A stretch of 64,000 nucleotides of DNA from Salpingoeca rosetta (taxonomy: Eukaryota > Protista > Choanoflagellata), in assembly GCA_033442325.1 (NCBI GenBank), contig JAWQFM010000016.1:1035679-1099678 (forward strand), in the 5' to 3' direction. Positions 1-64,000 of the stretch are shown here, in pieces. Positions within the stretch are counted from its first letter, which is position 1, and every line of letters starts with the position of its first letter. The notes under the pieces are model-generated. The model was given only the letters and a program-made list of their open reading frames with translations, ran no database searches and was not told where the DNA came from. The position numbers were made by a program, and so were the translations under genes.

Positions 1-557
1 GAGCAAGAACGCTCTGTTCACGGGCAGCGAGGACACAACAGTCAAGAAGTGGACGCTTCCATGGGACGATGTTGTGAAGAACGACGAGGACGATGATTCT
101 GTGGACCGCACAATCAAGGGTGCCATCCCCGCCACGGTCGAGTACTCCCGCATTGCGCACAAGAAGGACATCAACAGCCTTGACGTGGCCCCCAACGACA
201 AGCTGCTTGCATCAGCGTCGCAGGACCGCACCATCAAGCTGTGGAACACACACACGGGCGACGCGAAGCTTCACTTGAAGGGTCACAAGCGCGGCGTGTG
301 GTGTGTTCGGTTTTCTCCGTCAGACCAGATTGTGGCCTCTGCCTCTGGTGATGCAACCGTGAAGCTGTGGAACGCGGTCAGCGGCGCCTGTCTGCGAACT
401 ATGGAGGGTCACACCAACTCCATTCTGAAACTCGTGTTTGTGAGCAAGGGCACCCAGATTGTGTCGTCGTCCTCTGACGGCGTTGTGAAGCTCTGGACAC
501 TGCGCACGGGCGATTGCGTCACCACACTCGACGGCCACGACGAAAAGGTGGCGTAAA

Positions 558-654
<97 letters not shown>

Positions 655-1102
655 TTGATGCGGGTGTGTGTGTGTGTGTGTGTACGTGCGTATGTGTACG
701 TTTTTGCGCATGGCTGCATGCGGTGTGTGCCAGGACGCGAGCGATTCGCATGTGCGTGTTTGCTGGTGCTACACTTGCTCCGTGCTGCCCGTCGATGTTC
801 ACCGCGTCTCACCCATCGCGCGTTACAATCAGATCTGGGCACTTGATGTGAGCGGGAGTGGAGAGAAGATGGCGACGGGCGCCGCGGACGGCACCATCGC
901 CATCTGGCGCGACGACTCGAAGGAGAAGGACGACGCAGCACGCAAGCAGGAGGAGGAGAGGGTGAGCACGACTGTGACAGTGATGGTGGTGGTGATGGAG
1001 GTGATGGTGCTGGTGGTGTCAAGGCGCTGTTCGGTTTGTGTTTTTTTGTCTTCAAATCTGCTGTGAGATGTGCTCATTCCTCGACCTTCATGATAACCAT
1101 GT

Positions 1103-1140
<38 letters not shown>

Positions 1141-2611
1141 GTGTGTGCGTGTGTGTGTGTGCTGTTTCTTCAGCTGCGTGAGGATCAGGAGCTCAACAAC
1201 TTGATCCAGAGCCAGGAATACGCAGAGGCCTTTCGCCGTGCCGTCAACAAGAACAGGGTGCGCCTACCCTTGGCTTGTATGTGTGTTTGTGTGTTTTTGT
1301 GGATATGTGGTGGTTCACGTGTGTGCTTTGAGTTCCAGCCCTGCTGCTGTTCTGTGTTGTTGGCTCGACTGTTGTTGTTGCCTCCCCGGCATGCACTCAT
1401 ATACCGCCCTGCACGTGGACGTATGGATGCATGTGCACAACAGCCACGAACGCTGCTGCGACTGCTGCGACACCTGCGAGACGCCGACGAAATGGTGCGC
1501 GCACGAGTGCCATAATGAATACACCACCTCCAGCGTTTTGTTCGTCTTGCTCACAGCCTCGCTGTTGCATCTCACCTCAACATACCTGAATCTGCGCGTG
1601 TATGTGTGTGTGTGTGTGTTAGGATGAGGTTGAGCCGTGCATTCAACAGTTGGATATTGAGCAGATTACGCGTCTGCTCTCTTTCATTGAGAACTGGAAC
1701 TTCAACTCAAAGACCAGGTCAGAGCCACACGCGCGCCCACATACACACGCTCATGCACACACACACACACATTGAATGCCCATGCCTTGCATGCTGTCTA
1801 CTCTACTGTACTCGCTTTGCTCATGTTGCTTCCTTCTGCCTGAATGCTCGTGTCGTGCGCCCCACCAACCCACCAACCAACTTCCCATTCGACCAACCAT
1901 CCACTCGAATCCAATGTATCCCAATATCACCCGAATACCACTCCACTCAGCCGGGAGGCGCACGAGCTCCTGAACATCATCATCACGACCACCTCCCACG
2001 ACCACCTGCTCAAGATTCCAAACTGCGCCAAGACTCTCGACTCGCTCATCGCCTACTCTGGTGCGACACACGTGGTGGCACCAAGTGTGTGGTCACTGCG
2101 TTGGACCGGTGTCTTGCTGAGTATCACACGTGTTGTTGCATTGTTCTCTTTCCTTGGGTCCTCACGCTGCTCATATGCCGCCACCACTTCCACTTCTTGT
2201 CACCTGCCCCCTCCCTGTCGTCACTGCTTCCACCCTCGCCGTCACCATCAGAGCGCCACATGCGTCGCATTCAGCAGCTCACGCAGAAGACAGCGTTCCT
2301 CGACTACACCCACGAGGGCATGCGCGCAGGCGTCAGGTGCGATGCGTATTTGTGCTCATGTGATGAATGGTGCACGCTCTCACATGATTCGACACGTCAT
2401 TCGAACCATCGTAATGACATGCCGCACATGTCAACTGCTTGCCCATATTGCCGGGTCACCTAGCTGTTTTGTTTCTCGTTGTCGACTCGGCGTGGGCGCG
2501 TGTTGCATCCATCGTACACGCTTGTGTGTTTGCATTGGCTGCAAGGTTGACTCATGCTTCGTTTATGTTTTGATCAATTGCAGCAAGAAGAGGAGACACG
2601 AGGAAAGCTGA
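1..2611 (+). CDS. TBL3: U3 snoRNA-associated WD40 protein TBL3/Utp13, 3' part (5' end outside window), multi-exon
   Basis: WD40 repeats ([30 protein letters not shown]; [13 protein letters not shown]; GHDEK/IWALDV), then Utp13 C-terminal domain exons (QELNNLI; PRTLLRLL; [14 protein letters not shown]; [15 protein letters not shown]). Final exon ~2585-2611 (KKRRHEES*) is in phase with the donor after 2336. Confidence 0.88.
561..652. repeat. (GT)n microsatellite, representative of dozens of intronic (CA)n/(GT)n tracts in the window
   Basis: Direct reading; similar tracts occur in most introns. Confidence 0.95.
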
Positions 2612-2896
2612 GGAACGCCCACAACAAATGGGAAACATACACATGATTCACCAATGCACCTGTTTTGCTTGCGTGCGTGCGAGTGCGTACGCACCTGTCT
2701 ACTTGTTCTTGTGTTCGAAACAAAGAGAGTGTTCTGGTTTGTAGGTCAAAGAATAAAAAATGTGTGCGTGTGTACCACATCATGCCACGGCGCCCTTGTA
2801 AAGAAAGCCGCAACCTCTCAACCAACACCAAGCCCTCAGCGATGTGGCGGCGCCATTGTTCGGGTGTCAATCTCGTCATGTGTTGCAAGACGTGCA

Positions 2897-10245
<7,349 letters not shown>

Positions 10246-10495
10246 CCAAGCACGCACTCCACCGAGCACCACGACCGCAACAACACAAACAAACGACACA
10301 AGTCCGCTTTGCGGCGCTGCTGTCGCTGATGTCAGCAGAAAAAAAAATTGTGGTGTGTGGGCCTGTTGTTTGGGTTCTCGCCTTTTTTGTGGGTGGGCGT
10401 GGAAGAAGGCATTCTTGTGTTGCTTGCAAGCAAGCAGAAGGGGAACAACAAACAACCAACCAGCCAGCCTCCCAATACAAGCAACAAGCAAAACC

Positions 10496-16360
<5,865 letters not shown>

Positions 16361-16929
16361 AGTGTGGGCAGCGGCACGCTGTGGGGAGTAGACGAAGAGA
16401 CGATTGAGGGAATTTGCCTGGGGATGGGAGGGGGGCAGCTCAATGAAGTTTTGTGCGGATGAACTTGTGCCTGTATGAATGTGTGTGTGTGTGTATGTGT
16501 GTGCCATATCGATGTTGGTGCTGCCTGTGTTCTTTTCTTGAGTCACGCTTGCGTACGCCTGTTTGCCCACGCTGTTCTGTTCCTGCAGTTTTTCTGCTGC
16601 GCGTTTGGTTGGTTACATTACATTACGATGATGAAATTGAAATGCCACATGCGACAGCATTCAAGGCCACTACTCCTCTTGCTGCACTTGCTTGCTGAGC
16701 GGAGGGGGGATCGCACCACTCGACAACAGCCAAGACGCACGCACGACTTACACCCCACTCTTTCGCTTTCGCACACACCCACGTGCACGTGCTCTTTTCC
16801 AGGCATGCCATGAATGAAGGGATACTAGACTTAAGATGTAATGTAGCTCGCAGCGAACCTAATACAACAGACAAACACGCCGCAAAGCGACACACACACA
16901 CACACTGCCCGCAAGACGAGGGAGCGACC

Positions 16930-18086
16930 TCACGGCAGCTGCTCGATGGTGTCAAAGAGGTTGGTCATGGACACGGCGCCGGCGTGGTGGTGGGGCGGGT
17001 GCCACGTGGTGGAGTTGCTCCAGTCGCCCATGATGACATCGTCAAAGACCTTGGCCACGGCCGGGTCGTCGATGCGCACGTTGAAGTCGCGGTTGACGCT
17101 CTGCCAGCCGGGCTCGCCGTACGGCGGGTACGCGCCGTCGCCGCCAGGGAAGTCCGAGGGGCTCCAGTTGCCCGTTGAAAACGACACGCGCGTGCCGTCC
17201 GCAATCCAGAACTTTTGCTGCACAGGCGGGTGGTTGGTGGTAGCAATGGGTTGGTGGTGGTTGAATGAAGGAGACGAGGAGGGAGGGCGTGAGGGAGCGA
17301 GCGATGACGGTGCTGGTCTGACGCGTGACGGAGGGTGGCATCACACAGAGGCGGAACCATGCATGTGCACATGACACACTCAACGCACAAACACGTACGA
17401 ATACACACACATCACACACACATGCACAAACACACACGCACAAACACACACATACACACACATACACATCACACACACACACACACATTCCCCTCCCCCA
17501 CCCCTTATTTGCTACGCACGTGGTTGTACATGTAGAAGCCAAACTGCCAGGCGCGGTGGATGACGAGCCCCTTTGCCTGGAGCTTCTCAAAGCACTCGCT
17601 GGCCTTCTGCTGGTCGCCGCTGCCGTAAATCTCGCTGGAGACGAGCATGGTGATGTTGACGCCGCGCTTGTGCGCATCCAGCAGCCAGTCGCACAGCCGG
17701 TCGTCCGTCACCTGCGGCAATTTGGGGGGGGGGGGTTGATAAGGGGTGGTGGTGGTGGTGATGGTGAGAGAAGAAGTCAGTCGAGTAGCAGTAGAACAGT
17801 GTACATACAACTGACACGCCAGTTCCACAACACAGAGTCACAGTTGCAGAGAGACAGCCACAGACACACAAAGAACACAAAGCACACCTGGTAGATGTAG
17901 AGCTTGAAGGAGTGCTTGACGGCCTGGAGATCAGACATGAGCGCCTTGTACGAGAAGTCGGGGGACGTCCACAGCTGCAGCGGGCAGAAGAGGGGGCGGG
18001 GTGTTAGGTGTTGGGGCAAGGGAGTGAGCACTGGAGTACAAGGCCAAAACTGGGAGCAGTTGTCAATTCAAGCAGCCAGCAAGTAT

Positions 18087-18124
<38 letters not shown>

Positions 18125-19142
18125 ACACCACACCACAACACACCACAACACAACACAACACAACACACACACACATACACACAGAGGCACACGTACGCAC
18201 AGACCTTGAACGGGGCATTGATGGGGATGGGCTTTGGCTTTGGGGAGACGTAGGGGCGGTCTGGGCCAGAGGGGATGTCAAAGTCGCGGTGCGCCGGGTT
18301 GGTGATGATGGCCATATCCGAGGCCGAATACGAGTTGGTCACGTTGTACGGGCGCGTCGCTTCCCAGTCCCGCTCATACACCGCCGTCAGGAAATCAATC
18401 ACAAGCGCCATGTCCTTGCCTGGTGTTGAGGAGGGAGGCGGGCAGGGTGGTGGTGGATGGATGGTGGTTAAACGTGAGGTGAGGTGAGGTGAGGTGAGGT
18501 GGGGTGGGGTGAGGTGAGGTGAGGTGAGGGAACAGGCGGGTTGACGGGCATGGAGGAGGGGGTTGTTATTGTTGGTTCGTTTGAGGGCAAAAGAGGGGCA
18601 GCAGGAGAGCTAACTAGATAAACTCAAGTACACACACACATACACACAAGCACACACAAGTACACACACACACAACCACAAAAACAAATCCTAGCACGGG
18701 TCGTGCTTACCAGTACCTTCGATGTTTGCGCCGGCCTCGCGGTTCTTCATGTAGGAGCTGCGGCTCCAGTTGACGGAGGAGATGGACGCCGCGTTGCCGT
18801 CCCGCATCATGAACTTGGAGTGGGTGAAGGTCGTCGACGTGTACATGCCAACCTTCACGCCGTTGAGCGAGAGGAAGTCAAAGGGCGCAATCTTGCCCTC
18901 GCACGTCACATCACCAAAGTCGTTGGTGATGATGCGGATGGACACGCCCCTGACGAGACAACGCAGGAGGAAATCAGCCATGGCAAAAGGGAGCAAGCAA
19001 GCATGAAGGGCGGGTATGGGGAGCAAGCAAGGGGTGGAAGGCTCAAGAAAGGCAGCCCACGTTCGTGCAGCATGAAACAATACAGACACAGACAAACGGA
19101 CACACGGACACCAAGAGAGACAACCTCCTCTAGCCAACCACC

Positions 19143-19181
<39 letters not shown>

Positions 19182-20063
19182 CTCGCGCCCACCTGTGCGC
19201 GGCGTTGAGGATGGCCTGGAAGACGGGGAACTTCTCACCGCTGCAGGTGGACACCTTGCAGCCAACACAGGGCGATCCCTGCACAAGACAACAGCAAGAC
19301 AACAGCAAGACAACAGCAGCAAGATGGCGGCAAGGCGATGAGCATTGCACAACAGCAACGCAGCAAACACACACACACACACAGGGAAGCATGTGACTTT
19401 GCTCAAGCACCAAGAACTAAGGCCTTGCGCCACACCCAGGAAAAATCAAACGTACGCTCGAGCAGTGGCTCCAGCTGGAGAAGCTTGGCGTGATGATGTC
19501 GAGCGTCTTGCTGGCCTTGCTGATAAAGTCCACGATGGTGTCCACCGAGTGATCTGGGCTGAAGAACGGGGTGATGGTGAGATCCGCAGACGACAGCTCC
19601 AGCGGCTTGAACTGGGCGTGGTACGTCTTGGTCTGGTGGTCATACGACGGATCAGAGGGCGGAGACGGTGGTGCAGTGCCTGCACGCGCATCATTGAAAA
19701 AAATAATACAAGAGACAAGGGTTAGATGCTGCAGTGCACGGCAACACCGTGACTTGCGGAGAACAGTCCTACAACAAGCAAGCAATCTGTGTTTTGTTTG
19801 TGTGTGTGGTTGTGTGTGGTTGTGTGTGTGGTTGTGTGTGGTCTGTTCTCTTCTGACATACCATTGCAGGCGCAGCCTGGGGGCTGATGGCACGTGTTTG
19901 AGTCCGAAATGCACGAGTCCCCACACGCCTTTGAGCCATCGCTGCAGTACTTGCAGCAGGACGGATCAGCAGCAGCCGCAGCCATCACCGTCACCGCAGC
20001 AGCAGCGGCCACGATGACAGCCAGGACCACGGCCACCTTCTTTCCTCCAACAACAAGCATCAT
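16930..20063 (-). CDS. Secreted phospholipase D-superfamily phosphodiesterase with two HKD motifs and an N-terminal Cys-rich module, multi-exon
   Basis: Signal peptide (KKVAVVLAVIVAAAAAVTVMAAAAA); CCKYCSDGSKACGDSCISDSNTCHQPPGCAC; TPFFSPDHS; HSKFMMRDGNAASISSVNWS; second motif split by an intron, YNH/QKFWIADGTRVSFSTGNWS; NRDF. Confidence 0.85.
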
Positions 20064-20519
20064 GGCGCTGTTCCACAGAGAGAGGAGGAGGAGGGAAAAC
20101 AAACAACCGGTGGATAAATGATTGGTGTCTTCACGTGTTTTTCGGCTACTACTTCACAGTGCATTTTTTTGTGCTGTGTTGTTTGTTTGCTGCTGGGGTT
20201 GGCGACAGCGACACACGAAAAAAGGGGAATCAACGCAGACGGCGTTGAAGATGGTGATGATGTGGGAGCACGCTCGCTCCTTCCTGCTCGGCGCACTGGC
20301 CGTCGTCCTGCTGCAGAAGGCAGTCTACATCCTCTCCCCACAAATCGGTGAGGCTTGGAAAGAGGAGGGGGGAGGGCGAGGGAGGGGCAAGAGGGAGGGG
20401 CAGAGAGGGAGGAGCAGAGGGAGGTAGAAAGGACCGGGGGTGGGAGGAGAGTGTGCTCTCGTCGTGTTCGGTGAGCGACGCCAGTCCATGCCACCCAGCA
20501 CGCAGGTGCGTGAGCTTGA

Positions 20520-22683
<2,164 letters not shown>

Positions 22684-22843
22684 TGCGTTCGTTGCTCGTG
22701 TGTGTTCAGTGGAGGAGGCGGTGACGTATTGTTTTGGTTTGTGCGCCGCCTTTTGGTTTTGTGGTCCTGCCAACAGTGAGTGGATGTTGTTGTGCCGTGT
22801 TCATTCCACATCACGCTCGCATCACCCATCCACACCAGTCGAG

Positions 22844-26092
<3,249 letters not shown>

Positions 26093-26568
26093 AGACGAAA
26101 GGAGCGTTGAGAGGAGATGAAGATGGCTGAGGAGAGAGGGCAGAAGAAAGTAGGGAATGGAGGTGGGTGGGGAATGAAGGAAAGGAGAGTGGTGCTGGGT
26201 GGTGACATGGTGACACGCTCATCCGTGGTGCGACACGAGGGTGTACGATGGCGCCATGCTTGAGTTCTGTTATATTACATTCCGTTTGGTGGTTTTGTAG
26301 CTTCGCCTGTTTGTTTGCTTGTTCCGTGTCTCTTTTCCTTTGCTTTGTGCTGTTACTTTGCTCGCTGCATGTGTCATGGCATGGAATGCAATGCGTGTGT
26401 GGCTTTGTATGATTGAACGAACGAGGATAACACCGGGCAAGGGTATGGGCGGGAGAAGGAACAGGGCCAGTTGCTCATGCAACGCGGGCACAGTGGAGAA
26501 TCATGGAGGGGAACAAGCGTGGAAGGGAACAAGGGCAGACAATTCAACTATTTCGGCGTTCAAGTTGA

Positions 26569-27834
26569 TTAGGTTTCAGTCTGCCCGGTCTGCCCGTCCT
26601 GGATGTTCAGCACGCCCTCCTCGTCGTGGCCATTCTGCGCGTCGTGTCCGTTCTGCGCGTCGTGTCCGTTCTGCCCCTCTTGCACGTTCAAGGCGGTTTG
26701 ATTGGTCGGTACGTGCAGTGTGGTCTGCCCATTGTGCCCACCTTGCACATCCTGTGCATCCTGCCCGTCCTGGCCGTTCTGGAGGTTCAACACGCCTTGT
26801 GCGCGCTGTTCTTTGCGTCGGTCCGTTGTGTCTGTTGTGTCTGCTGTGTCCGCTGTGTCTGCTGCATCCGTTGTGACCGTCCTGCCTGGCTGTGCTGCGC
26901 GTGGTGTGCGTGGTGTGTGCGGTGCCACGCCGTGTGTTTGGTGTCCGTCGCCCTGCCAGTTCTGCTTGTTCTGTGCACCACAGCAGCAGCAGCAGAAGGT
27001 CTTCTTGCACTGGCTGAAAAACTCCCTACAGTCGGAGGCAAAGGAAATGAGGCGCAGGAACCAGAGCACGCCGCCCCCTGCTGCCAAGCCGTAGCCAATC
27101 GGCATCTTCATTGTGATGATGGCTATCAGGAACCCGGCGGCAATGGCGGTGAAGAGCGACTGCCAGGTCACACCCACTGGCTGGAACGAGGTGTTGCGGA
27201 TGCCAAAGCCGAAGACGGAGGCAGCAATAAGGAGATGGAATTTGGCCTGCGTGTGAAACGTGACTGCGCTCACCTGGCTCTTGGAGGAGTCGGCGGTCAG
27301 TTCGGTTGTGTCGCAGCAACATTTGGCGCAGCAGCATTTGTTGCCTCCTGGGGTTCCCAACCAACAACAGCTGGTGATGCCCATTTGCCCGCAGCAACAT
27401 TCCGTGGTGTCAGCGGACCAACAGCAGCACCTTGCATTGTCATCATCCCCGCCTTCCTCCAACCAGCCCTTGATGCCGGCTCCCCCAAGCTTGAGCATGA
27501 GGGTGCGGCGCGCAATGGCATGCTTGGAGCGGTAGACCTGCAGCTGGGAGATGATGAGGTTGGTTTCGAGGCAGACGAGGAACTCCACGGCTGCGACGAC
27601 GGCGAACACTTTTGGCGGGATGGCGTCCATGCCAAAAGCGGCAAGCAGGGCATTGCCCACAGAGAGAATGGTGAGCACGGCCGTCACCACCTTACTCATG
27701 CCTTCGTCCAGGTCGTGGATCTGGCTCATCTGGTCGTCGAGCTCCTTGATCAAGATCTCCCGGTCTTGCTCCGGTGTGGCAGCACCCTGCGCTGAGCCTG
27801 CAGCTGTAGTTGATGACATGACGTGCTGTGACAT
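26569..27834 (-). CDS. Intronless multi-pass membrane protein with Cys clusters and a repetitive Q/G/D/N-rich C-terminus, unknown function
   Basis: Open frame from MSQHVMSS (27834) to stop 26569, about 421 aa. Several hydrophobic segments (VVTAVLTILSVGNALLAAFG; VFAVVAAVEFLVCL; LLIAASVFGFG; LFTAIAAGFLIAII; GGVLWFLRLISFA), CCC motifs, and QNGHDA/DTA repeats. Confidence 0.65.
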   Translation of the reverse strand: MSQHVMSSTTAAGSAQGAATPEQDREILIKELDDQMSQIHDLDEGMSKVVTAVLTILSVGNALLAAFGMDAIPPKVFAVVAAVEFLVCLETNLIISQLQVYRSKHAIARRTLMLKLGGAGIKGWLEEGGDDDNARCCCWSADTTECCCGQMGITSCCWLGTPGGNKCCCAKCCCDTTELTADSSKSQVSAVTFHTQAKFHLLIAASVFGFGIRNTSFQPVGVTWQSLFTAIAAGFLIAIITMKMPIGYGLAAGGGVLWFLRLISFASDCREFFSQCKKTFCCCCCGAQNKQNWQGDGHQTHGVAPHTPRTPRAAQPGRTVTTDAADTADTADTTDTTDRRKEQRAQGVLNLQNGQDGQDAQDVQGGHNGQTTLHVPTNQTALNVQEGQNGHDAQNGHDAQNGHDEEGVLNIQDGQTGQTET

Positions 27835-28101
27835 GTGACACACCAAGAACACGAAGAACACAGCAAAGGAAGGAAGCAAGCGATGAATGAAGAGAAGGCA
27901 CGAAGCAAAACAGCTTGCAGGCTTAGATGCTTGCTTGTTGGAGGCTGGCTCCTTGCTTGGCAGTGTTGTTGTTTGTTGCGCTTTGGCGGAAATGGCGGTG
28001 TCCTTCCACCGAACGAGTTTTGGCGAATGATTCCAGACATTTCTCCGCGTATTTGTGTTTGTGTGGGCGTTGTTGTTAGCTGGTTGGTTGGTTGCGGCCC
28101 G

Positions 28102-28591
28102 ATGGACGAGCGGGCGTTGTTGCGCTGGCATGCGTGGCGGCAGCTGCCTGGTGTTGCGCCCTTTGTGGGGTCGTCTCGCAGCAAGCACGCCGCTGTGACC
28201 GTGGGTGATGGGCTCTTTATCCATGGCGGCGACTCTGGCTCCACCATGCTTGGCGACATGTTGCGCTTTGACGTGCACGATCATTCCTGGAGCAGGTATG
28301 TGTGTGTGTGTGTGTGTGTGTGTAGTATGTGTGTTTGCGCGCACGTGCGCGTGTAGCTGTGAGTGTGTGTGTGAGTGTGTGCGTATGTATGTGTGTATGT
28401 GTGCGCGAATTTGTGCATGTATGTGTGTGTGTGTGGGGGGGGGGCGGAGAGATGCGAAGGCGTTGCGCGTGTTACTTGCTTCGCTCGTCACATTGCTTGC
28501 TTTGCTGGTGGGTCGAACGCCTTCATGCTTGCCTGTGTGATGTGATCTTTGACGCCTTTGCGCCTGCTCATCTCCTTTCACTCACACACAT

Positions 28592-28651
<60 letters not shown>

Positions 28652-30080
28652 CTGCCAGACTGTCAAGGGCGATTCGCCATCGCCTCGGTACCACCACAGC
28701 GCCGTCGTTTACAAGCACTCCATCTACTGCTTTGGCGGATACACAGGGGACATCTTCTCCAACTCAAATCTGGAGAACCGCAACGACCTCTATCAACACT
28801 TTCCAGACAAGGGCATGTGGCGCCCCATCATCCTGGCAGGTGTGTGCGCGCGTGTGTGTGTGCGTGTGAGGCAAGGCGCGTGTGTGTGTGCTTGTGTGTC
28901 GTGTACAAACGGCAGGTGTGCAAACGGCAAGTGTGCGAACGGCAGGTGTGCGAATGGTGGCGGGAGAACTGACAAAACGCGCAAGTTACATGTATGTCAC
29001 TACGAGTGCTGACGCACACTTTGCCGTCAACTGCAACCCACCATTGATTTGACAACCTCTCGCCGTTCTTGGACGCAGATGGATCAAACACGCCGGTGAG
29101 TGCCAGTCTTGTCGTGTTGCTCTTGGAAATGTTTATGTCAGAGCAGCCGCAATGCACAACCAAACATACACACACTCACACACACACTCACACAAACACA
29201 CACTCAAACACACACACAACCAAACACACACCTTCACACACACACACAACAAAACATACACACGCATGCACTGCAGCCCGCGCGGTCTGCGCAGTGCTGT
29301 GCAATGTATGGCAGCTGGATGTACGTCTTTGCTGGCTTCGATGGCAGTGACAGGTACGATTTTTTGTCCACAGAGCGAACGCCTTGACACGAATGCAGTC
29401 AGAGCAAGCTGCATCCACAGATGGCGGCTTGTTGCCTCGTCATGCTGACCACCTACCTGTCCTCCTTGGCTCCTTGGCTCCTTGTGTCACCCCTGCACGC
29501 GGGCGCCAACAGCCCACATGCACCTTCCAATCGATCCCCCCTCGCCACTCCCTACCAGCACTGATGATCTTACACGCACACCTCAAACCTCCAGGCTCAA
29601 CGACATGTGGCGCATTGACTTGTCTGCAAACGACAAGCGATGGGAGCGCGTCAACCAGCAAGGCGACGTCCCGCCCCCGTGCTGCAACATGCCCTGCGCC
29701 ACATCGACTACCACCATGTTCATCTTCTCTGGCATGTCCGGAAAATTCAGCTCCAACCAGTCAGTTGCGTGTGTGTTCTGTGTAGTTGCGTGTGTGCGTG
29801 AGTGCGTGCGTGCGTGCGTGCGTCTGCATGTACCTGCATGTATCTGCGTCGTCATTGCTGGAAATAATCTTTGAACCACAAAATTCCGCCTCACTCACTG
29901 CCGTGTTCAGGCTGCACGCCTTTGACTTTGGGTCGCACACGTGGCGACGAATTGAATTCCTCTCGCAGGCTCGTATTCACACACACACATCATTGTTGAC
30001 TGTATGGAAACACTTTGCACCAAGCATGATTGACGCCTTGGTTGAGACATGCACGCTGTCACATGCTGCACTCATTCAGC

Positions 30081-30139
<59 letters not shown>

Positions 30140-31042
30140 TCTGTGGGCATGTAGTTTCATGGGGGCGGGGAACCTCCATCGCGCCGGTTTGGCCACTCCA
30201 TGGTCCACCACAACAACAATCTCTGGATCTTTGGTGGCTGTGCCGACAACATGCTCACAAACTCAATCTACAGGTTCAACACCTGTGCGTGCGTGTGTGT
30301 GTATGCGTGTGCGTACGTGTGTGTGTGCGTGCGTGTGTGTGCACATTGCGTGTGCTAGTGTCCATATGCTAGTGTCCATGTGCTGGCGCACGCTTTCCCG
30401 TCTCCCGTTACTGATGTGTGTTCATCACCCAAATGCTGTGCTTTCCCACATCCAAATCCACGTGCGTGCTGCTGTGCAGATTTGATCTGGCCAAACGCGT
30501 CTGGTGCCGGATTGTGCCAGAGGAGAGCGCGTTTACGCCAAGCGGACGCTGCTTCCACTCCGCATGCGTTGCCGCCGACACCATGTATGTTTTCGGCGGT
30601 ACGTTGGACGTGTCGCACAGCACACGCAGCGGGCACATGTTCTGCCTGTCCCTCGTCGAGCCGGAGCAGCCATCACTGATGAAAGACATTGGCAGTCTGC
30701 ACGTGACTGGCATGCTTGCCGACGTGTACTTGCACCCGCGTCACCGCACCCCTGGCGATGATGGCTGTGGTGGTGGTGATGATGGTGACGGTGACATGAA
30801 GGGGCGCGTTGATTGCGGTGAAGGTGGCGGTGCGAGAAGACAGGCAGCACAAGGAAAGGAGAACCACGACGATGATGATGACGACGACGAGAACGATGAT
30901 GGTGGTGGTGATGATGGTGGGGAGAATGCAGGTGAAAGCATTTCTTGTGGCAGAGGTGCTGGTGGTTGTGGGGTGCAGTGCCATGCTGCCCTGATGGCCG
31001 TGCGAAGCGACGTGTTGCGGACACGGATACGCGAGGCGCTCG

Positions 31043-31084
<42 letters not shown>

Positions 31085-32944
31085 GACGGCAGAGACGCGG
31101 TGTTGGTGTTGGTGTTGGTGTCGGCGATGGCGCACGGGGTGGTGGCGGTGCAACAGCTAGCGGTGAAGGAAGGGAGGGCAGTGATGGTGGCGAAGGCAGT
31201 GCACGCAGTGATGGTAGGGGCGAGGCAACAGAGGCTGGCAGCTGCATTGAAGCGACGGATGCTGCTGATGAGCCAGTGCACACGACACACGAGGCTGACC
31301 AACAGCAACAACAGCAACAACAGCAAGAGCAGCAAGAGCACCAGCAAGAACAGCAACAACAACAACAGCAACAGCAACAGCAGCCACAGCTGTCTGCGTT
31401 CAAGCTGCGCCCAAGGCCATCAGCGCCACTGCACCTTGTGGTGGCGGAAGCAGCGTCCACATCCACGTTGCAGGCCCTGGTGCACTTCTGCTACACAGAC
31501 ACGCTGCCGGAATGGCTTGACGTGACGCTGGCCACCAACAGCACCATCGCCAACCTGCTTGACCTGTGCAGCCTTGCCGACCACATGCACGTGGCGCGGC
31601 TCAAGGCGCTCTGCGTGGCATGCGTCCGCATCAACACACGCGTGGACAACGTGCTCACCATCCTGCAGGCCGTCACCCGCCGCAACATGATGGACGTGCG
31701 ACAACACCTGCTCGACTTTGTGCTGCGGCCATGCAACTACCGGCACGTGGTCATGTCGCCGGAATTTGAGCACCTCCCACGCGATGTCATTGTGGAGCTG
31801 GTGCGGCAGCACGAGCTCACCCACGGCGCAGCAACTCTGCGCACCGCAGCAGCCATGTCACCACCGAACACGGGTGGCACGACTGCGACGACAACCACGG
31901 CCACGATGGGCGGAAGCGCGAGAGTGAGCGGCAGTGGGAGTGGGAGCACAATGGGCCGTGGAAGCGGCATTGCGACATCACCATCTCCGCTCTCCCGCCA
32001 GTCGTCCTCCACCCGCATCCTACTGGAGCTGACGGGGGACGCGGGACGCAGTGGCAGCGGTGGCAGCGGTGGCATCAGTGGCGGCGGTGGTGCAGACCAT
32101 ATCCAGCGTGCGCTGTTTCGTCTCTTTGACCGCGTGTTGGAGTCGTTTGTGCTGACACACGCACAAGGCCCATCGCGCACCACGAGCGAATCAAAACGTA
32201 CGCTTGTACCTGTGTACACGTGTTTGTGTGCGTATGCGTGTGCGCGCGTGTGTATGTACGTACATGTGTGTGTGTGTTTGCGTGTGTGTGTGTGCGTTTG
32301 CGTGTGTGTGTGCGTTTGCGTGTGCGTGTGTGCGTTTGCGTGTGTGTGTGTGTGTGCGTGTGCGTGTGTGTGTGCGTTTGCGTGTGCATGTGTGTGTGTG
32401 TGTGGCGTGTGCTTCAATATTATTTGACACCATTTCTGTGCTCGCAATGGCCATGCTCTTGTCTCGACAGGTGACGCACTGCTTGATCCAGACACGCTGG
32501 TTGAATTTGACGGCGGCGTGTGTCGCGTGCATGCATGCATTGTGGCAGCGCGCTGCGGCTACTTTGCATCGCTGTTCCGCTCAGGTGCGTGTACATGCCT
32601 GTGTGTGCGGGTTTGTGTGCATGGGGTTGTGCGCGCGGGGGTATAGTGTGGATGTACGTTTGAACAACTCCCTTGTCCAAGCATTGCCTCCCAACTTTCT
32701 GCATCTGCTTCCTCCTCCTTGTGGTGCCTGCAGGCATGGTGGAGGCGCGGTCCAACTGTGTCCGCCTTCTCCTGGGCGACCGCTTGCTCTCTCCTTCTGC
32801 AGCCAAGCATCTTCTCTGTTACGTCTACTTGGGCGAAGTCGAGGCCGTCTCTCCTCAGGTGCGTGAATGTTTGTTTGTGTGTGTGTGTGTGTAAATGCTT
32901 GTGTGTGTGAATGCTTGTGTGTGTGTGTGTGTGTGTGTGAATGC

Positions 32945-33012
<68 letters not shown>

Positions 33013-33252
33013 ATGTGTTTTTGACAGTTGTGGAGTGAGTCTTGGTGTCTCCATCACACCGTCCCCCATGTTCGTGTCACATCACAACACACTTTTATGG
33101 GCGCTTGCAGGATGCGGTGGTGTTGGCCTCGTGCGCCAACTACTTTTCCTTCTCAACAGCACACCTGCACGTAAGTGCAGCTTATGCACTGAGTGATGGA
33201 TGGGTGGATACGGGAAGGGGAAGACGAGAGAGGAGCGAGGGGCGAAAAGCTT

Positions 33253-33344
<92 letters not shown>

Positions 33345-33674
33345 AACACACACACAAACATGCATGTGTGCTCACGTCGCTTCACACCCCCCCCACCAAA
33401 CACCAACTCCATGGGTAGGACACGTGTCATCAGCGGATCCAGGCGACGTTGTCAACGTCCAATGCCGTGCCGGTGCTTAAAGCTGCTGCTCTTGTGCACA
33501 ACGATGATGCCAAAGAACAAGCCATGGCCATCATTGTCAAGAACCTGCCCCAACTCTCACAACAGAGCGACTTTGACACTCTTGACAAGCAGCTCTTGCT
33601 CGATGTCCTCAAGGTGTGTGCATGCAGCACGGGTTGCGTGCGCATGTGTTTATGTGTGTGCGCGCGCGACTGTG

Positions 33675-33707
<33 letters not shown>

Positions 33708-33725
33708 ACACACACACACACACAG

Positions 33726-33756
<31 letters not shown>

Positions 33757-33976
33757 TACTTGCGTCCTTGTACACGTCCCATGCGTGTTGTACCATGTAC
33801 CATGCGCATTGCGCTGTTCGCACTTTCTTGATACCCCTCACACCCGTCCATCCGTCAACCCTCCTTTCCCTCTCTTCCTTTCCCCTCCCTCCAACCATCA
33901 TCAGCGTGTCGCCGAAGCACCGCGTGTGCCAGCATGCACCACAGCCAGCACAACCGCCCATGAAACAACCGTGTAA
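28102..33976 (+). CDS. LZTR1: Leucine zipper-like transcriptional regulator 1 ortholog (Kelch repeats + two BTB-BACK), multi-exon
   Basis: [39 protein letters not shown]; [30 protein letters not shown]; RLNDMW; PPPCCNMP; RRFGHSMV; PSGRCFHSA; BTB ([17 protein letters not shown]) and BACK segments. These closely match recalled animal LZTR1 motifs. Confidence 0.88.
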
Positions 33977-34178
33977 TGCCGATTTCCGTTAAAAGATATA
34001 CACGAATCTTCAGTATTGCAATCATCCGCGCACAATCTTGCACAAAGCGCACACACACTGCACCAAAGAGCTCCACCTCCACACACGCCCAGCCACCCAG
34101 CCAGCGTGTACTCCATTTACACCACCCCACACCACCAAACCATCCCCCCCTCCCACACACACACAAAGAACGGACGCG

Positions 34179-36321
34179 ATGGCGACGCTTGCCGAGCATT
34201 TGGCGGAGCGCCGGGAGCCCGAGGCGCACGAGCTGGAGGCGAAGAACTTCCCCGAGCTGAAGAACGACCTGATTCTGCGCGCAGCACGACGCGAAGATGT
34301 GGAGCGCGTCCCCGTGTGGGTGATGCGCCAGGCAGGGAGGTACCTGCCAGAGTACAACGCCATTGGCGAAGGCCTGGACTTCTTTGACAAGTGCCGCACC
34401 CCAGCGCTCGCGTGCGCCATCACCTTGCAGCCGCTGGTGCGCTTCCCCATTGACGCCGCCATCATCTTCTCCGACATCCTCGTCATCCTGCAGGCGCTCG
34501 GCATGCACTGCGACATGGTCAAGGGCAAGGGCCCCACGTTCCCGCAGCCCATCACCTGCCGCGAGGACATTGACGCCCTCAACGCCGACGTGGACGTGCA
34601 TGAGTCCCTCGGGTACGTGTTCAAGGCCATCACGCTCACGCGCCACCGCCTGGGAGGCCACGTGCCGCTGATTGGCTTTGCCGGCGCGCCCTGGACGCTC
34701 TTCGCCTACGCCATCGAAGGCAGCGGCTCCAAGACCTTCTCCAAGGCCAAGAGCTGGCTGTACAAGGACCCGGAGGCGTCACACCGCCTCCTCTCCATGA
34801 TCACAGACGTCACCGTGCGCTACCTTGTGGCGCAGGTGCGCGCCGGTGCGCAGCTCCTGCAGGTGTTCGACTCGTGGGCAGGCAGCCTGTCCCCACGCCA
34901 CTTCCGCGAGTTTGCCGCCCCGTATCTGGTGCGCATTGCCTCCGCCGTCAAGGCCGAGCTGGGCACCGACGCCGTGCCGATGATCTGCTTTGCCAAGGGC
35001 GCGCACTGGGCCTTCAGCCTGCTCGAGTCCTCGGACTACGACGTGCTGTCGCTGGACTGGACCATGGATCCGCAGGAGGCGCAGCGCGCAACCAAGTCCC
35101 GCATGGCCTTCCAAGGCAACATGGACCCCTGCGCCATGTACGGCAGCGACGACACCATCCGCGAGGAGGTGTGCCGCGTCATGTCGCTGTTTGGCACGCG
35201 CGGGCACATTGCCAACATGGGCCACGGCATGTCCCCCGACATGGAGCCGCGCGCAGTGGCGGCCTTTGTCGACGCCGTGCACAACTTCTCCTCCCGCCAG
35301 CGCGTGTACACCATCGGCACGCGCGGGTCCGTGCTGGCGCTGTGGCAGGCGCACTACGTGCTGGATCGCCTGGTCAAGAAGTACCCGACGCACCGCTTCC
35401 GCATCAAGGTGGTTGACACGGCCGGCGACAAGGACCTCACCACCGCCCTGGACAAGTTTGGCACGACGGGCGTGTTCACGGACGCGCTGGAGCGTGCGCT
35501 CGTGTCTGGCGAGGTGGACTGTGTCGTGCACTCGCTCAAGGATGTGCCGTCCACCCTGCACCCTTCGACGCGCCTCGCCGCCATCAGCGAACGCCACGAC
35601 CCACGCGACTGCGTCGTGTTCAACCCGCGCCACAACGGCCGCTACAGCTCCATCGCCGACCTCCCACCGGGCAGCGTGCTGGGCACCAGCTCTGCGCGCC
35701 GCCGTGCGTTCCTCGCGCGTGCATACCCTTCCCTCACCTTTAAGCACGTGCGCGGGAACGTGAAGACGCGCCTGCGCAAGCTCGATGACCCGGCCAACGG
35801 ATACGACGCCCTCGTGCTCGCCTCTGCTGGCCTGGAGCGGCTGAACATGGAGGCACGGGTTGGCGAGAAGCTGAGCGTGGACGTGGTGCCGCACGCTGTT
35901 GGCCAGGCAGCGCTGGGCGTGCAGGTGCGATGCTCAGCCAAGCCGGGGCCCCATGGTGGCGAGGGCGGCGATGATGATGATGATGACGGTGACAAAGATG
36001 CTGCGGTGCTGGCGGAGATGCTGCATGCGAGTGTGCAGTGCAACGAGACGGCGCTTGTGTGCAGCGCCGAGCGTGGCTTCCTGCGCTCGCTCGGGGGCGG
36101 GTGCTCTCTGCCCATCGCAGTGCGCTCGCAGCGCGACGCCGACACGGGCCGCATCGTGCTGTGCGGCAACGTGTGCAGCGTGGACGGCAAGACGCTCGCC
36201 TCGCGCACGTGCGACGCCGTTGTGACGACAGAGGCGGAGGCCGCTGCGCTTGGCGAGAAGGTGGCTGCCGACCTCAAGGCGGACGGTGGCGAGGCCATTC
36301 TCATCGAGCTCCGGGCACAGC

Positions 36322-36358
<37 letters not shown>

Positions 36359-36392
36359 TGACGTGGACGGGCGCACCGTCGTCTCGCTCTGA
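34179..36392 (+). CDS. UROD-HMBS: Intronless fusion of uroporphyrinogen decarboxylase (UROD/HemE) and hydroxymethylbilane synthase (HMBS/HemC), 737 aa
   Basis: UROD (~34179-35300): NFPELKNDLILRAA, PVWVMRQAGRYLPEY, AAIIFSDIL, LIGFAGAPWTL, QVFDSWAG, QGNMDP, NMGHG. HMBS (~35301-36310): IGTRGSVLALWQA, GVFTDALE, VHSLKDVP, GTSSARR, RGNVKTRLRKLD, AVGQAALG, ERGFLRSLGGGCSLPI (cofactor Cys). One continuous ORF. Confidence 0.95.
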
Positions 36393-36744
36393 TGCCCTGT
36401 GTGTGTGTGTGTGTTTTCGTTGTGACTTGCCGTGTGTTGGGTTGGTGTTGTTGTGTGTCATGACCCTTTGGTTCTTTGTCGCAGTTTGCGATTGCGTGCT
36501 TGCTTGCCCCTGATGGTGTCAATGAACAGTTTAATCGTCGCAATGACATTGGCAAGAAGGCATTGTTGAGCTCAGCAAGACTGGTGCCGTGATGGCGCCA
36601 TCCCAAGCACAGGACACATGTGAAGACAAGGGGAAGACAAGGGGAAGACAAGGGGACGGACCGACAGACAGATAGCCAGACGAGCAGGAAGACAGACCTA
36701 TTTACACGCACACGTGCAGACAGACAGACAGGCAGACAGACAGG

Positions 36745-36775
<31 letters not shown>

Positions 36776-36937
36776 GCACACACACACACACAGACAGACA
36801 GACAGACACCCACACCCACACGCACACACACACAGACAGACACCCGCACCCACACCCCCCACACACACACACACAGACAGACACCCGCACCCACACCCCA
36901 CACACACATATACCCACACAGACACAGATGCAGTTGC

Positions 36938-39103
36938 CTAGGAGAGGAGGTCGACAATTTGGTTTGCGATGGATGCGCTTGTGACGATGCAGTCATTCAC
37001 GCCGACTCCAAAGCCAAACGCCTTACCGCCCACAAACAGCCACGGCAGGTGTGCCTGCACGCACGCCTCCATGTCGGCGCGAGCTGCAGCGTACAGGTGG
37101 TCAAACTGCGGGATGGCACGCACCCACCGCGTGAGACGCGAGGCAGACGGGGTGACGGCGACACCAAGGTGCTGCTGCACGCACTGCCACGCCTCATCCA
37201 GCAGCACCTGCTCGCTTGATGTCTCCACAAAGGTCTGGTGGTTGTGGCCCTCCCCGCCGAGCATGGCCGTCAGCACCACGTGCTCTGCACCTGCCAATTC
37301 GGGAAAGACGCACGAGTCGTACACCACGCCCAGGAGGTGGCCACGCGCCTGTGTGCGCGGCATGAGGAACCCAAAGCCAGGCTCAACGCCTTCCTTCACG
37401 ACGGCCTTGAAGGAGGACCGCAGGAACACAAACGTGACCACGGCAATGGACAGGCTACGTACGCGGGCGAGCTTGTTGGCGCAGGCCATGGCGCGGCGGT
37501 GCGCCGTCTCCGTGAGCGAGAGGTGCGGCAGACTGCTTGCAAGCAACTGGTGCAGCTCTGCGGGCGGCAGCGTGGAGATGACGCAATCCACGTCAACCAG
37601 CATGGGCGCCCCGTCCTCATCCAACAGCGCAACCCCGGTTCCACCGCTGCTGGCCCCGTCACCAACGCGACCACCACTCTCATCGCCATCGTCACGGCCA
37701 TCATCGCCATCATCGCCAGCACCATGGTGATGGCCGTCGTTGTCGCTGTCGGTGTCAGCGCTGCGTGCCATGCGAGCCACGGCTGCGCCCATGTGCATGT
37801 GCACGCCAGCCTCGACGACGTGTTCCCACAGGGCGGACGTGAGCGTGGTCAGGCCGCCCTTGAGCGAGGCCACGCGCTCCTTTGCGGCGCGCTGCAGCCA
37901 GCGCTCCACGCGGTCCGGCACCTGCGGGGCGGGCGGCATGATTGGGGTCTCATATGCGGCGGAGAGCTTGAGGAAGCGGTCGAGGATGGCACCCAGCACG
38001 ACGGAGCCGTACGCTTGCTCCAGCTGCCACATACTGGGGAAGGCGTAGCGCAGCAGGAGCTTGTTGGCCTCGCCGCTGAAGATGCCGTGCACGAGGGCGG
38101 TGAGGAAGCGGGTGGCGAGGTGGCGGGAAAAGTGCTTGGTGAAGAAGGCTTCGCACGTGTCGTAGCCCACGCCCTCGTCCCTGTGGAACAGGGCCTGCGT
38201 CAGGTCCCGCAGCACAGCGGGGACGAGGCTGTGGCGATACGCAAAGCCGAGGATCTGCGAGACGGAGGTGGGCAGCTCCTCAAGGGCGGCGGTGTCTTCG
38301 TCAAACACGAACCTACGGCCGCGTGTTGCACGGTTGGCCCACTCCAGCTGCGGGCCGAGACCTAGCTCGTCGATGAGCTGCAGCGCAAAGCGGGCAGAGG
38401 CGGTGGAGGTGCGCAGGGAGCGGGGCCCCGTCTCGATGCGCACGGGCGTGGACGGCTGGACAGCCTGCACAGTTTGGATGTTTCCACCCACGACATCATC
38501 CTTCTCGAACACGTGCACATCAAACTCTGGCCGCTTCTTCTTGATGTAGTATGCAGCGGCGAGTCCACTGATGCCTGCGCCCAGCACGGCGATGCGCGGG
38601 CCTTCTTCTTCTTTGTCATCATCATCATCATCACCATCATCACCATCATCGTCGCCTTTCTGCGAAGATGATGATGCTGCTGCGTCTCCTCCTCTCTTCC
38701 CTTTCTCCTGACCCTCTGTGTCTTCGTCGTCTTCAGCCTCGTCGCCACTGGCGACGCTGGCGTATGTCTTCTTCTTGTTGTGCTTGTTCTGTTGTGAGCG
38801 CTTCTTGCCCTTGCGCTTGCTGCTGCGGTGGTGGTGCTTGTGATGGATGTGGCGCCTGAAGGCTGCTGCGGTCTTGACGCGCTGCTGGTAGTCGCGGGCT
38901 TTCCTCTTTCTCTGTTGCACCCACAGGTACAAGAGCGCCAGCGTCGTGGCCGTGCCTCCGGCCGCAGCCAGTGCCAGCACACGCCCAGCTGACGTGGGCC
39001 CCTTCCTCTGCGCTGCTCCCGTCGCTGGCATCGCCGTCGTCGTTGTGTTGGGCGAGGCGATGCAAGAAAATGGAATAGCGACAGCACAAAGTGCAGTAAA
39101 CAT
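36938..39103 (-). CDS. PPOX: Intronless protoporphyrinogen oxidase (HemY/PPOX type) with N-terminal signal-anchor extension
   Basis: FAD-binding IAVLGAGISGLAAAY..VFEK..GG; ETGPRSLR; HGIFSG; LKGGLTTL; GFGFLMP; LGVVYDSCVFP; LTAMLGG; AIPQF; GVGVNDCI. Start at 39103 or 39031. Confidence 0.92.
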   Translation of the reverse strand: MFTALCAVAIPFSCIASPNTTTTAMPATGAAQRKGPTSAGRVLALAAAGGTATTLALLYLWVQQRKRKARDYQQRVKTAAAFRRHIHHKHHHRSSKRKGKKRSQQNKHNKKKTYASVASGDEAEDDEDTEGQEKGKRGGDAAASSSSQKGDDDGDDGDDDDDDKEEEGPRIAVLGAGISGLAAAYYIKKKRPEFDVHVFEKDDVVGGNIQTVQAVQPSTPVRIETGPRSLRTSTASARFALQLIDELGLGPQLEWANRATRGRRFVFDEDTAALEELPTSVSQILGFAYRHSLVPAVLRDLTQALFHRDEGVGYDTCEAFFTKHFSRHLATRFLTALVHGIFSGEANKLLLRYAFPSMWQLEQAYGSVVLGAILDRFLKLSAAYETPIMPPAPQVPDRVERWLQRAAKERVASLKGGLTTLTSALWEHVVEAGVHMHMGAAVARMARSADTDSDNDGHHHGAGDDGDDGRDDGDESGGRVGDGASSGGTGVALLDEDGAPMLVDVDCVISTLPPAELHQLLASSLPHLSLTETAHRRAMACANKLARVRSLSIAVVTFVFLRSSFKAVVKEGVEPGFGFLMPRTQARGHLLGVVYDSCVFPELAGAEHVVLTAMLGGEGHNHQTFVETSSEQVLLDEAWQCVQQHLGVAVTPSASRLTRWVRAIPQFDHLYAAARADMEACVQAHLPWLFVGGKAFGFGVGVNDCIVTSASIANQIVDLLS

Positions 39104-39848
39104 CGGTTGCGCGAAGCGAGAGAGAGAGAGCTTCGAATCGTTCGTTCAATCTTGCGTGGTGTTGCTCGCACACATGTTGCTTGCTTTTTGCTTGCTTGCG
39201 TAGGTCCCACACTCTCTTCCGCTCTGCGTATGCTGCTTGTCCTCCTCGCCACCCGCCTGCCTGCCAGCTCAGCAGCAGCAGCAGCATTGATTGATTGATT
39301 GCCGAGAGCGCTTTGCTTTGGCTTTGTTTCGAAGGAGGGTTTTTGTGTGTTGGGTGTGCGTGGGTTGTGTGGCGTCGTCACAGCCAGCCAGCAGGGGTCG
39401 TGCAGAGACCTTGTATCCTGACGTAGCTCTGGAGGAGGAGCGACCAATCTGTGCTGTGTGCCAACCGCCTGGCCCATTTCGGTTGGTGCTGTTGTCGGTG
39501 GTGGTGGTGCTTTTGAAAACAGACATAAGAGTACACTGCCGAGAGTGCTGCCGTGAGTGATAGAGCTACCCATCAGGCTGATTTGGCTTCTTTCTCATTG
39601 TGCGCTCCATTTTGCATCAGGTCCATTCTTTCGATCCACTCCCTCCCTCCCCCCCCACCCTTTCTCATACACTCTCTCGCGTGCGCGTGTCAAGCTTTGT
39701 TTGCCTTTCTCCTTTTCATTCCTCAACAAATCATTCCCTCTGCCTTTTCTTTTTCTCTCACCCGCCCCCCCTTCCCCTGTCCTCTCACATCATTCCTTTT
39801 TGTCTCGTCTCCTCTCTCATCCCTGTGACTTTCCCCAAGCCAGTGAGA
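39104..39848. promoter_or_regulatory. Putative bidirectional promoter shared by PPOX and ALAS
   Basis: About 750-bp head-to-head intergenic region with TGACGT (39419) and CCAAT (39444); function inferred only. Confidence 0.45.
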
Positions 39849-41093
39849 ATGCACGGGATCTCGAAACACTTTCGCCCCCGCGTGGTTGCGGCGTGGATGC
39901 GCCATCGAGCGACCGCGACGGCAACGGCGGTGGCGCCGGCCAAGCGACGCCTGTCCCTTGCTGCCACCTCCCTCTCATCATCAAAGGACGACAACGGCCA
40001 CGCCCATGGCCACGCCCATGGCCACATGCACGGCCACATGCACGGCCACATGCACGATGAGCCGCAGTGCTCGTTTGTTGGCCCGGATGGCAAGCCCGTG
40101 TGCGCGACCAACACGGTGGAGACGCTGCGGCGCTCGTGCCCTGCTGGCACGACGTCGGTGCCGCTGCCGGAGCACGAGCCCATGGAGACGATCGAGAGCA
40201 GGCATCCGCCGGTGATGGACGTGGACCCTGCCACGGTGAGCCAGGGCCTGCGCCTCAACAACGCGGGCCAGTGCCCGTTCCTGAAGGAGGTAGGCCACCA
40301 GATCAAGGACAAGCCCGTGGTGCAAGCAGCACTGCAGTCGCGCCACCCAGAGTCTGGCAAGCTGTTCAAGGCCGTGATTGACGACGCCCTGCTCACCGTG
40401 CTCAAGCAGCTGCGCCAGCAGAAGCGGTACCGCGAGTTTCTCTACTTCAAGCGCTCCGTCGGCCAGCACCCGGAGGTGGTGCACACCCTGCACCCGGGCC
40501 ACAACCAGTTTCTCCCGCCCGGCAGCGACACCATTCTCCCGCAAGGCGTCACTTCGCAGCCGCACGCCAACGCGTCCACCGTCGCTGGCGTGTCATCGTC
40601 GTCATCAGCGGGACACGCGGCGGCCGTGGACGAGCATGAGCACCGGTCAGTGAAGCAGGACCGCGTGGTGGTCAACTGGTGCTCCAACGACTACCTGAAC
40701 ATGGCGCACCACCCATCCGTGATTGAGGCCATGCAGCGGGCGCTGGTCGAGCAAGGCGCCGGTGCTGGCGGTACGCGCAACATCTCCGGGTCAAACGTCG
40801 TGCACGTGGAGCTTGAGAATGAGCTGGCATCGCTCTGCGACACTGAGGCTGCCCTCATCTTCAACTCATGCTACACCGCAAACCTTGGTGCGTGCATGTG
40901 CGTGTGTGTGTGTGTGTGTTTGGGGTGTGTGTGTGTTTGTGCATGTGTGTGTGTGTGTGTGTGTGTTTGGTGCGCTCTGGATCCTTGCATGCATGCTGCC
41001 GCTGTCACACGGCGTGGTGTTGCACATCCACTCGATCGCACGGCCCATCCCCCACTTAACGTCCCGAGAAATTCCACTCACCTCGTCTTTCCC

Positions 41094-41186
<93 letters not shown>

Positions 41187-41807
41187 GCATGGTGCAGGGG
41201 TGATGGAGGCGCTGTCATCCACGCTCAAGGGGGAGACGGTGATCATATCGGACCAGGAGAACCACGCGTCCCTCGTGCAGGGCATCCGAAACACCCGCCT
41301 GCCCAAGAAGATTTTCCGCCACAACGACCTTGATCATCTCGAACAGATTCTCAAGGACACGCCCCGCGACACAAACAAGGTGTGCGCACGTGTGTGTATG
41401 TGTGTATGTGTGTGTATGTGTGTATGTGTGTGTGTGCGTGTGCGCGCGTGCGTGTGGGAGGAGGATGGTTACGTGCACAAATTTGAGCAACGGGTTGCTG
41501 CCACGAATAAGTTACAATACACATACACACACATGCACACATGCACACACACATGCACACACACACTCACCACCTACCTCGTCCTTTCTCCATTCCCTTG
41601 ACAAATGTATTCGCCGTAGGTTGTGGTGTTTGAGAGCGTGTACTCCATGTCCGGGACAATGGCACCCGTGTCGGCCATCCTTGACCTGTGCGAGGAGTAC
41701 GGTGCACTCTCTGTCATCGATGAGGTGCATGCTGTTGGTCTCTATGGCGAGCAGGGCGCAGGCATTCTGGACATGATTGGCCAGCGCGGCAGGGCAGACA
41801 TCGTCAC

Positions 41808-41846
<39 letters not shown>

Positions 41847-42572
41847 CATGGTACGCTGCTGTGTATTTGGCGCATGTGACGCATTCGGTGAACGTTCTCC
41901 GTCCCATTCCCTGCACCATTCTTTGTACCGACACTCACTCACCTCTTCCTTCCTCGTGTTTCTTCTCTTCCTTCCTCTTAACACGCCCCACCCCCCTTCT
42001 CTCTCTCTCTCTCTCCACCAATCCACGGCCACCACGCAGGCACGCTCGGCAAGGCGTTTGGCGTGAGCGGCGGGTTTGTTGCGAGCAAGCGGCACGTGAT
42101 TGACGTGATCCGCTCCACAGCGCCGTCGTTCATCTTCACCACGTCCATGTCCCCAGTGGTGGCGGCGGGCGCGCTGGCGTCGGTGCGACACGTGCGGCAG
42201 CAGGGCGAGGACCGCGCTGTGATGATGGTCACATGCAGCCGCATCAAGCAGCGCATGATTGACGCCCACCTCCCGCTCATGTCCACGCAGACGCACATCA
42301 TGCCGCTGCTTGTGGGTGAGGGCAGCCTGTGCAAGCGCCTCTCTGACGAGTTGCTTGCGCTCGGTATCTACGTGCAGCCCATCAACTACCCGTCTGTGCC
42401 CAAGGGCGAGGAGCTGTTGCGGTTCACGGCGGGCCCAAAGCACACGGAGAAGCACATTGCCCACCTCATCTCATGCCTGTCAGACGTGTTTTCCCGCCAC
42501 GGCCTGCTCACCACGCAGACGACCAACCCAAAGCTGGACGCCGTGGCCGCCAGCGCCTCCGCCACACAATGA
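39849..42572 (+). CDS. ALAS: 5-aminolevulinate synthase, mitochondrial; exons 39849-40887, 41198-41379, 41620-41809, 42040-42572
   Basis: Arg/Ala/Ser-rich presequence; CP motifs; RYREF; [10 protein letters not shown]; [12 protein letters not shown]; FNSCYTANL; [13 protein letters not shown]; FESVYSMSG; [10 protein letters not shown]; GTLGKAFG (PLP Lys); SFIFTTS; [18 protein letters not shown]. Confidence 0.95.
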
Positions 42573-42954
42573 ACGCACACTTTTGGAGTGGCTGAGCGAG
42601 CCTCGGGTTTCTTGTGAGGGGTGTTTGATGATGTCGAGAGACGTATGATCGTGCATGTGTTTGCCTGTCTTTTGATTGCACGTTGTCTTGCTGCGACACT
42701 GCTCGCGCTGGTGTCATTTTTTCTTTCGTCCCGTGTGCGTTGATGCTCGTGCACCCCTGCCCTTTCTTGCCTCGTGTGTTGCATTTCCCTTTTGACTGTC
42801 GTCTTGCTTGCCTGCCCTGGTTTAGTAGTTCGCTCGCCCTCCCTCTGTTTTCTTTCGTTTGTCACATCACGTTGCCCTCGCTGTGTGTGAACCACGCAGT
42901 TACACTTTGAGTTTGGGAGAATGAATCGAGACTGACCGAGTTTGATCCACCAAC

Positions 42955-43046
<92 letters not shown>

Positions 43047-43418
43047 GGCTCTCATCGCACGCGTGGTTGTGGTGCTGTGGCTATATGGGGTTGAAAGCGC
43101 GCTGGGAGAAAGCTTAATTGAGCAGGTACACGAGAGAACGCAGAGAGGTGTGCAGCGGGAATGGTGAGGATCGAGGGTTGTCATGGCGAATATGGCGATG
43201 CAAGGCAAAGCAGGGCAAGACAAAAGAAGAGGGACAACACCGTTGAACAGGAAGAAACAACAACGAATGAAGCACTTGGCGAGTGTGCCACACTACAAGT
43301 CGTGTCGCATCATCCCATGACATGCCAGTGTGATTTCCCGCTTCTCCCGTGCTATGGTTGCAACTACAACCAATTGCACTTGCTGGACCAACTGCAATTG
43401 CGGTTGTGGTTGTCGGTG

Positions 43419-45139
43419 TTAGCGGTACAGGTGCTCGGCCTCGATGTTCTTCTGGATCTCAACCTCCCACTTGTCGCCGTTCGCCAGCAGCTTGTCCTTG
43501 TTGTACAGCAGCTCCTGTTGAAGCCGTGACGGCGGTGAGATGAGACGATTGGAATGTGCATGTGTGCGTGTGCGTGTGTGTGTGTGTGCGTGTGCGTGTG
43601 TGTGTGCGCGTGTGTGTGTGCGCGTGTGTGTGCGTGCGTGTGTGTGTGTGTGTGTGTGTTCGTGTGTGTGTGTGCGTGTGTGTGTGTGTTCGTGTGTGTG
43701 TGTGTGTGTGTGTGTGTACCTGGTGGGTTTCGGTCGAGTATTCAAAGTTGGGGCCCTCGACAATGGCGTCCACAGGGCAGGCCTCCTGCATTTGTACACA
43801 ACACAACACCAAGAAAGCAGGCGGCGGTGAGGGGTTGATTGTGCGTGCGCGATTGAACTTTTTTATGTGCATGTGTGTGTATGTCGTGTGTATGTCGTGT
43901 ATGTCGTGTGTGTCGTGTGTATGTCGTGTGGCGCAAGGGGAAGAAGAGGAAAGTTGCAGGAACGGGGGAAGCGTGAATTGCACGGCGCAGCACACACGAG
44001 CGCAAAGCAACACATGCCTGGCAGAATCCGCAGAAGATGCACTTGGTCATGTCAATGTCGTAGCGGGTGGTGCGACGGCTGCCGTCCTCACGAGGCACCG
44101 TCTCGATGGTGATGGCCTGAAGGCAAATTTCAAAGAACCATAAAATTAGTTGTGCGTGTGTGCATATGTGTTGTAAAGAAGCCGATGGGAAGTGGCAAGG
44201 CAGACACGCCAAACACCACGCGGGAAAACGGGTGTACGCACGCACAAAAACGACACACGCACACGTGCACGCAAAGGATGCATGCAGCCACACGCAACAC
44301 AGCATTCCGCGTTTCCTCCAGCACCCACGCACCCACACATGTATCGCATGGCTCACAAGTGCGGACCTGGGCGGGGCAGATGGCTTCGCAGAGCTTGCAG
44401 GCGATGCAGCGCTCCTCGCCAGATGGGTAGCGGCGGAGGGCGTGCTCGCCACGGAAGCGGGGGCTGAGCGGGCCCTTCTCAAAGGGGTAGTAGATTGTGG
44501 CCGGCTTGCGGAAGTAGTACGACAGCGTCATGCCCATGCCGCGGAGCACCTCTGTCAGGAACAGCGTCTTTGACGCAGACTCCATCACGTCCTCAAACGA
44601 CTTTTCCTCTGTCACATTTGGGAAGCCGGGGGCGGGCGGGGGGGGGAGGGGAGGTGTGTGGATTGGATTGTGGTGTGTTTGCGTGTTTGCGTGTGAGTGA
44701 GTAGGGTGTGTGTGTGCATGTGTGTGGGTAGGTAAGAGAGAGAGAGTGTGTGTGTGTTTGCGTGTTTGCGTGTGAGTGAGTGTGTGTGTGAGTGTGTGTG
44801 TGTGTGAGTGTGTGTGTGTGTGTGTGAGTGAGTGAGTGAGTGCGTGTGTGAGTGAGTGAGTGAGTGAGCGAGTGTATGCATACAAATGCATACGTGTTCA
44901 CGTGTGGTTGATGGTGATGGGTGAGCGAATGCGCCAGCACGACACTCGCAGCGTTTGCTCAGTTGCTGCAGCCAACATGGACACGCACGGCAACCACAAA
45001 ACGCAGCCGTACCATATCTGTAGTCCACGTTGTCCACGTATTTCTTCTCAACAGACATGGCTGCCCGCTGTGCCGTGACACCGGCCAGCCGTGGCACAAC
45101 GGCTGTTCGCCTCGTCGCCAGCCGAATCAAACCACTCAT
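43419..45139 (-). CDS. NDUFS8: NADH:ubiquinone oxidoreductase TYKY/23-kDa Fe-S subunit, multi-exon
   Basis: [46 protein letters not shown]; [37 protein letters not shown]; [17 protein letters not shown]; mitochondrial presequence. Confidence 0.97.
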
Positions 45140-45461
45140 CGCTCTGTGTGCTCTGTGGTGCTCTGTTGGTTGTTGCTGCTTCGTCTGTGTGTGATTGCTC
45201 GGAAATGGGCGATACGGCGGATTTGGCACTTCACGCTCTTTGCTACAAAACATACACAATTTTTCTACAAGTGCCGGTTTCATTTCATGCTGTCGACAAC
45301 GACGCCTCAAATCAAACGGTGGTTGGTTGGTTGGCGACGACAAACAACAAGCAGCTGCTGAGCCAACAAGCAAGCGAGCAAGCCAAACTGAGCGAGTGCA
45401 TGACGTGAGTGGCTGGCGTGCTATCCACAGCAGCGACGTGAGGTAGGGACACAACACCACC

Positions 45462-46008
45462 ATGGACGAGGAGAACACGCCGGTGACGGTAGCGGGGATG
45501 CAGTTTGATGAACTGTCGAAGATCCGCGTCTTGGACCCAGAGAAACACGAGGTGAGGTGTGCTGTACTGTTGCTGCGGTGGTGATGTGCGCATGGGTTGA
45601 CGTTGGATGTCTGTTGCAATTGACATGCTGCTGATGTCCTTGCTGCTGATGTCCTTGCTGTTATTGTCCTTGCTGTTGTTGCTTGGAAACTGCAGCAAAC
45701 AGAGGAGCTTGGCGAAGAATGCAGAACCTTTTTGGAGAGTGAGTCTTGTGGGTAGCGGGTGCACTCTGTTTCGGCTGCGCCGGTTCTGTTGCGTTGCTCG
45801 TCATCGCTGTGCTGGGTCGTTTCATATGAATCGTACACACACACACACACACATACACACACACACACACGCAAGACGCAAGCTGATGGGTCGTTTCATA
45901 TGAATCGTGCACACACACACACACACACACACACACGCAAGCTGATACATACACACACATCCACTCACTCACTCACTCACACACACACACTTCCACACAC
46001 ACACACTT

Positions 46009-46045
<37 letters not shown>

Positions 46046-46619
46046 CTCTCTCTCTCTCTCTCTTTCACACACGCTCTCACTCCCTCACTCCCTCACACAC
46101 TCTACTCTCACGCTGACACCCTCATTCACACACCCTCTCATTCACGCACACTTGCACACACGCTCAATCGCGTGCAGAGATCAACTCGTTCCACACGGTC
46201 ATGGGCGGGTTTGTTGAGCTTGTGGACCGGTTGGCAAAGGCTGTGGACGACGAGAAGATGAAGGCAATTGGCGCGCGGGCAGCGGTGGACTCCCTCAGCA
46301 AGAAGCGACAATCTGAGGAACAGCTGCTCCAAGCCATGATTGCAGAGAAGCGCGCAGAGCTCGAGAGGTGCGTACGCGTGTGTTTGTGTGCTTGTTTGTG
46401 TGCTTGTGCGTGTGTGTACATGTGCGTGTGTGTGTGCGTGCGTGTATGTGTGTGCATACGTGTGCGCATGCTTTCTTCATGCACACGCATGCGCTCCAAC
46501 GCATTCTCACACACGCGTACGAATCGCTGCTGTACAGACTGCAAGTGGAGCAAGACAGCTTGGAGCGTGTGATTCAGGACCAGGACCAATTCATCACCAC
46601 CCACGTCATGAACAAGTGA
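45462..46619 (+). CDS. IFT20: Intraflagellar transport protein 20, four exons
   Basis: GMQFDELSKIRVLDPE; QTEELGEECRTF; VDDEKMKAIGAR; IAEKRAELER; LQVEQDSL..QDQFI. Confidence 0.9.
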
Positions 46620-47258
46620 TGATGATGTGGTGGATTGGCACAAAAACACAGAGTCCTACAGTGGTTCCGTGGGACTACGAACCCAGAGACAGTTGTGCGT
46701 GCGTGCGTGCGTGTGCGTGCGTGTGTGTGTGTGTGTGTGTGTGTGCGTGCGTGTGCGTGTGTGCGTGTGTTTGTGTATTAGTTTGTTGAGAAAGACGTGG
46801 CTTTCGAGAGGAGATACCCGAACAGACACACGCGCACGTGCGCGCAAGCTTGTCGTTCGCACTCCTGTGTTACAACTTTGCCACATACTTTGGTTTTCTT
46901 CCGTGTGCTTATGGTGTTGCTGTGAGGGCGGCTGTACCGTCATGGAAGAGTTTGAAGGGGGAAGGAGGCGGCAATCGATTATTGGTTGTCATCATCTTGT
47001 ATTGAACCACAACAGCGAATCAAGCAGCCCAACACATGGCGGGGGTGTGTGAGGCAACTTTGAAGAATCAGCGATCAGGTGGACGCACACACACACACAG
47101 AGCGACAGCGAGAGGGGGGAGGGAGAGGGGGAATGTGTGTACACATGCATCGACACCGACACATTCTCCTACAGACACACAGACACACATGCGCGTACAC
47201 ACACACATGTACACAGAGGCGTATTTGTAACAAGACCTTGACACCGTGCATGTGCAGT

Positions 47259-47831
47259 TTATCTCTTCTTGCGGCCGCGTCGCCCCTGCCGCTTATCGTG
47301 TCTCGGCTCTGCGGCTTTGCTCGCCTTGCTTGCTGCTTTCGCCTTTGCCTTTGCCTCTTCCCTCGCTTCCTTCTGCACGCGTGTGAGTGAGTGTGTGTGT
47401 TTGTGTGTGAGAGCGAGAGAGAGAGAGAGAGAGAGAGAGTGTGTGTGTGTGTGAGTGAATCAGAGTGAGTGTGTGTGATTGAGTGAGTGTGTGAGTGTAT
47501 GTGTGTGTTTGAAACAGTGGCCAGTGCGACGATGACTTGTGGTGGTGTGCATCACAATCTACCAGCGACAACACATCGTGATTTATGGACGCACCTCTTT
47601 CTGCAGCTTGCGCTCCTCAGAGTGCTTGATCTTGTCTGCCAAGTAGCAGTACAACGCCTTGCCTGCATATGACGAGGGCGGAAGGGAGGGGTGTTGGTGA
47701 AGGCGAGTGTGCAATGGGGAACGCAAAAGAGAATGAGGAGGGTTCTGGTAGACGACAGCGATAGGTGCGTGTGGGTTCCAAAGGGACACCATCCGACAAA
47801 AGCACACGCACATGCACGCGCACGCGCACAT

Positions 47832-47908
<77 letters not shown>

Positions 47909-48598
47909 CACACACACACACGCACAGGCGCATCTCGCACTCACGATCTGGAAACTCGGGGTTCACCAAGGAGCCATCTGCGTTCTTGAGCTGTGCGCGG
48001 AGACGGCCGCGCGTCAAGTAGTCACGGCAGTACGCTTTGTTCTACAGGCGCAATGAAGTTGAGAGTGACAGCACGCGCGACGGTGAGGAGCGAGCGCAGG
48101 AAGGCATTGTGCACGTTAAAGCGACAGCCACAGGTGTGTGTGTGTGTGTGCAGAGGCTGGCAGTCAATCACAGAAAGAGAGAGATAGAGAGGGAGGGGGA
48201 GGGAGCGAGACACACGCAGACACACACACACACACACAGACACACACACAGGTGCGCACACCGATCCACACAAACACACCTCCACTTTGGCTGGCAACTG
48301 AAAGTCATCGGACGACACTGCACGGATAATGTCGCGGATGTCTGGCTTGTCAACGGCCTGTGGAGGGATAGACGAAAGCAAGAGCGTGAGCTGTTGTTGG
48401 GCGAGAAGTGCAGCGAGAGCAAAAGACAAGAGCGAGTGCTCATGCGCAGACACAGACACAGACAGACACAGACACACAGACAACCTTCTCCTTTGGAATG
48501 CGACGGCCTTGTGCAATGGTCTTCTCAGAGTCGATGTATGCCGGGTACACCACCACCCATCGCTCAGGGTTTGTTGGGTCGGTCGTCTGATGCGCCAT
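47259..48598 (-). CDS. SRP19: Signal recognition particle 19-kDa protein, multi-exon
   Basis: RWVVVYPAYIDSEKTIAQGRRIPKEK/AVDKP; KAYCRD..RGRLRAQLKNADGS; basic C-terminus GRRGRKKR*. Confidence 0.9.
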
Positions 48599-48909
48599 CG
48601 TTCTCTCACACACCACCAGCAGATATTGGACTACAGTTTATGGTGTCGAACCACATCCTCTGAGCTGGTCGTGCTTCTTTTGGATTGGTGGCGTTCATTT
48701 CCATCCTCCAACCAACAGAACCAGCCAGCCAGCCAGCCAGCCAACCAAGCTTCTCATCAGCAAGCAATCGCGCCACCCCGGAAGCTTGTCGCATGCACGC
48801 GGCATGCACGCGGCCACCACAGTGCACAGCCACAAAAGTAACAAACACAACAAACAAACGCAGCATCACCCCTCCCTCTCACCGTCGCCACCACCACCAC
48901 CATGCTCGC

Positions 48910-49315
48910 TTAGACCTGGTCGACAAAGGAGACAATAATGTAACGGGTCCCCTTTGTGACGTAGAGCCCTTCGTGCTGGTGCGTGAGGCGGCCCGGGTGG
49001 ATGAGCGCGTGCCCCATCTTGTTGGTGAGCACGGTGCAGTTTTGGCGCGTGAACCGCGTGCCGCCGCCTTCAAAGTCCTCGCCAATCCGGTTGAGCGCCA
49101 CGTTGAGGCTGAACGTGGACGCGTCGTGGTGCTTGCGCAGGAACGGCTGCCCCTCTGGCTGGTACTTGACGACAAAGTCGAGCGTCACCCTCCCGTCCAG
49201 CTTGTATCCAACCCACTGCGTCTCCGCCACGGGCGCCACAAACCGCCGCAGGATGGCCGTCCTGTGAGAGAAAGGTGGGGGGGGGGGTTGAGAGCGGGCG
49301 AGGAAAGAGAGTACA

Positions 49316-49411
<96 letters not shown>

Positions 49412-49748
49412 CACGACCATGCTGGAGATCATTCTGACATTGTTGCTGACCGCAATCCATCCCCCTCTCTTTCTAAGTACCCGACTCGTCCCAGCAAACG
49501 CACCACGTCTCCTGGAAGCCCATCTGGTTGAAGTGGATGTCGCGCGTTGGGACGGGCTCATATCCGCTCTTGAGGCGGTCGTCCGAGTTGCTGCCAGAGG
49601 ACCTGGGAGGGGTGGGGGACAACAGATGTGTGGGGTAGAACAGGTGACGATATGGCGATAAGGCAAGCAGAGGGTAGCAGGGTGGAGGAAACAACGTCAC
49701 TGTGTACACATATGCACGTGTGCAATCGCAACAAAGCAAAAACACAAA

Positions 49749-49799
<51 letters not shown>

Positions 49800-51253
49800 G
49801 TACCATGTGCCGACGGCTTCGGAGACGTCGATAAAGTGTGCGCAGAAGAGTTCAGAGAAGAGTGGGAAGTTGTAAATGTCCCAGCAGCGGCCCTGCACAA
49901 ACTCGAGCTTCTTGTAGGGCTCGTAGTCTGGGTGGATGTACAGGTCGCGCCAGTGCTGCTCGTTGCCTGCAAGCAAAAACACGTCGGGGTGCACCGAGTT
50001 TGCGTTGAAGCCGTCCGGGTTGATCAGCAGCCCGTAAAAGTGCCGGTTGTCCACATGCAACTTCACCTGCGTGTGTGTATGTGTGTTTGTGCGTGTGTGT
50101 TTAGTGCGCGTATGTAAAGTGTGCGTGTGTACATGCATGTGTCAAGTGTGCATGTACGTATGTGTATGAATGTGTGTGTGTGTGTGTGCATGCATGTACG
50201 TATGTACATGAACATGTGTGAGCGTGTGCATGCGTCCGCTTGGCCCACATCGGCACACCGCACCACCACACGCTCAACACCGGACAAACAGCTCTTCGAA
50301 CACACACCAAGACAGCACACCTCCCCTTTCCCCTTTCCCCCTTCTCACATCTCCCCCACCTCCTCCCGGGCACACCTTGCTGCTGCGGAGCTGGTCCAGC
50401 AGGTACGCGGTGAGCGGAAAGTCGAAGCGCAGCGGACTGCCGGGCTGTGTCTCCAACTGCGACAGCGCCTTCACCACAATGTTAAACGCGTTTAGCTTCA
50501 TGAGGATGACTTCGCTGACGAGCGGCACCGCCCACGTGCCTGTCTGCTCCGCCTTGATGATGGACATGTAGTCCGCAGATCGGCGGTACTTGATGTTCTC
50601 CGGTGCGCCCTGTGCATGGCACACCTCGCAGCTGCGCTGGCAGTGCTTCTATACGTCGTGGAAGGAAAAAACAAAACGTGAGATCAGGGCGAGAGGTGTG
50701 TGTATGTGTGTTTGTGTGTATGTGTGTGTGTGCGGGGGGAGTCTTACAGGTGGGAGCACCTCAGCGCATGCAAACACAGCGGCGCACGCAGCACGCACAC
50801 GTAGTAAACACACGAGCAACAACACATACAGGCAGCGTGCACGCGTAACACAAGCAGGTGGTAAAAACACAACACACACGCATGCACACACACACACACA
50901 CACAACCAACCTTCATGTATGGCTCGTTCTTGGTGCACTCGCCGGCCACCGCCCACGCCTCGCACTGCGCCGAGTCGTCAAAGCACTGGGCGTCTCGGTC
51001 GCCCGTGGCTGCGCCCCAGAAGTTGGAGAAGAACGACGCCTCCCGCGTCATCATGGGTGACACCACTCGCAGGTCCTGCGCAAGCAGCTCACCAAGCACC
51101 GTGCTGTTCATGAGGCGGGCCGCGGACGTGTGGTAGAGCACGTGTGTTGTGGGCTGTGTTTCCATGGCAACGGTGAACAGCTTGCGCATGGCCTGCTCAG
51201 AGTCCTCCTGCGGCTCGTGTAGCACCGTCACGCCGGCAAACAGCTGCATTTGG

Positions 51254-51352
<99 letters not shown>

Positions 51353-51970
51353 AGGGGAGCAGGATGAGGGCGCGCGTGTGAGAGATTGAAACAAGCCAGT
51401 GTGCAAACGAGCAAGTTAGAGCGCAAACAGGGGCACTGAATAATCACACACACACACACACACCTGCTTGTTGTCGCGGGTAAAGTTCTGCACGAGCTCG
51501 ACGTATGTGTGTGCGTGCGGGTTGTCGACAACAGCGGCCACAAACGTCACGGGATGTGTACGCAGCAGATCCTGCGCAGCAATGCCATCAAGCACAAGCT
51601 GCAGGTACGATGGTTGGTGTGTCGTATTGATTAGATATGTGAGGTGGTGGAAAGGGAAGAGAAGATGAGGCAGGGAAGGGAAGGGAAGGGAGGCATGGAA
51701 GGGGGCAACCACACACACATACATACATACACACATACATACATACACACACATACACATACACATACACACACACATCCGAACACAAACCACGCCTGCC
51801 GCAAGTTAACAGTAAACACACCTGCAGGAACGGCGATTCTGGGAGGACGTTGAATGCGATGGTGACGGCGGCGTTGGGGTCCACACTCTCCAGCGTCTTG
51901 CTCGTCAGCGACTGCGTATCAGGATGCCACCTACACACGAACGTGCGCACACGCACGCACACACACACAC

Positions 51971-52008
<38 letters not shown>

Positions 52009-52261
52009 GAAGTTGATGAGGGAGCGTCGCTTCTCGTGATATCTCACACAAACACACCGCACCAACAGCTCTCCACACCTCTCTCCACCAGTCCACGCGT
52101 TACGCGTACTTGAGGGGCATGTAGTTGTTGAGCTGTGTGAGGAGCTTCGTGTTGCCGTGGCTGATGAGGATGCCTGGGTACTCGCTGGTGTCCTTGTTGC
52201 GCAGCCGCGTATCCTCCTCAGAGTGGAACTCATACTCCGCAGCAAACACCGCTGCGTGCGA

Positions 52262-52346
<85 letters not shown>

Positions 52347-53005
52347 TGAGGAGAAGTTATGCGGTGTTATGCACAGTTGCTTGCTCCCCTTCCCCTCTTC
52401 ACTGCAGCAACAACAACAACGCCCATGTTCGTCTCTCCCCGTCCACGGTAGCAGCAGCGCACCTGCAGGCCACTCGTCCTTATAGCCAAAGAGCGGCTGG
52501 AAGACGGCAAAGTTTGTGTCGAGCTTCATCCCTGCAGCCGCACACACAGAGGGAGGGGAATGGTGAGCACACGTGCACGCACCAGCAGAACAAGAGCAAG
52601 AACAAGAACGAGAACAAGAACGAGAACAACCCACAACTTAACCAGCAAGAATAACGAGAATGACAATAACAGCAGCAGCACCAACAATAACAACAGCAGC
52701 AGCGACCCCACCGTAAAAGTCGCGGTCTGTCATGAAGAGGGCGATGAGCTGGTCGCTCTCGGACATGTTGGGCACCGTCGAGAGGTCCGGGAACGAGTCC
52801 ACAAGCAGCTTGAACTTGTCGCCTTTTGCCATAAACGCAGACGGCACCAGGAACCGCCCATGTCCCTCAGGCACCAGGGGCCAGTCCTTGAATCAATTGC
52901 AGCAAGTGTGCCAGGGGTGAATGGGTGACGTCTCTGTTGGTGTGTTGTCACAGCCGAGGCACACACGGAGACAAGCTCGCTCAGAGAGTCGGACAGGGAG
53001 CCAAT

Positions 53006-53085
<80 letters not shown>

Positions 53086-54226
53086 CACACACCATTGCGC
53101 AGCGGCGCTTGCAGCGGATGGCGGCTGGGAAGAGGATGCCGCAATCCAGCGCGTTGAACTTGCGGGTCAGCTCCGTCGCCTCAGCCAACAGCACCGTGTC
53201 CTCTCTGCAGGTTGGTCCACAAGGAGCAAGTCAGTGAGCTCGTTGGCTGTGCTTGCATGCACACGCATGAATGCGCGCGCGCAGAGCTTAGCTCACCCCC
53301 CAACAGCAAGCGCGCAAGCAAACGCACACGCACGCACGCGCACACACACACACACACAGACACACACACACACACACACACGAATTCCACACACACACAC
53401 CACCACCACCCCATGTGTCCCTTCACACGACAAGGAGACGTACGCGTCACCGATGAAGAGGACGACGTCGTTTGGGTTGGTGTTGGCCAGCTGCTCAGCC
53501 ACGTCGCGCAGCTCCTTGCTGCCGAGCCCCGCGCCTGCGCTGACATAGGTTGCCTCGAGACCTTGGACGGCGAGCGAGTCGGTGAACGCGTCCCATGCAT
53601 CGTTGTCGCCCAGCTGGCTGCGCCGAGCCACCACGTGCAGCACCCCAGAGTTTTGCACTGCCACGCTGGCCTTTGTGTACATGGACTCGTGTGGACCCAG
53701 TGGCTCTGAGATGGACGGCACGGCACATCCCACGTGTATGCATACAAGCACATGCGCGTGCGCAAGTGAGCTGAGAGGAAAGGGGGGGGGGCGACGACTG
53801 TCGGGCTCTGACAGTTTGAGGACGAGCAACTCAAAACAAGAAAGCATACATATGTGCACACACACACACTGCACGTGTGTGCATGAACACACGCACACAC
53901 ATGTGCACACACACATGTGTGCACGCGCGCGCACACAAATTCCACACACGCACACATCCCCCCAACACACAAGCATACATACACAGACCTGGTGGGTTCC
54001 AGACCCGACGGCGAAGAGCGAGGTTCGTTGTGGAACACGAAGGGTTGCTTGCATCACAGCTGCCCCCAGTCATTGTAGTTTCAACTCCTGCTTGCTCTGC
54101 ACCACTCGCTCCAACCATCACCGACACCACCGACACCACCGACACCGACACCAGCAGCAGCAGCGCCAGCCCTCCCGCTGTTGCTGTTGCTGTCACTGTT
54201 GTGCTCATCCTCCGCATTCTGAGCAT
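48910..54226 (-). CDS. PLOD: Procollagen-lysine 2-oxoglutarate 5-dioxygenase (PLOD/LH-type, GT-like + 2OG-Fe(II) domains) with an internal ShKT domain, multi-exon
   Basis: Signal peptide; VVLFIGDAEDTV; KLDTNFAVFQPL; ILISHGN; SNFWGA; YRRSADY..GTWAVP; VDNRHFYGLL; RLKSGYEPVPTRDIHFNQMGF; FVVKYQPEGQPFLRKHHDASTFSLNVALN; HPGRLTHQHEGLYVTKGTRYIIVSFVD. Confidence 0.9.
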
Positions 54227-55443
54227 CTTAGTCTTCGTCACGGTGCAAACGGCGCGCTGCTGCCTCTCTCGGCTGGTGTCTGTCTCTCTTTGTTGCCGTT
54301 GCCGTTATTCTCAGTCTGCACGCTGCCTGTGTTGACGTGAATGCGCCACCGTGAATGCGCCACCCTCACCTCAACACACACACTCACACAAACGCTGAGA
54401 GGCGCGCCTTCTTTGCTTGCTTCTTCGCACATCACGCACAACCACACTGATTTCCGTTGCAAAGGGTGTGGTTGTGTCCGCCTCGAACAAAGCAAGGTTC
54501 GTTGCGCGGAAACGACACCCCCCACCAACGGTTTGGCCGCCGTCTTCGACAGCACAAAAAATCCAGTACCCCGATATTTCATTGGAAATTCCCATTAAAA
54601 TTCCATTATGGCCTAAAGCAAGTTTTCCGGCCTCCGCCCATACAATTGGGTCCTTGGGGCCGTTGAGCTGGACTGAGCAAGCGGGAAAAATAGCAAGAAA
54701 AAAAAAAAAACTGAAAACACCCTCCTCTCGCTCTCTCTGTGTGCGCAGCAGGCGAGAAAAAGCCTCTTGTGTGTCGCTGGCGTTGCTGAGGCCTTTCCAC
54801 TTCACCGCAACCACATACAGACCACAAGCAGCAGCGACAAACAGGCACCACCTCCCTCTCAACTTCAACCAACAACCACAACAGGTAAGCAGCTGGGCGG
54901 CGTTGGTGGTGCATGCATGTCGCGAGGATGAGGGTGCGTGTTGGGGGTGTGGAATAAGGAGCCTGAAGGACACACACGCGAGCACAGCAGCGTAGGTTCC
55001 CGCCGACGACAACAACAGCAGCAGCAAACAAAAGAGGAACTGGGCGACTTGGTGGTGGTGTAAGCGTTAGGCTGAGAAGCAATGATGTTGCTCGGCATCA
55101 TCCAAGTGTGCGCGGTGCATGTTTGGTGATCTGTGATGTGGAGGGAGGCTGGGGTAGCGCGTGAAGCAGGCTCGCGAAGACCCATGCGTGCTGAAGCCAT
55201 CAGCAGCACCAGTAACAAGCACAGCGATTCCAAATGCACCATCTTGACACAGTCGCTCTCAGCGGCCGGCCGGACGGACAATTGCCGACTTGATGTTTGC
55301 GTCGTTTTTCTCCAACCACCATCACACACATCACAAACACACACACACACACACGCAACACACAGAGACACCACATACATTCTGCCACACGTCAACACTC
55401 ACACGCCACGCGTTTTCTGTTTTTCACCTGCCACACAGACACA

Positions 55444-56125
<682 letters not shown>

Positions 56126-56992
56126 ATGACCCCCACCTCCTTTTCCCCTCCCCTCTTCTCTCCTCCACAAACTGCCTTTGTAACACTCGCACTTGTCGCT
56201 GTTGTTGTATTGGCATCTTTTCCCAAACAACAGAGAAAACAAAATACCCGCTTGTTTCTTTTCTTGCTGGTTTGTTCCATTGCATGCCTCTCTTCTTACC
56301 CTCTTTTTCGTGCGAGGTGTGAGTACGTAACGTGCCTGGTCTTGCCATTGTCCCCTGTTTGTCGTCTTCCTCATTAGTGCCCCTTTACGGTCTGGCTTTT
56401 TGGTTGTGGCGTGCCTGTGTGTGGATTGGGTTGCAACCGAGACGGTAACACGTGTTCGTGGGCGTGTGCGCGCTTGACATGTCGGTCGTCATTCTGGCAC
56501 TCTGCTGTTGTGCATTGCTGCGCTGACGCCGTCTGTGGATGTGCGTGCTGCCCTCGCTCGCTCGTTTGCTGTGGAAGCTTTCCTTCCTCACTCACAAGTT
56601 GTTGCCTTGATACACACTGCACACCGTTTGTCTGGGTGAAGTTGTGTGTGTGTGTGTATGTGCGGTGCGTCTGTGCTGTGATTGCCCAAGCGTGTCGGCC
56701 TCTTCCTTTGTTGGGTTGTTTGCACCAGCTGCCGCGGGTTGTGCCTCGCGTTGGTGCCTTGGTTGGTTTGTTGTTTTGTCTACTATTTCCAACGCAAGAA
56801 AAAACAATACAAACAACAGGAAGACTCCTCATGGGTTATGTGATTCGTGTGTGTGCGTGTGTGTGTGTAAAGTGTTGGCTTGCAGCAATGTGTGGTGGGG
56901 AGTTTATTTGCTCGTGGGGAACGAACACACACAGAGAAGCAACAACACATGGCAACAAGTAAAACAAGCACATCGCACACACACGTCATCAT

Positions 56993-57137
56993 GTCACAGT
57001 GGGCAACACCAACTTCTGTCATGTCACATCACTCACAGATCACCCGGTACATGCATGCAAGCAAGTCACATGGGCAACGCCGACTTCTGTCATGTCACAT
57101 CACTCACAGATCACCCGGTACATGCATGCAAGCAAGT
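56993..57137. repeat. Tandem duplication of a ~72-bp unit downstream of PSMB1
   Basis: Two near-identical copies of GTCACA(G)TGGGCAAC(A/G)CC(A/G)ACTTCTGTCATGTCACATCACTCACAGATCACCCGGTACATGCATGCAAGCAA. Confidence 0.9.
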
Positions 57138-57165
57138 GAGGGAGATGATGGTGCTTGGGCTGCGT

Positions 57166-57249
57166 TTAGTCGCAGCGGAGCGGGAAGCGGTGCTCCTCAA
57201 GGCCGTCCTTGGTCACAATGCGAATGTCAACAGCATCGCCTGCAGGAGG

Positions 57250-57344
<95 letters not shown>

Positions 57345-57663
57345 GGGGGAGAGGTTGATGAGAAGGGGAAGAGGTGGTGGACTGTACGTGAAGCACAGGC
57401 AAACGCATGCAAAGAACAGCAACTAGTCAGAGACAACCAAACGGGCGTGGTGGTTCATTGTGGGACCTGTGTAGATGTCGCGTTCTGCCGCGGAGGTGAA
57501 GACGTCCTTGATGATGGTCATGGCGCGCTCCTGTCACACGAAGGGGTTGGAGGCAGGGCGACGAGAGGAGAAAGTGAACGGAGAGCAGATGAAGGAGCAT
57601 GGTGGAGCATGGGCACAATGGAAACGCAAAACATGCGCACCGCAGAGAGCAAGGCTCGCAGAT

Positions 57664-57749
<86 letters not shown>

Positions 57750-58322
57750 GCACACACACACGCACAGACCTTGCTGATGGGCTCAAAGACGACGCCCTGC
57801 TGGTTCTTGCGGCCAATCTGCGTGATGCACAATGGCAGTGGCGGGAGAGCAAAGGCAAGATCAGACATAACTCCCAACACACACACACGCACGCCCACAC
57901 ATAGACAAAAGCACAGACACACAGACAGACAGACACACAAACAGACACTCACACACACACACATACTCACACACACAGACACAGACAACAGCACAGACAC
58001 GTAATCTGGAATACGTGCAAGGGCACGTGCCTGGTTGTCGAGGAAGGGCTGAAGGAGGGCAGAGGCGGTGCCGGCGGCGCGGTAGTGCTCGCGCTCATAC
58101 GAGCCAACGGGATCATAGCTGAACACGCAGCCCTTGCCTGCATATTGGGGTTGGGGTTGGGGACATGAGCACATGAGCAGATGGTTGTGGGTGAGGGGGC
58201 GTGAGCACAGACGCTTGCGCGCACAGCAGTCACACGCATGGGAGGTGGTATTGATACGACGCATGTCTAGCTCCATGCGACACCACATTGACAACAAACA
58301 CACGCACACACACACACGCACA

Positions 58323-58360
<38 letters not shown>

Positions 58361-58567
58361 GTCTGCGTCGAGTCCTGCGAGGATGTTGTATGTGTAGTAC
58401 GGGAAGAAGCGCTTGCCGTACAGCATGGTGGCCAGCATCTGGGCACAAGCTGGGGTGCTGCGGACAAGAGGGCAAAAGGGATGATGATGATGAGACAAGG
58501 CAACTCAGGTCTGTTGCATATGGAAGAAGCAACCCCTTTCTTGGCGACACATAGACAGAGAGAGGGA

Positions 58568-58601
<34 letters not shown>

Positions 58602-58758
58602 GACACACACACACACACACACAAAAAGACACACACACACACACACAAAAAGACACACACACACACAAAAAGACACACACACACACACAAAGACACACAC
58701 ACACACACACAAAAAGACACACACACACACACAAAAAGACACACACAAAAAGACACAC

Positions 58759-58789
<31 letters not shown>

Positions 58790-59508
58790 ACGTACGACAT
58801 GGGCTTGCGGTGCTGGTACTCGTAGTTTTGCATGCGCACGCCAATGCGCTTGACAAGTGTGAGCACATCGCCGTGGAACCCGGCAGATGCAAGCACTGTC
58901 TTGTCCGTGCTGCTCATGTCGACACGCAATGATATCAGAACAACGAGACCAAAAAGGTAAGCAAGGAAATGTGTAATGCATGCGGTTGTGTGTGAGTGTG
59001 TGCGTGAGCGAGAGAGAGAGCGTGTGTGTGTGTGCGTGTATGTGTGTGCATGTTTGTGTATGCATGTTTGTGTATGCATGTTGTGTGCGTGCGTGTGTGT
59101 GTGTGTGTACGAAGCAAACGTGCAAGCCACAGAAGCGCAACAACAGTAGTTCTCACACGCCTTTCCCTCACGCACGAACGTACAGCTTGTAAAGCTTTGA
59201 TGAGTTGCGAGAGTGGATGCTGAAGCCCTCGCTGAGACGTGTGTCGGATGCAATCAGGGCGTAGTCATCGCCAGCAATGCCAACGACCGTGCTGTTGCGT
59301 GCATGCGTGTGTGTGTTTGTAGAGAAGGGGGGGGGGAAGGGAAGAACGCAATTATTAGCAGAGTAGGTGAGCCCGTTGTACGCACGCAAGGTGAACTCAG
59401 ACAGACATACAGACGGGCAGACAGACAGACACACAGACAGACAGACACAGACACACACACACACTGACTGGCGTACCCGCCGTTTGAAGAGTATGGGCTG
59501 AAAGACAT
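57166..59508 (-). CDS. PSMB1: 20S proteasome subunit beta type-1 (beta6), multi-exon
   Basis: [11 protein letters not shown]; [28 protein letters not shown]; [10 protein letters not shown]; [24 protein letters not shown]; [17 protein letters not shown]; LLQPFLDNQ; [14 protein letters not shown]. Confidence 0.95.
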
Positions 59509-59931
59509 GGCTTGTGTATGTGTGTGTGTGTGCAGGAGGAAGCGAGATCAGCGCGCGGAGGGGGTTGTTACAACAATGTGTTCGCGATACACAAGAGCAA
59601 AAGAACGGCCGACACCAAGTCTCTGTCAGTCAATCGATATCCGTTCGTTTTTGCTGTTGCTTCTTCGCTTCTTCTTCTTGTGTGTGTGTGTGTGAAGAAG
59701 AGGAGGAAGAAGAAAGAAGAAGAGAAGAAGAAAAAAACCAACACGAAAACCGAAAGACGACGGAAGAGGCGAGACAGTGAGTTGTGCAGAGCAGCTTTGT
59801 TTGTGTTTCCACACCTCTCACCACCTCGTTTCTGCATCATCATCGTGAGAGGCTTAGACGCACCGCCACGCACCACCACCAGCGACAGCTTCCTCCCTCC
59901 TCTTCACCTCGCCACTGCGTAGTCGTTCGCC

Positions 59932-64000
<4,069 letters not shown>

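Follow-up and report, generated by a model that had tools for sequence, protein, structure and literature searches.

Three adjacent genes with no other gene between them, UROD-HMBS (plus strand), PPOX (minus strand) and ALAS (plus strand), are located within 8.4 kb of the window, that is, the whole stretch of 64,000 nucleotides of Salpingoeca rosetta DNA that was analysed. Together they encode four enzymes of the eight-step heme pathway, namely step 1 (ALAS), step 3 (HMBS), step 5 (UROD) and step 7 (PPOX). Profile matches and RNA data have located the three genes where an earlier note, made from the sequence alone, had placed them (Table 1). The convergent arrangement of UROD-HMBS and PPOX and the divergent arrangement of PPOX and ALAS proposed there agree with the strands and with the RNA ends, and stranded RNA across positions 35000-40999 consisted of these three transcripts only, as expected if no gene intervenes.

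Table 1. Features of the heme gene cluster (positions in the window).
Feature	Position	Strand	Description
UROD-HMBS fusion	34179..36392	+	Intronless CDS, 737 aa, steps 5 and 3; Pfam, NCBIfam; database model P0001
UROD domain	34260..35285	+	PF01208, residues 75-416 of the ORF starting at 34038
HMBS domains	35310..36278	+	PF01379 residues 425-632, PF03900 residues 673-747 (ORF numbering)
Convergent 3'-UTR spacer, UROD-HMBS/PPOX	36393..36937	.	Plus-strand RNA end ~36440; minus-strand poly(A) ~36517
PPOX	36938..39031	-	Intronless CDS, 697 aa, step 7; TIGR00562; model P0136
Divergent (candidate bidirectional) promoter region, PPOX/ALAS	39032..39286	.	PPOX 5' end ~39044; ALAS starts ~39232-39286
ALAS non-coding first exon (5' UTR)	39232..39480	+	RNA depth 24-68; splice donor 39480/39481
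ALAS 5'-UTR intron	39481..39838	+	GT..AG; alternative acceptors ~39620, 39839, 39843
ALAS coding exon 1	39849..40887	+	Presequence-like N-terminus, His-rich run, two Cys-Pro motifs, start of catalytic core
ALAS coding exon 2	41198..41379	+	TIGR01821 positions 120-182; tblastn against intronless relative; GT..AG model
ALAS coding exon 3	41620..41809	+	TIGR01821 positions 182-244
ALAS coding exon 4	42040..42572	+	To stop codon; TIGR01821 positions 253-399, 161.8 bits; PLP-lysine motif GTLGKAFG

The plus-strand open reading frame 34038-36392 joins URO-D (441 bits) directly to HMBS in a single open frame, with only some 8 linker residues between the two, and the ATG at 34179 agrees with the start of the database model. 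The encoded protein belongs to both families, since it scored 416 bits with TIGR01464 (cutoff 303, profile positions 2-338 of 338) and 269 bits with TIGR00212 (cutoff 164). Alignment revealed the UROD motifs PVWxMRQAGRYLPEY, IIFSDIL and GHIANxGHG in the first part and the HMBS motifs HSLKD, GTSSARRR and GGGCSLP, the last with the cofactor cysteine, in the second. The UROD part is 55-66% identical to animal and fungal UROD, and the protein is devoid of an N-terminal presequence. Plus-strand RNA was continuous over the gene (depth 25-75) and no splice joint was found over 35000-36400, including the fusion junction, so that the fusion is transcribed as a single mRNA.

The PPOX open reading frame (36938-39103, minus strand) belongs to the HemY-type family (TIGR00562, 190.7 bits, cutoff 97.85), with a match that an acidic insert divides into two parts; its N-terminus has a hydrophobic segment and an extension that is charged and of low complexity. 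Its start codon was set at 39031 because the RNA 5' ends lie at about 39044; minus-strand RNA depth over the gene was 30-95.

The ALAS gene contains four coding exons separated by introns that are all GT..AG, and the splice joints of its 5'-UTR intron (3+6, 9+18 and 4+12 reads) were present in both RNA runs. The four exons scored 112.7, 49.3, 75.3 and 161.8 bits with TIGR01821, a rough sum of about 399 for exons scanned singly (cutoff 338.55). ALAS was the top family for all four exons, above the KBL, BioF and SPT models, which assigns the gene to this family, and the model groups with choanoflagellate ALAS. The presequence-like N-terminus suggests mitochondrial targeting.

Transcription and genomic position

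The stranded RNA-seq library, with two samples (X21 and X22), revealed three separate polyadenylated mRNAs, each with its own 5' end and poly(A) site and with similar depth (roughly 25-130). On the minus strand, a loose poly-T end identifies the poly(A) site, with molecules beginning at 36552-36560, and the 3' ends of UROD-HMBS and PPOX are about 80 bp apart. Between the PPOX and ALAS start sites, which are separated by about 190-240 bp, RNA depth drops to about 4 or less, and this spacing is consistent with a bidirectional promoter. The term operon-like used in the earlier note does not hold, because the genes are neither co-directional (strands +, -, +) nor transcribed into one polycistronic RNA; the locus is therefore a gene cluster and not an operon. 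The X21/X22 depth ratios were 1.4 for UROD-HMBS, 2.1 for PPOX and 0.72 for ALAS, so PPOX and ALAS shifted in opposite directions between these two samples despite their common promoter region. The heme genes of this genome yielded no common promoter motif, and comparison with the TARA relative described below revealed no non-coding block that is conserved.

UROD, HMBS and PPOX are present in one copy each in the 55.4-Mb genome. As had been noted from the sequence, ALAD, UROS, CPOX and FECH are absent from the window. FECH is located on the same contig (C16:1005053-1006695), 29 kb before the window start and 64 kb upstream of the cluster, and the other pathway genes are found on other contigs: ALAD on C10, a split UROS on C6 and CPOX on C11. 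Linkage is therefore not essential, since three of the seven loci of the pathway are unlinked. The check for chance adjacency that the earlier note had suggested gave P = 2.4e-6 for three of seven pathway loci within 8.4 kb, and P = 2.2e-8 once FECH within 65 kb was included. The locus consequently presents at least three non-homologous genes of the same pathway as immediate neighbours, beyond what chance predicts, as in a eukaryotic metabolic gene cluster.

Linkage in related organisms

The closest named relatives of the cluster proteins are those of the choanoflagellates Barroeca, Hartaetosiga and Choanoeca, in agreement with the earlier attribution of the locus to a unicellular holozoan with a clustered primary-metabolism pathway. 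A TARA metagenome scaffold (L033) contains the same three genes in identical order and orientation, with identities to the window proteins of 77% (UROD-HMBS), 58% (PPOX) and 64% (N-terminal part of ALAS). A rearranged trio of adjacent PPOX, UROD-HMBS and ALAS genes was found in a distant uncultured lineage (JGI metagenomes 3300056825 and 3300056827, NCBI GCA_041447075.1 and Logan SRR26424594), in loci L026, L028, L029, L030 and L039 and in a contig of GCA_041447075.1. This lineage is 47% identical, with protein identities to the window genes of 32-55%. Its PPOX, UROD-HMBS and ALAS all score above the family cutoffs applied to the window genes, PPOX with 172-182 bits (cutoff 97.85) and the intronless ALAS with 466-470 bits (cutoff 338.55).

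As in the window, PPOX, UROD-HMBS and ALAS are direct neighbours in L026, L028 and L039, but there PPOX and UROD-HMBS are head-to-head, ALAS and UROD-HMBS are tail-to-tail, and the genes have no introns and nearly touch one another. The layout is UROD-HMBS> <PPOX ALAS> in the window and <PPOX UROD-HMBS> <ALAS in L028. CPOX, together with FECH in two species, is located within 10 kb of the trio in the distant lineage, and therefore up to six steps are found within 14 kb. FECH and CPOX adjoin the trio in L026 and L028; L039 contains CPOX, with frataxin 7.5 kb away. When the open reading frames of at least 100 aa from five related loci were compared with 114 kb of this genome, the only matches were FECH, UROD-HMBS, PPOX and ALAS. 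The loci have no non-heme neighbour in common, so the conserved linkage is heme-specific, and the absence of conserved linkage, named earlier as a reason to reject the cluster, is contradicted by a linkage retained in L033 and in the distant lineage beyond background synteny.

A tree of the full-length fusion joined the distant lineage, which has long branches, to the choanoflagellates (support 95/90), and its closest named ALAS is a choanoflagellate protein; in a UROD-only tree with more taxa this placement was no longer resolved. The UROD-HMBS fusion, present in choanoflagellates, was also found without the cluster in Thecamonas and blastocladiomycete fungi, and heme neighbours were detected neither in Thecamonas and Blastocladiella nor on the upstream side of the fusion in an intron-rich relative (L038). 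In both age and distribution the fusion extends well beyond the cluster.

Comparison with known systems and interpretation

Eukaryotic primary-metabolism clusters include the yeast GAL1-GAL10-GAL7 and DAL clusters and the fungal and algal nitrate-assimilation clusters. To our knowledge such clusters are rare, and almost all of them serve conditional nutrient-use pathways of fungi or algae. The heme cluster resembles them in that non-homologous genes of one pathway adjoin, each with its own mRNA, in that the orthologues are not known to lie together in most other eukaryotes, and in that the pathway has a harmful intermediate; as in GAL1-GAL10, one pair (PPOX/ALAS) is placed on a common divergent promoter region. 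It differs in that the pathway served is constitutive and essential, yields a cofactor and belongs to a choanoflagellate, and in that the steps covered are cytosolic and mitochondrial and non-consecutive (1, 3, 5 and 7), with an enzyme fusion included.

Physical linkage of heme-pathway genes is also known in bacteria, such as the Bacillus subtilis hem operons hemAXCDBL and hemEHY, and the bacterial set of hemE (UROD), hemH (FECH) and hemY (PPOX-type) is reminiscent of the PPOX, UROD and FECH genes that lie near one another in the L028 lineage. Another example is the alphaproteobacterial operon hemC-hemD-IMMP-hemY (PMC7641849). Bacterial hem operons are co-directional and polycistronic, whereas the present locus has genes on both strands, three polyadenylated mRNAs, introns and eukaryotic-type proteins. 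The UROD-HMBS protein resembles the HemH-HemQ (CpfC-ChdC) fusion of Cutibacterium acnes (PMC13564367) and the bacterial HMBS-UROS and UROS-methyltransferase fusions (PMC4921024) in that one polypeptide carries two steps of tetrapyrrole synthesis, but these recorded fusions are bacterial and join consecutive steps, whereas UROD-HMBS is eukaryotic and joins steps 5 and 3, skipping UROS. No description of the UROD-HMBS fusion was found in these two papers or elsewhere in the literature. Searches covering 8.4 million papers likewise gave no earlier account of the heme cluster, in line with the earlier note, which knew of none, and it seems that no heme-pathway gene cluster has been described before in a eukaryote.

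The heme pathway is well known for its light-activated toxic intermediates. The most probable explanation (roughly 0.7) is a genuine, expressed and conserved choanoflagellate heme cluster, derived from a larger ancestral one and kept linked by selection for coordinated expression. The ancestor shared by these lineages would have had a cluster of ALAS, PPOX, UROD-HMBS, CPOX and FECH, which would have been partly dispersed here, with FECH now 64 kb away and CPOX on another contig. Adjacent genes may have a common chromatin state and common expression noise, the fusion would lock two steps at a 1:1 ratio, and coordinated expression of the pathway, the proposed object of selection, would curb the accumulation of photoreactive porphyrinogen and porphyrin intermediates. 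In the yeast GAL cluster, chromosomal linkage synchronises expression noise and lowers toxic intermediates (PMC6785257).

Persistence of an ancestral linkage by inertia, without function or effect on expression or fitness, is rather unlikely. It would fit the partial linkage in this genome, where FECH is 64 kb off and ALAD, UROS and CPOX are on other contigs, the fusion carriers without a cluster, the two RNA samples without parallel change and the lack of a common cis-motif among the heme genes. Inertia, however, should spare non-heme neighbours equally and none was spared; the surroundings have been fully replaced and order and orientation reshuffled, yet the pathway genes still adjoin at 47% protein identity. 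Separate origins of the cluster in Salpingoeca-type and distant metagenomic lineages are quite improbable: although order and orientation differ between the window and L028, and no heme gene precedes the fusion in L038, exactly the same trio are immediate neighbours in both lineages, which are sisters in the fusion tree, and one or two inversions turn one layout into the other. If true, such convergence would be an even stronger argument for selection. Explanations by chance, by misassembly or by recent transfer of a bacterial hem operon are hardly credible. No single short-read contig spans the region, since the contigs of Logan DNA are interrupted at simple repeats within it, but the chance probability is 2.4e-6, the same genes and layout are found on an independent metagenome scaffold of a different organism, RNA 3' and 5' ends agree with the assembly, and the genes, which lie on both strands, have introns of the spliceosomal type, poly(A) sites and best matches among eukaryotes (UROD with animals and fungi, ALAS with choanoflagellates).

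A tentative extension of the selected-cluster explanation is that the five-gene supercluster existed in the choanoflagellate ancestor, possibly already in the holozoan stem, and that selection, acting against phototoxic imbalance of porphyrins, preserved it over hundreds of millions of years; the fusion would come from a common apusomonad/fungal/animal ancestor and would have been split again towards animals and most fungi. In that case, unicellular ancestors of animals would have clustered an essential cofactor pathway and animals would later have dissolved the cluster. A conserved cluster for such a pathway in the closest living relatives of animals is a new test case for eukaryotic gene clustering, in an organism that is genetically tractable, and fusion and linkage together provide a physical marker for tracing the reorganisation of heme synthesis before the origin of animals. 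The finding also directs attention to several heme proteins that combine enzymes and are unstudied, namely UROD-HMBS, CPOX-UROD-HMBS, PPOX-FECH and UROS-UROD.

Three heme biosynthesis genes within 8.4 kb

Genes coding for a UROD-HMBS fusion, PPOX and ALAS, which cover steps 5 and 3, 7 and 1 of the eight-step heme pathway, lie side by side in the window, and the gene coordinates claimed in the earlier note proved to be exact according to domain scores and gene models. The UROD part of the fusion is complete, with 441 bits against PF01208 and 416 bits against TIGR01464 (cutoff 303), and it is followed after about 8 residues by a complete HMBS part (269 bits against TIGR00212, cutoff 164). Translation from the ATG at 34179 gives a protein of 737 aa that equals the database model P0001. 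The start codon of PPOX has been placed at 39031 (697 aa, as in the database protein P0136) and not at 39103, because the 5' end of its RNA was located at about 39044. Among the matches listed, the closest named relatives of these proteins were found in Barroeca monosierra, Hartaetosiga and Choanoeca.

When compared to bacterial and animal PPOX profiles, PPOX is about 145 aa longer at its N-terminus, where a hydrophobic segment is followed by a basic and then a strongly acidic low-complexity region, and its catalytic domain is interrupted by an acidic Asp/Gly-rich insert. The N-terminus of ALAS has an Arg-rich presequence-like beginning, a His-rich run (21 residues) and two Cys-Pro motifs, SCPAG and QCPFL, the second of which is kept in a close relative recovered by TARA Oceans. 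The His-rich run and the Cys-Pro motifs may be metal- or heme-sensing elements; the latter resemble the heme-regulatory motifs of animal ALAS, as a lead only.

A scan of the genome containing the window (55.4 Mb, 68 contigs) located UROD, HMBS and PPOX nowhere else, and the remaining matches to the ALAS model were weaker and of a paralogue-like type. ALAD, CPOX and UROS are found on other contigs, and FECH is on the same contig, outside the window and 64.8 kb upstream of UROD-HMBS. The UROS gene is missed when the whole genome is scanned with PF02602, since it is too divergent; it was recovered by using as queries the UROS domains of UROS-UROD fusion proteins and then confirmed exon by exon, with four colinear exons matching positions 16-84 (29 bits, above the cutoff), 100-139, 143-187 and 199-228 of the HEM4 profile. 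A 220-aa ORF located directly upstream of FECH in the L036 locus was considered as a hidden UROS and discarded, as it gave no HEM4 signal.

The probability that three of seven loci fall by chance inside 8.4 kb of a 55.4 Mb genome is 2.4e-6, or 2.2e-8 when FECH within 65 kb is also taken into account. The adjacency, which the earlier note had proposed to check against chance, goes therefore beyond it. Pfam scanning turned up no more heme or iron-transport genes; it covered about 30 long ORFs, taken from the window itself and from the 40 kb that separate it from FECH. The divergent neighbor of FECH, separated by a spacer of less than about 840 bp, codes for an Ofd1/OGFOD1-type 2OG-Fe(II) oxygenase (PF10637, 240 bits), a type that depends on oxygen and iron.

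Location of the heme genes and related features. Bare positions are window coordinates; C, contigs of the S. rosetta genome; L, individual loci.
Feature	Location	Strand	Remarks
UROD-HMBS	ORF 34038-36392	+	Single uninterrupted frame; PF01208, TIGR01464, TIGR00212
PPOX	ORF 36938-39103	-	HemY-type; TIGR00562, 190.7 bits (cutoff 97.85)
PPOX N-terminal extension	38500-39031	-	
PPOX acidic insert	37600-37800	-	
ALAS	Coding exons 39849-40887, 41198-41379, 41620-41809, 42040-42572	+	647-aa model; introns GT..AG
ALAS N-terminal region	39849-40300	+	
ALAD	C10, 1.530 Mb		
CPOX	C11, 0.763 Mb		
FECH	C16:1005053-1006695		Same contig as the window
Ofd1/OGFOD1-type oxygenase	L040:6460-8535	-	Divergent from FECH
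UROS	C6, ~1.054 Mb (L035 = C6:1053137-1056274)	+	At least 4 short exons
UROS exons	L035:1095-1313, 1501-1638, 1912-2058, 2352-2459	+	
Frataxin	L039:19234-19653	+	Two exons; distant lineage
CPOX-UROD-HMBS	L031:10001-12931	+	Complete, 976 aa; metagenome contig
FTR1 iron permease	L031:8579-9802	-	Adjoins the triple fusion
PPOX-FECH	L031:374-2623	+	749 aa, above both curated cutoffs; 7 kb from the triple fusion
ALAD	L032:8413-9393	-	Full-length, 432 bits; metagenome contig
UROD-HMBS	L032:10001-11941	+	Divergent from ALAD

Transcription of the cluster

Two stranded raw RNA-seq runs (X21 and X22) were mapped over positions 35000-40999. The UROD-HMBS gene was covered by unbroken plus-strand RNA with a depth of 25-75, ending at about 36440, and no splice joint was detected in either run at the junction between both domains; the fusion is transcribed as one mRNA. 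The minus-strand RNA of PPOX has its poly(A) site at about 36517, so that the 3' ends of the converging UROD-HMBS and PPOX mRNAs are about 80 bp apart. The plus-strand RNA of ALAS starts at about 39232-39286; its first exon is non-coding, and the start codon follows at 39849. The 5'-UTR contains an intron (39481 to about 39838), for which both runs show the use of alternative acceptors at about 39620, 39839 and 39843. Transcription of PPOX and ALAS starts divergently from sites about 190-240 bp apart, a spacer that fits a compact bidirectional promoter. No transcripts besides these three were found in 35000-40999 in the two runs. The mapped RNA starts and ends thus define three monocistronic mRNAs, and the locus is a cluster and not an operon.

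The expression depth was alike for the three genes. The X21/X22 depth ratios were 1.4 for UROD-HMBS, 2.1 for PPOX and 0.72 for ALAS, which counts against tight co-regulation, with only two samples compared. A k-mer comparison of the regions upstream of UROD-HMBS, PPOX/ALAS, FECH and CPOX with shuffled controls revealed only CA/GT repeats and no shared promoter motif. Footprinting against the TARA relative yielded no conserved non-coding block, the intergenic DNA being unalignable and the common 9-10-mers being at background level or of low complexity. Scanning 33000-43500 with Rfam, in search of known RNA elements in the leader of ALAS such as an iron-responsive element, gave only sub-threshold matches on GT/CA repeats. 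Like the depth ratios, these three negative results speak against tight co-regulation. Such (GT)n/(CA)n repeats are abundant in all three ALAS coding introns and upstream of UROD-HMBS (33640-33790).

Conservation of the linkage

The 6.9-kb TARA Oceans scaffold of the close relative (L033) carries the three genes in an order and orientation identical to those of the window, with 64% identity for ALAS exon 1, 58% for the divergent PPOX and 77% over 717 aa for the convergent UROD-HMBS. A second, distant lineage, sampled only through metagenomes, one NCBI assembly (GCA_041447075.1) and one Logan run, has a fusion protein with 46-47% identity to UROD-HMBS of the window, and its PPOX and ALAS score above the curated cutoffs. 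In at least three species of this lineage the three genes are direct neighbors with a changed layout, PPOX and UROD-HMBS being head-to-head and ALAS tail-to-tail with the fusion. In two of its loci (L026 and L028), FECH and CPOX are 5-8 kb from the trio, so that a stretch of 14 kb holds six of the pathway's eight steps; a third (L039) contains CPOX and, 7.5 kb from the trio, a frataxin gene. For a eukaryote, the genes are packed unusually tightly: PPOX directly adjoins UROD-HMBS head-to-head, and the reading frames of FECH and CPOX, which share a strand, overlap by 4-14 nt (L028:1819-1822, L026:1866-1879).

The distant lineage is regarded, from its sequences, as a holozoan related to choanoflagellates. 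Among the matches listed, the nearest named ALAS proteins were those of the choanoflagellates Hartaetosiga gracilis (51%) and Choanoeca flexa (49%), and an ALAS tree without animals and fungi joins the distant lineage to the choanoflagellates at 100/100. The full-length fusion tree (691 columns) joins the distant lineage with choanoflagellates at 95/90, opposite a group of blastocladiomycete and other fusions (99/98), with Thecamonas apart. The UROD-only tree gave the same grouping at 95/92 with 28 rows and no resolution of it with 36 rows. The contigs show extreme compactness and almost no introns. A giant-virus origin of these L028-type contigs was considered and provisionally set aside as less likely: no viral hallmark gene was seen, and an MTHFD-like neighbor gene is broken by 58-72-nt gaps resembling short introns, which point to a cellular eukaryote.

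The linkage is conserved and heme-specific. When all ORFs of at least 100 aa from five related loci were compared with 114 kb around the cluster, the only matches were FECH, UROD-HMBS, PPOX and ALAS, and so the conserved linkage is limited to heme genes. Nothing corresponding to the ELAPOR-like and FG-GAP neighbors seen in L028 lies near the window cluster, and genome-wide these genes are elsewhere or absent. Slow decay of general synteny does not predict heme-only linkage amid changed order, orientation and surroundings, which is the pattern predicted by maintenance of linkage. Of the operon-like, co-regulated cluster that the earlier note had proposed in a unicellular holozoan, the cluster is real and conserved in both the close relative and the distant lineage, but its operon-like character does not hold with three monocistronic mRNAs.

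Porphyrinogen and porphyrin intermediates are photosensitisers. Linkage and fusion would keep the pathway steps matched through a common promoter region, a common chromatin state and synchronised expression noise, and matched steps would stop the build-up of these intermediates. This idea takes as its model the yeast GAL cluster, where such an effect has been demonstrated by experiment (PMC6785257).

Eukaryotic metabolic gene clusters that include a divergent promoter are already known as a kind of object. What is new here is the pathway, the group of organisms, the embedded fusion of non-consecutive steps and how deeply the arrangement is conserved. Neither the cluster nor the UROD-HMBS fusion was found described in full-text literature searches or in a 2026 heme-biosynthesis review, a search of incomplete coverage that amounts to absence of evidence only.

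The UROD-HMBS fusion and other heme fusions

The UROD-HMBS fusion is older than the cluster. Single-chain UROD-HMBS proteins are also present in Thecamonas trahens, Blastocladiella britannica, Coelomomyces lativittatus and several further lineages; among 1.84 billion 50%-identity cluster representatives, about 11 have the fusion. No other heme genes were found within about 10 kb of the fusion in Thecamonas or in B. britannica (9 kb, L045), and in an intron-rich relative (L038) the genes upstream of the fusion code for tyrosine kinases.

The proteins of the blastocladiomycete fungi B. britannica (P0295, KAI9219916.1) and C. lativittatus (P0298, KAJ1507812.1) have an N-terminal region of 250-300 aa before UROD-HMBS with weak similarity to CPOX (27-29 bits), which looks like the decayed CPOX domain of a triple fusion. 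A complete CPOX-UROD-HMBS protein is encoded in a 39-kb metagenome contig (L031) together with a PPOX-FECH fusion, so that two polypeptides hold five heme steps. Another heme pairing around the same fusion, with ALAD, was observed in a second metagenome contig (L032). Other fusions include proteins of 580-650 aa that join an N-terminal UROS to a C-terminal UROD (P0084, P0096, P0104, P0115 and P0314) and, in the order opposite to UROD-HMBS, an HMBS-UROD fusion (P0328 and P0439) from a bacterial metagenome-assembled genome (Propionibacteriaceae).

What the first reader, a model, noticed from the sequence alone, without database searches (positions are those of the whole stretch)
34179..36392. 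UROD-HMBS (HemE-HemC) fusion joining two non-consecutive steps and skipping UROS
Seen: one 737-aa ORF with a complete UROD (RQAGR, FSDIL, GHG) joined through about FSSRQRVY to a complete HMBS (HSLKD, GGGC cofactor Cys). Known: HMBS makes hydroxymethylbilane, UROS must invert it to uroporphyrinogen III before UROD acts, and without UROS it cyclises to the dead-end isomer I. The fusions I know involve HemD (HemC-HemD, CobA-HemD), not HemE-HemC. Inference: the protein may scaffold a HMBS-UROS-UROD metabolon, or carry cryptic cosynthase activity as reported for Plasmodium PBGD.
Basis: partly seen in the sequence, partly recalled or inferred. Interest (0 to 1): 0.88.

Follow-up and report, generated by a model that had tools for sequence, protein, structure and literature searches.

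The report
Expressed UROD-HMBS fused heme enzyme
The choanoflagellate Salpingoeca rosetta makes two non-adjacent heme-pathway enzymes (uroporphyrinogen decarboxylase and hydroxymethylbilane synthase) as one expressed protein; the same rare fusion occurs in several other protist and fungal lineages, but nothing shows that it replaces the skipped enzyme, UROS.

Summary
Confirmed. Window 34179-36392 (+) is one intronless 737-aa ORF. It holds a complete UROD domain (aa 28-369), a linker of about 8 residues, and a complete HMBS domain (aa 378-700). Every catalytic residue I checked is conserved. Stranded RNA-seq covers it without a break or splice, up to a poly(A) site at 36539.

It is the only UROD and the only HMBS found in the 55-Mb genome (Salpingoeca rosetta). 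It lies in a heme gene cluster with PPOX and ALAS, and FECH is about 64 kb upstream.

The architecture is rare but not unique:
- other choanoflagellates (Barroeca, Hartaetosiga);
- Thecamonas;
- Blastocladiomycota, as CPOX-UROD-HMBS;
- unnamed metagenome eukaryotes, often next to other heme genes.

A bacterium carries the reverse fusion (HemC-HemE) with a separate hemD overlapping its 3' end.

The protein has no UROS domain. I could not find UROS in the genome, but the six-frame search is too weak for an intron-split, poorly conserved gene, so this is unresolved.

Most likely it is a bifunctional cytosolic enzyme working with a separate UROS. Channelling and cryptic cosynthase activity are untested. 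I found no paper describing the fusion; databases annotate it automatically. Two other first-stage notes of this scan cover the same stretch.

The parts
34068..34178 (+). 5' UTR of the fusion mRNA (approximate start)
   Evidence: The contig of run X8 (guessed, not recorded, to be RNA) begins at 34068, and RNA depth rises from about 34100. No ATG lies upstream in this stretch. The upstream gene's poly(A) site is at 34015.
34179..36392 (+). CDS of the 737-aa UROD-HMBS protein (stop codon included), intronless
   Evidence: ORF; Pfam; continuous RNA cover with no joints or indels.
34260..35285 (+). UROD domain (aa 28-369)
   Evidence: PF01208, E 3.5e-132. About 54% identity to human UROD (phmmer E 1e-127), with R50, R54, D99, Y177, S232 and H349 matching human R37, R41, D86, Y164, S219 and H339. 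Model against 1URO: TM 0.96, rmsd 1.3 A.
35286..35309 (+). Junction or linker (aa 370-377, ..FSSRQRVY..)
   Evidence: The alignments to human UROD and human HMBS end and start here. The junction is in the same position, within a few residues, in all 13 aligned fusion proteins.
35310..35933 (+). HMBS domains 1-2 (aa 378-585, cofactor- and substrate-binding)
   Evidence: PF01379, E 4.9e-70. R382, S384, Q390, D455, R507, R508, R525, R531, R554 and Q576 match human R26, S28, Q34, D99, R149, R150, R167, R173, R195 and Q217.
35940..35993 (+). Acidic low-complexity insert (aa 588-605, GPHGGEGGDDDDDDGDK), absent from human HMBS
   Evidence: Gap in the alignment to human HMBS; pLDDT about 52 in the model.
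36054..36278 (+). HMBS C-terminal domain (aa 626-700) with the cofactor cysteine C642 (GGGCS)
   Evidence: PF03900, E 7.3e-13. C642 is invariant in all the aligned fusions and aligns with human C261.
36327..36356 (+). PolyQ run (aa 717-726) in the C-terminal tail
   Evidence: Translation. The read-laying tool skipped this stretch as a repeat.
36393..36539 (+). 3' UTR up to the poly(A) site
   Evidence: Seven reads end at 36539 followed by an A run. The convergent PPOX transcript ends at about 36517, so the two 3' ends overlap by about 20 nt.
36938..39103 (-). Neighbouring PPOX gene (721 aa, one open frame), convergent with the fusion; part of the heme cluster
   Evidence: Pfam Amino_oxidase and NAD_binding_8. 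Best solved relative is human protoporphyrinogen oxidase 3NKS, E 5.9e-31.
39600..41601 (+). ALAS gene (multi-exon; only part of its extent was checked here); part of the heme cluster
   Evidence: Pfam Aminotran_1_2 in two ORF pieces. Best solved relatives are 5-aminolevulinate synthases, E 1.8e-22.

Best explanation
This is a genuine bifunctional heme-pathway enzyme of Salpingoeca rosetta. One unspliced mRNA encodes an N-terminal uroporphyrinogen decarboxylase (step 5) joined by a linker of about 8 residues to a C-terminal hydroxymethylbilane synthase (step 3). Both halves are catalytically intact, and together they are the cell's only UROD and HMBS. It has no presequence, so it should act in the cytosol, as the separate animal enzymes do.

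Inferred mechanism: the HMBS half builds hydroxymethylbilane from porphobilinogen. A separate UROS, not yet located and probably intron-split and divergent, closes it to uroporphyrinogen III. The UROD half, dimerising as UROD normally does, decarboxylates that to coproporphyrinogen III.

The likely benefit of the fusion is obligatory 1:1 co-expression and co-location of the steps on either side of two unstable intermediates. Direct channelling or UROS docking is possible but not shown.

The gene belongs to a rare family of UROD-to-HMBS fusions found in choanoflagellates, Thecamonas, Blastocladiomycota and unnamed protists. These often lie in heme gene clusters.
For: Shown:
- One ORF with both domains.
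- A single continuous unspliced transcript with its own 5' end and poly(A) site.
- All checked catalytic and cofactor residues kept in both halves.
- AF2 model with pLDDT 94.3 and pTM 0.91; each half superposes on solved UROD (TM 0.96) and HMBS (TM 0.87-0.95).
- Only one URO-D hit and one Porphobil_deam hit in the whole genome, both in this gene.
- ALAD, CPOX, FECH, PPOX and ALAS are all present, so the pathway is otherwise complete.
- The N-terminus aligns from residue 10 with the N-terminus of human cytosolic UROD, with no extension.
- The fusion and its junction are conserved at 38-78% identity across Barroeca, Hartaetosiga, Thecamonas, three Blastocladiomycota and metagenome eukaryotes.
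- An independent bacterial fusion in the reverse order (HemC-HemE) is followed by a hemD gene that overlaps its 3' end by 4 nt. This shows that HMBS+UROD fusions coexist with a separate UROS.

Inferred: the cytosolic location, the dimer, the separate UROS and the selective benefit.
Against: - No UROS was found in the genome with Pfam HEM4 at E up to 10, a bacterial HEM4 profile, a single HEM4 domain, my own HMM over about 204 kb around the heme genes, or a motif scan.
- No enzymatic data exist.
- The test for a specific interface between the two halves gave no verdict.
- Whether fusion gives any kinetic advantage is unknown.
Confidence: 0.75

Rival explanations
1. Obligate metabolon. The fusion is a rigid scaffold that docks UROS between the HMBS and UROD active sites, so hydroxymethylbilane and uroporphyrinogen III are channelled and never released. 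This refines the best explanation and does not exclude it.
For: - The linker is very short and the junction is conserved.
- The pTM of 0.91 for the two-domain model suggests a defined mutual orientation.
- The two enzymes were fused at least twice independently, in opposite orders.
- Related organisms also fuse other heme steps, PPOX-FECH and CPOX-UROD-HMBS.
- Both intermediates are chemically unstable (PMC4921024, Table 3).
Against: - There is no UROS sequence to test docking with.
- The interface test gave no verdict.
- I had no coordinates to measure distances between the active sites.
- The same paper notes that fusion alone did not promote channelling in earlier experiments.
Confidence: 0.25
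2. Cryptic cosynthase. Choanoflagellates lack a canonical UROS, and the fused enzyme itself, or a non-homologous partner, performs the ring-D inversion.
For: No HEM4 match was found anywhere in the genome with four different queries. None of the six heme-gene neighbourhoods examined in related eukaryotes holds a HEM4 gene (HMM scan of L012-L018).
Against: - The protein has no domain or insert beyond UROD and HMBS, apart from low-complexity loops.
- The HMBS half is ordinary in sequence and fold.
- The six-frame search is weak here. Even the highly conserved ALAD was seen only as four short exon hits with E 2e-7 to 2e-4, so a divergent, intron-split UROS would be missed.
- The bacterial analogue keeps a separate hemD.
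Confidence: 0.05
3. One half is a catalytically dead remnant, so the protein is effectively monofunctional.
For: None found. Considered only because fused domains sometimes decay.
Against: All checked active-site residues are kept in both halves and across the homologues. No second UROD or HMBS gene exists to supply the activity. The rest of the pathway is present.
Confidence: 0.03
4. Assembly or gene-model artefact: two adjacent genes wrongly read as one.
For: None.
Against: The frame is uninterrupted. RNA depth is 41-45 across the junction with no indels or joints, and an independent contig spans it. The same fusion appears in independent transcriptomes and genomes of other species.
Confidence: 0.01

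Closest known systems
Separate cytosolic UROD and HMBS of animals (human UROD 1URO/1R3Q; human HMBS 3ECR/7CCX)
   Same: Each half is an ordinary orthologue-type enzyme. The UROD half is about 54% identical to human UROD (TM 0.96). The HMBS half is 34-40% identical to human HMBS (TM 0.84-0.91). All checked catalytic residues are kept. The nearest standalone URODs are animal ones, at about 60% identity.
   Different: Here the two are one polypeptide. The UROD C-terminal tail and the HMBS N-terminal leader are trimmed to a linker of about 8 residues. Compared with human HMBS there is an extra acidic insert and a polyQ tail.
Bacterial HemC-HemD (PBGD/UROS) and CobA-HemD fusions
   Same: Multifunctional tetrapyrrole enzymes thought to protect unstable intermediates (PMC4921024, Table 3).
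   Different: Those fusions join consecutive steps and include UROS. This one joins steps 3 and 5 and leaves UROS out.
Bacterial HemD-HemE fusions (P0156, P0179, P0202, P0203, P0221)
   Same: UROD fused to another enzyme of the same pathway segment. One lies in a hemN-hemH-hemY operon.
   Different: The partner is UROS, at the N-terminus, so the steps are consecutive. They are bacterial, and their UROD groups with bacterial sequences.
Bacterial HemC-HemE fusion P0170, with hemD immediately downstream (L066)
   Same: The same two enzymes are fused and UROS is left separate.
   Different: The domain order is reversed (HMBS then UROD). It is in a bacterial operon, and its UROD half groups with bacterial sequences, so the origin is independent.
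CPOX-UROD-HMBS triple fusions of Blastocladiomycota (Paraphysoderma KAI9143088.1, Blastocladiella KAI9219916.1, Coelomomyces KAJ1507812.1) and metagenome P0140/P0277
   Same: The same UROD-to-HMBS order and the same junction position.
   Different: They carry an extra N-terminal CPOX or CPOX-like domain. In the UROD tree they form a separate starred clade, away from the choanoflagellate fusions.
Plasmodium falciparum PBGD, reported to have UROS activity
   Different: No feature of this protein suggests such activity. The one malaria paper I opened draws UROS as a separate step of the parasite's pathway (PMC4532139).

Membership tests
Uroporphyrinogen decarboxylase (Pfam URO-D PF01208; EC 4.1.1.37) | Full-length match to the family profile above the curated cut-off | tested here: met
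   441 bits against a cut-off of 23.9, covering profile positions 2-345 of 346.
Uroporphyrinogen decarboxylase (Pfam URO-D PF01208; EC 4.1.1.37) | Substrate-binding and catalytic residues (human R37, R41, D86, Y164, S219, H339) | tested here: met
   R50, R54, D99, Y177, S232 and H349 align with them. All but H349 are invariant in the 13 aligned fusions.
Uroporphyrinogen decarboxylase (Pfam URO-D PF01208; EC 4.1.1.37) | (beta/alpha)8-barrel fold of solved URODs | tested here: met
   Model against human UROD: TM 0.96, rmsd 1.3 A over about 353 columns.
Uroporphyrinogen decarboxylase (Pfam URO-D PF01208; EC 4.1.1.37) | Decarboxylase activity; homodimer | not testable with these tools
   Needs protein. 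Two full-length copies (1474 residues) exceed the complex predictor's size limit.
Hydroxymethylbilane synthase (Pfam PF01379 + PF03900; EC 2.5.1.61) | Matches to both family profiles above the cut-offs | tested here: met
   235.7 bits and 49.1 bits.
Hydroxymethylbilane synthase (Pfam PF01379 + PF03900; EC 2.5.1.61) | Dipyrromethane-cofactor cysteine, catalytic Asp and the Arg cluster (human C261, D99, R26, R149, R150, R167, R173, R195) | tested here: met
   C642, D455, R382, R507, R508, R525, R531 and R554.
Hydroxymethylbilane synthase (Pfam PF01379 + PF03900; EC 2.5.1.61) | Three-domain fold of solved HMBS | tested here: met
   TM 0.84-0.95 to human and E. coli HMBS.
UROD-to-HMBS fused bifunctional proteins (database architecture PF01208-PF01379-PF03900) | Both domains in one translated product from one transcript | tested here: met
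   Uninterrupted frame. RNA cover across the junction without joints or indels.
UROD-to-HMBS fused bifunctional proteins (database architecture PF01208-PF01379-PF03900) | Same domain order and same junction as the other members | tested here: met
   Alignment A1 of 13 fusions. In the UROD tree it groups with the Barroeca and Hartaetosiga fusions (98*).
Uroporphyrinogen-III synthase (Pfam HEM4 PF02602) as a third activity of this protein | A HEM4 domain or any unassigned domain-sized segment in the protein | tested here: not met
   Pfam finds only URO-D and the two HMBS families. The unassigned residues are an 18-aa acidic loop and a helical polyQ tail.
Consecutive-step heme fusions (HemC-HemD, HemD-HemE type) | The fused enzymes share a metabolite (the product of one is the substrate of the other) | tested here: not met
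   HMBS makes hydroxymethylbilane and UROD uses uroporphyrinogen III (established pathway knowledge). The intervening UROS domain is absent.

The most novel reading that the evidence does not exclude
Choanoflagellates, and the other lineages that carry this fusion, have no canonical UROS. The rigid UROD-HMBS enzyme itself, or a non-homologous partner recruited to it, directs ring-D inversion. In that case the fusion marks a previously unknown way of making uroporphyrinogen III.
Probability: 0.05. Interest if true: 0.9.

Novelty: new variant of a known kind. Interest (0 to 1): 0.55.

Why it matters
Multifunctional tetrapyrrole enzymes are known, but the ones listed in the literature join consecutive steps and involve UROS.

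This fusion joins the steps on either side of UROS. It is conserved, expressed and the sole copy of both enzymes. It has arisen at least twice, in opposite orders. That is 'Rosetta-stone' evidence that HMBS and UROD work in physical proximity, and so that the cytosolic heme steps may form a complex with UROS. That idea is old and has not been settled.

The fusion also offers a natural, tractable protein for testing channelling of hydroxymethylbilane and uroporphyrinogen III.

The wider pattern seen here has, as far as my searches show, not been described: heme gene clusters in holozoan-like protists, together with CPOX-UROD-HMBS and PPOX-FECH fusions. It could also serve as a rare genomic character for the deep phylogeny of Obazoa.

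If UROS is simply a separate gene, as I expect, the finding is a useful curiosity and not a new mechanism.

Tried and rejected
- **UROS hunt, all blank.**
  - Pfam HEM4 six-frame search at default E and at E up to 10.
  - A profile of three bacterial HEM4 domains and a single HEM4 domain.
  - My own HMM of five bacterial HEM4 domains against 4146 six-frame ORFs, taken from the window plus 140 kb around FECH, CPOX and ALAD.
  - The same HMM against the related heme-cluster contigs L012-L018.
  - A motif scan for FFSPS[GA], a motif I recalled from memory. Only the first 30 of 69 hits could be read and none was UROS-like.
  - Pfam at permissive thresholds on unannotated ORFs in the related clusters.
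  - These blanks carry little weight. I could not obtain a eukaryotic UROS sequence as a query, and the search works exon by exon.
- **Domain-domain interface test.** With the two halves given as separate chains the score was 0.01, which the tool reports as 'no answer'. It is not evidence either way.
- **Literature.** Six full-text searches and six papers opened gave no description of a UROD-HMBS fusion.
- **Single origin of all fusions.** The AU tests do not reject it for UROD (p 0.53). For HMBS they do not reject it (p 0.15) once P0285 and the reverse-order P0170 are left out. P0285 is a truncated fusion fragment. With both included, p was 0.0004. Non-rejection does not show a clade, so the origin stays open.
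- **Horizontal transfer as the reason the gene has no introns.** Rejected for now, because the nearest standalone relatives of both halves are animal and fungal.
Full report
**Observation.** The window holds one open frame at 34038-36392 (+). The first ATG is at 34179 and gives 737 aa. Pfam places URO-D at aa 28-369 (E 3.5e-132), Porphobil_deam at aa 378-585 (E 4.9e-70) and Porphobil_deamC at aa 626-700 (E 7.3e-13). Nothing else matches.

**Organism.** The genome is 55.4 Mb in 68 contigs, and the window is C16:1035679-1099678. The closest full-length relatives are from the choanoflagellates Barroeca monosierra (71%) and Hartaetosiga balthica (68%).

**Expression.**
- Two stranded RNA-seq runs cover about 34100 to 36540 continuously, at depth 10-80 and 41-45 over the junction.
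- There is no joint, insertion or deletion, and reads end in an A run at 36539.
- The strand is the + strand: the first mate lies on the minus strand, as in most stranded libraries.
- An independent 2285-nt contig, from a run guessed (not recorded) to be RNA, spans 34068-36317 without a difference.
- The upstream gene ends at a poly(A) site at 34015, and depth dips between the two genes.
- The convergent PPOX transcript ends at about 36517.
- No ATG precedes 34179 in the 5' UTR.

So this is one intronless gene and one mRNA.

**Integrity of both enzymes.**
- The UROD half is about 54% identical to human UROD (phmmer E 1e-127). It keeps R50, R54, D99, Y177, S232 and H349, which match human R37, R41, D86, Y164, S219 and H339.
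- The HMBS half matches human HMBS at E 2.6e-62. It keeps R382, S384, Q390, D455, R507, R508, R525, R531, R554, Q576 and the cofactor cysteine C642.
- All but H349 are invariant across 13 fusion proteins.
- Compared with the human enzymes, the UROD C-terminal tail and the HMBS N-terminal leader are gone. The last UROD helix (..FVDAVHNFS) is followed after three residues by the first HMBS strand (RVYTIGTRGS).
- The extras relative to human HMBS are an 18-aa acidic insert (aa 588-605) and a polyQ tail.
- The AF2 model has pLDDT 94.3 and pTM 0.91. The halves superpose on human UROD (TM 0.96) and on human or E. coli HMBS (TM 0.84-0.95). No solved entry spans both.
- The N-terminus aligns with that of cytosolic human UROD, without a presequence.

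**Genomic context.**
- This gene gives the only URO-D hit and the only Porphobil_deam hit in the genome.
- ALAD (C10), CPOX (C11) and FECH (C16, about 64 kb upstream of the fusion gene) are present.
- Directly downstream lie PPOX (36938-39103, minus strand; best solved relative human PPOX) and then ALAS (from 39600, plus strand).
- So the fusion sits in a small heme gene cluster, as another first-stage note had proposed.

**UROS.**
- No HEM4 match was found with any query.
- I give this little weight. The search is exon by exon, and even ALAD appeared only as four short exon hits with E 2e-7 to 2e-4.
- HEM4 is a weakly conserved family, and I could not obtain a eukaryotic UROS to use as a query.
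- The protein itself has no room for a UROS domain.

**Distribution.**
- An exhaustive scan of 1.84 billion representative proteins found the UROD-to-HMBS order in 11 clusters at 50% identity among the best 150 hits. Fusions score on both domains, so they should rank at the top.
- Named members are Thecamonas trahens (Apusomonadida), and three Blastocladiomycota in which a CPOX or CPOX-like domain precedes UROD-HMBS.
- Unnamed metagenome members sit on eukaryote-like contigs, next to genes such as tubulin, Arf, G-alpha and SH2-tyrosine kinase.
- These contigs often carry other heme genes:
  - FECH, CPOX, PPOX, UROD-HMBS and ALAS within 13 kb;
  - ALAD head-to-head with the fusion;
  - in one contig, a PPOX-FECH fusion plus a CPOX-UROD-HMBS fusion.
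- None of these neighbourhoods holds HEM4 (Pfam gene tables; HMM scan of L012-L018; Pfam on unannotated ORFs).
- Bacteria have HemD-HemE fusions.
- One bacterial contig has the reverse HemC-HemE fusion. A separate 244-aa HEM4 gene overlaps its 3' end by 4 nt. This is the best comparative argument that an HMBS+UROD fusion works with a free UROS.

**Phylogeny.**
- In the UROD tree, the choanoflagellate fusions plus the metagenome group form a starred clade (97). The Blastocladiomycota-type fusions form another (97). Thecamonas and the unfused animal, Capsaspora and fungal sequences are unresolved around them.
- In the HMBS tree, the choanoflagellate fusions join Thecamonas (91), next to fungi.
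- AU tests do not reject one clade of all fusions for UROD (p 0.53). For HMBS they do not reject it either (p 0.15), once P0285 and the bacterial reverse fusion P0170 are left out.
- P0285 is a truncated fusion fragment: it begins inside the last UROD helix. With both included, p was 0.0004.
- A single ancient fusion with later fissions, several independent fusions, and transfer all remain open.
- The nearest standalone relatives of both halves are animal and fungal, so recent bacterial origin is unlikely despite the missing introns.

**Mechanism.**
- What is shown: two intact enzymes on one chain and one transcript, the sole copy of each, conserved across lineages.
- What is inferred: the cytosolic location, dimerisation through the UROD half, a separate UROS, and a benefit from fixed stoichiometry and proximity around two unstable intermediates. 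PMC4921024 lists hydroxymethylbilane and uroporphyrinogen III as unstable metabolites at fused steps, and also notes that fusion alone did not give channelling in earlier work.
- A test for a specific interface between the halves gave no verdict.

**Novelty.** Six full-text searches and six papers opened gave no description of this fusion. Databases hold it under generic or automatic names, including 'uroporphyrinogen decarboxylase' and once 'hydroxymethylbilane synthase/uroporphyrinogen decarboxylase'. I class it as a new variant of a known kind (multifunctional tetrapyrrole enzymes). It is of moderate interest unless UROS proves truly absent.

Noticed in passing
window 34179-41601 and G000:C16:1005053-1006695: Heme gene cluster in a eukaryote. 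UROD-HMBS (+), PPOX (-) and ALAS (+) are adjacent, with FECH about 64 kb upstream of the fusion gene on the same contig. A related arrangement (FECH, CPOX, PPOX, UROD-HMBS, ALAS within 13 kb) occurs on metagenome contigs L014/L016, whose UROD groups with choanoflagellates.
   Followed up: partly
L065:374-2623 and L065:10001-12931: One 39-kb metagenome contig encodes a PPOX-FECH fusion (749 aa; Amino_oxidase plus Ferrochelatase, E 7e-67) and a CPOX-UROD-HMBS fusion (976 aa). An FTR1 iron permease lies next to the triple fusion. Five of the eight heme steps are therefore on two polypeptides.
   Followed up: partly
L066:1082-3813: Bacterial HemC-HemE fusion (666 aa, HMBS then UROD). A separate 244-aa hemD (HEM4) overlaps its stop by 4 nt. 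This is an independent fusion of the same two enzymes in reverse order.
   Followed up: partly
L019:1010-6877: Bacterial operon with a HemD-HemE fusion (646 aa) followed by hemN, hemH and hemY. Several further HemD-HemE fusion clusters exist (P0179, P0202, P0203, P0221).
   Followed up: partly
L064:8413-11941: On a metagenome eukaryote-like contig, ALAD (326 aa, minus strand) lies head-to-head with a 646-aa UROD-HMBS fusion.
   Followed up: no
window 36517-36539: The convergent fusion and PPOX mRNAs end within about 20 nt of each other and overlap slightly. The poly(A) sites are at 36539 (+) and about 36517 (-).
   Followed up: no
window 36938-39103 (-): The PPOX protein has an N-terminal extension of about 170 aa, with a hydrophobic stretch and Lys/His-rich and acidic low-complexity runs. 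It also has an acidic Gly/Asp-rich insert inside the enzyme. Like the fusion gene, it is one uninterrupted open frame.
   Followed up: no
window 32580-33990 and 36400-36900: Long (CA)n/(GT)n microsatellites flank the genes and create many spurious Cys/Val- or His/Thr-rich ORFs. The upstream gene (BTB/Kelch-like C-terminus) is spliced, with a junction at 33903, and ends at a poly(A) site at 34015.
   Followed up: no
P0032 / P0128 (metagenome fusions): In this divergent pair of fusions the UROD motif GHG reads GNG, so the equivalent of human H339 is Asn. They also carry long inserts in both halves. The UROD half may be altered there.
   Followed up: no
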